From: an uncultured Planctomycetaceae bacterium | Lineage (GTDB): Bacteria; Planctomycetota; Planctomycetia; Planctomycetales; Planctomycetaceae | Assembly (NCBI GenBank): GCA_963813715.1 | Contig: CAWFAK010000015.1 | Location: forward strand, 1-64,000 | Length of the DNA stretch: 64,000 nt | Direction of reading: 5' to 3' | Part shown: in pieces, positions 1 to 64,000 of the stretch | Position numbering within the stretch: position 1 is the stretch's first letter | How the letters are laid out: the number at the start of each line of letters is the position of its first letter | Notes under the pieces: generated by a model | Seen by the model: only the letters and a program-made list of their open reading frames with translations | Database searches by the model: none | Told to the model about the DNA's origin: nothing | Position numbers and translations under genes: made by a program

Positions 1-1659
1 TTGGAGCACCTCCGCAGCGTCACAAGCCTTGTCGAGCTGGACGTAAGCGGGACCACCATGACGGATGCCGGGCTCGCGCGGCTTGAGGGTCTGAGGCAAC
101 TGAATGCTCTCGATTTGGCCGGCACGCGTGTAACCGACGAAGGCCTCCCACAACTTCGACGTTTCCCGATGCTGAAATCGCTCAATTTGTGCTTGCTGCC
201 GGTGACCGATGCCGGATTTGTTTATGTTGGCTCTGAAGAACCTGCAAAACCTTCGCCTGATCAAGACCCGCGTGACCGACGCAGGGATTGTCCACCTCAA
301 GAGCATGACGCGGCTGGATACCCTCTACATCGGTGAAACGCGTGTCACGGACGCCGGTCTGGCCGACCTTAAGGGATTAACGAATCTCCGCGTCCTCGGT
401 TTGAGCGGGACGCCGGTGACGAACGCAGGGTTGGCACAGCTTGCAGGGCTGACGGAGCTCCGTGCTCTTATCTTATCCGAGACACAGGTGACCGACTCGG
501 GACTGAAGCATCTTCGGGGCCTTAACAAACTCACCGATCTGAACCTGAACGGGACGCGCGTTTCGGACTCGGGTCTCGTGCACTTGGAACGCCTGACCGA
601 GCTCCGTGCACTCCACCTCGCCAGACGCAGGTTACGGACGCCGGTTTGGAGCACCTGCGGACGCTGCTGAAGCTTGAGACCCTGAACCTAAGCGGCCTGC
701 CTGTAACTGACATGGGGCTGACGAACCTGCGAACGCTGAAGGAACTGCGACACCTGTCGCTGGATCGCACGGCGGTAAGCGACGCGGGGTTGGTGCACCT
801 TGAGCCGCTGACGAACCTCGAAAGCGTCAATTTAGGCGAGACACAAGTGACCGAAGCGGGACTGGTGCACTTGCAAGGGCTAAAAAACCTTGGCGGACTC
901 AGCTTGAGGGGAGCGCATCGGGTCGGGACTTCGCGATCCCGAAACTTTTACATTTGCCCCGATTGCAAATGGTCGATTTGAGGGACACCCACGTTTCAGC
1001 CAAGGGATTAGCGATCCTGAAAGCGTCCCTTCCAAGTGGCGCAGATCGTCTGGTCGGAGCCGAATAACACCGCCGCGCGGGCGATCATCGCGGCCGGCGG
1101 CCGCGTCGAAATTCGCGTGCAAGGTGCCGCAGCAGACCGTACGGTTTATATGGCCACTGAACTTCCCCCCGACTCTTTTCAGATTACGGGTGTGAGTTTG
1201 GCCGGCGTCCGACAGCCGCTCAATGAGGTCTTCGAGGCCCTGAAAAATCCAGGCGTGGAGGCCCTGAGCTCCCTCGATCTGTCGGACACCGCTGTCCGAG
1301 ATGCCGACTTGGCCTCTTTGAAGGGCTTCACGCACCTCGGCCGCCTGGTGCTGGACGGAGCAGACATCGAGGGAAAGGGGCTGATCCATTTGCAGGAACT
1401 GAAAGAGCTCCTGGAGCTGCGGCTCGGATGCCCGAAGCTATCCGAGCTCTTCCTGGGGGAACTCGCTGGGCTCAAGAACCTCGAACGACTCTCGCTGGCG
1501 AAAACTCCTGTTTCCGATGAGGGAGCCCGGCAACTGAGGCAGCTCACGCATCTCAAAGAACTCGACCTGACGGAGACCAAGGTCACTGTAGGCGGAATGA
1601 AGGAGCTGCAGAAGGCCCTTCCAGCGTGCCGCATCCTCACGAGCGCGGCCCCGCGCTAA
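1..1659 (+). CDS. Leucine-rich-repeat protein, 3' part (5' end outside window), frameshifted; paralog of the C-terminus of the kinase-LRR at 2271-6981
   Basis: ORFs 1-336, 209-670, 646-981 and 1036-1659 carry ~24-aa LxxLxxLxLxxTxVTDxGL repeats. The 'VWSEPNNTAARAIIAAGGRV' linker and 'LQKALPACRI' cap match the neighbouring gene. Confidence 0.85.
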
Positions 1660-2270
1660 CATCCGAACCGGAAGCTGCGGAACGAAGTGGTCTCAAGCGT
1701 CAGGAAGCGTTCCTTGCCTGTCCTCTGGAGGGCCGAAGCTGAAACGCGGCAGTTTCGGATCGTGCCCATTTCAGGAACTCATCAAGAAAATTAAAACACC
1801 GGAAACGTGTCGATCTCGATGCTTCTGGTACCCGCGTTTCAGTCAACGTCTGGTGCAGAACGACCAGCGGCACGCGCGAACCCTCGGTCACCGAAACCAA
1901 GTGCGGTCACCCGTTTGGACGGTCGAAGTGCAAGGTCGGGACTCTTTTGGATAACGCTCAGGGCAACGACGTGCGGAAAGCACATTTCACGGCCGGGTCG
2001 GTGCTGCCGGTTTGTTGACCGTTTTGCGAAGGCGAACGAGAGTTCTTTCGACTCAGCAACACGTGCATCGCCCAAATCAAACGCCTTCAAGAGGACGTCT
2101 TGAGACGAGGCCGGCGCTCCCTCGCCCTAGCAAATCTCTTTTGTGGCAGTCGGAAGTCGACGGCATTGGCGCGGCGCTGGCTCGAGTGGCCTGCTGACGA
2201 AACGACGCTCCTCGGCTTTCCCGTGTTGGTGTAGTCTGGGCGGCTCGCGGTTGACGACGGCGCGGGGAAA

Positions 2271-5200
2271 TTAGGGCGTGGCCAGCTGCCGTGCCGGGAT
2301 GGTCGTAACGATTCGACATTGCGGTAGCGATGCCTTGAGCTTTGCCAGGCCGGTGGCCGTGACTTGAGTGTCGCTCAGGTCGAGTTCTTTGAGCTGGGTC
2401 AGCCCCGCTAGGTGCAAAACGCCTTGGTCGGTAAGCGTGCTGTTCGCGAGAGACAGGCGCTCCAGCTTCTTCAATCCGCCCAGCTCGAGCAGAAAGAGTT
2501 CTGTGAGCTTCCGCGAGCCAAGCCGCAGCTCAGTAAGTTCCGCAAGCTTCTGCAAATGCATGAGCCCGCGACCGCGAATGGCGTCCCCATCCAGAACGAG
2601 TTGTCGCAGCGCGGTTAAACCTCCGACAGACTCCAGGCCCGCGTCCGTGACGCGCGCGTCTTCGCGAGATTCAGCTGCCGCAAGCCAACGAGAGCCTTGA
2701 GACGCTCCAGGTCGGAATCGTCAACCGCGGTGTCGGACAGGTCGAGAGACACCAGTCCCTCCAGCCTGGGATTCGTAACGGCTGCCAAGAGTCCGTAGAG
2801 ATCGGAGCGCAATCCGACCACGCGCTGAGTGATTTGAAACGGCTCTCGCGGAAGCTCCCTGGCCGCCTTGATCCGCGCTCGGTTCCCATCTCGTCGAGGT
2901 GCACAATGACGCGGCCACCGGCCGCGAGGATGGCGCGGGCCACACGGTCGTTTGGCTCCGACCAGAGGACGGTGACCTTCGGCAGGGTGCTTTTGAGAAT
3001 TTCGAGGCCCCGGGCCGAAACATGGGTTTCCTGCAGGTCGAGGGAAAGCAAGCTCGGCAGGTGCAGAAATCGGGGGATTGCCGTATCACCAAGGCGAGGC
3101 AGCCCTCTCAAGGCGAGGACACGGAGATTCTTGAACCCCTCCAACCCGGCCAGACCCGCTTCCGTAACGCGCGTGGCGCTGAGGTCGAGCACGCCCAGGC
3201 ACGTCAGCCCCTTGAGGTGCGCGAGCCCTTCGTCGGTGACGCGCGTCTGGTCCAGGACCAGCTGCCGCAAATCCGTGAGGTCCTCGAGATTGGCCAGTCC
3301 ACGGTCGGTCACCGGAAGTTGCTTGAGGCTCAAAATTCGCAGTTTCTTGAATCCGCGCACGTATACGAGACCGGCGTCGGTCACGCGTGTTCCCGCGATG
3401 AAGAGCGTCTCCAGCTGCGTCAAGTCCTTCAGTTGTGCCAGCCCCGCGTCGGTGACCTGCGTGTTGGTCAAGGCGATCACGCGAAGGTTCTTCATTTGCG
3501 CGAGCAGCCCGGCACCCGCGTCGGTCACAGCGGTCCCGTATCCCAGCCACAGGTTTTCCAGTTTTCTCAGCGGGAGCAACTGCTTCAACCCCGCGTCCGA
3601 AACGCGCGTTGCCTCGAGGACGAGGCTCTTGAGTTCCGTCAAACCCGCGAGATGCGTCACCCCCGCATCGGTAACGGCCGTGTTGTTGAGATTGAGGTCC
3701 TTCAGGGCCTTCAGGCCCGCTAGATGCACCAAGCCCGCATCGGTCAGCCGCGTCCGGTTGATTGCCAGGCGGGTTAATTTCGTTAGGCCGCGGAGGTGCG
3801 AAAGCCAGGCGTCGGCAATCTCGGCGCGATGCAACACCAGCTCTTCGAGGTTCGTCAGTTCGCCGAGGTGAACCAAGTCCGATTCCCGGAGGGCGTTGCC
3901 TTCCAGCACGAGGCTGCGCAAGTGAGCCATTCTCTTCAGTCGCAGCCACTCGCCGTCTTTTATCACGGTTCCCGACAAATTGAGCGAGACAAAGCTGTCC
4001 AGATGGGGATCCGAGAGAGCAGTCAGCGCCGCTTCAAGTGAACTGCGAACCCCCGCCAGGCTAGCGCCCGTGATCTGGAAGGGCTCCGACGGGAGTTCGG
4101 CGATCGCCTGAACGGAACGGTTAGTCCCCGCGAGCCGAATCTCCACGCTCCCGCCTGCGGCAAGGACGGCTTTGGCAGCCGTGGCATTTGCGTCGGCCCA
4201 AACAAGGCGCACCAATCCCGGCAGTCCCGTCTTAAGGGCCGTGTATCCCTTCGCGGAAACACCAGTGTCACTCAGATCGATCTCCGTCAGGCTTCGCAGC
4301 TGTAGCAGCTGCGGCACGGCGGCATCCGTCAGTTGCAGCGAATCCTTGAGGCTAAGAAAGCGAAGGTTCGTCAGACCTTGCAGACCGGCCAAGCCTGCGT
4401 CTGTGATGCGCGTTCCCCCCAACGTGAGGTCCTCCAGCTCCGCGAGTCCTTTCAGGTGCGGAAAAACCGCGTCCGTCACGCGCGTCCGCTCGAGGTTGAG
4501 ATTTCGCAGATTCTTCAATGCGACCAGCCTGGCAAATCCGGCATCGGTCACCTGCGTCGAGCTCAAGCCAAGTCCCATCAAGTGCTCTAGCTCAAGAATG
4601 TGCGCCAGTCCCGCATCGGTCACGGGCTGCCCGCTCAAATACAGGGTCCGCAATTTCTTGAAACCGTGTAGGTGAGCCAGGCCCGCGTCAGACAAATAGC
4701 GTCCACGCAAATAGAGGGACTCGAGTTGCGGCAGCTCTTCCGCGAGTTGCTTCAACCCCTTGTCGGTTACGTGCGTCCAACTCAAGTTGAGCTCGCGCAA
4801 GTTTTTCAAGGCTTGGAAGTCCGCGAGTCCGGCGTCCGTCACATGCGTGCCGTCGAGCGAAAGGCACTCGAGTTTTGTGAGACCCTCAATGTGCTCAAAC
4901 GCAGCGTCCCCAACCGGCGCGTTCCTGATGACCAAAGTCTTGAGTCCCGTCAGGTCGCGCAGCGCCTGGAATCCAGAGCCCGTAATTTGTTTCCCGCCCA
5001 GTTTCAGGTCGACGAGGTCGTGAAGGCCCCGGAGATGGTCCAGACCGGCGTCCGTGAGCCCTCCACTCTCGAGCTCGACCCGCGTCAGCTCGAGATTCGA
5101 TGGCGGTAAGGCTTGCCCGGGGCGGAGTTGGATCGCTTGCGCAGGTTGACCGGCCCGGACGGTCACGCCGCCCCCCTGCGATAGCACCCACTCCGCGGCC

Positions 5201-6981
5201 CGCCGGTCCACCACGACAGTCGGCCCTTGCGACTTCTGGTCGTTCGCGATCGTGCCGAGCGTTCGGCTCTCCCTCGGCGTCCGCAGAGCGGGCGTCGGCG
5301 GCGCCGCGACCTTGCCAAGCTCTTCCCGCGCCTCGAAGACTTTTCGGCCACCGCGGCTGAGTGTGAATTTGTCTGTCTTGAAGGTCGCATCACCCGCGGG
5401 CTGCTTGAGGGTCACTTCAAGTTGATGATCCCCGGCGCCCAGCGTGATCTCCGCCCGGCCCTGCCCATCGTGGATCACGATCAAGCCTTCCTTCACGCTA
5501 ACCGTCACGTTAGGGTCGTCGACTGCAATGACGACTTGCCCTTTATTGGTGGCGACGCGGATGAGTTGAGCGCCGAACAGGAAATAGGTCACTGCGAGCA
5601 GGATGGCGAGGCCGAGCCCCGCCCGAATGGGCCACTTGTTACTACGTTTGGGAAGTACCCCGGAGGTGGTCGCGTCGGTCGGCGGTGCCTGCTCCGCGAT
5701 CTGACGTTTCTTTTCGACCCCTTGTTGACGCGGAAGCTCGTCTTCAATGGCGCGCAGCTGGTCGACCACGACTTGAGCCGACACCGGGCGCTCGCCTGGG
5801 AATTTCGCCAGGAGTCCCCTCACCAGTTCGGAAAGCGCGTGCGGCACCTCGGAATTCACCGTTTCCAGAGGCGCCGGATCCTCGAGCGCCAAGGCGCGCA
5901 ACTGAAAACAGGGTGTTTCCGCTGAAAGGCCGCTTGCCGGCGGCCATCCGATAAAGGAGGCAGCCCAGGCTGAACAAATCCCGCGGATCGACGGCCTCTC
6001 CCGCAAACTGCTCGGGCACATGTAAGCCGGCGTGCCAATTAGCATCCCCCGATCCGAAATTGCCGAGTCGTCGGCCCACGATTCGCGCAGCCGAAATCGA
6101 GAATTTTTACTTTCCCTGTTCGACCGCCGTCGACCGCCAACAGGCCGGGCGCGACTGCTCGCAGGGCGGATTCCGAAAGCTGCTTGTCCTGCGGCGCAAT
6201 TGGCTGGCGCATGGGTTTCTCGGGCCCCTCCAACCAGACGTTCGCCGGCTTGATGTCGCGATGCAAAAGGCCCCTGGCGTGAGCCGCCGCCAAACCCGAG
6301 GCGATCTCGCGCCGATCCGCACGGTTTCTTGGACGCTCAGCCGACTTTCGCTGATGAGGTGATCCTCGAGGGTCTCGCCCTGGAGCAATTCCAGTGCGAT
6401 GAAAGGCGTGTCGCCGTGCATCCCGACCTGGTAGATGGTCACCACGTGTTCGTGCCTGAGTGCGGCGGCGCTCTGCGCCTCACGCAGAAAGCGGTCAGCG
6501 TGCCTCGCCGCAATCACCGGATGCATTAATTTGAGTGCCACATGCCGCTTGAGGCGAATGTCTTCCGCTTCGAAGACGACCGCGAACCCGCCAGACCCGA
6601 AGACCCGCAGCACGCGGAAGTCGCCCAGCCGGCCGATCTCGTCGGCCGCTTGCGCAGGGGCCAAATGCCGACTGATTTCGCTCACCGAACAGGGAGCTTC
6701 CCCCTTGTCCGACTGCGTCTTGTCATGGGTCCAAGTCGCCAGGGCGCGTGCAGACATTCAATCGGCAGATACAGCGTTCTTGTCGGCTCGGCGGCCGTGC
6801 CACGTTGGACTCGGACTGCGTTGAGCAACTCCTCAGAATTCAGGCACTCGTCGAAAGCGCTCCAGCACTGCGGACACTGCTCGAGATGCTGTTGAATCCT
6901 GTCGGCCACCCGACTCGGGAGTTGCCCCAGGACCAGCCGCTGTAACTCGTCGGGGCTGGGGCAATTCTGTGGTTCAGCCAT
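2271..6981 (-). CDS. Hanks-type Ser/Thr kinase with N-terminal HxxxCxxC zinc-finger-like motif, TM helix and long C-terminal LRR region (frameshifted)
   Basis: Joined ORFs show [35 protein letters not shown] and GTPAYM kinase motifs; TM segment [21 protein letters not shown]; then tens of LRRs ending [10 protein letters not shown]. Confidence 0.9.
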
Positions 6982-6994
6982 CGAACGCTCGTTC

Positions 6995-7489
6995 CTATGA
7001 CTCTTCCCCCACGGCCGGCGGTTGGCCGTTCACGTCGACCGCAGAGATGGGGTTCGGGGGCGACGGAGCAATAGGACTAGGAATCTTGTCTTGGAGTGTG
7101 TCTCCGTCGATGATGCCCGTCTTTTCGAGCGAGGTCGAAGAGACCGGCGGCGGAGTTGCTGAATGGGGTGCATCCGTCCGCACCTCGGACTGGGTGAGAT
7201 CGACGAGGAGTTCCATCTCGCCAATGGCCACGATGTCGTCTTGCATCAAGATCGACGCCGAACCCGAAGCGATTTGACGTCCGTTCACCCGCGTTCCATT
7301 CTTGCTGGCCAAATCGCGAACGCGCAGAGTGTAGTCATCCAGCAAGAGGACACAGTGGTAGCCGCTGACGACCTCACTGAGCGGCCGAAAGTCGCAGTCG
7401 TCGGCCCGCCCGATAAGTAGCTTTCCACGGGCGATCTGCAGCATCAGCCCGGCCCCGGGACCTTTGACAACTTTCAGTTTTGCGTCCAT
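6995..7489 (-). CDS. FHA domain protein
   Basis: LIGR...VSGYHC...DLASKNGTRVNG FHA motifs; stop lies 13 bp upstream of the kinase start, same strand. Confidence 0.9.
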   Translation of the reverse strand: MDAKLKVVKGPGAGLMLQIARGKLLIGRADDCDFRPLSEVVSGYHCVLLLDDYTLRVRDLASKNGTRVNGRQIASGSASILMQDDIVAIGEMELLVDLTQSEVRTDAPHSATPPPVSSTSLEKTGIIDGDTLQDKIPSPIAPSPPNPISAVDVNGQPPAVGEES

Positions 7490-8296
7490 CCGGGACCTCT
7501 GTTATTTTTCTGCGTCGGCAGTCGGTTGGCGACGCGTGGCGTATCACCCGGTTTTCTCCTTCGTGGGCTCAACCCTCTCGGGGGCTCCGTTGCAGCAGTT
7601 TACCACCCGAGAATGAGTGGCCGCGACAAGATTCTGGCGCAGCGGCAACCTATACAGCAATCCGTACTTCTACCTACAACTTGAGCCCGTCGGCAAACCG
7701 AGACCGCTTCCCTTTCGGCGAACATAAAGGCTAAAAAACTGCAAAGAAGGGTCCTGCTCACCGGCGCGAATCGAGGCTTCGACTCCAGCCGGCCAAGAAA
7801 CTGGCCAGTCACGGCTTTCGGGTGTTTTGGGAGCGCGATCCGCGAGCCGGCGCCGACACGAACGTCGGCAACAACGCCGAGGATTTTGTCGATGGAAATC
7901 GGCGACTCGAACAGCATCGCGACCACCAACAGGCTGGATTCCCTCGTCCGAGACCGGAGAGTCGCGAACCATGACCTTGGGTCCTGGGAACCGAAGGTTG
8001 GAGCTTCGAGCCCTCGTCACGGCCACACTTTTCGGTCGATTTTTTTCCTTGTCTCAGAGTTGATGGAATTCCACTTCCCCCGGGACGGAGAGCGAAAGAC
8101 TCGCCCGCGCGGTCCGGAGCGACGCCATGCGGAACCGGGGACCGGAGTTTGGCAGGCGCAGGCCAGGAGTCGAACGTCGACGTTGCCGATCTCGGCGATG
8201 TTCATCAATCTCACACTGTTCGGCAGTCGGCATATTTTGTGCGAGGATCGGTGCCGGGGCAGCACCAGACTCGAAGGTACGGGCGGGAGAACAGAG

Positions 8297-8527
8297 ATGT
8301 CCGATTTTGTTGAAGTCGTCGATCTTAGCCATCAAGTCCACGTCATCAACGTCCGGCAAATCGTTCGTCTGGGGAACACTCGGCCCCCAAATTGGGACGT
8401 CGTATTGACCCGTGGCGAACCCCTAGCATTGAGCAAGACCGAAGCGGATAAGCTGCTCAAGACCGTGCCGGCCGTCCAAACGAGTTCGAACCAGCTTAAG
8501 CACAACAGAGGGCGCGACGGCAAATAG
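8297..8527 (+). CDS. Small hypothetical protein (MSDFVEVVDLSHQVHVINVRQIVRL...)
   Basis: GGAGA upstream of ATG 8297; protein-like beta-strand pattern. Confidence 0.5.
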   Translation: MSDFVEVVDLSHQVHVINVRQIVRLGNTRPPNWDVVLTRGEPLALSKTEADKLLKTVPAVQTSSNQLKHNRGRDGK

Positions 8528-8773
8528 AGACGTCTCGGTCGCTCGCCAATTCCCATAATCTCCGATGCGGCGATCGCGTCGGCGTCACATCGACGGTCGA
8601 CGCACGAAGGTGACGGGACCGATGAGCACGTACAGACACCTCCGGTTGAGCGCATTGCGCTTCAAGGAATCCATGCGGGTCAGGCAAAAAATGTCGAAAG
8701 CAGGGCATGAAGTTTGCCAACAGATCACCGAAATCAAAGTCTCAATTGAGCTCGCAAATAGTGAGTTTGCCCC

Positions 8774-9364
8774 ATGATTGCACGTCTGCGGTTTCTCCAT
8801 GGTGATTCCATCGAAGAGACGATCGAGATTCCTCCGGGCGAAGTCGTGATCGGCAGAGATATCGATTGTCATCTGCAACGCGAAAGCCCATTCATCAGCC
8901 GCCATCATTGCGTCCTATTGCTCGATGAGTACACACTCCGAATTCGAGATCTGGGCAGCAAGAATGGAACTTTCGTAAACGGACGTCGAATCGGCGGGGG
9001 CGAAACCATCGTCATCGATGGCGACCTGGTTGCAGTCGGAGAGATCACTTTTCAAGTCATCCTCGTTCTGGCATTGGACCGAGCGCGATCAACCGTTTCA
9101 GGGTCACCGTCAGCGGAGGTCCAAAACGCTTTAGAAGCGACCGGGCCATTGGGCGACGAGACGTTCCATGGCCGCGGGCCGGCCGTGAGCTCGTCATGTA
9201 GTGACCTGCCAGCAAGCGACCGACCGTCGGTCAATGGGTCGACAATCGACCAAACTGGCTGTCCGAGAGCCAGTGAAACCTGCCCGCAGAAGACGCCTAT
9301 TGCCGACTTGGGACCCGAGGCAATCGTCAGCCCAGTCGAACCCTTCGCACCCCGAGCGTTGTAA
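8774..9364 (+). CDS. FHA domain protein
   Basis: VIGRD...ISRHHC...DLGSKNGTFVNG; close paralog of 6995-7489. Confidence 0.9.
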   Translation: MIARLRFLHGDSIEETIEIPPGEVVIGRDIDCHLQRESPFISRHHCVLLLDEYTLRIRDLGSKNGTFVNGRRIGGGETIVIDGDLVAVGEITFQVILVLALDRARSTVSGSPSAEVQNALEATGPLGDETFHGRGPAVSSSCSDLPASDRPSVNGSTIDQTGCPRASETCPQKTPIADLGPEAIVSPVEPFAPRAL

Positions 9365-9837
9365 TTTGCTATTAAGCCGAGCGAACCAGCACGCCGAGAA
9401 AGGAAGCCGTGAAATTCGGACGGTCGTCGATTGATATGGATCTCATGCCGCGCTGAAATCAAAGCCCTCAAATGATTTGGTGGACCGGCTTAATCGATCA
9501 CTGCATGGGGATCGCACCGCGAATCCTCCTCCACGACAATCTGCGCCGTCCCCACACACTCGTCGATGCCGAGCTGCTGCACGAGCCACTCTCGCGCATT
9601 TAGGACGTACGGAACTCACGCTGAATCCGAGTCTCGACCATTCGGCTCGAAGATCAGCGGCCTCGTCGCCGAGCCCGCCTTCCGGCATGCCCTGATTTCC
9701 CTGCGGGCGCGTTATCAGCGCGGTTTTTGACGATTGTCGCGAAAGTACCGCTTGTGCGCGTGCCGAAGAATGGAGAAGCAACGGCGCAACGCCCGCGCGG
9801 CGTATCTTTTCGCGCGCGAATCAGCGGGGGGTTCGGC

Positions 9838-10235
9838 ATGATTGGGGCAAGTGAGAACAGCGAACCGGTGTCTCTCGCAGGACTCGATACTCCACCTTCC
9901 GATATGGTGGAGTTCGTTAAGAACCTCATTTGCGACGATGACCGAGTCAGCCAGAGGCGGGACTTTGCTCGGCATCCGCTCGTGTTCGAGGCGGTGACGA
10001 TCCCACTCGATGAAGAGCTTCAGCCCGCTGGCCCCCATTTATAACTCTGGCCCGCAACGTGTCGTTGGCTGGAGCCTCTCTGGTTCACAGTGAACCGATC
10101 CATGCCTCGTTCATTCGGGTGTCTCTCGAAGGCGTCAACCTGGGCGCGACGATGGTCGCGAAGGTCCGGCGCTCTCAGCAGGTCAAGCAGCAGTATTTTG
10201 AAGTCGACTGCGAATTCGTCTCGCGGGCTGCCTGA
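9838..10235 (+). CDS. PilZ-like domain protein (frameshift near 10040)
   Basis: Joined frames give RRDFARHP (RxxxR) and RNVSLAG ([D/N]xSxxG), ending VAKVRRSQ...YFEVDCEFVSRAA. Confidence 0.55.
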
Positions 10236-11135
10236 CGCGAGCACCTGCAAATTTGCTCCGCGATGCGTCGGAGGGTACTGATGGCTCGGAAGCCTTCCCG
10301 CGCATCGGATCGCATCGCGTTTCCACGCAACGACAAGGCCAGAAAGTTCACCGCCGCGCAAGCCAACTCCGCGCGAGCAACGGCGAGGGCTGTAGGCTGA
10401 TCCGAATCCGGTGCCGCCGTCTCAAACTCGCTAGCCAACCCATCGCGCATCGGTGTAAACCCTCATCGGTACGGTTCCCAATTTCGCTCGCCGGCTCCGG
10501 CCGATAGTTTCAGTTTCTCAACGTGATGCTCCGTCGGCCGAGAAACAGGGTCATCACTTACTGGGCCACTCCGTGATCGGCTGACCCGCTGACGGAGCGG
10601 CCTTTTGCTTTGTGGGGCGTGCAATGGTGCATGAAAGAAACTGCCACGCTGAAAAACCACCTCGTTTCACTCAGCGTCCCGAAGTCGACAAGGCAACGCG
10701 GTGGGGTTCGCGGTCAAAGCGATCAGCGCATACAGGCTCGACATGTGGATTTCGCGGTCACGCATCGGAACCGCCAGAGTCTTCGAACCGAGGCAGAAGC
10801 CGAAGTCTTTGCTCGGCAGCATATACGGCGATTCGAGAGTTGCTGGCCGCCCGAGGACACTGGGTCGGTGTTTAATGTCGAGCAAAACGGAATTGGCATC
10901 CGTTCATGCAGGGTTAATACTAATTGCGGTCCAGGCTGAAGTGGGCGTAGTGTGTGCAAAGCGTAAGGCCCATCTTGGTGGCCCGCAGCCGGTCCTCGCC
11001 CAAGATTTCCGGCTGCGGGCTCTTTTTTACGATCTGGTCTGGGCACGTGAGCCGGGTCGTCTTCGCCCAACCCGACGCCTGCGGAGACCGCGGCCACCGT
11101 GCCTCTCCTTAGGAACAAGCGCCTTGGACGTCCAA

Positions 11136-11471
11136 ATGTGCCGTGCCTGCGGCCGTCCCGTCAGTAACCGCGCCGCCCGCTATTGCTCGCGCGGGTGCTG
11201 GATGGCATCAGACGAGCGGCGGCGCCGGATCCGGGTTTTTTGGGCAGAGCGGGTGACTCAGTCCGACCCGACGCAGGAACAAATCGCGGCCGAGTGCAAG
11301 CTGATCCAGGCGATGTGGAGCGACGCCGAGCGCGTTGGGCGGATGCGAGTCGACTGGCGACCGATCGGGTGGGAGGTTCGGCTCGTTGCGGCGGCCGATG
11401 ATGCGGTCACAGCAGGCGGAAGAGCTGACCGCGTACCGGGTCAGTACGCTTCTAAACGGCCCCGGGAATGA
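11136..11471 (+). CDS. Small hypothetical protein with N-terminal CxxC...CSRGC zinc-finger-like motif
   Basis: MCRACGRPVSNRAARYCSRGC...DPTQEQIAAECKLIQAMWSDAER. Confidence 0.5.
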   Translation: MCRACGRPVSNRAARYCSRGCWMASDERRRRIRVFWAERVTQSDPTQEQIAAECKLIQAMWSDAERVGRMRVDWRPIGWEVRLVAAADDAVTAGGRADRVPGQYASKRPRE

Positions 11472-11490
11472 CTATCCCGAGTGCATCGCG
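11416..11490 (+). pseudogene. C-terminal fragment of an SOS response-associated peptidase (SRAP/YedK)
   Basis: AEELTAYRVSTLLNGPGNDYPECIA resembles the SRAP C-terminal 'xAYPVSxxVNxxxNDxPxCI' motif; no upstream SRAP body seen. Confidence 0.55.
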
Positions 11491-11579
11491 AGACGGTCGG
11501 CTTCACGCTGCGGTGCATACGCCGCTTGTCGGCACTCATAGCCTGGGCCGAATTCCGCCAAAACGTATGAGGATCCGAG

Positions 11580-11656
11580 ATGCGGAATCGTGTGCCGAAA
11601 TATGCGTGAGTTTCTGGTGCCTGTCACGGCGGCACTTATCGGTGGTTTAACGGCGA
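11580..11656 (+). repeat. Direct repeat copy A (~75 bp), related to 21845-21920
   Basis: Shared blocks ATGCGGA, CGTGTGCCGAAA, TGAGTTTC and GTGCCnGTCACGGnGGCACTTATCGGT. Confidence 0.8.
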
Positions 11657-11810
11657 TCCCGGAAAGGCTTAAGATTCAACGGACGCAGTCAACCGAACTG
11701 ATTGACGGTGCAGCTAGTCGACGAACACAGACCGAATCGACGTCGGTTCCAATCTGGTTGCCGTCCTTCGCGTGCCTAATAGGACGGCTCGTCCTGTGAC
11801 CAATACGATC

Positions 11811-12314
11811 CTACAATTTCACGAACAACTGCAATGCGAATTGTCCCACTTCGCTATTGCAGGCGACCACCAGGCAATCGAGCCCAGGTGGGGGCTGGAA
11901 ATCCTTGGCGTCGACGACCGTGGGCAGGGAGAAGGCGAAGCGGTAGGGGGTGGCGGACAGCAGGGCCTTAGCTTGGCCGGCGACAACGTTGCCGATTTCC
12001 CCAGCGCAATCTCGGATCAATTGGTCGCTCACCTCGATCGAGACGCCGGCGAGCATGCGCTTGGCGAGATTCTCTGCAGTGTGCTTCGGAAAAATGAGGA
12101 GCAGCGATCCTTCGATCCCCGTGATGAATTTAAGCTCCGCGCAGATGCTCTCCGACGAATGACGAGCGGGTCCGCGAAACATGGCCCGAACAGTCACCTC
12201 GGTGCTTGCCATCTCGCCCAGTGCCGCGGAGGTGGCGGTGATGAACGGGTTCAGGAGCGTCTCCCGCATCTCTGCGGAAATCGGTTCTGGCCCCTCGGCC
12301 GCGAGCTCAGACAT
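11811..12314 (-). CDS. cheX: Chemotaxis phosphatase CheX
   Basis: LLNPFITAT...DCAGEIGNVVAGQAK...FSLPTVV (ExxN motif); last gene of the che operon. Confidence 0.85.
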   Translation of the reverse strand: MSELAAEGPEPISAEMRETLLNPFITATSAALGEMASTEVTVRAMFRGPARHSSESICAELKFITGIEGSLLLIFPKHTAENLAKRMLAGVSIEVSDQLIRDCAGEIGNVVAGQAKALLSATPYRFAFSLPTVVDAKDFQPPPGLDCLVVACNSEVGQFALQLFVKL

Positions 12315-12400
12315 GGTCAACACCTTCAAATCCTGCCGGTCGTGCCCGCGCTGCAATCCCCGCGAGTCTCGTGCGGCGATTTGCCACCCAGCAATTTTAG

Positions 12401-13215
12401 TCAGCGCACGATTTGATAGAGCCCAGCCTTGAGTGGTTCGACGCGGCGATACGAACCGTTGAGGTTGATCGTCGTTTCCGCGCCGCCCAGGACCAGGTAG
12501 CCGTCCGGCCTGAGCAGCGAGGCCAGCCGCGCCAGGATGTCTTTTTTCGTCTCCACATCGAAGTAGATCATCACGTTACGAATCAGCACGAGGTCCATCC
12601 GCGGCAGCGCCGGCCACGGCCGCGCCAGGTTAATTTCCTGGAATTCGACCATATGTCTTACGGGTAACTTCAGCTGCCAATCGGTGCCGTGCTGCTCGAA
12701 GTGTTTGAGCAGGAGGGCAGCGGGGAGACCGCGATTCACTTCGATCTGGTTATAGCGCCCTTCGCGCGCCCGGGCCAACACCTCGCGGGAGAGGTCGCTG
12801 GCCAGCAAAGTGACCTTCCATCCGGCCAGCTCCGGAAAATGGTCCCGCAGCAGGATGGCGATGCTGTACGGCTCCTGCCCATGAGAACTGGCCGCGCACC
12901 AGATGTTCAGAGAGCGCTCAGGGCGACGCCGGTTGATCAAGTCGGGCAAGACCACGTTCCGAAGAGCCTCGAACGGGTGATGGTCGCGAAAGAACGAGCT
13001 TTCCGTCGTGACCATCGCCTCGACGACCTGCCGGGTCAGTCCATTTCCCGGCTCGCAGCGCAACTGAGCGACCAGTTCGCCGATTGAGTTCAGGCTGCGT
13101 TGGCGCAGAACGGCGCGAGACGGCTTTCGACCAGGTACTGCTTGTCGGAGTCCAACAAGATCGCGCTGCGATCGTGGAGCAACTTGCGGATCGCGTCGAA
13201 GTCCTGATCCGTCAC
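12401..13215 (-). CDS. cheR: Chemotaxis methyltransferase CheR (frameshifted)
   Basis: [45 protein letters not shown] start at 13215 overlaps the cheB stop. Confidence 0.92.
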
Positions 13216-14325
13216 GGAATCACCGGCGATGACGGTGTCACCGGACTTGGCCGAACCCTGCGGAGAATTTCATTCGCGATGAGAGACAGCGGCAGCACCC
13301 GGTCGGCGAGTCCTGCCCGCGCCACGCTTCCCGGCATTCCCCAGACAACGGAGGTGGCTTCGTCTTGCACCAGGATCTGTCCACCGGCCTCCCGGAGATA
13401 TTCGCAACCGCGCAGACCGTCTTGCCCCATGCCGGTCAGGATGACTGTCAAGGAGTTGGGGCCGAACGCCTTCGCCACCGAGCGGAGCAGGACGTCGACC
13501 GCGGGTCGGCAAGAGTTTTCCGGAGGGTCCTGATGCAGCTGCAGGCGCATTTGTCGGCCCTCCGGCGCGATGATCATGTGGAAGTCGCCCGGGGCAATCC
13601 AAGCTTTTCCGGCTTGCAGGATCGTCCCCGAAGTTGCCTCCTGCACCGGGATCGCGCACTCGGCGGACAGCCGTTCGGCCAGGAGCCGCGTGAACATGGG
13701 AGGCATGTGCTGCACGATCACGATGGGCACCGGAAAATCGGCAGGCAGCGGTCGCAAGATTTCGACGAGAGCATTCGGCCCGCCGGTGGATGTTCCGATG
13801 GCGAGGACATCGACCCGACCCGAAGTGATGCGGGCCGGGGGCGCCGCCAGGAGCACCGGTGGTCGACGGACTCGCGACGATGTTCGCTCGCCCAGCCGCC
13901 GGCGCCCGATTTCCGGCGCTGGCGCAAAGAGCCTTGATCTTGGGGATCAGTTGCTCGCGGATGACTTCCAGAGAAGCATCCAAGCCGCCCGCGTTGGTCG
14001 GCTTCGTGAAATAGTCGGTCGCACCGAGGGCCAGCGCATCCAGAGTTGCCTCCGCCCCGCGGTCCGTCAGGGCGCTGAACATGATCACGGGCAGACGCGG
14101 GTAGGTCTTTCGCAACTCCTTGAGCGTCGCCAGGCCGTCCATCTCGGGCATTTCGACGTCCAGCATGACCAGGTCCGGGTTCAGTTGCGCCAATTTGGCC
14201 AGGGCAATGCGTCCGTTCGCCGCGGTGCCGACGACATCCAGGGCCGGGTCGCGGCCCAGTTCCTCCGCCACCAGGCGCCGAAAGACGACGGCATCGTCGA
14301 CGATCAGGACGCGGATCTTGGGCAT
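13212..14325 (-). CDS. cheB: Chemotaxis response regulator/methylesterase CheB (frameshifted)
   Basis: N-terminal REC (VLIVDD, LDVEMP); catalytic motifs GTSTGGP, VQHMP and LTGMGQDG. Confidence 0.93.
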
Positions 14326-14329
14326 GCGC

Positions 14330-14701
14330 CTACTCCTGACAGCACGTCCAGCAAATTGAGCTTGGCCACCAGAATGTCCTTGTTGAAGGGCTTCATCAGA
14401 TATTCGTTGGCGCCGGCCTGCAACGCCTGGATCACCTGCTCCCCTGACTCTCCGAAGTCACCATCAGGATCCGGACGGCATCGTAAGCGCGGTCCGCACG
14501 AACCGCGCGAATGAAATCGATGCCGTTCATTTGCGGCATGTTCCAGTCGACCAGCAGCAGTTCGACATCGGGATTCCGTTTCATCTGTTCCAGGGCTTCG
14601 ATGCCATTGGCGGCCTCGAAAACCTCCATGCCGATCTCGCGCAGGATGTGACCGATGATCATCCGGACGGCCCGGGAGTCATCGATGACCAGCGCACGCA
14701 T
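14330..14701 (-). CDS. cheY: Single-domain response regulator, CheY-like (frameshifted; 3' end approximate)
   Basis: MRALVIDDS...LVDWNMP...MVTSE; continues [11 protein letters not shown] in another frame. Confidence 0.85.
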
Positions 14702-14774
14702 TCATCGTCTCCCTCGAGCAAGAGGTGGGGTGTGCTCCCTTCGCTCTCCTGCCGCCTGATTTCAGTCGGACATA

Positions 14775-16380
14775 CTAGTCGTTGAACTGCGAGACCAACT
14801 TCTGCAGATTCAGCGCGATCTTGGAGAGTTCGTCCGCGGAATCCTTGGTGTTGCTGGCGCCCTCGGTCGTGCTCCGCGCGGCCTGGGCGACGCCGGTGAT
14901 GTTCTGAGCGATCTCGTTGCTGCCCCGTGCCGCCTCGGCGACGTTGCGGCTGATTTCGCCGGTCGTCGCCGTCTGCTCCTCGACAGCGCTGGCGATCGTG
15001 TTCTGAATGTCGTTGATCTGGTTGATGATCTTGCTGATCTGGGCGATTGCTTCGACCGCACTCTTGGTGTCGCCCTGAATGGCCTCGATCTTGCGGCTGA
15101 TGTCTTCGGTCGCCTTGGCGGTTTGCTTGGCCAGCTCCTTGACCTCGTTGGCGACGACGGCGAAGCCTTTGCCGGCCTCGCCTGCCCGGGCCGCCTCGAT
15201 GGTGGCGTTCAGAGCCAAGAGATTCGTTTGCTGCGCGATGGACGTGATGACCTTGATGACGTTGCCGATCTCGGCGCTGCTTTCTCCTAGCTTGCCGACG
15301 ATGGCATTGGTCGTTTCGGCAACCTTGACGGCAGTCGTCGCTACCCGGGCGGCTTCGTTGGTGCTGCTTGGCGATCTCCTTGATGCTCGATCCCATTTCC
15401 TCCGTGCCGGTTGCCACGGTGGCCACGTTCTGACTCACTTGTTCGGCGGCGGCGGAAGCGACATTCGCCTGCGTCGCCGTTTCTTCGGCATTGGCCGCCA
15501 TCTGCTGGCTGACGGAAGTCAGTTCCTGTGCGGCACTGGCCAGAACCGTGGCACTCTCGGTGACTTGCCTCAACAGCGTCCGCAGGGCGCTCCGCAGTTT
15601 CACCTGATCGGTCACGTCGGTCGCGTACTTCACAACTTTGAAGGGTCGGCCACACTGATCGAAGATGGGATTGTAGGCCCCTTGGATCCAGACTTCCCGG
15701 CCGTCTTTGCCGAGACGCTTGTACTCGCCCGTTTGATAGACGCCGCGGGCCAGCTTGGCCCAGAATTCCTTGTACTCCGCGCTGCGCCGGTAGGCGTCGT
15801 CGACGAACATGCCGTGATGCTGGCCTTTCACTTCCTCCAGCGTGTATCCCATGGCGTTCAAGAAATTCTCGTTGGCAGTCAGGATCGTGCCATCCAGTTG
15901 AAACTCGATGACGGCCTGGGACTTGCCGATCGCAGCCATCTGCCCGCGATAATCGGCGTCCTGCAGCTTCCGCGCGGTCACGTCGGTGGCATACTTGATG
16001 ATTTTGACCGGGCCGCCCTTTCTCGTCGATGATCGGGGTGTACGCACCCTGGATCCAGACCTCGCGGCCGCCTTTGCCGACTCGTCGGTACTCCCCGGCC
16101 TGACACTCACCGCGACCCAACTTGGCCCAAAACTCTTTGTAGTCATCGCTTTGTCGATAGCCATCTTCGACGAACATGCCATGATGCTGCCCCTGGACCT
16201 CGTCCAGCGTGTAACCCATCGGCTTCAGGAAGTTCTCGTTGGCGGTCACAATCGTGCCGTCGAGCTCAAACTCGATGACGGCCTGAGATTTGTCGATGGC
16301 GGCGAGCTTCCCGCGCAAGTCCGACAGGACCCGAGCAGGATCCGGCTTTCGTGAGTTTTTTCGTGCGGTTTTCAAGACAT
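14775..16380 (-). CDS. Soluble methyl-accepting chemotaxis protein with two PAS domains (frameshifted)
   Basis: Two KSQAVIEF(E/Q)LDGTI.TANENFL PAS repeats; [29 protein letters not shown] signalling hairpin; no TM segment. Confidence 0.92.
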
Positions 16381-16409
16381 CCCTCTTTCGAATGCGACCA
16401 ATTCAGATG

Positions 16410-16876
16410 TCAGGCGTCCTTGGCGTGTTGTAAATGACCACACCCGGTCACATTCACCGTCCGATCGGTGTCGAGAATAAGCAGCAAACAGTCAGGCAAC
16501 TTGTAGGCGCCGCAAATCAGCTGGCGCGCCGTCCCCTGCAACGTCTCGGGCGCCGCTCGAACAGGCTCGCGGGAACTTCCAGCACGTCGCCGATCTCATC
16601 AACCAGCAGGCTGACAGCGCCATCATCGGTTTGAACAACCACGTTCAGCGGCAATTGGTCCGCGGGCCGGTCGCTGAGCTCGAGCCGGCGGCGCAGGTCG
16701 ATCGCTGTCACGATCTGCCCGCGCAAGTTGATCAACCCGCGCACCACAGGCGACGCGAGCGGGACGCGCGTCATCTGCTGGAAGCGGATCACTTCCTGCA
16801 CCCTCAGCACATCGAGGCCGAAGTAGTGACCGTCCACATAAAACGTGCAGTATTGGTGTGAATCCGCCACGGTCAT
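16410..16876 (-). CDS. cheW: CheW coupling protein (frameshifted)
   Basis: FGLDVLRVQEVI...VRGLINLRGQIVTAIDLRRRL. Confidence 0.9.
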
Positions 16877-19189
16877 GCCTGCGTCGTGATGGTGCGCCAC
16901 GGTTCAGCGTGGTCGGGATCGAGCGACCCCAGCATCGCTTCGATATCCAGAAACTCCGTGGCTTGCCCTTGGATGACCGCCGTGAACATCACCCCGCGTC
17001 GGTGAGCCTCTGACCGAGACACGAGCGTTTCCTCGACAATGTCGACGATGCGGTCGACGACCAAGCCGACCTGCCGGCCTCCGCCGGAGTAGACGACGAC
17101 CTGGATGGGATCGACGACCGTCGTTGCCAAGGATTCATTCGAGCGCCGCCGTGAACTTGAGCCCCCATTCCTGGAAGGGGGTCGCTGTCGCAAGGCGCGC
17201 GACACCTTGATCAAGGGCAGAATCTCGTCGCGATACTGAACCACGTCCAGCGGTCCGACTCGCTCGAGCGACGAGAGTGGGAACTCTTCGAGGCGCGCCA
17301 CTTGCGATAACGGAATGGCCCCGCGGCTCCCGTCGTGATTGGCGAATAACAATACCGTTTGGCAATCACCGGTTGGTTCAGCAGCGGGGCTCGCCTTCTC
17401 ACTCAGGGCGCGTTCGCGAACTCCAGAGATAACGTTGGCAGCTTGGGCCAGGCCCAGCACATCCAGGATCAAAGCTACTCGGCCGTCGCCCATGATCGTG
17501 GCGCCCGCAAAGGTGCGGAGATCTTTGAGCTGCTTCTGCAGCGGTTTGACGACGATCTCTTCGGTGTCGTGAATCGCGTCGACAACCAGGCCGAACTGAC
17601 GGTCGTCGGCTTGGAGCACGACGATGTTGGTCGCCACCTGATTATCGTCTGCCGAGTTGGCACCATTTTGATTCTCGTGCCCGTTCGCAGGCGCGTTGTC
17701 GGCGCCCAGCGCGCGGTCGAGGTACACCAAGGGAAGCAGATTTTCTCGCAGGCGGTAGACCGGTGTTCCCTGAATCTGTTCGATCCCCCGTTGCTTCGAC
17801 TCACCCTCGAGTCGGACCAGTTCCAGCAGGCTGACCTGAGGGATTGCGTAGCGCTCGCCCGCGCTCGTGATGGTGAGCGCCGGGATAATGGCTAACGTCA
17901 GAGGGATCTTCATGCGGACGGTCGCGCCGCTGCCCGGGCGACTGTCGATCGTCACCGAGCCGCCGATGCGCTCGATGTTGGTTCGCACCACGTCCATGCC
18001 GACTCCGCGTCCCGAGAACTGCGTTACCTGGTCGGCGGTCGAAAAGCCTGGGAGGAAGATCAGGTTCACCAGGTCGCGGTCGCTCAGGCGATCGGCCTGC
18101 TCCGGAGTCACAAGCTTGGCCTTGATGGCCTTGGCGCGGATTCGCTGGGGGTCGATGCCGGCGCCGTCGTCGTTAATCTCGATGATCACCTTGCCGCCTT
18201 CGTGAAACGCACGGAGCGCGAGCCGACCTTCCTCCGCCTTGCCCCGCGCAGGCGCTCTCGGGGGGCTCGATGCCGTGGTCAACTGCATTGCGCACCAAGT
18301 GCGTGAGCGGATCGCGGATGGCTTCGATGATCGTCTTGTCCAGCTCGGTTTCCTGCCCCTCGAGGTCGATGTGCACTTGCTTGGCACAGGCCACGGCCAA
18401 GTCGCGAACGACGCGGGGAAACTTGCTCCAGATTGTGCCGATCGGCTGCATCCGCGTCTTCATCACGCCTGCCTGCAACTCGGTCGTGAGCAGGTTCAGT
18501 CGTTGCACGGTGCGGACGAAGGGCGTGTTTTCCTGAGAGGCGCTGTACTGCATGATCTGGTTGCGAGCCAGCACCAGCTCTCCCACCAGAGTCATCAGCT
18601 TATCCAGCAGGTTCACATCCACCCGGATGGAGGTGTCCGCGATCGCGGGCGTGCGAGACTCCGCCGCGTCATGGAGCGAAGACTGCGTCATCACCAAGGA
18701 GGTCGGCCCACTCGATGACGGCGCGGGCGGACGAATTTCCGCGACCTCCGGCATAACGGGGATCGTTGGCAGCTTGGCGATGGGCGTTGCCATCGGCGAC
18801 ACGGTAGGAGCCGCCACCGCGCAACCGATCCAGAGTCTCAATCAGCGCCGAGAAATCGCCGTCGCCGTCGGTCTCGGAACGTTCGACCGACTCGAGCATC
18901 GTTCGCACCGCGTCCACGACCTTCAGCAGGGCGCTGGCGATCGGCGGCGTTGAAGACCAGTTCTCCCGCGCGCAACTGGCTGAGCAGACTCTCCGCGGCG
19001 TGAGCGACGGCCTGCAGCTTCTGCAAGCCGAGAAAGCCCGCGGTTCCCTTGACCGTATGCAACGTGCGAAACACGCGGCCCAGGGTCTCGCGCTCGGTCG
19101 GCTCCTTTTCCAGCGTTACCAGGTCAACATCGAGCTGCGCCAGGTTCTCATTCGTTTCAATCAGAGAACTCGCGGATCACTTCGTTCAT
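16873..19189 (-). CDS. cheA: Chemotaxis histidine kinase CheA with two CheW-like domains (frameshifted)
   Basis: HPt FRTLHTVKG; IRVDVNLLDKLMTLVGELVLARNQ; HLVRNAVDHGIE; GRGVGMDVV; C-terminal CheW domains. Confidence 0.93.
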
Positions 19190-19197
19190 GAGAGCGC

Positions 19198-21200
19198 TTA
19201 CCGACTCGCAACGACCAGCTCGTCGATGATCGTCCGAACGATCGCGGCTGGAAAACTCTTGTCGCAGACCGCGGCCACTCCCAGCCGGCGGACGGTTTCG
19301 AGCTTGGTCGGGTCCGTCTCCGTCGTAACCATGATGATCGGCACCGACGCCGTGAGTGGGTTTTGCTTCAGATAACCCACGAGCCCCGGTCCGTCCATGA
19401 GAGGCATGTTGTAATCGGTGATGATCAAGTCGAACGATTCTTGGGCAACCGCGGCGACAGCCTGAGCCCCGTCGGTCGCGTCGACAAATTGAGTCAGTCC
19501 CATGCCCCCCAGCACGTTGCGCACGTGCAACCGCGCGGCCGCGCTGTCGTCCACAATCAGCACGCGCAGCTTGCCGCGATCTTTGGCAGGCGCGTCCGGC
19601 TGTGCAACGTTCGGCTGTGCGACGTCTGACACGACCCGCAATGCACTCACCAACTGCTCAGGAGTGAAGGGCTTCTTGACGAGGACCGTGTTGGCGCACT
19701 TGCTCAGCGAGCCCGCGTCCGAACTTTCGGATTCACTGGAGATGAGCACAAAGCCCGGCGGCGGACCGTCGGCTTCCGCGCGCACCTGTTGGGCCAGATC
19801 CACTCCGGTCATGTCCGGCAAATGCAGCGCACTGACGATGGCATGCGGTCGCTCAGCCCGCACCGACCGCAGAGCGTCCTCGCCAGAAGCCGCCGCGACG
19901 ATGTTTTGCACGCCTTGGACCTGCAAATACTTTTGAATGATCCCAGAGAGCGTGCGCGACGGCTCGACCAGCAAAATTTTGAGGGACGAGAGTGGCGTCC
20001 CGGCGGACGCCGACCTCAGGCCGAACATCTGCTGAGTCGCGCCCCCGGCAGTGGCCCGGCTCGTCTCAGGGCTGGAACCTAGCAAGGACCATTGCCCGGT
20101 CGAGGACGTCCGCCCAGGGGGCCCGAGCCCTGCCGGAGCCGTCTTGCTGGTGTCGGGCAGGTTGGCCGCGATTGCCTCCAGCGTCTGCACGACTTCGGTC
20201 ATTGTCTGGAAGCGGCCAGCTGGCTCCTTGGCCATCATCCGTTGAAAGGCCGCATCCAGTTCGGCCGGCACATCCTGCCGACTGTCCGCCAGTACCGGAA
20301 TCGGATCGAGCTTGTGCTTGAACATGATCGCCATCAGGGAGTCACCCTGATACGGGGGGCGGCCCAGCAGCAGGAAATGGAGCGTGGTGCCCAGGCTATA
20401 GATGTCGGACCGATGATCGATCTCAGTCGAATCCATCGCCTGCTCAGGGGGCATATAGTCGACGGTGCCGAGAATCGAACCGGCCTGAGTAATCGAGCCG
20501 CCGGCGGCGGACCCCGCGGCATTCGCCAGGCGGGCCAGTCCAAGATCGGTCACCTTGACGGTGCCCGCGCCATCCCGCAGCAGGTTGGCGGGCTTGATGT
20601 CGCGATGAATGATTCCCTGACTGTGGGCGTACTCCAATCCGCGCGGCTTGCAGGACGCAGTCGATGGCTACAGACACACTCAGCGGCCCTTGCTTCGCGA
20701 GCAGGGACGCCAGGTCCTGGCCTTCGACATACTCCATCGCTAGGAAGTGGCCGACTTCGGCTTCGTCCGCATCGTAGGCCATCACAATGTTCGGATGAGA
20801 AAAACAGGCGATGGTCTCCACCTCGCGCTGGAAACGCTGTACGAACGACTCGTCCTTCGCCAGGCTGCGCGACAGGACCTTCAGCGCCACGATTCGCTTC
20901 ATGCGGCGGTGGCGGGCCTTGAAGACCGTGCCCATGCCCCCCGCGCCCAGCCGATCGAGCACGTCGTAGTTGCCGATCCGCAACTCCGCGTGCCGGCGAT
21001 TGGAGGCCGCTTCGGCCTGGTAGGGCGTCAAAATTCCAGCAGACACCAGCGACTGCGCCAGAGAGAATCCGCTTGCCTTGGGATTCGATGCCGCCTGAGA
21101 CGCCCGCTCGAAGTCCTCTGCCGATCAGGAGTTCGCTGGCCTTCAGACAGTCCAGAAGTTCCTGGGCGGCAAAGCCTTCGGTAATTTGAGTTCTTTCCAT
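19198..21200 (-). CDS. Ser/Thr protein kinase fused to two receiver (REC) domains (frameshifted)
   Basis: [26 protein letters not shown] and GTVDYMPPEQ; then REC1 (ILLVEPS...IVSALHLPDMTG) and REC2 (VLIVDDS...ITDYNMP); stop 8 bp before the cheA start. Confidence 0.9.
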
Positions 21201-21844
21201 GGACGGTGTGACGCTAGCTCAGAGTGACCGGGATCCTCGGCTCGGGCCGATTCGGAGCACGCGTGCTCGCGAAAGGTGGCGACTTTCGCCGAAAAGCGGT
21301 GAGTTCGGCGCAGCCAAGGAATTCAGGCTAGCAGCCCTTCAGGGCCTAAACAACGTGGTACTTTGGATTTGTCTTCGCCTCACAGTCGAAACAGCAAAAT
21401 CTGCCGCGCGAGTCGGCTGCCGAATGCACACATCGCTTGGACGTGTGACGATCACTCTTACCCGAGCTTCGCACCGTGCTTTAGCGGGTCGTTCGTCCAA
21501 AAGAACGCCATATCGCGGAATGGGCGCGACAGCTCATGGGGCCCACCGTTCCTGGCATTGCACGGATTGTTGTCCAGACTGCGGTCTCGGACTCAAAAAG
21601 TTGGCGGGTCAGTCAGCTCCCGTCACCCCTTGTTTGGGTCGCCGGATTCGTTGATAGGCGATGCAGCGCCGCGACTACCGATTCTGGGCATCAGCGGACT
21701 CTCGGCATACCGTTCCCAGGTTGCCGTGCCTGAGACGACTAGGGCTAGCTGAACCTGAAAAGGTTCGATTTCCGCGGCACTCCGACGAGACTTTTTCTCA
21801 ATCGGTCGTTGCGCCGGGGCCGACTCGGCGATAAATTTTCGGCC

Positions 21845-21920
21845 ATGCGGAGCGTGTGCCGAAAAACAAATGAGTTTCCCGTGCCGGTCACGGGGGCACT
21901 TATCGGTCCTTTGATCGCGA
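21845..21920 (+). repeat. Direct repeat copy B (~75 bp), related to 11580-11656
   Basis: Aligned by eye with copy A; internal GTGCC-N9-GGCAC inverted repeat is conserved in both copies. Confidence 0.8.
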
Positions 21921-22328
21921 AGTCAAAAAAACGTCTGAGTGTGTGGACTGCGCCCCGGCTCGGTTAATCGAGCGACCAGTTGACCGATGAACGGGACCGA
22001 CTCAGGACCGAAGTAATCGGCCTCAAACTCATGGTCGAGGAGCTGCACATTGTCGAGGTTAAGTTCGCAAAGGTCTCATTGACATCGAGGAAAGACCGCG
22101 CTTTTGTTGCGTGCTGTGCTGCCGCAATGGGCTTAGGGGCGTGTCTGATCAGCCCTATCCCGAGGGGGCCGTCGACGGATTTTGGTTCTTCAGTGCGGCT
22201 CAGTTGTTTGCCCTCGGTTGGCTACTGGTCGGATTCGGTGGCGTTTTTCAGTTCGTCAAGGCAGTGCTGGGTCTGTGAAGCCCACGCGAGCCGCGTCGGA
22301 CGCGAAAGAATCGAGGGAGCGGGGAGCA

Positions 22329-22557
22329 ATGGAAAACGTGGCGATCGATCGCGTCTTGAGCGGAGCATATTACGGTGACAAGCGCAACGTCGTTTGCCCG
22401 ATTTGCAATGACGACTACACGCACGTTATCGGGGTGTCACTCCGAGAAGCGCTTCTGTGACGCTTGTTCAATGCGAAGCGAAACAGCACCGCTTCGAGAT
22501 CATCCTTCGGCCCCATAAGGGAATTACGCTGATTCAGGTCGATCCAGTCATAGCATG
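22329..22557 (+). CDS. Small hypothetical protein with CPIC motif (probably frameshifted)
   Basis: GGGGAG before ATG; MENVAIDRV...VCPICNDDYTHV, continuing QCEAKQHRFEIILRPHKGITLIQV in another frame. Confidence 0.45.
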
Positions 22558-22662
22558 AAGCCGGCAGACCCGTGAGCGGAGCCGTCGCCAACTGGGCGTA
22601 GGACTTTTTGTGCGGCCGTCCGCCCTTTGGCCCCCGTCCGCCGCTCCCGGTACAATCGCGGC

Positions 22663-22867
22663 ATGCCCTTCATCGCCAAACTGAACAAAGCCACTCTTTG
22701 GCTAGGCACCGCAAACGCTGCTGGGGTGCGGACGCTTACCGATCACGATGGCGCGGCCGTCTTCCGAAGCGCCGCAGACGCGGGTTGCGATCGCCAAATT
22801 GCCGGAAGTGTACCAGCACTTCGAGCTGACCTTCCTGGTCGAGCCGATGGGGCTCTCGGAGTTTTGA
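22663..22867 (+). CDS. Small hypothetical protein, likely leaderless (probably frameshifted)
   Basis: TACAAT-N6-ATG; MPFIAKLNKATLWLG...AAVFRSAADA. Confidence 0.45.
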
Positions 22868-22923
22868 GGCACAAACGGCCAACCGGTTAGCGCGGTTCTT
22901 TGGGTGCCCGCTACAATGGCTGT

Positions 22924-23136
22924 ATGAGCCAGCCCAAGCGACTTCCCGTTCCGCTTCCATTCGGGGATGGATGGGTCCTGGTGAGGCTGCCAGAGCATCC
23001 AGCGGCACCCGACCAATACTGGTCTCATGAGTCGGGATGGGTTCTGAACGCCGGGGCGGCAAAGTCGTTCGCGCTCAGTGGGGAAGCGCGCGACTACATG
23101 CAAGCCAACTCGCACCGGATGGACGCGCCAGGCTGA
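22924..23136 (+). CDS. Small hypothetical protein, likely leaderless
   Basis: TACAAT-N6-ATG; MSQPKRLPVPLPFGDGWVLVRL...YWSHESGW. Confidence 0.5.
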   Translation: MSQPKRLPVPLPFGDGWVLVRLPEHPAAPDQYWSHESGWVLNAGAAKSFALSGEARDYMQANSHRMDAPG

Positions 23137-23190
23137 CCAGCCGCCATAGAGACGGATCCTGAGCAACGATGGTGCCATTCGCATAAACAA

Positions 23191-23225
23191 CGAAGCCCAC
23201 CTCGCGGGCAAGCGGGCGGGCTTCG
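23191..23225. other. Stem-loop CGAAGCCC...GGGCTTCG
   Basis: 8-bp perfect inverted repeat between the small ORFs and the Ubl gene cluster. Confidence 0.5.
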
Positions 23226-23283
23226 CCCCCTCAAATCTCGGCAGTCAAGCTTCAGTCTAAGGGGCGATTCCAGACTAGCCGAT

Positions 23284-23796
23284 GTGGGCAATAAAATCAT
23301 CGGTCCATACTGGGCTTGCCGGGGGTGGGCGCATTTTCGTGGTTATTTCAAACTGTCCCACTACCGGGCTTTGAGGCAAAGCCAGGGCCGGCCGACCTTC
23401 TGTTGTGCAGAAGCCGATGCCAAGAGCCGCACCGAAAACCTCGCACTGCATCGCCAAATCGAGGTGGAGCGAGCCGACGTCAATCAGCAACGCGATGCCC
23501 TGGAGCAGGAGCGGCGACAAATCGCCGCCGAACGCAACCGTGACCCGATCATTGCCGAATCGATTCAGCTGGCAGCTGGTCTGATCGCGGCCGTTCTGCC
23601 GTTGCTCGTCTGCCTGTACTTGCTCCGGGGACTCTTCGACAAGCCCGACCAGGACGCGCTCGCTGAACTCCTGGTCGAGGACCTGGTCTCGAGACAGCCT
23701 CTGCTAGGCAACTCAGCTCCCCTCAATTTGCCAGAGACGGGTGGCAATCCTCGGTTGCCCGCCGGTCCTCCCGCAGAAGAGCGCCCCACGGACTGA
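23284..23796 (+). CDS. Coiled-coil + single TM hypothetical protein (start uncertain, possibly 5'-truncated)
   Basis: Heptad-rich ERADVNQQRDALEQERRQIAAER followed by hydrophobic IQLAAGLIAAVLPLLVCLYLL; N-terminal ~40 aa look non-coding. Confidence 0.65.
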   Translation: MGNKIIGPYWACRGWAHFRGYFKLSHYRALRQSQGRPTFCCAEADAKSRTENLALHRQIEVERADVNQQRDALEQERRQIAAERNRDPIIAESIQLAAGLIAAVLPLLVCLYLLRGLFDKPDQDALAELLVEDLVSRQPLLGNSAPLNLPETGGNPRLPAGPPAEERPTD

Positions 23797-23895
23797 AGGT
23801 GGGCTACTCCACTCGGTCAGCGCGATCACCTTCGCGCTTGCGGTCCCGCCGCACAATTCGTCCTCCATGCCCATTTTCTCGAAGGAGCACCCTCC

Positions 23896-24172
23896 ATGAA
23901 CCAGTCCGAACTCGAGCGTGCGGTGGCTCGTGCCACCGGCGAATCGCGCCGCTTCGTCAAGCGATTCGGCTTCAGCCTCGTCGATGACGAACCAAAGCCT
24001 GGCGACGAACTGACGCTGGCCATCGATTGCCCGGGCTGCGGCGCAGTCTGTGATGGTTGCAATTTGGGCCAAGGGACTCGAGTGCCCTCGGTGCGATGCC
24101 GTCTATCCGGTCTCCGTCGACGAGCTCTACGTCCTCGACAATTCGCACCGGCCACTGATCGCCTGCGCCTGA
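23896..24172 (+). CDS. Small hypothetical protein with CxxC motifs (3' end uncertain, frameshifted)
   Basis: AAGGAG RBS; MNQSELERAVARATGESRRFVKRFGFSLVD...IDCPGCG. Confidence 0.6.
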
Positions 24173-24220
24173 TCACTTTGCGTTTTTTGTCCGATCCCAA
24201 GGTTCTCAGGACCAAACTTT

Positions 24221-24439
24221 ATGCAGTTGTTTTTCATCAACAATGACGGCGGCGGCTTCGCGGACACGATCGAGGTCGCCGACAGCACGTCGATCGCCCA
24301 GCTCTTTGAGCAGCGTGTCCCGCACGGCAAACCGGCTGACTACTTGATTCGCGTCAATCGGCAGTCGGTTACCGCCAACCAGATGTTGCGGGAAGGCGAC
24401 CGCGTCAGTGTCACGCCGACGAAGATCGAGGGCGCCTGA
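24221..24439 (+). CDS. Ubiquitin-like (ThiS/MoaD beta-grasp) protein, 72 aa, C-terminus -KIEGA
   Basis: Size and YLIRVN...LREGDRVSVTP pattern match ThiS/MoaD-type Ubls; AGGA upstream; adjacent to E2, JAB and E1 genes. Confidence 0.85.
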   Translation: MQLFFINNDGGGFADTIEVADSTSIAQLFEQRVPHGKPADYLIRVNRQSVTANQMLREGDRVSVTPTKIEGA

Positions 24440-24465
24440 ACTCCCTTGAGTCCGTACGAAAACTC

Positions 24466-24504
24466 GAGGGGCGCCGGCTTGACCGCCGGCGCCCCTCTTT
24501 TCTT
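24466..24504 (+). terminator. Intrinsic terminator-like hairpin between the Ubl and E2-like genes
   Basis: 13-bp perfect stem GAGGGGCGCCGGC-TTGACC-GCCGGCGCCCCTC followed by TTTTCTT. Confidence 0.75.
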
Positions 24505-24523
24505 GGGGACGTGAGGAATCACC

Positions 24524-25584
24524 ATGCAGACCCAGCACAGAATCTTGCTACGAACGGCGGAGCGGATTTCATCCCATTTGCAGCGCAGCCGAGCCGCCCC
24601 ATTCTCAATTGAGCTTCCCGAAGCGGATTGGAACTACGCCCAAGCGCTTGCTGCGCCAACTCGATATCTGCCGACAACGCGCTTGGTCAAATGTTGCTGC
24701 GCTTTTGGAGGACCGCCTAGAGCGGGCCTTGGAACGCTGCACCGAGCGATTCCAAGAAATCCGCCGCCGAGTCTCGCGACAGGGCTCACCCCTTTTCATT
24801 CAGCGGACCCGTGAGATCTTCCGTGACCTGGTGGCTCTGGCGGATGAATTCGAGGGGGTATCGATCGACGGGCCAGACCAAACGGTGCTCAGTCACCACC
24901 GAAGCGATCGTCCTGGAGGAAATCAACCTCGGGCCCTTCGAGATCCGCTTGCACTGGGACCGGATCGGTGACCGACGCCCGTATGACGTCATTGCCCTAA
25001 ATCCGAATCCGGCCGGGGAGTCGAGCGACACCACACATCCCCACGTCAAAGGCGAGCAACTCTGCGAAGGGGATGGCCGTCAAGCCATTGAGAGTGCCCT
25101 CCGGGGCGGTCGCCTGCTCGACTTCTTCCAACTCGTGAGCCGGATCCTCGAGACCTACAACGCCGGGAGCGCCTACGTGGCGCTGTCGGAGTGGAATGGC
25201 AGCCCGTGCAGTGATTGCGGCGACGTGGTCTCCGATGAGGAACGGTATACGTGCGATCGATGTGGCGACAGCTTGTGCCACAACTGCCTCTGCTCCTGTG
25301 TCCGCTGTGAGGCGTTCTGCTGCCATGACTGTACGAATTACTGCCGACAGTGCGAGGAATCGATCTGTTCGGGCTGCCAAGAGACTTGCCGGCATTGCGC
25401 GCGATCGCTGTGCCGTTCCTGCATTTCCGAAGACGGCCTCTGCGAAGAGTGCCAGGAGGAACACGATGCACGCACACTCGATGACGATGAAAACCAATGC
25501 CCGCCCTTGGAAACCGAGACGCTTGCTCCGCCGGCCACGGGAGCTGCGGACCCGCAAGCAGCGACGGCCGCGATTGCGGTTTAG
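24524..25584 (+). CDS. Prokaryotic E2/UBC-like protein with helical N-terminus and C-terminal poly-CxxC zinc-binding array (two frameshifts, ~24645 and ~24885)
   Basis: [16 protein letters not shown]...NPNP...[12 protein letters not shown] (HPN-like motif plus Cys at 25063), then [14 protein letters not shown] and 10 CxxC motifs. Confidence 0.75.
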
Positions 25585-26206
25585 TCCCACGGCGTGGGCA
25601 AAGTTACTGTTCGTGCGCGACTGCGGCCCGACCGAGGTGGGTGGGTTCGGGATCGCCGCGGAGGACGATCTGCTGTACGTCGAAGACATTCGGATGGTCA
25701 AACAAGCCTGCACGACGATCTCAGTCACGTTCGACGACGTGGCCGTCGCTGAGTTCTTCGACGAGCAGATCGATGCCGGGCGGCGACCCGAGCGGTTCGG
25801 GCGGATTTGGATTCACACCCACCCCGGGGTCTCGGCTGAACCCAGCCACGTCGATGAAGAGACTTTTGGTAGAGTGTTCGGTCCTTGCGACTGGGCAGTG
25901 ATGTTCATTCTCGCGCATGGCGGCGAAACGTACTGTCGCCTGCGATTCCGGGCTGGGCCAGGGGGTGCGTGGGAGATTCCGGTGGAAGTCGGTTTTGAGC
26001 GTGATTTCGCGGGCTCGAATAGCGACGAGTGGTCCGCGGAATACGAGGCCACTGTCCGCAGACCGGAAGCCCTGCTCGCCAATTCGCCCGAGGGTCAATT
26101 TGGCGCCGACCTTTCAGCAGTGGCCGACAGTCACGATCTTTTCGACAACTTTTGGGACACTTTTGACTGGGAAAGGGAACTCGACCTCCATGAACACGCG
26201 ATTTGA
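25466..26206 (+). CDS. JAB/MPN+ metalloprotease (deubiquitinase-like)
   Basis: AGGAGGA RBS; TEVGGFG (catalytic Glu) and [16 protein letters not shown] (HxH-x7-SxxD). Confidence 0.88.
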
Positions 26207-26849
26207 ACGTCAGCAAGCTCTCGTACCACAAGAACGGCTCACGGCCGTGACGGCCACTGTGATCGGAGTCGGCGCGGTCGGCCGCCAACTAGCGCTGCAC
26301 CTTGCCTCAATTGGAGTCCGTCGGTTGCAACTAGTCGACTTCGATCACGTCGAGGCCACCAACGTCACAACGCAGGGCTATTTCGCGGGCGACATTGGCC
26401 AACTGAAGGTTCAGGCAACGCGCCGAGCCATCGAGCTGATCGATCCCTCGATCTCTGTTGAAACGCACGCTGACCGCTTCCGCCCGAAACACCAAGTGGC
26501 CGACGTGCTGTTCTGCGCGGTCGACAGCATTTCGGCTCGGGCCTCGATTTGGCGGGCCGTCGAAAACCGCTGTCGCTTTTGGGCCGATGGGCGCATGCTT
26601 GGAGAAACGATTCGCGTGCTATGCGCCGCAGACCAAGCAGGGCGCGAACACTACGGATCGACGCTGTTTGCGCAGTCCGAAGCCCAAACTGGTCAGTGCA
26701 CGTCGCGAAGCACGATCTACGCGGCCGGCATCGCGGCCGGCCTGATTGTCCATCAATTCTCGCGTTGGCTGAGGGATCTGCAGATCGACGTCGATACGAC
26801 CGTGGACCTGTTGGCTGGAGATTGGGCGGCGACAATCGCGGCGTGTTGA
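26190..26849 (+). CDS. E1-like ThiF/MoeB-family adenylyltransferase
   Basis: [33 protein letters not shown]; candidate thioester Cys in TGQCTSRST; start overlaps the JAB stop. Confidence 0.9.
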
Positions 26850-26939
26850 TCGGTCCCGATCGATGATCCGAGAAAGCACAGGCCTGCGGAGACCACATTG
26901 GGACCCGCAGGGCCGCGTCTATTTCCAGAAAGGGGTCCC

Positions 26940-27167
26940 ATGAAAAAGAAGACTATCGTCACGCAGGAAGCACAAGCGACCGGTGGCGACGCATGCGAGT
27001 TTTTGACCACTCAGCAGCGTGAATTCGCTGAAGTTCTTGGCCGCGAGATTGCGAGATTCTACAGGGAATCGCGCAGGCCGAGTCGAGATCATGAGAATGA
27101 CCTGTCACTGAACTCGGAAGACGCTGCCCACAAACCGACTCGCGGCCGACGAAGGGTTTGCAGTTAA
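26940..27167 (+). CDS. Small hypothetical protein (MKKKTIVTQ...LTTQQREFAEVLGREIARF)
   Basis: AAGGGG upstream; amphipathic helix. Confidence 0.45.
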   Translation: MKKKTIVTQEAQATGGDACEFLTTQQREFAEVLGREIARFYRESRRPSRDHENDLSLNSEDAAHKPTRGRRRVCS

Positions 27168-28610
27168 TCGTCCTCCACTCGCGATGCTTCACGCACGTCG
27201 TCGCAGGAAAACGCTCGCATCTGCGTCTTGCCGCACTCCCTACAAACGGCCTCGATTTCCACGACATTGGCTGTCGCCCCGGCACAATCGAAGCGGCTGA
27301 ACTCCACTGGCGCACCGCACTCGCATTTTGCGCGCAGAGTTCCGGGTCAATTTGATGCCAAGCTCATCCAAGTCGAGTTTTTGCTTTCTTTCTGACCGGT
27401 CGACCTCGCCTCGCGACGCCACGTCCACGTCACTCCGCCTTGGCGCGTCGGCCGCACGTTTGACGGCCCGATCTGCCTCGCGCTCTTTTGAACCATTTCC
27501 GCATGAAAGTAAAGGACGCGAAGCAACACACCTTGCTTCAGGGCGTCTTCCGGATCGGCCCACAAGTCTTGGATCGCCTCTCGAAGCGGACGGAAGTATC
27601 GGTGAAGAAGAGCCAGGGGGACTCCTCCGAGCCACGGTTGACCAAGATAAAGGAGTTCAAAGATTCCTGCTCGTCCCCCGAAAGCGGCGGATCGATCATG
27701 TTCAGAAAGTTTTGCATCTGCAGCCCAATGCACTGACCGCTGTATCTCAGCGATTCGAACACTAACTCAAGCAAAACATCGCGCACGACCGCCCGGTCAA
27801 TTGGGCCCGGCTTCGCCTTACGTTTTGAGATTTGGTGGACAATTCCGTCGCGATTCTTGAAGAACCAGCGATCGAAATCTTCTACGGAATCGTCCAGGTG
27901 AGGGCGAAGGCGTCCAGAAGGCGCCCTTCCACTTCTTGCCTCGTCTCATCGCTAATCGGTACCTCCGCCGGACCGAGGTCGAATAGCGCGAGTCGCAGGA
28001 TTCTTGCCGCGTCCTCAGTTTTCAACCGGGTCACATCGAACGGATTGCGTTTCGCCGCGTCCACGAGGCCAAGCTGGATAAGATCCGCGGTGGATGGTTC
28101 TGTCAAATCACGCGCTTTGGCTGAGTCACGACCGGCCTTGAGGAGGTCGGCGACCGACCATTGCTTGCCCCTTCCCAAGGCATTGAGTCCAAGGTCGTCA
28201 GGCAGGATGTTGGAAAAATCAACGCCGAATCGCTCGTGTCCGAGCACGAGTAAATCCACCCGGCGGGAGAAGGTTCGATCGAGGGCTTCCTGGACACTTG
28301 GGCCGTACTGGACAAGGAGACGCATCAGGTTGTAGGTGTAGCGCTGTTCTCCAGTCAGATTTTCGGTGCGACTGCGGATCGCCAAACCGCCGAGCGACGC
28401 GTTCAACAAAAAGTCCGGCAGATTGTCGGGGTAAAGACGTCTGACACCCTTGTACGACATGGCCTCGAGCGAGACGCAGTAGTCTTCCGGTAAATCTCCG
28501 CGGATCTGCTCCGACGGGCGCCACTGGTACACGGAGCGATCCATATCGAGGACCGCTGACCCGACGGTGGGGCGAGTAATTTGTTGGGACTCACGGGCCT
28601 CAACTGTCAT
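27164..28610 (-). CDS. Large hypothetical protein with C-terminal CxC...CxxC motif (several frameshifts)
   Basis: ORFs 27882-28640, 27538-27786, 27347-27733 and 27240-27635 join into one helical protein ending ...KCECGAP...VCRECGK. Confidence 0.55.
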
Positions 28611-28901
28611 TGTGCCCCAAATTGCTGAATTGCCTGTCATTATCTTCCTCTCGTAATAAACTGTCGCCTCGACTCGCGCTTGCTCGTCGCGCGAGAAGGC
28701 AAGTCGACAGCTTGCTCATAGCAGAATCCGCGAAGGCGCGCAACACGAACTTGCCGTCATTCGCTCGGATTATTCGGCACGTCCGGATTAACCGGGCCGG
28801 CCGTCCGGTTTTCCCGAATGGTGTCGAGGGCAGCGCTCCGCGGTTAGACCATTCGCATGTGCGAGCGGCTGCGGACATGCGCCCCTCCAAGGAAACTCCG
28901 A

Positions 28902-29818
28902 ATGCCGCAGTCTAAAAGTCAAACGGAATTGCGTACCCATGTGGCGACCTATCACGATCTCCAATCATTCGTCGATGCCTTCGCCAACGGCCACCTCAAT
29001 TTGCTCATCGTCTACGGAAGGCCGGGCATCGGGAAAAGCCATACAATACGGGAGCGCGTCGGCAAACGAGCATTTACGATCAATGGGACGGCCAGCCCGT
29101 TCGGGATCTACATTGCCGCGTATCAGCACCGCGACGAGCCGATCGTTCTCGACGACATTGATGGGCTCACCGCCAGCCCACAGGGGGTCCGGCTACTGAA
29201 GGCTTTGACGCAAAGTGATCCCGAAAGGACCGTGTCTTGGGAAACTCAGGCGGCCGTTCTGAATCGGGAAGAGATCCCGACTTCGTTCCGAACCCGAAGC
29301 CACGTCGCAATCCTTGCGAATTGTCCATTTGCCTCTGACGATGCACGCGCCTTAGAAGACAGAGGCCATGTGCTAGTCTTCGAGCCCTCCGCCATCGAAG
29401 TGCATCAACAGGCCAGCAAGTGGTTCTGGGATCAAGAGGTCTTCGACTTCGTTGCCTGTTATTTGCATCTCATGCCCCTTCATTCGTTTCGCACGTACGT
29501 GAACGCGTGGGAGCGAAAGAACGCAGGATTGCCCTGGCAATCTGCCGTGCTAGACCGATGCCTGTCGGGATTGACATTGGAGGTTGCCAAGCTCCGCTCC
29601 GATCCGCAGTTCCAATCGGAGGAGGCGCGCGTCAAGCGTTCGTTCAGCGGAGATTGGGATGTCGCGCGACCTACTTCAACCACGTCAAACGACTTCAGCC
29701 TAAGCAAGATGTCCCGAAGATCGAGTTGTCGCACCACCCGCCCCCACAGCCACCAGCTCCGCCAATCGGCCTCATCGACTTGATCACGCGTCGATACCGG
29801 CGGTTGGGCCGCGGTTAG
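28902..29818 (+). CDS. P-loop/AAA-like ATPase (frameshift near 29640)
   Basis: Walker A GRPGIGKS, Walker B IVLDDID, and ALEDR (Arg-finger-like). Confidence 0.75.
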
Positions 29819-30083
29819 ACTTTTAGACTCACTTCCGTCAGCAACCGATCAGACCTACTCCGAGCGTCCCAACCCAAGTCATTCCCCAGAATCTTTCCTG
29901 GGCTTCCACTCTCCTCTTCCGGCCGGTCGCATCTGGCCACTTCCCTGCAGCGCCAGGGTTCGAGCCTGGCACTCGAGCGGCTCGTCCGGTTTTCCCGTAA
30001 TGGGTGAACCAAGGAATTCAGCCGCTTGTTTTTCTACGTCTAAGAGCTGTCAAGCGGTGATCCCGGCTGGGCAAGGAGGCCCA

Positions 30084-30340
30084 ATGTCAAACAACAACGA
30101 AAACGTCAAGCTGACGGCTCGCGAAATCGCCGCCGCCTTCGACACCAATGCAGGGCCGACCGTTCCCGCCATTCTGACCGTCGAAGAGGCGGCCGCACTC
30201 CTTCGTGTCCCGATCAAAACAATCTACGACTGGAGCTCGCGTGGCCTTCTCAAGGGCTGTTGCCGCAAAGTGGGCAAGCACTTGCGATTCTTCCGGGACC
30301 GCCTGCTCCTAAAAGTCTTCAACGAGGGCCTGAGCTGCAC
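30084..30340 (+). CDS. Helix-turn-helix excisionase-like protein (3' end uncertain)
   Basis: AAGGAGG RBS; ILTVEEAAALLRVPIKTIYDWSSRG...KVGKHLRF. Confidence 0.85.
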
Positions 30341-31445
30341 ATGGAACCTAAGCAACCACGCAACCAATCCGAAGCTCATCGGTGATGTTGTCCGAATCTT
30401 CTTGAAGGGCCCCACCTGGTGGGCCAATTGTCAGGTGAACGGCCGGCAAAGGCGGCGCTCACTGCGCACGACCAGTAAGAAAGAGGCGCGGCGCCGCGCG
30501 CTGCTGCTTGAAGCGGACATCCTTCGCGGCACACTGCCAAACGAGGGCCACGCCGGTAGTGTCGCCTCAACGATCGAAGCGTACCGATCCTATCTCAAGG
30601 CCGAAAACCGCGCCTCGAAGACGCTGGTGAAATACAACGGCGTCCTGAACCGCGTCCATGAAACTGGCCGAATCTCTGAAGGTCAGGACGATGGCCGGCA
30701 TCGACTTGAGATTCGTCGACGCTTACCGCAAGCAAAGGACCGAGGATGAGGCGGCTGCCAAGACCATCTACAACGAGACCATGATCGTCCGGCAACTGGT
30801 CAACTTTGCCAAATCGCGCCGATTGCTGACGAGCGATCCATTGGCCGGGTTGAAGCTCCGTGAACCGAAGCCGGCCTCTCAGCCCTGCTGGACCCAAGAT
30901 GAGGTGAATCGGATTCTCGAAATGGCGAATCCGGCGCATCGGGCCGCGTTCACGATCCTCGCCGACACGGGACTTCGCATCGGCGAGTTGCAGTACCTGA
31001 CATGGGACGACGTCGACTACATCAACAACGTGCTTCACGTACGCCCCAAGGAGGGTTGGAAACCAAAGACGGGGGATCGACGCGCCGTGCCGATCAGCCC
31101 TCGGGTTCGAGCCGTTCTCGAAGGCCTCCCGCAACAGTCCTCATGGGTCGTTACTGCGCCGCCGTCGCCCACCTACCCGGCGGGGGATCATCAGGTCTCC
31201 GAGCGACGGTTACTGAAGGCGCTCAAGGCAGGTCCTGAACAAGCTGGGCCTGCCGGGCCATTTACACACCTTTCGTCACGCGTTCATCTCACACGGCGCT
31301 GACGTCCGGAATTCCAGAAGCAGTTGTCCGAGCGTGGGTCGGGCACGTCGATGCCGACGTGATCCGCCTCTACACCCACATTGCCGACGCGACGTCGCAA
31401 GCGGCCATGCGCCGGCTCACCGCGACGCCAGGTCAATCGATCTAG
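30341..31445 (+). CDS. Tyrosine recombinase/integrase (frameshifted)
   Basis: TGLRIGEL (R), KPKTG (K), HLHTFRHAF (HxxR) and VGHVDADVIRLYTH (H, Y) across frames; N-terminal arm-binding-like QRRRSLRTTSKKEA. Confidence 0.9.
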
Positions 31446-31527
31446 AAAGGACCGAGTTATGTCAGGGACGACAATTCAGCACAAATCCAGCACACTTGGA
31501 GAATTGACCATGAATACCGAGACGCAA

Positions 31528-31561
31528 AACAAAAGAGGCCGCCGAGTTACGACGACCTCTT
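31528..31561 (-). terminator. Terminator-like hairpin downstream of tRNA-Ser
   Basis: Minus strand reads AAGAGGTCGTCG-TAACT-CGGCGGCCTCTT followed by TTGTTTT. Confidence 0.6.
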
Positions 31562-31571
31562 CCTCGCGAGG

Positions 31572-31660
31572 CGGAGAGAGGGGGATTCGAACCCCCGGTC
31601 CCGATTTCTCGAGACACGGCATTTCCAGTGCCGCACAATCGGCCGCTCTGTCATCTCTCC
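31572..31660 (-). tRNA. tRNA-Ser (anticodon GGA), CCA not encoded
   Basis: Reverse complement GGAGAGA...TCTCTCC-G; anticodon arm CGGCA-CTGGAAA-TGCCG; long variable arm; GGTTCGAATCC T-loop. Confidence 0.95.
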
Positions 31661-31729
31661 GGGGCGTGGTCGATCGACCACTGTCTGAGTCGGGATCCGC
31701 GGCCCGTGTTGAGCACGGGCGGCGACGGA

Positions 31730-32092
31730 TCAGGACTCTTTCTTGTCTTCCTTTTTCTTTTTCTCTTTGGGCTCGGCGGATTTCTCTTTCTTGGGCTTGG
31801 CCGCCGCCTTGGGCTGCTTGACAACTTTCTTCGGTTCGCTCTTTTCGGCGGCGGCCGCTGCCAGTTTTTCGACCTTGTGTTGCGCAACTCCCTCGTCGCG
31901 AGTCCTGATGGCTTCCGCGGCCTTGAGGCGGTTGCGGATCGCGTTGTACGCGGCGTTGAGCTGGCGCCATTTCGTGTTCTTGCGGCGCGCGGACGACGGA
32001 ACACCGTTGGTTTCGAGTGCCTTGTTCCAGGCGGTCAAATCTTCTTTCGCGCGGCCCAACTGCCGCGAGAGGGTGGCTTCATTCAGCGACAT
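31730..32092 (-). CDS. Lys/Ala-rich hypothetical protein
   Basis: Helical N-terminus and KKVVKQPKAAAKPKKEK tail; clean ORF. Confidence 0.7.
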   Translation of the reverse strand: MSLNEATLSRQLGRAKEDLTAWNKALETNGVPSSARRKNTKWRQLNAAYNAIRNRLKAAEAIRTRDEGVAQHKVEKLAAAAAEKSEPKKVVKQPKAAAKPKKEKSAEPKEKKKKEDKKES

Positions 32093-32382
32093 GTGCGATC
32101 ATTCTTTGCAGTGAATTCGGGAAAGTCGTTCGTGGGATTTCTGGATTGGCCTGACGACCGGAGAAGGTACTCGGTCGAGCCGCGAAAGATTGCGTAGACC
32201 GGACGGATCCAAAACCGTAATCCGGAACCGCGGTCTTCAAAATTCGCCCGTCTTGCGGCAATCGGCCCGCCCGATTCCGCGCCCAATTCTTGCAAGTTCC
32301 GGCAGAATCTTCAACGGGTGTTCCCAGGCGGCTGCGATCGGCTTTTTTCGCCACTCGGATCGCGCAAGCGAAGCATTGACTC

Positions 32383-33498
32383 ATGAACGAGAAGGGCCTC
32401 GTCGCGGCATTCACGGGCGTTCGCAGGCCCTTCCAGCTGCGCGAATTCCCGGTGACGGAGCCGGAACCCGGGACGATCCTGGTTGAAGTCCGGCTGGCCA
32501 ACGTCTGCGGGAGCGACCTCCACATTTGGCGTGGCGAGTACGACGTCTCGCGCGGGCAGTCGGAGCCGTTCTGCCTGTCGATCGGCCACGAAATGGTCGG
32601 ACGGATCGCCGCCTTGGGCGAGGGCGTGACGCAGGACTTTGCGGGCCAGCCGCTACGCGTCGGCGACCGAGTGGCGTATCAGTACTTCTGTCCCTGCGGC
32701 GAGTGTCGCAGCTGCCGCAAAGGCACGACCCCCCGTTGCCGGCAGGGCCTGCGGTACCGCCTGCCGCCGACGGAACGGCCACACTTTAACGCCGCCTACG
32801 GACAGTATTATTACGTGCGGCAGTCGCAAGCCGTCTTCAAAGTGCCGGACAACGTACCCGACGTGCTGGCCGGCCCAGCCAACTGCGCCTTGTCGCAGGT
32901 GATCGACGGACTGGAGCGGGCCGGTGTGGGACCGGGCGACACGCTCGTCGTTCAGGGGGCCGGAGGTCTGGGCATCAACGCGGTGGCCGTCGCCAAGGAA
33001 CGGGGCGTGACGCAGGTGATCGTGATCGATGGGATCGAGTCACGTCTGGCGCTGGCGATCGAATTCGGCGCCGACGTCACGATCGACCTCAACGAATTCA
33101 AGACGCCGGCGGCACGCGTGGCGCGGGTCCGCGAGCTGACGGACGGCGAGGGGGCCGACGCCGTGATGGAACTCGTCGGGTCGGCCGCGATCGTCGCCGA
33201 GGGAATCGAGATGCTGTGCAGCGGCGGCGTGTATCTGGAAATCGGCAACGTCAACCAGCGGCTGGCCTGCGAATTCAATCCCGCCTCACTCGTCCACGGT
33301 GGGAAAACGATTTTGGGACTGATGTGGTATCGGCCGGAGAGTCTGCAACAGGCGCTACAATTATTGAGCAAACGGGCCGATCGCTATCCGTTTCACAAAC
33401 TCCTCTCGCACCAATATCCGCTGTCGGCGATCGACGACGCCTTTCGAGACCAGAACGCGGGGGTAGTGCACCGAGCCGCGTTGCTGCCCTGGGGCTGA
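32383..33498 (+). CDS. Zinc-dependent alcohol dehydrogenase (MDR family)
   Basis: VCGSDLH, IGHEMVG, CGECRSC...C and VQGAGGLG. Confidence 0.92.
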   Translation: MNEKGLVAAFTGVRRPFQLREFPVTEPEPGTILVEVRLANVCGSDLHIWRGEYDVSRGQSEPFCLSIGHEMVGRIAALGEGVTQDFAGQPLRVGDRVAYQYFCPCGECRSCRKGTTPRCRQGLRYRLPPTERPHFNAAYGQYYYVRQSQAVFKVPDNVPDVLAGPANCALSQVIDGLERAGVGPGDTLVVQGAGGLGINAVAVAKERGVTQVIVIDGIESRLALAIEFGADVTIDLNEFKTPAARVARVRELTDGEGADAVMELVGSAAIVAEGIEMLCSGGVYLEIGNVNQRLACEFNPASLVHGGKTILGLMWYRPESLQQALQLLSKRADRYPFHKLLSHQYPLSAIDDAFRDQNAGVVHRAALLPWG

Positions 33499-33539
33499 GC
33501 GGCGAGTGAATTGAGCGACCCGACCGGGAACCCGAGGCC

Positions 33540-33911
33540 ATGGCACGCTGCGAACAAGGCTATCTCTGCGACGTCTGCGGGGACGAGGTGCACGACATCA
33601 CCGAAAGCGACCTCTATCTCCGCTTTGTCAGTGGTGCGATCGACTCGACGGCCCTGCTTTCTGCCTCCGAGCGCCACATCCGCTGCAATCCGGTCGACGC
33701 GCAGTTCATTGTCGATCCGGCGTTTGAGCCGGTGGTTGTCGAAGGCCCCTTTGCCAAAGGGAATCTCGACCCGGCCGACGTCCGTCGACGAGAGGATCTG
33801 TACACGCGAGGCTGGCGACGACTGCAGGAGCTGCAACTGCTCGGCATCCCAGTGGCCGATTATCCCCTGCCCGAGGTGCTGGCAGCCGCGGCCAAACGTC
33901 GAGCGCGGTGA
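33540..33911 (+). CDS. Conserved hypothetical protein (MARCEQGYLCDVCG...ERHIRCNP)
   Basis: GAGG RBS; clean ORF with Cys/His motifs. Confidence 0.7.
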   Translation: MARCEQGYLCDVCGDEVHDITESDLYLRFVSGAIDSTALLSASERHIRCNPVDAQFIVDPAFEPVVVEGPFAKGNLDPADVRRREDLYTRGWRRLQELQLLGIPVADYPLPEVLAAAAKRRAR

Positions 33912-33971
33912 TTGTGCATTCGGATCGGAAACAGCGCTTCAACAGCGTGAAAAATCATTTTTTTCGAGACC

Positions 33972-34162
33972 ATGAGCAAACGACGGCGCGGTTTCCCCTC
34001 AGAAACCCAGGTCAAGTGCGGCGACCGGGTCGTCCGCGGTGACTGCTGGAAGAAAGGCTCGGCCGAAACGATCGCTGCCCCTGCGGTTCCGGCAAGCGGT
34101 TCAAGAAATGTTGTCTGAAGCGAGGGGCTTTTGACGGCGTTAACCGCGACCACTACTTTTAG
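33972..34162 (+). CDS. Small SEC-C motif protein (frameshifted; absent from ORF track)
   Basis: [15 protein letters not shown]... then [19 protein letters not shown]...HYF; followed by an AGCCTCTC...GAGGGGCT-T6 hairpin. Confidence 0.75.
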
Positions 34163-34357
34163 GCCGAAGTGAGAGCGAGCCTCTCTGATCATGAGATCCG
34201 AGGGGCTTTTTTGCCATTTCGGCAAGCCTCGAGTGCGGTCAGCGCCTTGCCGAAGTGAGTGGCAGCCTCTGCTCCCGTTGCAAGGTGATTTTCGGGCCGT
34301 TACCTTGGTTTCGGCCTTAACAAATCGCACACAGTCCCCGGCGCTCGCAGCCCAAAC

Positions 34358-34927
34358 ATGATCCTCAGCGGAAACGAGATTCGGGCGCGGCTGAACGGGG
34401 ATATCGTTATCGATCCCTTCCAGGAAGAGCAGCTCAACCCCAACAGCTACAACCTGAGGCTGCATAACGAGCTGTTAGCCTACGAGGAAATTGTCCTCGA
34501 TATGCGCCGGCCGAATCGCTTTCGGCGGCACGTGATTCCGCCCGAAGGGCTGGTGCTCGATCCCAATCGGCTCTATCTGGGGCGGACGATCGAGCGGACC
34601 GAGACGCACAACCTGGTGCCGATGCTAGAGGGACGCTCGTCGATCGGCCGGCTGGGTCTGTTCGTGCACGTGACGGCCGGCTTCGGCGACGTCGGCTTCT
34701 GCGGCTACTGGACGCTCGAGATGTTCGCGGTCCACCCGGTGCGGATTTACGCGAACGTGCAGATCGCCCAGATCTTCTATCATACGGTCGAGGGCGAGGT
34801 GACCGAGTACCACAGCGAGAAGTATCAGAACAACCGCGACATCCAACCAAGCTTGCTCTTCAAAGAAATGGAGTCGCTGGAAGACCGCCAGATGCGGCTG
34901 GCATTCGGCCAGGAACGTGCCGAGTGA
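34358..34927 (+). CDS. dcd: dCTP deaminase
   Basis: MILSG, QLNPNSYNLRL, EGRSSIGRLG, HVTAGFGDVGFCG and TLE. Confidence 0.93.
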   Translation: MILSGNEIRARLNGDIVIDPFQEEQLNPNSYNLRLHNELLAYEEIVLDMRRPNRFRRHVIPPEGLVLDPNRLYLGRTIERTETHNLVPMLEGRSSIGRLGLFVHVTAGFGDVGFCGYWTLEMFAVHPVRIYANVQIAQIFYHTVEGEVTEYHSEKYQNNRDIQPSLLFKEMESLEDRQMRLAFGQERAE

Positions 34928-35445
34928 ATCGCGACGGCCGCGCGGCTCATGTGCGCGTCGAAAAGATCGTGAGCGGCGGGCAAACGGGTGTCGACCGGGC
35001 CGCGCTCGACGTCGCGCTGGGGATGGGCCTCAATTGCGGCGGCTGGTGCCCGAAAGGCCGCCGCGCCGAAGACGGGCCGATTCCCAACCGCTACCCGCTC
35101 GTGGAAACAAGCTCAGCCACCTATTCCCAGCGGACGAAGCGCAACGTCCGAGACTCCGACGCCACGCTCATTCTGTGCTGCGGCCCGCCGCGCGGCGGCA
35201 CCTTGCTCACGCAGCGGACGGCCGACGAGCGGAACAAGCCGTGCTTGCTGGTCGACCTGGACGCGCGCGCGGCCGTGGACACGATCCGCGCGTGGCTGAG
35301 CGAACAGCCGATCCGCATCTTGAACGTGGCCGGCCCGCGCGAAAGCCAGTCCCCGGGCATCACGCTGCAGGCGACTCGCGTCTTGCACGAGTGCCTGACG
35401 AGTCCGCCCACGCTCCCAACCACGGCGAGCGAAAAGCGAGGTTAA
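34924..35445 (+). CDS. Putative molybdenum carrier / SLOG-family protein
   Basis: IVSGGQTGVDRAALD, GGWCPKGR, RTKRNVRDSDATL and LNVAGPRES. Confidence 0.85.
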   Translation: MNRDGRAAHVRVEKIVSGGQTGVDRAALDVALGMGLNCGGWCPKGRRAEDGPIPNRYPLVETSSATYSQRTKRNVRDSDATLILCCGPPRGGTLLTQRTADERNKPCLLVDLDARAAVDTIRAWLSEQPIRILNVAGPRESQSPGITLQATRVLHECLTSPPTLPTTASEKRG

Positions 35446-35530
35446 TCGGCCACCTCGTGTTGCCGTGTGGGTAACTGTCGCCTCGACGTTTTTCCTCAGC
35501 GAAAGGCAGTCGAGCGCGTGCTCGCGCACA

Positions 35531-37272
35531 TTAAGCGGGCGGTTGAGCGCTCGGTTTCGGCTTCGGGAGGCTCGCCGTCGGCAGCGTCAGGCGAAAGATC
35601 GCCGATTCGCCCGGCTTGGAATCGCAGGTGAGCGTGCCGCCGCAGCCTTCGACGATCGAGCGGCTGATCGGCAGCCCCAGGCCCAAACCACTCGACTTGG
35701 TGGAGTAGAAGCGATCGAAGATCTTAGGCAAATCGTCGGCGGCGATGCCGGGGCCGTTGTCGGCGACGACCACCTCCGCCTGTCCGTCAGCCGTCAACTG
35801 CGTGGTAATCGTGATGCGGGGGGACTCAAGCATGAATTCTGAGACGGCGTGGATGGAGTTGGAGAGCAGGTTGACGAGCACCTGCGTGATCTGCACGCCG
35901 TCCGCTTCGACGGGCTGCAGGTCGTGGTCGGGTCGCAACGTGACCGACACTCCGTGGTGCCGCCGCTCCAGCCGCGTGAACTGCAGCGCGTCGGCAACGA
36001 TGGTGTTGAGGTTGACCAGTTCGCGCTCCGGCTCGCGGCGACGGATGAATTCGCGGATGCGGCGCAGCACCTCGGCCACGCGCATCGACTCGGCCGCGAT
36101 CTCGCGGAGCCGGTCTTTGAGCGCGCCGACGGTCAGCTGCCCTTTCTTCAGGCGCCGCAGGCTGCCGTTGGCGTAATTGGCGATGACGCCCAGTGGCTGA
36201 TGGATCTCGTGGGCCATGTCGGCCAGGAGCTCGCCCATCACGCTTAACCGGGCGGCGTGGTCGAGCCGCAGTTGCACGTCGCGGACCTGTTCTTCGGCTT
36301 TCTTTAGCTTCGACAATTCGATGACGAAGAAGACGGTTTCGTCGCCATCGGGTTCCAAGAGCGCCCCGCCGAGGAGCACCGGCACCCGGCTGCCGTCTTT
36401 GCGGAAATATTCCTTTTCCCACGGCGTCACTCGGCCCATGCGCCGCAGCTCTTCGTTGCCGCGGACATTCCCCTCCACCCATTCGGCAGGCGTCATCAGG
36501 TCCCAGCGCAGGGGAGATCCTTGCGCGAGTAGCCGGTCATCTCCAAAAAAGCGTCGTTGGCGTCGTGGATGGTGCCGTGGACGTCGGCGAAGATCACGCC
36601 GACGATATTCGCCTCAAACAGGCGGCGGAACCGCAAGTTGGTTCGCTCAAACGCCGCTTCGACCTGCTTACGCTGCTCGATCTCGCGCTCGAGGTTCTCG
36701 ACGGATCGCGAGAGTTCGGCCGTGCGCAACTGGACGTTTTGCGCCAGCTCCGCCTCGCTGCGCTTCAGTTCGATTTCCGCCAGCTTGCGCTCGGTGATGT
36801 CTTCGGCCAGCCCCACCAGTCGATCGAGTTCCCCCTCCGCGCCCTTGATCGGCGAGACAACGCTGCGCAGCCAGCGGATCTCGCCGCCGGCCGTGATGAT
36901 GCGATACTCCATTTCGACCCGGCCGCGGATCCGGCCCGAGGCGCGATCGCCGACGGTTTCGCGGACGATGTCCCGATCGTCGGGATGGACCAGGCGCGTC
37001 CACGCCAGCAGGTCGTTCGACAGCGTGTCGCGCGAGTAGCCGGTGACCCGCTCGAACGCCGGGCTGACGTAATAGGCCCGGTTCCAGTCGGCCGAAATCA
37101 GAAACAGGATCTGTTCGAGCGACTCGACCAGGTCATGGATTGTCGATTGCTCGTCGCTCCGCGGGCGAGGCGCTGCGACTGGGCCATTGCCATTATCGTT
37201 GTGGGAGCCAGTGCCGTCGGCCGCTTCGATCTCTGTGGGGGAGACGGATGTTAGGTTTTTGAGGGGCGGCAT
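35531..37272 (-). CDS. PAS-PAS sensor histidine kinase (frameshift near 36500)
   Basis: Two PAS/PAC domains; H-box AHEIHQPL; QVLVNLLSN, DNGPG and GLGLGL. Confidence 0.9.
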
Positions 37273-38520
37273 GTCTCAATCTCCGCCTGCCACGCCTCGT
37301 AGGCGTCGGCTCGGGCCGGGTCGAGCACGGGCAAATTGCCCGCGGGGAAGAGGTGCGTGTATTTCAAGCCTGTCCCCGTATTGTAGAGGACGATCCGCTC
37401 GCCGGGCTTAATCCAACCCTGATCGGCCAGGCGTTTTGCCGCCGCCCAAACGGCCCCCGCTTCCGGACACACGAAATTGCCCAGCATTTGCGACATTTCC
37501 CGCGTGCCCGCCAAGAGTTCCGCGTCCGAGACAGCGATGGCCGTCCCGTGACTGTCGCGTAGGGCCGTGAGCATGAGGAAGTCGCCGATGGCGGCCGGGA
37601 CCCGCAGGCCCGAGGCGACGGTTTGCGCATTGGGGAACGGCTCGGCGTGTGTCAGCCCCTGCTCGAAGGCCCGCACGATCGGCGCAGTGTTCGGCCTGGA
37701 CGGCGACCATTCGCGGCCGCTCGGAACCGATCCAGCCGAGTCGCTGCATCTCGTCAAAGGCTTTCCACATGCCGATCAGTCCGGTGCCGCCGCCGGTGGG
37801 ATAAAAGACGACGTCGGGGAGGGCCAGTCGGCCGGTGGCCTCGTCGGCGCAGTCGAAGGCGAGCTCGTAGCCCATCGTCTTCTTGCCCTCCACGCGAAAG
37901 GGCTCTTTCAGCGTGGACAGGTCGAACCAGCCGAGCTGGTCGCACGCTTTGCGAATCAATTTGCCGCAGTCGCTGATCAATCCCTTGACCAGTCCGACCT
38001 GGGCCCCAGCGACGACCGCCTCAACCACGTTGGCTGCCGGCGTGTCTTCGGGCATTAGCACGAAGCACGATAGACCGGCACGGGCGGCGTAGGCGGCTGC
38101 CGCTCCTCCCGCGTTTCCGGCCGAGGGCAGGGCGACGGTCGTGGCGCCGAGCGCCTTGGCCCGCGTGATGGCGGCCGCCATGCCCCGGGCCTTAAAGCTG
38201 CCCGTCGGGTTGAACGACTCGTCCTTGACGAACAGCCGACGAAAATTAGCCAGCGGCCCGCAGCCGCGCACCGGCAACAGAGGCGTCATCCCTTCGCCCA
38301 GCGAGACGGCCTCCTCGCGGCGATCGATGGGGAGCACCTCGGCGAACTTCCAGAGCGATCGCTCGCTCCGCCGCCGCACGACGTCCGGAGTAAACGTGGC
38401 GGCCAGCTTTTCGAGGTCATATTCCGCGAGCAAGGGGCGCGAGCAAACCTCGCAGACGTTCTGCAATCGATCGATGGCATGCGCGCGCCCGCAGACCGCG
38501 CATTTCAAAGCAGTGTGCAC
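37251..38520 (-). CDS. thrC: Threonine synthase (frameshift near 37685)
   Basis: SLGEGMTPL, NPTGSFKARG, SAGNAG, EGKKTMGYE and PTGGGTG. Confidence 0.85.
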
Positions 38521-38998
38521 GGGGTTTGGCTCCTCCGGTCCACAATCGAAACCATTACTCTAGCAGCACCCGAGCCCGAATGACTCGATTGCTCCGACGC
38601 GATCTTACCAGGCGGCCTAGGCATTCATTGGTGATCGGAGTGGGGCCGGTGCTCAGAGTGGTGAAGGAAGAAATCGCTTCCTTGCATCGATGCATTCACC
38701 CCTTTCGGGGTTCACGCAAGCGAGTGCGAGAGGAGCGCTGCCGTTTGGCGCCCCAGCTGCTGTTTTGTTTGATTGCCCACAAATCTCATGTGATGAAAGT
38801 AACATTTTCCCATTTTTTTTGGGCACAACGAGTTTTTTGGCATTTTTGCCAGGGCAAAAATATTGACCGTCAAATTTTCAGCAGCTCTGATAGGTGGCGT
38901 CGTGATTGAAAGCCCGTTTGGGCGATGCTGGCTTTGAATTTTCCGCTGGTCCAGCGCCAGCACCGGGAGTCGTTGTCTTTTGTGAATAGGGGACTGTC

Positions 38999-40287
38999 AT
39001 GCCAAGAAAGAGAAAGTCGGGGTTTACACTGATCGAGCTCTTGGTGGTGATCGCCATCATCGCCGTCTTGATTGCGCTTTTGTTGCCGGCTGTTCAGGCC
39101 GCACGCGAGGCGGCTCGCCGCACCCAGTGCCGTAACAACCTCAAGCAGATGGGAATTGCCGAGCACAACTACCACGACGTCGCCAATTCGTTCACGCCAG
39201 CGGTGACCTACTCCCCGTTTACTTATTGGCCCGTTTGTTCGTGTTGCGGGAAGTACAAAAAAGGCTGTCCCTACAATATCAACCCTTGCTGCCCTGCGTA
39301 CCAAGGGCTGTATATCTTCAACTCGGATTTCCACTTCTGGGGCGAAAAGCTGCTTGCGTTCTCGGACGCAAACACGGTCTACAGCAGGATCAACATGAAC
39401 GTTTGGATGGAGCCGCCGTGCTGTGGCTCCGGATTTAATGCGCCGCCTTGCGGCCCGGGGTGTTATTTCAAAAAGTGTGGCGTCAACGTGAGTTGCCCGA
39501 ACAGGGATGCCTGCGCAGCGAGTCGCCCGGGCGCAGCCGTGATCCCCATGTTCATTTGTCCTTCTTCTCCGCGAACAACTAATCCGTTTGTCGAGATCCA
39601 GGAATTCCTCTGCCCATGCGTCTACCCCACATTTCCAAAATGTCTCCTCTTCCCGCAGCTCTCGGCGCCAGCGACTACGCCCCGGGATCAGGCTACGGCC
39701 ATTTTACGGGGCTTGATAATGCGTACTTGCTGCTGAACAACGGGCAGCAGCAGGCGAGCACGATTGGGCCATTGAACCTCTTCGAACAACAAGTCGGGAT
39801 CGACAAGATCACCGACGGCACGTCCACGACAATCTTGATTGCCGAGCTGGCCGGCCGGCCCCAGTGGTGGATCCGCGGCAAACGGGCGGACGGCGGCCCA
39901 TGTCTCTACGGTGCCCCTTTCGCAAATTCCAGTTTCAGGTGGGAAGGCTTCATCAACAGCAATTTTGGCGGCTGCTGGTCGTGCTTCCAGAACGGCTACA
40001 TGGAGATGGAAGGGTCGAACTTCAGCGGCACGTACATTTCGGGGTACCAACCAACCAATACAAGCCCCCCATATGGTCTCTACGTGGCCGCCCCGGGATC
40101 GCCGGTCTGCATGATCAACTGCGTCAACGGCTGGGGGCTCAACTACTACAGCTTCCATCCGGGCTCTTGCAATTTCCTGTTCTGCGACGGCTCGGTGCAC
40201 AGTCTCAGCGAGAACATCAGCATCAATACCTTGGCCCGGCTGATGACGTATCGCGGCCGTGCCGCCGTCACCGATTCTTCGTTCTAG
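38999..40287 (+). CDS. DUF1559 prepilin-type protein, Cys-rich (frameshift near 39655)
   Basis: [14 protein letters not shown]...[41 protein letters not shown] (H-X9-DG). Confidence 0.92.
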
Positions 40288-40413
40288 CAAACTTCGGTCG
40301 ATGACGTTGGGACTTCTGCCGCCGCCGGCGCGCGAAACCCGCCCGGACTGGCGGCAGAATCTTTTCCCGACCCAATCGCTCATTTCTTGATACCGGGAAT
40401 TGGAGAACTTCGC

Positions 40414-41037
40414 ATGTGTTTCCCAGTGCGCCGCGCGCCGCAACGGCTGCTTATGAGTGTCGCGGCATGTCTTTTCCTTCTGGCCGCCTTCCCAGGATGT
40501 AACGAAAGCCAACTCGACCATGCCGCTGATGAGCAAGCGAAGGAGATCGGGTTCGCCAAGCAGAAATTGGCGAAGCTAGTCGGCCGCGTGACTGTCGACG
40601 GACAACCGCCTGCAGGAGACACGTCTCTGGTTGTGATCTTGAACGATCCCGAGCACCTCGGTGCGACTGCCAACGGCAAACGTCCCCAAGTGTTCAGCGT
40701 TTGCAGCGGCCAGGGGGACTTCGCCATCATGACGAAACCGGGGAAGTACATCGTCACGTTTGTGCAGCTCCATCAGGCCGAAATCCCACGCGGCACCAGA
40801 CCGGCTGGAAGGGGACTAGGCCCCAGCGGCCCAATGAGCCGGGGGAATCTCCTGCCACCAGACGAGCTCAAGAACCTTTACAACGATCCCGACAAGAACG
40901 CGAAAGAAGAGAAGTTCAAACTGGATTTGAAACTTCCCGGCCAGGAAGATTATCAAGTTGACTTGGCAGTCACGGGGAAGGAGCCGGTCGAAACGCCCGG
41001 CCACAATGCAGTGACGCTGCTCATGTCTCGCGGATGA
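40414..41037 (+). CDS. Secreted/lipoprotein partner of DUF1559 gene
   Basis: Hydrophobic signal ending FPGC; GRVTVDGQP; DELKNLYNDPD motif shared with 45111-45677. Confidence 0.8.
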   Translation: MCFPVRRAPQRLLMSVAACLFLLAAFPGCNESQLDHAADEQAKEIGFAKQKLAKLVGRVTVDGQPPAGDTSLVVILNDPEHLGATANGKRPQVFSVCSGQGDFAIMTKPGKYIVTFVQLHQAEIPRGTRPAGRGLGPSGPMSRGNLLPPDELKNLYNDPDKNAKEEKFKLDLKLPGQEDYQVDLAVTGKEPVETPGHNAVTLLMSRG

Positions 41038-41105
41038 GCGCGTCTCGGGAACGGGCGACGGGGCGATCCCTCATCGAAAGCCTTAAACCGGCCGGAGGAA
41101 ATCGC

Positions 41106-41672
41106 TCACGCGGAGGCCGGCGGCGGATCGTCTTCCAAGAGCGTCAGCGTGCGGATGCGATGTTCGGCAGCTTCCTGTTCCCACAGATGGCGGACGCGGT
41201 TGAGGCCGAACGTGCAGAGCTCGAATTCCTCGCTCAGTCGGCGGAGGATCGGCGCTTCGCGGTCGTAGGGCTTTTCGTCGAACGTGCTCGCCAGGTAGTA
41301 GGAGCGCTTCCCCTGCACAAAGTAGTCGACAAGGTGGTCCTGGCGGTCGGGCGATTGCATCGGCGAGAGCGCCTCGGGATAAACGCCCGCCCAGAAGAGG
41401 GTGAAGTCGCCGATGTGGCGATAGACCTCGCGCTGCGGATTCGATTGGCGCTGTTCCGCCTCGGCCATCATTTCGGCGACTTCGTGCAGGCGGCGTCCGC
41501 GGGGATCGCGGACTTTGAAGATCGCGTCCATGCGAACAAAGCGAAACAGCAGATCGACCAAGTAATCGATCAGGGGTGGATCGGCGAGGCCCAAGTCGAC
41601 CTCGAAGGTATGTTCGGTGGTTGCGGCGAAGACGCGGCGGAGCGAATCGCCGTCGGCAAGAACGGGCTTCAT
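41106..41672 (-). CDS. Conserved hypothetical protein
   Basis: YRHIGDFTLFWAGVYPE...GKRSYYLAS; clean ORF. Confidence 0.75.
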   Translation of the reverse strand: MKPVLADGDSLRRVFAATTEHTFEVDLGLADPPLIDYLVDLLFRFVRMDAIFKVRDPRGRRLHEVAEMMAEAEQRQSNPQREVYRHIGDFTLFWAGVYPEALSPMQSPDRQDHLVDYFVQGKRSYYLASTFDEKPYDREAPILRRLSEEFELCTFGLNRVRHLWEQEAAEHRIRTLTLLEDDPPPASA

Positions 41673-41886
41673 TCTCACTCCCTGCTGATCGATTCCTTTC
41701 CGCTGGCTCGGGCGCGACTGCGAGTGGATGAATCTGGGTTGAAATGGGCCCGCGCTCGGCCGCTTCGTCCGGCCTGCGACGTCTTAAATCAATTCTAGCC
41801 GCTGAACGCACCCCGCGTGGGGAGTCGGTTGCAAGTTTTTTCGGCCAAACGAACGCCATGATTGTCGCCGATCGCCGCGTTGGTCC

Positions 41887-42941
41887 TCAGGTCGCTGCCG
41901 CTTCCTCGAAGGGTCCGGGCGTCCTCCAGAAGCCGCACAGCACAATGCCGAATTCGTAGAGGATGACCAGCGGCACGAACAACAGGGCCATCGACCCCAT
42001 GTCGCCGCCGGGATTGACGACCATCGAGGTGACGGCCATCACGAAGATCGCCAACCTCCGCCGCGACCGGTAATCGCTCACGCTGAAGATGCCGATCCGC
42101 TCGAGAAACAGCATGATCAGCGGGAGCTGAAAACAAATGCCGAACATGAGCGGCAGAAGGATAACAAAACTCACCCATTCGGAAAGGCGAATTGTCGGGA
42201 CGACGCCCAGCCAGCTGTTGTAGCTGAGCAGAAAGTCGAGCAAGAGCGGCAGCGCCAGGAAGAAGCAAAAGAACACGCCGCCCAGAAACAGCCCCAGGCT
42301 CAGCGGCAAGTAGACATGCACGTAGCGTCGCTCGTGTGGATAAAGTCCAGCCGCCACGAACTGCCACATCTGGTAGAAGATCCAGGGGCTGGCGAAGACG
42401 ATCGCGCTCACCAGCGAGACCTTGATATACATCATGAACGCCTCCTGGACGTTGAGCGTGACGGGGCGACTCGCTTGCTCGGTCGTCTGGCGGAAATCGC
42501 GAAATTCGGCCGCCGATAGGGGGATCGACACTGCCTTTTCGCCCTCGGCCGCGGGCGTCTCGGGATACCGCTTGGGATCGGCCGCGTGCAGCGCGTGGAC
42601 CAGGTCGCTCGGCTTCACGTGGACTTGAATCGTGGTCTGGTCGGTGGGGGGCGGCGGAGGAGGGGCGCTTCTTGCTGAATTTCCTTCGACTTGCTGAACC
42701 ACCCCGTGACCTGCGTCCAGAAGGTGGTGGTCTCCTCCTCGTTATAGAGCTTGTTGCGCTGTAGGGCCCGATCGATGGGCTGGCGAATGACGGCGACCAG
42801 GTAGTTGCCCCAAATGAGCGTGCAGATGCTGACGAGCACGAGGCCGATAATCGCCTTGAAGAGATGGATCCGCAGCGCTTCGAGGTGCTCCCCGAAGGTC
42901 ATCGTGGTCTCGTTGAAGAGATCTTTCGACTCGTTGGGCAT
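41887..42941 (-). CDS. tatC: Twin-arginine translocase subunit TatC (frameshifted)
   Basis: MTFGEHLEALR; YQMWQFVAAGLYPHERR; FGICFQLP; LYEFGI. Confidence 0.92.
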
Positions 42942-43650
42942 CGCGTCGTCCTTCTCGTCGTCTGTCCGTTGTCACGGGTCGTGGCCCGCCGGCTCGCCGC
43001 AGGCGGTTCACCGACTGGACCAGCCGCGCGTCGCCAGGGCGAAGCGGGCGCGCGCCGCTGGGCGACTTGTTTGGGAACGGCCCGGGGCGACTCCGCGCTC
43101 GTCAGCCGGCGCGCCGCTCCTTTTCATCGGAGCGATCGGACGGAATCACCGGCAGGCGGCCGGGGCGATGGCAGGCAGCGCGAGCGCCGGCCTGCGACCG
43201 TAACCACTCGGTTCGCCCGCACAAGAGGGCAGGAGAGAAGAGCGGTAAGCTCAAGCTGTATTCTAATCTCGGCCTGCACCCGGTCAACTTTCGGACGAAT
43301 GCTCGCGAGGCAGCACCGGGACCTAGGGGCCGGCGCGGTCGCCCAGCGGCGAGTTTTTTTACACTCGCGCTTGACGGCCTCTTCAGGTCACGGTACTGAT
43401 ATTCTGATCATCATCAGAATAAAGCCCGGCCGTCGCGGGCCTATGTGAAGAGTTAGCGGACGACACAGTACGCGCTTTGGATTGAGAAGGGCACCCGGCC
43501 GCCTCCGGATTTCGCGGGGACCGCCTGCGCGTGCCGCGTCCGCAATCAGCCGAACGGATTCACCTCGTCGGATCGTTTCTCTTTCGGCGTCGGCTGTTCG
43601 AACAAATTGTGCCGCTGCGTGATTTTTCATTTGTTATTGAGGAGCGCTTC

Positions 43651-44913
43651 ATGGAAACCTCGATTCTCGCCCGATCGATACGCGCCGCCAATCGGCGTCC
43701 GCGGGGATTCACCCTGATCGAGCTACTGGTGGTGATCGCGATCATCGCCGTGCTGATCGCCCTCTTGTTGCCGGCCGTGCAGGCCGCACGGGAGGCGGCG
43801 CGTCGCAGCCAGTGCCGGAACAACCTCAAGCAAATTGCCCTGGCGGCGCACAACTATCACGACGTGGCCAACACGTTTCCGCCGGCCTTCGATCTGCTGC
43901 TGCAGTCGCACGCCGGGGCGTTTTGCCTCTTCTGCCCGGCCTTCCCGTGCTGCGGCTACTGCCACACCGACGGAAACATTCACGTTTGGGCGGAGCGGCT
44001 GCTCGTGTACGTGGAAGCGACGACCGTTTACCAAAAGATCTGCATGAACGCGCCAATTTTCTCGCCCGTGAATTTGCAGGCGCCTCCCTTTACTGCCGGC
44101 TGTTACACCGCGCTCAATTCGGGCTCGTGCTGCGCGGGCTTAACCCGTCCGGCCGCGGCCATTATTCCAATCTTCACCTGCCCGTCCGCTCCGCGAATCA
44201 ACAACCCGTTCCAGGAAAGCGGCCTGGTGACCGAGTTCACCGGCGGTTTGATTCCGTGCAACCCGGTGGGACTCAAACCCTACTGGGCCGGCGCCAGCGA
44301 CTACACCGCCATTAATTGCTACTGCTGCGGTCTGGCCAACGCCTACGACAATGCCACCAATCCTTGCGATCCCCAGGGGCACGCCTCGTTCTGCACGGCT
44401 CAAGGCGACGTCCGCCGGGCCGGCGTCCTCAACTGGTTGAGCATTCGGCACGGTTACGGCCCGACGTCGATCGACATGATCACCGACGGCACGTCGACGA
44501 CCATCTTCTGTGCCGAACTGGGCGGTCGTCCCGACCTGTGGGTCCGCGGCGTGAAGAAGATCGCCAGTTGCGCCTGCCAGGGTGGTAACCTCGTGCCCGT
44601 CACTCCAAGCGGGTTCCCCGCGCCGCCGGCCAACGCGGGCGGCTGCTGGGGCTGCCTCGACAATGCATACAGCCAGCTGTACGGCTCGACGTTTTCGGGC
44701 GGAACTGCCCCTACAACGGGAACGGCGCCGGTCTGCTTCATCAACTGCACCAACCAGGCGAAGATGAATCTCTACAGCTTCCATCCCGGTTCGTGCGGCC
44801 TGGCGATGTGCGACGGCTCGGCCCACATGGTCAGCGAAAACATCGGCCTCATCCCCTTCTGCCGCATGGTCACGTACAGCGGAAGGGCACCGGTCACGGA
44901 TAGTTCGTTCTAA
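43651..44913 (+). CDS. DUF1559 prepilin-type protein, Cys-rich
   Basis: GFTLIELL N-methylation motif; [25 protein letters not shown]. Confidence 0.93.
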
Positions 44914-45110
44914 TCGGGCGGCCTACAGCCGCGCGAGCGATAATCGTAACGATCGAGTCCAGGGGCCGCGCGCGTGTGCGGCCCCTGGACTGTTTTCCGT
45001 TTGACGGTCGGCCGCTCGTCAGGCGGCCGCGTGACGCCGCGATCCTCGCGGGAGCGGCCAAGTCGCCCGCCTGTGGATCGCCGAGAGAAAGTGCAAAACG
45101 AGGTCGAGGA

Positions 45111-45677
45111 ATGAAACGGCAGCGCGTGTATTGTTTGCCAGCCGGATTGGTCGTGGCGTCGCTTCTGTGCATCACGGCGGGAGGCTGCAATCACACTCCG
45201 ACAGAGGCTGAGGCGATCAAGAAATCGCTCGAAATCAACGGGCGGCCCGAAACGTCCGTCGTGAAGTTTTCCGGCAGCGTGACCGTCGACGGCCAGGCCC
45301 CGGAGATCGAACGACGCACCCCCTTGTTCGTCATCGCCTACGACCCCAAGCACCCGCCCAAGGGTCGCCAGACGCCGTTCTTGACGCGCTGCGATAAGAA
45401 GGGACACTTCGAGTTCAACACTTACAGCACGGGAGACGGCCTGGCTGCCGGCTCTTACATCGTGCTCTTCGCCTGGCCGAAGGCCGACGGCGACGCACTC
45501 AAGAACCTCTACAACGACCCGGACGTCAACGCCAAAGAGGAAAAGTTTCACATCGAGCTGACGCCTCCCGGGAAGACAGATTGGTCCTTCGACCTGCAAG
45601 TCGCGGGCAAGGATCCCAATACCTCTCCGGGCGAGCATGCAGTGATGGCCGACCGGGGCAAGAGGAAAGGTCGCTGA
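45111..45677 (+). CDS. Secreted/lipoprotein partner of DUF1559 gene
   Basis: Signal ending AGGC; GSVTVDGQ; DALKNLYNDPD. Confidence 0.8.
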   Translation: MKRQRVYCLPAGLVVASLLCITAGGCNHTPTEAEAIKKSLEINGRPETSVVKFSGSVTVDGQAPEIERRTPLFVIAYDPKHPPKGRQTPFLTRCDKKGHFEFNTYSTGDGLAAGSYIVLFAWPKADGDALKNLYNDPDVNAKEEKFHIELTPPGKTDWSFDLQVAGKDPNTSPGEHAVMADRGKRKGR

Positions 45678-45715
45678 GCCCCGGCCCCCGTTCGCAAGCG
45701 GAGAAAGAAATCGCG

Positions 45716-46510
45716 ATGGCTACTCTCGCACGCCTTTTCCACCGATCCCGATTATCGGCCGACACCCGGCGGACGTACGAGGAGGCCGGCTTCGTCGTGC
45801 TGCGCGGAGTCTTCGCCGACGACGAAATGTCCCGCCTGTCGTCCGCGGCTAATGGGCTGCTCGCGAGGACCGACTTGATCGACAAGCAGAACCTCCGCTG
45901 CCGCTTTCAAGGGAATTGCGCGGGAGGCGAGTGCCTGTTCGAGACCTTCGATCCCGTGATCGACTTGTCCCCGGCGATTCGGGCGGTCGCCGTCGATCCC
46001 CGCATCCTCGACCTGTTGGGCGAGTTTTACGGCGAAGCGGCCTGCCTCTTCAAGGACAAGTTGATCTTCAAGCCTCCCGGCGCGATGGGATACGGCCTGC
46101 ACCAGGACTATATCGCCTGGCCCGGTTTCCCGCGGAGCTTTCTCACCGTGCTCTTGCCGCTCGACGTGACCAACGCGGAGAACGGCGGCACCGAGGTCTT
46201 CACCGGGCTGCATCGCCAGGGGGCTCTCTCGCCCGAAGATGGCGAGTATCACGAACTGTCCGAGGATGTGGTTCGCAGCGCATCGAGCGTTCTGCTGGAC
46301 CTTGAACCGGGCGACATGGCGGTCTTCGGCGCCTTTGCGCCGCATCGCTCGGCCCCCAACCGCTCGCAGGGCTGGCGACGCCAACTTTACTTGAGCTACA
46401 ACGCGGCCTCCGACGGGGGCGACCAACGGACGGCCCACTACCGCGAGTTTCACCGGTTCCTCCGCCGCAAATATGCCGAGTACGGACTGACCGACACCTA
46501 TTTTCTTTGA
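45716..46510 (+). CDS. Phytanoyl-CoA dioxygenase (PhyH) family Fe(II)/2OG oxygenase
   Basis: YEEAGFVVL; KPPG...LHQD (HxD); distal HRSAPNRS...RR. Confidence 0.9.
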   Translation: MATLARLFHRSRLSADTRRTYEEAGFVVLRGVFADDEMSRLSSAANGLLARTDLIDKQNLRCRFQGNCAGGECLFETFDPVIDLSPAIRAVAVDPRILDLLGEFYGEAACLFKDKLIFKPPGAMGYGLHQDYIAWPGFPRSFLTVLLPLDVTNAENGGTEVFTGLHRQGALSPEDGEYHELSEDVVRSASSVLLDLEPGDMAVFGAFAPHRSAPNRSQGWRRQLYLSYNAASDGGDQRTAHYREFHRFLRRKYAEYGLTDTYFL

Positions 46511-46575
46511 CACAGGTTGGCGACTCTTAATACCGGTTGCCGACGCGATTTCGAGAACGGCAGAGACCCCTTTCC

Positions 46576-47675
46576 ATGAGCATGGCCACGGAAACTCAGC
46601 TGACGACGTTCCACATTTCGCTGAACGTGTCGGATCTTGGCCGCTCGATCGAGTTCTACCAGACCTTGTTCAACACTCCGGCTGCCAAACGGCGGGCCGA
46701 TTACGCCAAGTTCGAGCTGGCCGATCCGCCTCTGGTGCTGTCGCTCGAGCCGTGCGGGGCATCGAGCGGCGGGGCACTCAATCATGTCGGCTTTCGGCTC
46801 GCCGACGCCGCGGCACTTGTCGAACTGCAGCGACGGCTGGAGGTGGCCGGCATCGGCAGCATCCGCGAGGAAGGCGTCGAGTGCTGTTACGCGCGGCAAA
46901 CGAAGTTCTGGGTGCAGGATCCGGACCGCACGCTATGGGAGTTCTACGTGCTCGAGTCGAACCTCGAGTGCGCCGGCGATGCTCGCGTACCGGAAACGGT
47001 CCCGCTCTCTGGCCGGTTTGCCTCGCCGACGTCCGTGCCACGCACCGCGTCCGATCCCACGGCCGCTACGGACGCGTTCCCCCCACCCGGCGATTGGGAA
47101 CATCGGTTGGGCAGCCTCTTCCCGCGGCCATTGCCGTTCGCGGACGGCACGCTGCAGGAAGTTCGCCTGCGCGGGACGTTCAACGTACCCTGCGAGCCGG
47201 AGATGCGTCGCGCCCGGCTCGCGGAGTGCCTGCGTGTTCTTGCGCCGGGCGGCCGCATCGTGTTGCATCATCTCACTGGAGCTTCGCAACTGGCGTCGGG
47301 CAGTTTGCCGTTGCCCGGCCCGGCCGTGGTCGTGGATGAAGTGCCCGTCGACGCCGAGTTGCTCGGGTGGGTGACGGAGGCGGGCTTCGGGGACGTGCGA
47401 CTGTTGAAGTTCGGCAGCGCGCCGTCGTTCACCGTGCAAGGGGTCGAGCTGCGCGAGACGATCGTGGAGGCGATCAAGCCGCCGAGCGAGGCAGACACCG
47501 AGGTCGTCGTTGTGTACAAAGGGCCGTTTTGCCAACTGGTCGACGATGCGAACCGGGTCTTTCGTCGTGGAGAGCGGACGCGAATTTCGCGCGCCGATGG
47601 GAGTCGATCGCTGGCGGGCCGCTCGAGGAATCGTTTGTTCGTTTGCGATCGGACCGGCCCGGTTCGCCGGTGTGA
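46576..47675 (+). CDS. ArsI/CadI-like VOC domain fused to a degenerate methyltransferase-like C-terminal domain (frameshift near 47590)
   Basis: FHISLNV, DYAKF, LNHVGF and ECCYARQTKFWVQDPD...WE; C-terminal ECLRVLAPGGR and VYKGPF..VDD...FRRGER. Confidence 0.8.
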
Positions 47676-47776
47676 TCGACTTTCATCGACCGTGGTAATC
47701 GGGGATGCGGCGCCCTGTGCCGCCGCAAGTTTGGACAATGTGGCCCGGTGAGGCCGCAAAGTTAGGCGGAGAAGGC

Positions 47777-48196
47777 GTGTCGGACGATTCGCTGCAATCG
47801 GATCACTGCGCCGAGATGCTACGGGCCCTGGCCGACCCCGTGCGTCTGCGGATCATCGACGCGCTCCGCTCTGCACCCTGCTGTGTGAGCGAGCTCTCCG
47901 AGTCGCTCGACCTAGAGGTCGTCACCGTCTCGCATCACCTCGGCATCCTGCACGCGGTCGGACTGCTCGAGCGGGAGAAGAAAGGCCGGTTCAAGGTCTA
48001 CCGCTTGCGAGAGGGAGTCTTGGGTCCGGCAAACGGTGACAAGCAGCACATCGACTTGGGCTGCTGCCGGCTGGAGATTCCGCCGCCGAACCGCGACCAA
48101 TCGGCCGCGGAGCCGGGAGCGTCGCACGCGGGCACGTCGAACGAGCGAGCGACGCTGCCCGTCTTGCCCACTCCCAGCGACAAATCCAAGCGGTGA
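47777..48196 (+). CDS. ArsR/SmtB family transcriptional regulator
   Basis: LRALADPVRLRII, CCVSEL, VSHHLGIL; C-terminal LGCCRL. Confidence 0.9.
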   Translation: MSDDSLQSDHCAEMLRALADPVRLRIIDALRSAPCCVSELSESLDLEVVTVSHHLGILHAVGLLEREKKGRFKVYRLREGVLGPANGDKQHIDLGCCRLEIPPPNRDQSAAEPGASHAGTSNERATLPVLPTPSDKSKR

Positions 48197-48226
48197 ATTC
48201 GGCCCGGTGCTGTACTGCCCGCTGAA

Positions 48227-49971
48227 TTACTGAGCCGCTGCCTCGCCGGCGAAGCCCAGGAACTCCGGCCCGATCGAGTAGATCACGATCAAGAGGCCGA
48301 GCGGGACGAAGACAAACGTCCCGACAATCTCCACCACGAGCGCGAACTTGGCGTTCGACCAGTTCACTCCGCCGTAAACGAGCGACAAGAGCGGCGTGAG
48401 CAAGAGGGCCAGCGGGGAAGTGAAAATGGACGCCACCCAGCCAATATTGCTGCTGAGCAGGATGGCGCCGAACCACGCCATGCTGTCCTTGAAGGCCTCG
48501 AACAACAACCAGAAGTGGCCAACCAGGATCGCTCCCACGCCGACGACTGATAGACCGATGCCCACCCCCAACAAGAAGTCCTTGCCCATGGCCGCCGCGC
48601 CGCCCCCGCCGAAGGCAAAGCCGAAGACGCCGGCCAGGCCGAGTCCGGCCAGGACCGTTTGCCAGGTGAGGCCCTTCTTTCCCTCGAGGTCCTCGAGCCG
48701 CGCGACCTTGGCCACGTACTTGGTCTCGGGCTCCATCGTCTCAAGATCCAGGTAGTCGAGGAAATACCGGGTATAGAGGCCGTTAGCCCGCATCAGGAAC
48801 ACGGCCGTCGCCCCGAACCATCCGGCTGCCAGCACGACGAGACCCGAGGGAATCCAGAATGGCTTGAAATCGAGTTCCGCCGGTTTCTTGCTCCGCCACT
48901 CCTGCAAGCCTTCCGGCATGACGGCGTTCCTGGACAGATTGTCGATTTCCGCGTTCTTCGTGAACAAGACGGCGTTGTAGTTCGAGTTCTCGATCAGCGT
49001 GTCGATTCCCTGGGCCATGAAAACAGCGCCGCCTACGCAGGCCAAGGGCACGATCATCATGAGCAGCAGGAAGAGGGCCCAGTACGACAACGCGGGCAAC
49101 GTCCGGAAAAACGGGCCCGACATCTTGTTCAAGAGCCACCCGCGGATCGTCACCGGCATCGCCATGTGAGACATCGCCAGCGGGAACAAGAGTGCGCCGA
49201 AGATGACGGCCGCCACCTCCAATCCGAGGGCCACCAGAGGGAACTTCAAGAGCACGAAGACCAAAGCCAGGATGTGCAGCGGAGCGGCGACGTCGAGAAA
49301 CCAGAAGAGGAACTTGAAACCGAGCGCCGCCCCCAGCAGTTTCTCGAAGTGGTACTTGGCAAGTTTTTTCTTCTTGCGGAGTGTGGCGTCGATGATCGTG
49401 GTGTGCAGGTTCCACGCCAACCCGGGCGTGATCATGACGGCGATTGTCGCCAGAAACCACCAGAAGTCCTTGACCAGCGGCTTGGTAAAGTAAATCGCGC
49501 AAAACAGGCAGAGGGCTGTGACGCTCGTAAAGATCACGCTGTTAATACTCAGCGAGATCGAGAGCCTCCGGTTCTTGCGCCAGAATTCCAGGCTGTCGCT
49601 GAAAAACTCCTGGTAGTACTTCTTCGGATTCGGGCCTTTGCGGTCGCGATCGGCCTGCAGCTCCCGGCTCAGCAAGCCGGTGACCAAATTGACCTGGCAC
49701 TCCGGACACTCGGTGTGCTTCGGCGGAAACTTCGGCCCCGCATTTAGGGCAAATGCGGGTCTGCTCGTCCTCTAGTCGGTCGAGGTCGAGATTCGCGATG
49801 ATCATGCTGCTGCTGGGGGGGCGGGCGGCGGCCTTCTTCGCAGCAGGCGCCGCCTTCTCGGCCGGCACGCGGATCGCCTTGCCGCACTGCGGGCACTTGA
49901 CGGCTTTTCCCCGCGCGATCGGGCGCGTTGACCACGTGCTCGCATCCAGAACAGCGGACTTTGACAGGCAT
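48227..49971 (-). CDS. Multi-pass membrane protein with N-terminal zinc-ribbon motifs (frameshifted)
   Basis: MPVKVRCSGC...CPQC and ICPKCG; many hydrophobic segments. Confidence 0.75.
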
Positions 49972-50213
49972 GCGACTCTCTCACCCTCGGTCCCGAGCGT
50001 CTCTCTTCCAATTTATCAATTCGAGGGAGGTTTGCACGTCTTTGGACGCGGAAACCGCCCGCTTTCGTCGCGGAAATCGGCTGCCACGGTCGCCTGTCGC
50101 GGAATGGGTCCCAGGCGGTGGACACTCTTAAAGAGAGACATCGCCCGGTCAGGCGGCGCGCAGACTGGCCCTTCGTCCAGCGGCGGGAGGCATCGTGCGC
50201 GAGCCGGCGACCG

Positions 50214-51587
50214 TCAAAACTTGGCGTCGAACATCACGCCGGCCGACCCGTCACTGGGGTGAAAATAGGGCACGATGTGCACCACCCGCGAGTCGCCGTA
50301 CAGGGCGCGGCCCGCGACCGATTTGCCGATCACATAACCCAAAACACCGCCAAACACCACGTCCGAAAGGTCATGGTCGCGGGCATCGATGCGGCTCCAC
50401 CCGACCAGGCCTGAAAGGATGTAGAGCGGCACACCGATCCAATGCCCTTCGTACTCGTCAATGACGGCCGACATGCAAAACAGGCTGCCGTCATGCCACG
50501 AAGGGAAGCCGTAGCTTCCGCCGTTCCAGCCGTCGCTGGGACGCTTCGTGTCGGCAATCCCTTTGATGGTCAGCGTGCTTAAACCGAAGATGGTGTACGC
50601 ACTGATCATGGAGGTCATCATGTCGTGATGCCATTCGTCCTGCTCCCAGAGCGTGAACGCGTAAGCACCGAAGATGACCGGGATTTGATATTGGACTGTG
50701 CCAAAATCGCCGAGCAGGTTCGTGGCGTGGCCCCAGCGATCGGGATGCTCGGCCGTCCAGTTGCGGACGTCCTGGTCGACGTCGCCGCGGAGGGCCAAGG
50801 AGCCGCCGAGCGCCACACCCAAAACGATCGCGTCGTCCCAGTTCACCAGTCCCCACGCGTCATGGGCGACGCGCGGCAGGAAGGCCCAGGCATCGTCGGA
50901 GAAGCGGATCGGTTGGTTGGAGCAGCCATCGATCGGCTGCAAGCCGGTCACCGCCGCCGCGGACGACGAACCAAGCGGAGGCGCCAAGCCGTCCGCTGGC
51001 GCAAGCGGCTCGGGCTGTTCGCCGGGCACCCTCGGCGAGCCTTCGTCCGGTCCGATCAAGGGGGTCTCGTCCGAGGTGAGCACGATCGCCGGCCGATCGG
51101 AACGCCACAGCCGCGCTTCCCAGTGTACGAGAGCCGCCCAGATGCCCGAGCCGCTGCTTGGTGCCGTTGGGCTCGGCCAAAGCGTCGACGGAGTAGTCGA
51201 CGAGTAATAAGGAAAGTTGGCCGACGCGTCGATCGCGACCAAACCCGCGCCGCATCCCGACTTTGGACTTCCGCACGACCCCGCGCAACCCCCAGGCGCA
51301 AAACTCGCCGGCGCGAACGCCGCGGACGGGTAGAGCGGGAACGACGAGGTAAGGGCCGGACTCGCTTCACGCGTGGTCAAAGCCGAATCGATCGTCACCG
51401 AGTTGATCGTTCCTGCGTCGGTCGTCACCAGGCCGGGGCCGTCATCGGCCATCAGCGACCGCGTGGCTAAGGCGACGATGACGAGCGCCAAGAGCGGCGA
51501 TGCGACGCGTCGAAATCGCCAGAGCGGGCCAACGGCGCGAGCCGGCTTCCAGTTCCACGGGCGACGGATTGGCCCGAAGCGTGCCAT
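50214..51587 (-). CDS. PAP2-family phosphatase with long N-terminal extension
   Basis: K...KRP, FPSWH and SRIDARDHDLSDV motifs. Confidence 0.85.
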   Translation of the reverse strand: MARFGPIRRPWNWKPARAVGPLWRFRRVASPLLALVIVALATRSLMADDGPGLVTTDAGTINSVTIDSALTTREASPALTSSFPLYPSAAFAPASFAPGGCAGSCGSPKSGCGAGLVAIDASANFPYYSSTTPSTLWPSPTAPSSGSGIWAALVHWEARLWRSDRPAIVLTSDETPLIGPDEGSPRVPGEQPEPLAPADGLAPPLGSSSAAAVTGLQPIDGCSNQPIRFSDDAWAFLPRVAHDAWGLVNWDDAIVLGVALGGSLALRGDVDQDVRNWTAEHPDRWGHATNLLGDFGTVQYQIPVIFGAYAFTLWEQDEWHHDMMTSMISAYTIFGLSTLTIKGIADTKRPSDGWNGGSYGFPSWHDGSLFCMSAVIDEYEGHWIGVPLYILSGLVGWSRIDARDHDLSDVVFGGVLGYVIGKSVAGRALYGDSRVVHIVPYFHPSDGSAGVMFDAKF

Positions 51588-52036
51588 CCTTGGCGCCTCG
51601 TAGTCAAAGAAACGCGGCAGATTTCTCAGCCGAGCCGCTTAGCGACGGCCGAAGTCGGCGCGAAACGCTCAAAGCCTTTCTCTCTTCGTCCTGACGATTC
51701 GGCACGAAACATCAATTCGCGTTTAACCGCGTCGCCGCGCGCACGGAATGTCGACCGCCATCGGCCCGGCTTGCCCAACCGGAAGACCTTGCGGCCCACG
51801 CCTCGGGCGGTGAAAAGTGTGCGGCCAATCGCTGATTTTTTCGCGGGGAGCCGAGAATTCGGGCCATTTGGGCTGAAGAAGGACGCTTTGCGCGGAGGTC
51901 GGCGGTGGTGAGGTTCCTCACACCGGCGGGAAGGGCCGTTGACTGCCGTCTTCGCGTCCGCTTTCATAAGACTACTTTAAGCCGGGCCAAGCCCGCGCGG
52001 ATTTGCGATACGCACAACAACAGATCGGGGGGACGC

Positions 52037-52978
52037 GTGACGTCCGATGACACCAGTCTGATCCAATCGCTTGAGCGGAACATCGCCAGTGTGTTGCTGG
52101 GCAAGCCCGACCCGATTCGGCTAGCGATCGTTTCGTTGCTGGCGGAAGGCCACCTCCTGATCGAAGATGCGCCAGGCGTCGGCAAGACCCTGTTGGCCAA
52201 GGCCATCTCGAAGAGTCTCGACTGCAAGTTCACGCGGTTGCAGTTCACGCCCGACATGCTGCCCAGCGACATCTTGGGCTCGAGTGTCTACTTGCCCAAT
52301 TTGGGGGACTTCGAGTTTCGTCGCGGGCCGATCTTCACGAACATTCTGCTGGCCGACGAAATCAACCGCACCACCCCCCGCACGCAAAGCGCCTTGCTCG
52401 AGGCGATGAACGAAGGCCAGGTGTCGGTCGAAGGGCGGACCTACGTGCTCGAACCGCCGTTCTTCGTGTTGGCGACGCAAAACCCGCACGAGTACGAAGG
52501 CACGTATCCGCTCCCCGAAAACCAGCTCGATCGCTTTACCATCTGCACCGACATCGGTTACCCCGATCGCGCGCACGAGATGCAAATCCTCGAAGCGCAC
52601 CGGGCCGGCGAAATGGTCGATCGGCTGCAGCCGGCCCTGAGCACCGAGCAGCTCCGGCGGCTCCAGGCGGCCGCCCGCGAGGTGAAGGTGCATCCCTCGA
52701 TCAATTCCTACATGCTCGACATCGTGGCCGCTACGCGGACCCACGAGGAACTTGACCTGGGCGTCAGCACGCGAGGAGCCATCGTGCTATTCCGCGCCGT
52801 GCAGTGCCTGGCCTTTTTGGAATCGCGGACTTTCGTCATCCCCGACGACGTCAAGCGGCTGGCCCTGCCCGTGCTGGCCCATCGCATCGTTTGCCGCGGA
52901 CTGGTTCGCGAAGGACAGCGCGACCGCTCGCGGGCCGTGATTCGCCAGATTCTCCAAAAGACGCCTGTTCCGGCCTGA
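52037..52978 (+). CDS. moxR: MoxR-family AAA+ ATPase
   Basis: EDAPGVGKT, LQFTPDMLPSD, LLADEINR, ATQNP and GTYPLPENQLDRF. Confidence 0.93.
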   Translation: MTSDDTSLIQSLERNIASVLLGKPDPIRLAIVSLLAEGHLLIEDAPGVGKTLLAKAISKSLDCKFTRLQFTPDMLPSDILGSSVYLPNLGDFEFRRGPIFTNILLADEINRTTPRTQSALLEAMNEGQVSVEGRTYVLEPPFFVLATQNPHEYEGTYPLPENQLDRFTICTDIGYPDRAHEMQILEAHRAGEMVDRLQPALSTEQLRRLQAAAREVKVHPSINSYMLDIVAATRTHEELDLGVSTRGAIVLFRAVQCLAFLESRTFVIPDDVKRLALPVLAHRIVCRGLVREGQRDRSRAVIRQILQKTPVPA

Positions 52979-53023
52979 ATCGCGGGCGGTCGGTCGATTG
53001 CGCCGGGTGCCAGGTCCCAACCG

Positions 53024-53417
53024 CCGGTCCTTGTGTTCAATTGAAAGTGTCCGGACCGGATTCAGCCTTCCTCCTAAACCGAACCCGCTGCACCTCTTAA
53101 CCCCGGTCTAAATCCGAATTGTGAAGATTAGACCGGACCCGACCTGACTCGGCTGGTTACTACGACGCCCGAGCCACGCATGGGTGGGATGGAGTCGCCG
53201 CGTTAGGCTCGCTTCCGAGGTCCGGACCTCCGGTCTCCTTATTCAAACGAAAGTGTCCGGACCGGGTTCAGACTTCGTCGTAAACCGCATCCGCTGCGTC
53301 TCTTAATCCCGGTCTAAATCCGAATTGTGAAGATGGGACCGGACTGGACCTGACTCGGCCGGGTTGCGAGCCCGAGCCCAAGCACCGGGCGGGATGGAGT
53401 CGAGCCATCAGGCTCGC
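53024..53417 (+). repeat. Two tandem ~206-bp imperfect direct repeats rich in hairpins; third partial copy at 53638-53672
   Basis: Units start at 53024 and 53230 and share AAAGTGTCCGGACCGG, CCGGTCTAAATCCGAATTGTGAAGAT, GACCTGACTCGGC and GGGATGGAGTCG. Confidence 0.88.
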
Positions 53418-53423
53418 CCACCG

Positions 53424-53510
53424 GTCATCCATCTCTTCCAGCCGGGCGACCATATCATTGCCGGCAATGACATCTATGGCGGCGCCTATCGGCTGATCGC
53501 CAAGGTCTAA
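53424..53510 (+). pseudogene. Internal fragment of a cystathionine gamma-synthase/lyase (Cys/Met metabolism PLP) gene
   Basis: Translates VIHLFQPGDHIIAGNDIYGGAYRLIAKV*, matching the 'PGDHIxxxxDxYGGxYRL' motif. Confidence 0.7.
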
Positions 53511-53549
53511 AAACCGGCGGCAAAGCGCCGCCGGCGTGACTCATTCTTC

Positions 53550-53620
53550 GGGAGGGCGAGGCTCCTGCCGAGCCATTTCCAAAACCGCGAATACTGGCTC
53601 AGCAGGAGCTTCGCCCTCCC
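53550..53620. repeat. REP-like palindromic element
   Basis: GGGAGGGCGAGGCTCCTGCCGAGCCA ... TGGCTCAGCAGGAGCTTCGCCCTCCC, ~26-bp arms with 2 mismatches. Confidence 0.8.
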
Positions 53621-54302
53621 GGTGGAACCGCGCCCGCCCGGTCCCTTGTTCAAACGAACGTGTCCGGACCGGACCTGTCGGCTCCGATGACGAGCCGGGT
53701 GGCGGGGCGCTCCGCTTTGCGGCAGCCACCGGGTCTTCAATCGTGCCGTGCGCCGGGGCTTCCGCTGCGCAGAGCGCCTCGGCCCCCGCGCCGCAGGTGT
53801 CCACGAAATCCGATCGTGTGCCCGCTCAACGGCCCCGCCGCCATTTTTCATCCGTGTGCGCAAGCCGATCTCGGCCGCGGCAAACTCTATTCTGCCACAA
53901 ATGGCCAACCAACCAAGATCAGTTTTCTACGCCGTTCAAAGTTTGCGGTCGGCCGGCGATGACCGAGAAAATGCTCAAGGTCAAACTCGAAGAGTTGAGG
54001 GGCTCGTGTTCGGTAACGGCCGTTCGTCGTTTTCGCTTCGTACTTCGGCGTGCACTGGGCGAGGATGCAGCGGCAACACTGGCTAAGAAAACAAGCCTTT
54101 TCCAAAATGGCTCGAGTCGTTCTTCCAGCCTGCGTCTCGAATCGGCGACTTGATAGACCCTTCGCCTGATGAGCCGGCTCTGATTCTCTCAGTACCGCGG
54201 TAAACGGTGATGGACCGAGCTCCCGTGCCAACCGCCAACTTTCGTCCAGGATGCGCCCCCACGCAGCGCGGATTCCGTCCTGGTGCTTCAGCAGTTGGGC
54301 GA

Positions 54303-54992
54303 TCACGACCGCCTCCCCTTTTTGGATTGTTGGAGTTTGGACGGATCCTCAACTGGATCCGGCTCGTCGTCCCCGAACGGAAACCCACCGCTCTCACCTT
54401 TTTTGTGCAGCTTTCCGAGCAGTCGCACCGTAACGGGACGAAACGATGTCCGAAAGGCGCCAGGGCCCAGCGTCTGTTGCACGTCCAAATACATCTCGCC
54501 GATTCGACGTGGCCATCCACAAGACTCGCCAGCTTCGAACCCCATCATTTCCCACTCATCACCATCAAAGGCGTCCGGAAGCCGCTCGTTTGCACCGGTG
54601 CCTATTCGCGCCGTCCATACATGTATGCCGTTTGCGTCCGCGGTGATACTGCCGCGAGGGGCAAATGGATCGACACTCTCACATGGGATCGCAATTGGCG
54701 ATTTGAGGCCCTTTCCGTTCACATGGCTCACGACAAATGCTAACCCATCAGATTTGCTGGTTTGCCGCTCTTCCTTCCATTTTCCACGAACTGTAACGAT
54801 GTCCTCTCCCAACGCCGCTCCAAATCGCCCGGCCAGCTTGACCTTTGTTGGAATGTCAAGACTGTTCACTCTCTCAACCCTCGGCACAGCAGATTGCTCG
54901 CCTGCACTTTCAGGCATATGCACTACGCTATCTCCACATGCCGCGATATAGCACAACAGCATAATCACTGCGCACTTCACGCATCTGTACAT
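54303..54992 (-). CDS. Hypothetical lipoprotein-like protein
   Basis: GGAGAGAGG upstream; hydrophobic N-terminus ending IAAC; lower-GC codon style. Confidence 0.55.
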   Translation of the reverse strand: MYRCVKCAVIMLLCYIAACGDSVVHMPESAGEQSAVPRVERVNSLDIPTKVKLAGRFGAALGEDIVTVRGKWKEERQTSKSDGLAFVVSHVNGKGLKSPIAIPCESVDPFAPRGSITADANGIHVWTARIGTGANERLPDAFDGDEWEMMGFEAGESCGWPRRIGEMYLDVQQTLGPGAFRTSFRPVTVRLLGKLHKKGESGGFPFGDDEPDPVEDPSKLQQSKKGRRS

Positions 54993-55334
54993 ACCTCTCT
55001 CCCGGACAACCTATTCAGTTGACGAATTGTTATCACAGTCGCATCTCGAAGTGCGAACATTTGGGTTGGGCACCATGACATCGAAGACATCGGCGAGTGG
55101 CACGGCCTGCTCGCTTCCGACCTCCCAGTTTGTCGATCAGCCGCTGAATCCGGCACTCCGTTTCGCCTTGGCCCGCTGCTTCACGGCGTGCTCGTCACCG
55201 CATTGTACCGATCATCCATGTTCGACAAGCGGTCGATCACCCCCGCGGCCATCGCCGGAGTGCATTTCAACGAGCCGGCGATCGAATTTGTGGTCCCCGT
55301 GAAGCGCAGACCCTGCAGCCGCTAGAACGACGGC

Positions 55335-55610
55335 ATGAGCGACGAAGCGGGACACGCATGCCCAGCGTGTGGGTTCGGGCTGAACTTCTCGCCGTGGGAA
55401 GGCGGTGCTGCCTCCTTTGAAATCTGTCCGTGCTGCTTCATCCAGTTCGGCTACGATGACGCAGCCGGTGGAGATCCGCAGTTGCGGCGTGAGATGCACT
55501 CGCGTTGGCGACAAGACTGGATTGCCGACGGGCTGCCGTGGCGAGGGCATGGGAAACCGCCAGTCGGATGGTCAGCAGCGCAACAAGTCGCTCGCGCTTC
55601 GCACGGCTAA
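55335..55610 (+). CDS. Small Cys-rich (CPxC...CPCC) protein
   Basis: HACPACGF...SFEICPCCFIQFGYDD...WRQDWIADG. Confidence 0.75.
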   Translation: MSDEAGHACPACGFGLNFSPWEGGAASFEICPCCFIQFGYDDAAGGDPQLRREMHSRWRQDWIADGLPWRGHGKPPVGWSAAQQVARASHG

Positions 55611-55974
55611 ATCGCCCAGAAGGTCATGAGAAGTCGATCGCTTGGTCCTCACGCCCTGGTTAGGGGAATCCAATCTTCTTTTGGAGGGCGACCACCCACG
55701 ATCGAATTCCTCGTTCCGGTTAAACGCAGAGCGCACCCCCCGCTAGAATGACGGCATGGATCGGGAAACCGCGAAATTGGTTACTCAAGCCGTGCGAGGA
55801 GACCGGCGATTGCGCATCTGGGGTCGTACCATGCTCTCGGGTCCGTGCCCGCGCTTCCTCTAGGGGAATTTCGACACCTCCTGCTACAATCCCGCCACGC
55901 GTTTTCACCCGGGGGGGACCGGTCTGATGTCGCGTTTGACTGCGGCTACCGAAGGATTCGGGAGGAAGGGACGC

Positions 55975-58578
55975 ATGCATTCGGAAGCATTTTGTGGGCG
56001 ACGTCGGTCGCTCGTTTGGCAGAACGTTGGCCTGGCGTTGGTCGCAACGGCCGTTCTCGTCGCCGCCGGCTTCCCCAACCGCGCAGTGGCAAATCCGGAT
56101 CCCCCGCCGCCAACCGCCGAGACCGCGAAGAAGACCGCCCCGCACGCACCGCGGCACACCAATCGATCTGGCGCGCGAGACCAGTCCATACCTGTTGCTA
56201 CACGCACACAATCCGGTCGACTGGTATCCCTGGTCCCCCGAGGTCTTCGAGAAGGCCAAGCGGGAAGGCAAGCCGATCTTTGTGTCCATCGGCTACAGCA
56301 GCTGCCACTGGTGCCACGTGATGGAGCGGCAAGTCTTCGAGAACGAAGACATTGCCCGGGTGATGAATGAGAACTTCATCAACGTGAAGGTCGACCGCGA
56401 AGAACGTCCCGACGTCGACGACGTCTACATGAGCGCATATCTCGTCTACGCGCAAGCCGTCGGCTCCGGAGATTCCGGCGGCTGGCCTCTCTCGATGTTC
56501 CTCACTCCGGACGGCAAGCCGTTCGCGGGTGGCACCTACTTTCCGCCGCAGGATCGGCCCGGGCCAGACCGGATTCCCGACCGTCCTGTCCCGCGTGCTG
56601 AACGCCTGGAAGAGCGACCGCGGCGAGCGTCGAAAAGAACGCCGAGCTGATCGCCGGCTCCGTGCGGCGGCTGACGCGGGCGGGTTTCGACGCAGCCCCG
56701 GTGAAGCTCGATCGCGGGCTGGTGACGGCGACCATCAAGTCGCTGATCGAATCGCGCGATCCCGAGTTCGGCGGCATCGACTTCGATCCGCACGAAGCCA
56801 ACGCCCCCAAAGTTTCCCGAGCCGGCCAAGCTCGAGCTGCTGGAGTTCGCGGCCGCGCATGCCAACGATCAGCAGGCCGACGCCGTTGTGACCAATACGC
56901 TCGATCACATCGCGGCGGGGGGCATCGTCGATCATCTGGCGGGTGGTTTCCACCGTTACAGCACCGACCGCCGCTGGCACGTCCCGCACTTCGAAAAGAT
57001 GCTCTACGACCAAGCCCAGCTGGCCGAGTTCTTCGCCCAGGTCTATCACCGGACGGGCAAACAGGAATACCGCCGCACCGCCGAGCGGGCCTTCGCCTTC
57101 GTGCTCAAGGAGATGTCGGATCCGGCCGGCGGATTTATCTCGTCACTCGACGCGCAGACCGACGGCGTCGAAGGCGTCTATTACGTCTGGACGCCCACGG
57201 AAGTCGACGCCGTGCTCGGGGCGCGGGACGGAGTCCTCTTTCGGCGGGCCTTCGGCCTCGACGAGCCCAAGGAATTCGAGGCGGGATTCGTGCTGCGGCG
57301 GACGACGACTGCCGAAACGCTCGGTCACGATCTGCACGTTGCGCCGGAAGCCGTCGAAGCCCGACTGAACGATGCGCGGAGCCACTTGCTACTCAATCGA
57401 CAGACCCGTCGGCCCGTGGCGCGGGACGATAAAGTGCTCGCCGCCTGGAATGGGTTGATGATTCCGCGCTGGCCCGCAGCAGTCAGCTGCTGTCGAACGA
57501 CGCGTATCTGCACGCGGCTGAAAAGGCGGCCAACTTCGTGCTCGATCGGATGCGCGGCCCGCGCGGCGAATTGTTGCGGACCTATCGGACCGGACAGGCG
57601 AAAATTCCGGCGTACCTGGAAGACTATGCCTACGTGTCGGAAGGGCTGTTGGCCCTGTTTGCCGCCACGCACGAGCCGCGCTGGCAGCAGGCGGCCCGCG
57701 CACTGACCGACGAACAAATCCGCCTCTTCTGGGACGAACAGTCGAAAGGATTTTATTTCACCTCGAAGGATCACGAGGCCCTGATTGCCCGCACCCGCAA
57801 CGCCTTCGACGCGGTGCTCCCCTCGGCCAACGCGGTCAGCGTCCGCAATCTGGTGCGGCTGGCTTCGCTCTGCGGCGAGCCCCACTACCGCGACTTGGCA
57901 CGACAAACATTGGAAGCCTTCGCTCCGGCGCTCGCCCGGGCGCCGCGCTCCCTTCCGGTGACGGCGCTGGCACTCGCCGAATACCTCGATAATCCCGACT
58001 TCGGCCGCACGCACGCCCGCTCGAAGGCCGACGCCAATCTCGAAGAGACGGCCGTCCTGCAAGCCTCGAGTGACGACGGGCCGCCGCCCACCTCGGTGCC
58101 CGGCAGCCGCAACGCGACGGTGACGGCCAAGGTCTATCTCTCGGTCGATCAGCTGCCGCCGGCGGGAACCTGCCGGTTCGTGGTTTACGTCACGATCAAG
58201 GACGGCTGGCACATCAACACCAGCCAAGTCGAAGAAGACTGGCAGGTGCCGACTGAGCTGACGGTCGCCTCGACGCAAGGAGTGACGATCTCGAAACTGA
58301 ACTTCGTCACCCGCGGCAAGCCGACGCAACTTCCCGGCATGCAGAAGCCCCTCACCGTCTACGAGCGCGGAGCCGAAATCCGGGGCGTGCTGGCGATTCC
58401 GCTGGAAGCGGCGGGTAAAGTGGACAACCTGCAGTTCCTGCTCAAATATCAGGCCTGCAACGCTAAGGGCGAATGCTTGCCCCCCGCGAAAGTCAAACTG
58501 GCGGGCAAACTGCATATCGCCAGCGACCTGCATTCCGTGCACGCGGCCAATCCCAATCTCTTCCCGAAACTGCGGTAA
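55975..58578 (+). CDS. YyaL/SPATA20-like thioredoxin-domain (DUF255) protein with signal peptide and C-terminal DsbD-N-like domain (frameshifted)
   Basis: [48 protein letters not shown] and [11 protein letters not shown]-terminal GWHIN...YQACN...CLPP. Confidence 0.9.
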
Positions 58579-58632
58579 CCGCCGCCGCAGGCGATCGGCC
58601 TGGGGGACAGCCCGCGACGAACACGCTCGGCC

Positions 58633-59630
58633 ATGCGACCCGTCATCCGCTGGATGCGCAAACACCGCCGACTCACGATCGGCCTGGCGGCGTTGCTGGC
58701 GCTTGTAGCGGTCAATGTCGTGGCGTTCAATCAAGCCTGGTCGATGACGCATTTCGCGGCGTCGGGAACTCGCACGTCGCGACCGGAAGAACTGGGCTTT
58801 CTCGACAAAGTGCAGGTCGGCCTGATCGGCGTACGGCTGCCCAAGCCGGCTAACGCGATCGACCCCAGTCACGTGGGGCTCGCGTTCGAGACGGTTCGCT
58901 TCGGCGGATCCTCGGGAGCCGAGCTGGAGGGCTGGTTTGTCCCGCACGTCGAACCCAAAGGCATCGTGCTCTTCGCGCATGGTTACGGCGCGTCGAAGAG
59001 CAGCTTGCTGAACGAGGCGGCCGCCATTCATCGGCTCGGGTATGCGATCTTCCTCGTCGACTTTCATGGCAGCGGCGGATCGGAGGGACGCGTCACCTCG
59101 ATCGGCGTCCGCGAAGCCGATGATGTCGCCGACGCGGTTGCTTGGGCGAGCGGCCCGGCAGCCGGGCCGGCCGCTGATTCTCTACGGCCAGTCGATGGGC
59201 AGCGCGGCCATCCTGCGGGCGATCGCCGTTCTCGGAATCGAACCGTCTGCCGTGATCGTCGAATGCCCGTTCGATCGACTGCTCTCGACGGCGGAGAATC
59301 GATTTCGCTCGATGGGGCTGCCGTCGTTCCCCGCCGCGCAGCTGCTGATCTTTTGGGGCGGCGTGCAACTGGGCTTTAACGGCTTCCGACACAATCCGGC
59401 CGACTACGCCTGCTCGGTGCGCTGCCCCGTGCTGTTCTTGCATGGCGCAGGATCACCGCGTGACGCCGGAGCAAGCGCGGTCAGTGTTTGACAACCTGGC
59501 GGGGCAAAAAGCCTTCGTGACCTTCCCGACCGCGGGACATGAATCGCTGTTGGCCAACGACGCCGAGCTTTGGACCAAATCGGTCTCGCACTTCCTCGCG
59601 GAGCTTCCGGAGGCGACCGGTCGCCGGTAG
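58633..59630 (+). CDS. Alpha/beta hydrolase with N-terminal TM segment (frameshifted)
   Basis: AHGYG, DFHGSGGS, GQSMG nucleophile elbow, HG.QD and AGHE. Confidence 0.88.
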
Positions 59631-59652
59631 TCGTCTCGCAGTGAGGCCCGAA

Positions 59653-61241
59653 TCACCAGCCCGTGTGAAACAGATTCCAGCCGCTCTGAAAGACGAGCGT
59701 GTGCAGCCAGATCTCCGACGTGGCGATCATCACGCCCAGAGCCCAGGATGCCGACGCTCCAGGCCATTGCGTGGCGGCGGGGCGCGAGCAGCGAAATGGC
59801 GTAAGAGGCGACGATCGCGAAAGGCACGAGCGTGCCGCACATCAAGCGTCCGCAAACGAAGCCCGGGAAAGAAAACAGTGGTGAGGCGGTCCCCATCTTG
59901 CCGAAGTCGATGGCCACCGAGGAGAGCGCCAAGAACGCGACCGAAGCCCAAAAGGCCGCCAGGCCGAACAGCAGGAAAGCCCGCTGCCGGGTATCGCGGG
60001 TGCGCCAGAGGCCGATCGTTGCAGTGGCGAGCAGAAGCAGCGTGCCGCACGCGTAGACACAGTCGACGAAGTAATTCGCGATCGGCTTGCGGTACCAGGT
60101 GATTTCGCCCCGCCAGTAGCTGGCACTCAGTTCGAACCAAAAATCCTTCACGCCCGATAGGCTGAAGAGGGGGTGCGAGAACCACTGGGCGAATGGCTTC
60201 TGGCTGAAGCCGAGCTCGGCCAGCTTGGCCGCGGAGCCGGTAAAGTTGCCCAGCGTAAGCTTGTTCCAAAACAGCCAGGCCGGCAATGGCGATACACAGA
60301 CGACGAACGTTAATGCCGCAGCCATCGGTCGTCGTAAGACACCGGGCGAGGACACCTCCGACGATGTCTGCGGCTTCCGCAGAACGATCCACGCGACAGC
60401 TACGAGCGTGACGGCAATCAGCGGGAGGTTGGTCATCTTGGTGAGACCGGTCGCCGCCACGCCCAGGCCAGTGAGCGCTGCCGCTTTAATCGCGGGACGC
60501 TTTGGATTCATCCAGCGGACGAGCCCCAGGCAGACGAGCCCAAACGACAACGGTGAGAGCACGTCGTCGTTGATGCCGTACAGCACGTCCTGTGGGATGA
60601 TGGCCAACAGCGCGGGCGTGCCGATTTTCAGGAACGGGCTGCCGGGAAACAGATCCCGCGCGACTGACGTAGCCCAGCCAGACCGTCGCGGGCAGCACGA
60701 GCGCATTCAAGAAGCGCACCCAGTAGAACATGTCCGCGTCCGGCACCCGGATGAGCTCTCCCAGCGCCAGCCAGGCTCCTGCCAGCGAGTAATAGAGCGG
60801 CGGTTCCAGCATCTCGTGGTTGTGCTCGATCTTGGCCAGCTCGAGGTTGGCTTTGATCTGCGCTTCGAGCGACGGGCGAACGATCTGTTGCGGCTGCAGA
60901 TAGACGTCGGGCGTGACGAGGAATTCGGGGGACCAATTGTCGGTCCAGCGACGCAGTTCCTTGGCGTGCGGGCCGAGCGCGCGAGGGACGACACCGCGCG
61001 AATAGAAGATGGCGACGTCGAAGTGGTTTCCCTCGTCCATGTTGTTGTTGACGGGGAACGCGGCGCAGAAGACCAGCACGCGGATCGCCGCAAACGTCGC
61101 CAGCGCAGCGACGATCAGCATTTCGGACCGGCGGGCCGGGCCGGTCACGGCGGGAGGCTCAGTCGCGGTGGGAGGGCCACTCGCAGTGGAGGGGGCCGTC
61201 ACGAGGGAAGGGTCGGCGGACATCTCTTCGATTCTGCGCAC
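59653..61241 (-). CDS. Multi-pass membrane protein, probable GT-C type glycosyltransferase (frameshifted)
   Basis: NNMDEGNH, EPPLYY, INDD and LTKMT; many TM helices. Confidence 0.65.
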
Positions 61242-61273
61242 GCCGTCCGCTCGCTGTCGATCATCGGCCGGCT

Positions 61274-62374
61274 TCAGAACTTCGTCAGCATCAAATGCAT
61301 TTCGTCGGCCTGATCCTTGGTCATCTTGTACTTTTCGTAGACCGGCTGCAGTTGCTTGAGGAGCTTGATGAAATCGTTTTCGGGAAAGCCGACGACGTAA
61401 TGGCCGATGACCGCACGCACGAGCCGGCGGACAGTGACGAAGTTATTCAGTACGCGGAAATAGCGCCGCTGATCGTCCCCCAGCCGCGCCCGAAAGGAGT
61501 CCGTAATTCCCGACGGTGTGGTTTCGGTGCGGCCGACGCGGCAGCGGACGGTGAACAGATCGTCGCGGGCGGTGAGCGACTTCAGCGATAAGTGCCAGGC
61601 CTTTTCGCACAAGAGGTAGTTGCGTCCGTGGCCCGTCATCACGTTCGAGAGCGACAGATCGAGCTGGGCCGCCATGTAGCCCAGCTGATGATTGGCGATG
61701 GCCGGATGCGTGGCCGCCATGTCGACATGAGAGCGCGGGGTCGAACCGCCAACGGCCAGCGTCAGCAGCACGAGCCGTTTGTCGGCCGCCATCAGCGCGG
61801 CCGCCGGGACGATCGTGGCCGGCACGCGGAATTCGAGCTGATCGGAGTCGGTGTTCAGGCGAAACAGGACCTGTTCGACCGGCCCGTCCTCCAAACGAAA
61901 GGTTGCCGACTTGAGGTGCAGGACCTTGACTGGTTTCTCGGGAAACGATCGCAGCAGAATTCCGCCGACATAATCGTCGTTGAAAGCGTCGTCGAACGAA
62001 GCGACCTGGAAGTTGACGTTGTAGCGGTCCTCGATCGATCGTAGCGTCGACCCGTCGCCAAACTGCTCGCCCTCGAAGTGCGGATTGACGACATCCTTGA
62101 TCCGCCGGGCGAAATCGGGCTCTTCGGGACGTTTGTCACCGCGCGGGACGGTCTTCGGATCGGGCTTCTGAGCTTTGGCAGGGTCCGACTTGGTTGTATC
62201 CGACTTGGCAGCGAGGGGTTTAGCGGGGTTGGGTTTGGCGGCGTCAGCCTTTGCTGAAGCCGGCTGATCGGCTCCCGGTTCTTCGGCCCGCAGCGCCTTC
62301 GCGATCCACACGCTCCCCCAACACGCGGTGATCAGAGCAAGGCACAGAGCAGTTTTCGTCAGTCGCGTGGACAT
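61274..62374 (-). CDS. Secreted hypothetical protein
   Basis: Signal peptide, Pro/Lys/Ala-rich linker, globular C-terminus; clean 366-aa ORF. Confidence 0.7.
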   Translation of the reverse strand: MSTRLTKTALCLALITACWGSVWIAKALRAEEPGADQPASAKADAAKPNPAKPLAAKSDTTKSDPAKAQKPDPKTVPRGDKRPEEPDFARRIKDVVNPHFEGEQFGDGSTLRSIEDRYNVNFQVASFDDAFNDDYVGGILLRSFPEKPVKVLHLKSATFRLEDGPVEQVLFRLNTDSDQLEFRVPATIVPAAALMAADKRLVLLTLAVGGSTPRSHVDMAATHPAIANHQLGYMAAQLDLSLSNVMTGHGRNYLLCEKAWHLSLKSLTARDDLFTVRCRVGRTETTPSGITDSFRARLGDDQRRYFRVLNNFVTVRRLVRAVIGHYVVGFPENDFIKLLKQLQPVYEKYKMTKDQADEMHLMLTKF

Positions 62375-62472
62375 GAGCGAGACTCCGTTGCTGCCACCAT
62401 CGAACTCTCACGCGGGCTTTTGGAAGCCCGCGGCCCGACCGGCCGAATCTGGCGATATTCTAGCACCGCATT

Positions 62473-62916
62473 CTAGCACTGCCGCCCCGCGCAATCATCA
62501 ATCATTTGCGGCGACGTGGGCGAGATCGTGCCGTCGGAGGGTTTCCTACACTCGCCGCACGGCTCAAACGCCGACGAAATCAGCTCCTGCAAGATCGTGT
62601 CGATCCGCCGGACGAGCGATTGGCGAAAATCGGGTTTTGGGCGTCCGAGCAGCATCGCCAGCCGCACGCTCTCGAGTTCCTGGATCGAGAAGACGTACGA
62701 GTCACACGTGTGGTCGGCGATGTAATACGCCGCGACGATGTCGAGCGGCTCCAAATGGCCGTCACCTAGTGTTGTCCGCAGATCGGCCACGCGTGCCGCA
62801 CATTGCGAGTGGTCCCTTCTGACGTAGCGATAGCGCTCGGTCGTCTCGGCCCGGCGGACGGCCGGCTTGGGCAACGGCAGCGGAAAGATGCCCGTGAACG
62901 GGTTCCACTCGCTCAT
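62473..62916 (-). CDS. Hypothetical protein, possibly leaderless
   Basis: TAGCAT-N6-ATG; clean 147-aa ORF. Confidence 0.5.
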   Translation of the reverse strand: MSEWNPFTGIFPLPLPKPAVRRAETTERYRYVRRDHSQCAARVADLRTTLGDGHLEPLDIVAAYYIADHTCDSYVFSIQELESVRLAMLLGRPKPDFRQSLVRRIDTILQELISSAFEPCGECRKPSDGTISPTSPQMIDDCAGRQC

Positions 62917-63345
62917 GCCTCCATGCTACGCCGGGCGCGAGCGATTTCACCGGAAGGGGTCTGCGGGGGGACTTCGAGGCCACCGTCACGCTTCCTCACA
63001 GCGCACCGAGGCCCGACCGGCCAAAAATGCCGGAAAGTGCGCGACCAATTTCTGCTCGTCAAATGGCTGTTTCGCGGCGGGCGTCCGCACGCCCTAAATC
63101 GGCACGAATTGCCGAAAGCCAGTCGCCACGAGGGCTTGTACCGCGCGTGTTTTTGCGGTCCGGCGGCGAAAAACCCTCTTATCGGCATTCGAACCCTCGG
63201 ACTTGACCAAAAAAAATAATTCCGATAAACAACCGCCTCACGCGGCGGGGTTCGCGGGCCTCAACTGCAAGCCCCCGCTGTGAGTGTCCCGTCACTCTCA
63301 CATCTGCCTCTCTCTAATCAATTCGTCTCTCGTAGGAAGGTGCAC

Positions 63346-64000
63346 ATGTCTAAGAACATGTCTCGCGTCGTCCCGTTTTTGGGCGCGCTCGGACTGCTCA
63401 CCCAGGCAGTCCCCGCCAACGCTCAGGGATGGGGCAACCAATGCTGCAATCCCTGCCCCACCTGCTGTGCCGTGCAGACCTGCATGCAACCGGTCAGCGT
63501 CCCCTGCTATCGCCAGGTGCCCGTCACCCACTATGAACCGTACGAGCAGACGGTCATGAAGCCGATCTGCCGCACCGAATACATCGAGCAGCCCGTGACG
63601 GTTTGCAAGCCGGTCTGCGAACAGCGGGTCGCTGAAGTTCCTGAGTGCACGTATCACCCGGTGACCGAGTTCTATCCGCAGACCCGGGACATGGGCGGCT
63701 ACCAGACCTTCTGCCACTGCTGCCCGCGGATGTCTCCCTGCCAGTACGATTCCAACCCCGGCCTCTTCGGCTGGCTGAACCGGACCGGCTACGAGATGCG
63801 GATGGCCTTCACGCCGCAATACACGTACGAGCGCCGCTGGGTGCCCAACGTCATTACCACGCAGGTCCCCGTGACCCGTCAGGTCGCCGTGCAGAGCGTG
63901 CGTCGCGTGACCTACAACGTCACCCGCATGCAGACCGAAATCGAACACCGCCGCGTGGCGATCAACCGGGTCGACATGGTGCCCGAGAGGATCGTCCTGC
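63346..64000 (+). CDS. Secreted Cys/Val/Pro/Thr-rich planctomycete-type protein (runs off window end)
   Basis: AGGAAGG RBS; signal MSKNMSRVVPFLGALGLLTQAVPANA, then QCCNPCPTCC...CYRQVPVTHYEP; open to 64000. Confidence 0.8.
   Translation, partial: MSKNMSRVVPFLGALGLLTQAVPANAQGWGNQCCNPCPTCCAVQTCMQPVSVPCYRQVPVTHYEPYEQTVMKPICRTEYIEQPVTVCKPVCEQRVAEVPECTYHPVTEFYPQTRDMGGYQTFCHCCPRMSPCQYDSNPGLFGWLNRTGYEMRMAFTPQYTYERRWVPNVITTQVPVTRQVAVQSVRRVTYNVTRMQTEIEHRRVAINRVDMVPERIVL

Follow-up and report, generated by a model that had tools for sequence, protein, structure and literature searches.

A ten-CxxC array fused to an E2-like domain in a ubiquitin-like operon of Planctomycetota

Within the 64,000-nucleotide stretch of DNA from an uncultured Planctomycetaceae bacterium that was analysed here (hereafter, the window), an E2-like domain is fused to an array of ten CxxC pairs and encoded together with a ubiquitin-like protein (Ubl), a putative JAB/JAMM metallopeptidase and a ThiF-type E1 (Table 1). 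This E2-array cassette is real, conserved and structurally unusual, and represents a variant of the bacterial Ubl-E2-JAB-E1 operons that were already known (excerpts of PMC1779556, PMC11601596, PMC11601603, PMC7159879, PMC4197634 and PMC11354881). Among the readings of the array, the binding of five Zn ions has good standing and a role as substrate adaptor is plausible, the RING and copy-number readings being weak.

Table 1. Features of the E2-array cassette and its surroundings (window positions)
Feature	Position	Strand	Remarks
Coiled-coil and hydrophobic-segment protein	23284..23796	+	no family; in 16/116 loci
Small conserved protein	23896..24172	+	directly upstream of Ubl; frameshifted near 24071 here
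Ubl beta-grasp protein	24221..24439	+	72 aa; invariant Gly71, then Ala and a variable extension
E2-array gene	24524..25584	+	N-terminal helical hairpin/coiled coil, E2 (UBC) fold as modelled, array, tail
E2 active-site motif HPHV-x5-C	25036..25065	+	putative catalytic Cys at 25063-25065
Ten-CxxC array	25207..25452	+	predicted to hold five treble-clef Zn sites in an overlapping chain; net acidic
Acidic tail	25453..25584	+	low model confidence; overprinted on the JAB ribosome-binding site and first 39 codons
JAB/JAMM metallopeptidase	25466..26206	+	E...HxH-x7-S-x2-D; start behind AGGAGG
ThiF-type E1	26190..26849	+	single domain; ThiF E 1e-23; invariant Cys170 (26697-26699)
HTH_17 excisionase-like and tyrosine integrase frames	30000..31302	+	broken into overlapping frames here
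tRNA-Ser(GGA)	31570..31660	-	likely integration site

The E2-array gene and its operon

As assembled, the E2-array gene contains two one-base insertions relative to its homologs, at approximately 24642 and 24887-24891. Since a near-identical soil contig (one differing letter in 223) has no second insertion, nearby genes are similarly split and the homologs are intact 352-aa proteins, both insertions are most likely assembly errors. Programmed frameshifting was considered and rejected on account of the intact homologs. Full-length work used a homolog (L004) that is 94% identical. The assembly seems prone to indels elsewhere in the window too: at 14659-21200, genes for chemotaxis and for Ser/Thr kinase-response regulators are broken up over multiple frames.

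Canonical E2 enzymes carry an HPN-like motif followed by the catalytic cysteine. The HPHV-x5-C motif found here has His in the position of the canonical Asn, and its H, P, H and C are invariant among 110 and 58 aligned homologs. The modelled domain matches several solved E2s (VIA; Z 6.5-7.2, rmsd 3.6-4.6 A over 111-125 residues), among them UBE2S, E2-25K and UbcH10 (113-125 residues), which supports its assignment to the UBC fold; Foldseek alone returned no significant match for this domain, and a sequence search with it gave no PDB match. The protein has no match in Pfam, NCBIfam, PADLOC or PHROGs, the lone PADLOC E2 match among homologs being that of a viral member (L092, E 0.04), and the Prok-E2 Pfam model matched none of 58 E2 domains. 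A wide fold search with the full-length model returned coiled coils only. One homolog of 733 aa (P0122) holds two full E2-array units, one behind the other.

The acidic tail shares 119 nt with the JAB gene, and its first acidic residues are specified by the AGGAGG that precedes the start of JAB (25466). JAB lies in the +1 frame relative to the E2-array gene in 86 of 88 loci, the overlap exceeds 30 nt in 63 of the 64 loci with a ribosome-site ATG, and the tail is absent from a subfamily that retains all ten pairs. The tail is probably a by-product of this gene overlap, and the arrangement of the two reading frames suggests translational coupling. The tail and a recurrent C-terminal motif of the homologs were rejected as functional evidence because they overlap the JAB frame.

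The gene order Ubl, E2-array, JAB, E1 is kept in all 116 loci as far as the contigs extend, with the four genes cleanly present in 59. The Ubl gave weak ThiS and Ub-Mut7C matches, below cut-off. The JAB protein matched Prok-JAB at E 0.006, likewise below cut-off; its metal ligands are intact, and its motif, with the spacing read from the sequence, agrees with the JAMM consensus (E...HxH-x7-S-x2-D). Cys170 of the E1 is present in 41/41 sequences, and this E1 has no structural-Zn CxxC pairs, unlike ThiF/MoeB and BilD. The small protein preceding Ubl was found in 65 of 116 loci, in a few of them downstream of E1, and gains a C-terminal Zn ribbon in the clade of the window. Its N-terminus presumably resembles HU/IHF helices (a library search gave no match), and it is a candidate substrate or regulator.

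From the conserved catalytic residues and by comparison with the Bil system, a cysteine-based conjugation cascade (excerpts of 10.1101/2023.09.26.559546), it is highly probable that the operon encodes a complete cysteine-based Ubl conjugation cascade. The JAB peptidase would trim Ubl after Gly71, the ThiF-type E1 would adenylate Ubl and then take it on Cys170, and the E2 would receive it on the HPHV-x5-C cysteine and pass it to a target lysine.

Conservation and predicted fold of the array

The array comprises CSDC (25207), CDRC (25252), CHNC (25276), CVRC (25297), CHDC (25321), CRQC (25342), CSGC (25366), CRHC (25387), CRSC (25411) and CEEC (25441-25452), separated by spacers of 11, 4, 3, 4, 3, 4, 3, 4 and 6 residues. 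All ten pairs share a single frame, the ORF 24811-25584. The fusion to the E2-like domain noted by the sequence-only reading is real. The claimed division of the central eight pairs into CxxC-x4-CxxC-x3 units also holds, but with x6 after the fourth unit. In a six-frame search of the 7.49-Mb genome, at least six CxxC within 90 aa occur in just three stop-free segments, and ten CxxC in two, namely the window gene and its paralog on contig C7. The scarcity of such segments and the invariance of the cysteines argue that the array is not a product of chance: 20/20 Cys are invariant in an alignment of 59 arrays chosen for the ten-pair Cys pattern. In a set of 238 arrays that were also chosen for this pattern, each of the 20 ligand columns shows Cys at 99-100%.

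Extra cysteines beyond the invariant 20 are frequent, and the median net charge is -11. The conserved non-Cys residues concentrate in finger 1, which adjoins E2, the distal fingers being variable; mean entropy is 2.95 bits in the array versus 1.34 in the C-terminal part of E2. dN/dS amounts to 0.50 at array non-Cys codons and 0.57 in the distal part, versus 0.24 for the E2 core (25 pairs chosen on E2 divergence, several of them saturated). Both array values are below 1 and agree equally with relaxed surfaces and with diversity of targets. The array persists with ten pairs in a subfamily that has lost both coiled coil and tail and includes a viral contig (L092). Members of this subfamily (L092 and P0287-P0301, one of them viral) are 217-227 aa long, and their array is not acidic.

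Most homologs carry the array: among the best matches listed for an E2-only profile, 125 of 151 E2 domains have at least eight pairs and 101 exactly ten. The 26 domains with six or fewer pairs were judged by eye to be truncated or frameshifted, save P0203, a possible array-less form, and P0243, which looks chimeric. Apart from the same two proteins, the short E2 matches (82 found, 23 read by eye) were fragments or belonged to the array-bearing subfamily. A word-based search, which is weak for such variable sequence, turned up no standalone array in a set of 75 candidates (52-168 aa).

A pool of 319 domains from all sources, thinned to 90% identity and found in part with array-bearing queries, includes 254 standard ten-pair arrays, four expanded ones (12, 12, 14 and 14 pairs), 28 with tails shorter than 85 aa and 33 others. 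Across homologs the pair number ranges from 8 to 16 and changes rarely, by whole 15-aa units. The four expansions correspond to four changes on the tree, L119 and L106 are each one unit short, and the 16 pairs of L047, a member dropped in thinning, reflect recent tandem repetition of 45 bp (3.6 copies at 93%). Among multi-copy genomes, with frameshifted copies set aside, intact paralogs differ in unit number in one of ten (G300), and paralogs down to 41% E2 identity still have ten pairs.

Modelled alone, the array reaches pLDDT 92 and consists of hairpin after hairpin with short helical turns, plus a helix at one end. Of 48,161 chains searched, the twelve that match it best are fingers of FYVE or Rab-effector type (Z 3.3-4.8); one of them was deposited under a RING title (Z 3.6) and is the Slp4 finger. 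The CARP2 FYVE-type domain superposes on the array with an rmsd of 1.3 A over 47 columns and the RIM finger with 2.4 A over 48, the Pex12 RING appearing at rank 50 (Z 2.1). The scores are modest, with Z at most 4.8 and no Foldseek E <0.001 for what is a predicted model. Among solved structures, the closest in sequence is the MID1 B-box (E 5e-4); Pfam Siva is touched by 11 of 59 arrays, below cut-off (best E 1.4e-4, profile positions 110-159), and Fer4 matched once (E 0.08).

The array begins with CxxC-x11-CxxC-x4-CxxC, within the B-box type 1 spacing of CxxC-x7-12-CxxC-x4-CxxC. The terminal His-His ligand pattern of a B-box type 1 is present in just 14/319 arrays, and the Pfam matches are below cut-off. 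The basic R(R/K)HHC motif, which marks lipid binding in FYVE fingers, occurs in 0/319. A RING ligand set with conserved His (C3HC4, C3H2C3 or C4HC3, consensus from excerpts of PMC11354881) was not found in the array; loose RING patterns match 86/319 and 32/319 arrays via scattered His. The modelled fold points, at a modest level, to a FYVE-type cross-brace rather than a canonical RING. The RING identity first proposed fares poorly, since FYVE-type fingers head the fold lists and the array lacks both a conserved His ligand and a long central helix, whereas the cross-brace arrangement with about five Zn is supported by the pair count, the fold matches and the pattern of joint losses.

The second Zn site of FYVE and PHD fingers resembles a treble clef in its own right and overlaps with the first one (excerpts of PMC4999995). 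Repeating this overlap step along the array gives the pairing 1+3, 2+5, 4+7, 6+9 and 8+10, and it is likely that five overlapping treble clefs, paired in this way, form a chain. Pairs 8 and 10 were lost jointly, with pair 9 kept, in 13 homologs, accounting for at least seven changes on a FastTree phylogeny of the E2 domain; in contrast, one homolog lacks pair 8 only, four have damage to pair 10 only and 254 are intact. This set was hand-picked, with truncated, frameshifted, length-variant and ambiguous rows excluded, and well-supported branches hold just one independent pair (eight on all branches). A Fisher test gives p 6e-18 and was not relied on, as kin are not independent. Pairs 2 and 5 were lost together in L106; exceptions to joint loss are P0246 and, with one Cys lost in each without its partner, P0053 and L021. 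The 8/10 co-loss fits the interleaved chain and is supportive, not significant. No solved structure of a five-Zn poly-treble-clef fold was found in the structure search.

Possible roles of the array

We favour, at perhaps an even chance, the reading that the array is an acidic docking arm in cis that holds the substrate and serves as the adaptor half of an E3. Five treble clefs, each overlapping the next, would form a rigid rod in which each beta-knuckle pair shares a Zn with a helical pair about 19 residues on, so that one 15-aa unit would add one Zn. The arm would be non-catalytic and would not provide RING-type activation: the conserved first finger may pack on E2 and the variable distal fingers grip the substrate, with binding set by surface residues rather than unit number, and the likeliest kind of target would be basic and nucleic-acid-binding. 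FYVE and Rab-effector fingers, the top fold matches, are binding modules, which speaks for a docking arm. By analogy, SIVA1 is a substrate adaptor for RAD18 (excerpts of PMC4068132). No standalone RING-pattern gene was found in 44 loci of at least 8 kb. Counting against a docking arm, Bil E2s work without an E3 or an array (excerpts of PMC11601596), so an adaptor is not required.

The main rival, possible if doubtful, is that the array docks E1 or stabilises E2, replacing the lost Zn site of E1 and serving charging rather than the choice of targets. The E1 of the cassette lacks CxxC pairs, whereas in BilD a Zn-rigidified loop binds E2 (excerpts of 10.1101/2023.09.26.559546); moreover, the conserved array residues adjoin E2, and the array is kept when other parts of the protein disappear. 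Yet four to five fingers are kept where finger 1 alone is conserved, the E1 is highly conserved (70% mean column identity) and the distal array is not, and expansions to 12-16 pairs are tolerated.

RING domains are recognised by a His ligand, a long central helix and an E2-binding hydrophobic residue. It is improbable that the array is a true RING- or B-box-like E3 that activates E2~Ubl allosterically, the strong form of the sequence-only reading: cross-brace chemistry, the B-box sequence matches, the fusion to E2 and the lack of a separate RING gene agree with it, but FYVE-type fingers rank far above the Pex12 RING, neither the His ligand nor the long helix is conserved, and the array has an acid in place of the hydrophobic residue. 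It is very improbable that the array gates E2 by sensing metal or redox state or by storing metal (Zn or Fe-S), a role for which twenty invariant and frequent extra cysteines and the tolerated changes in unit number can be cited; the strict spacing and the treble-clef matches favour structural Zn, Fer4 matched the single time mentioned above, and the conserved gene clusters scanned contain no metal-resistance neighbours. There is scarcely any likelihood that unit number is a specificity code, a ruler for different targets: forms with 8, 12, 14 and 16 pairs, at least four independent expansions and the 45-bp gain of L047 bear out the proposal that whole-unit changes occur, and its other part, a specificity module, finds no support, as such changes are rare (254/319 at ten, four expanded, one of ten multi-copy genomes) and dN/dS is 0.5.

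The docking-arm reading has a bolder, unlikely extension: a bacterial ubiquitin system, complete in itself and carried by mobile elements, with the E3 built into the E2 as a poly-treble-clef rod that can be lengthened. It would tag DNA-binding proteins of basic charge and pass them on to the Ycf46-like AAA ATPase module encoded alongside, much as ubiquitin does for p97. If true, the rod would show in living form how two-Zn fingers of the FYVE, B-box and SIVA kinds lengthen, with one 15-aa unit for each added Zn.

Mobile setting, distribution and relation to known systems

The cassette is likely carried by an integrative element beside tRNA-Ser. A tRNA gene is present in 9 of 32 related loci and in every one of them is tRNA-Ser; the adjoining genes have four anticodons (GGA, TGA, CGA and GCT). 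A genome search found no attachment-site repeat of the tRNA end, and some related loci carry serine recombinases instead. By a rough gene caller, the 32 loci encode a 320-aa protein without family (19 loci), an HU/IHF-like small protein (18), an AAA ATPase that we label Ycf46-like (15) and DUF2997 (7); the clade of the window has no AAA block at that place. In fuller elements (L126, L135, L091 and L027), a 125-aa protein, DUF2997 and an AAA ATPase of about 495 aa lie upstream of Ubl, and the block continues with the 320-aa protein, an 80-aa protein and the HU-like small protein; the literature search returned no paper tying this block to a Ubl system.

Between E1 and the integrase, the window (27882-29783) holds a minus-strand gene of 252 aa and a small AAA-type ATPase at a lower GC of 0.57-0.59. 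Near the left end of the element (22588-23124), about 500 bp match contig C4 at up to 91%, forming a separate repeated or mobile segment. The same genome has a second cassette copy (G000:C7:877989-881424; 76% DNA identity, ten pairs, E1 frameshifted). In one related contig (L040), the operon is surrounded by a perfect inverted duplication, probably an assembly artefact.

The E2-array family is large and unannotated. It was detected in 16 of the 401 genomes sampled from the phylum and in 12 of 20 sampled from the host family, frequently more than once per genome, and the close loci belong to Planctomycetaceae and Pirellulaceae. The E2-only profile collected 2263 clusters at 50% identity, of which the best 150 were inspected, and one Atlas cluster of the family has 2546 members and no Pfam. 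The operon is present on two viral contigs; a plasmid search gave no match, a phage search gave a single weak one (E 0.08), and no RNA holder of the family was seen among the matches listed.

Operon type 6d, equated here with the PRTRC system (TIGR03736 match), is approached by the cassette E1 through PRTRC_ThiF (E 2e-8), at 34 bits versus a cut-off of 144.75, and no other PRTRC model matches. As described in the pertinent section of Iyer 2006 (PMC1779556), type 6d shares a standalone Ubl, a Cys-bearing E2, JAB and E1 with the cassette, and that section has no Cys array on E2. A close parallel in parts and gene order is with BilABCD types I and II (excerpts of Hor et al. 10.1101/2023.09.04.556158 and Chambers et al. 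10.1101/2023.09.26.559546), which also have four genes, Cys-based E1 and E2, a Ubl with Gly and a JAB-trimmable extension, and no separate E3. However, the cassette E1 is a 219-aa single ThiF domain, whereas Bil E1 has IAD-AAD-CYS and structural Zn; the Ubl is a single 72-aa domain, the E2 has a coiled coil and a Zn array, the cassette lies in a conserved integrative-element module, and no PADLOC or NCBIfam model fits.

Tri-ligase systems with a RING E3, for which Planctomycetes are named among the carriers, share Ubl, E1, E2, JAB and a treble-clef partner (excerpts of PMC4197634 and PMC7159879); their RING is a separate gene (excerpts of PMC7159879), whereas the finger chain here is fused and FYVE-like. 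The Bub system also has a bacterial Ubl, E2, JAB and E1, but is described with Tyr/Ser oxyesters, gene fusions and DUF6527 (excerpts of PMC11601596), whereas in the cassette both cysteines are invariant, the genes are separate and no DUF6527 was found among the neighbours scanned. Compared with the FYVE-type fingers of CARP2/RFFL, RIM, Slp4 and Rabphilin, which share the start CxxC-x11-CxxC-x4-CxxC, the array would bind about five Zn instead of two, is acidic and has no lipid motif. The spacing of the first three pairs is common to the MID1 B-box type 1 and the SIVA1 C-terminal Cys-rich region, both of which act in ubiquitin transfer; the matches are below Pfam cut-offs, the B-box His is not conserved, and the likeness may be convergent. 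The literature search found neither an E2 fused to a multi-Zn chain nor this element described; Burroughs 2011 and 2012 with their supplements, reportedly surveys covering Planctomycete operons and treble clefs, were outside its reach and may include the architecture.

By analogy, the cassette may act in Bil-like defence (defence role of Bil: excerpts of 10.1101/2023.09.04.556158) or in element-driven protein control tied to the AAA block, mobile Ubl operons having been proposed as selfish modification systems (excerpts of PMC3417536). An E3 is lacking from the bacterial Ubl operons that have been studied to date, and for Bil, target recognition is said to await study (excerpts of 10.1101/2023.09.04.556158). 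A removable module on the E2 lets deletion or swap address target choice directly. From the array one would also expect an interleaved Zn fold that can be repeated, with versions of 4, 5, 6, 7 and 8 sites in nature, and that would extend beyond the two-Zn fingers which the array matches.
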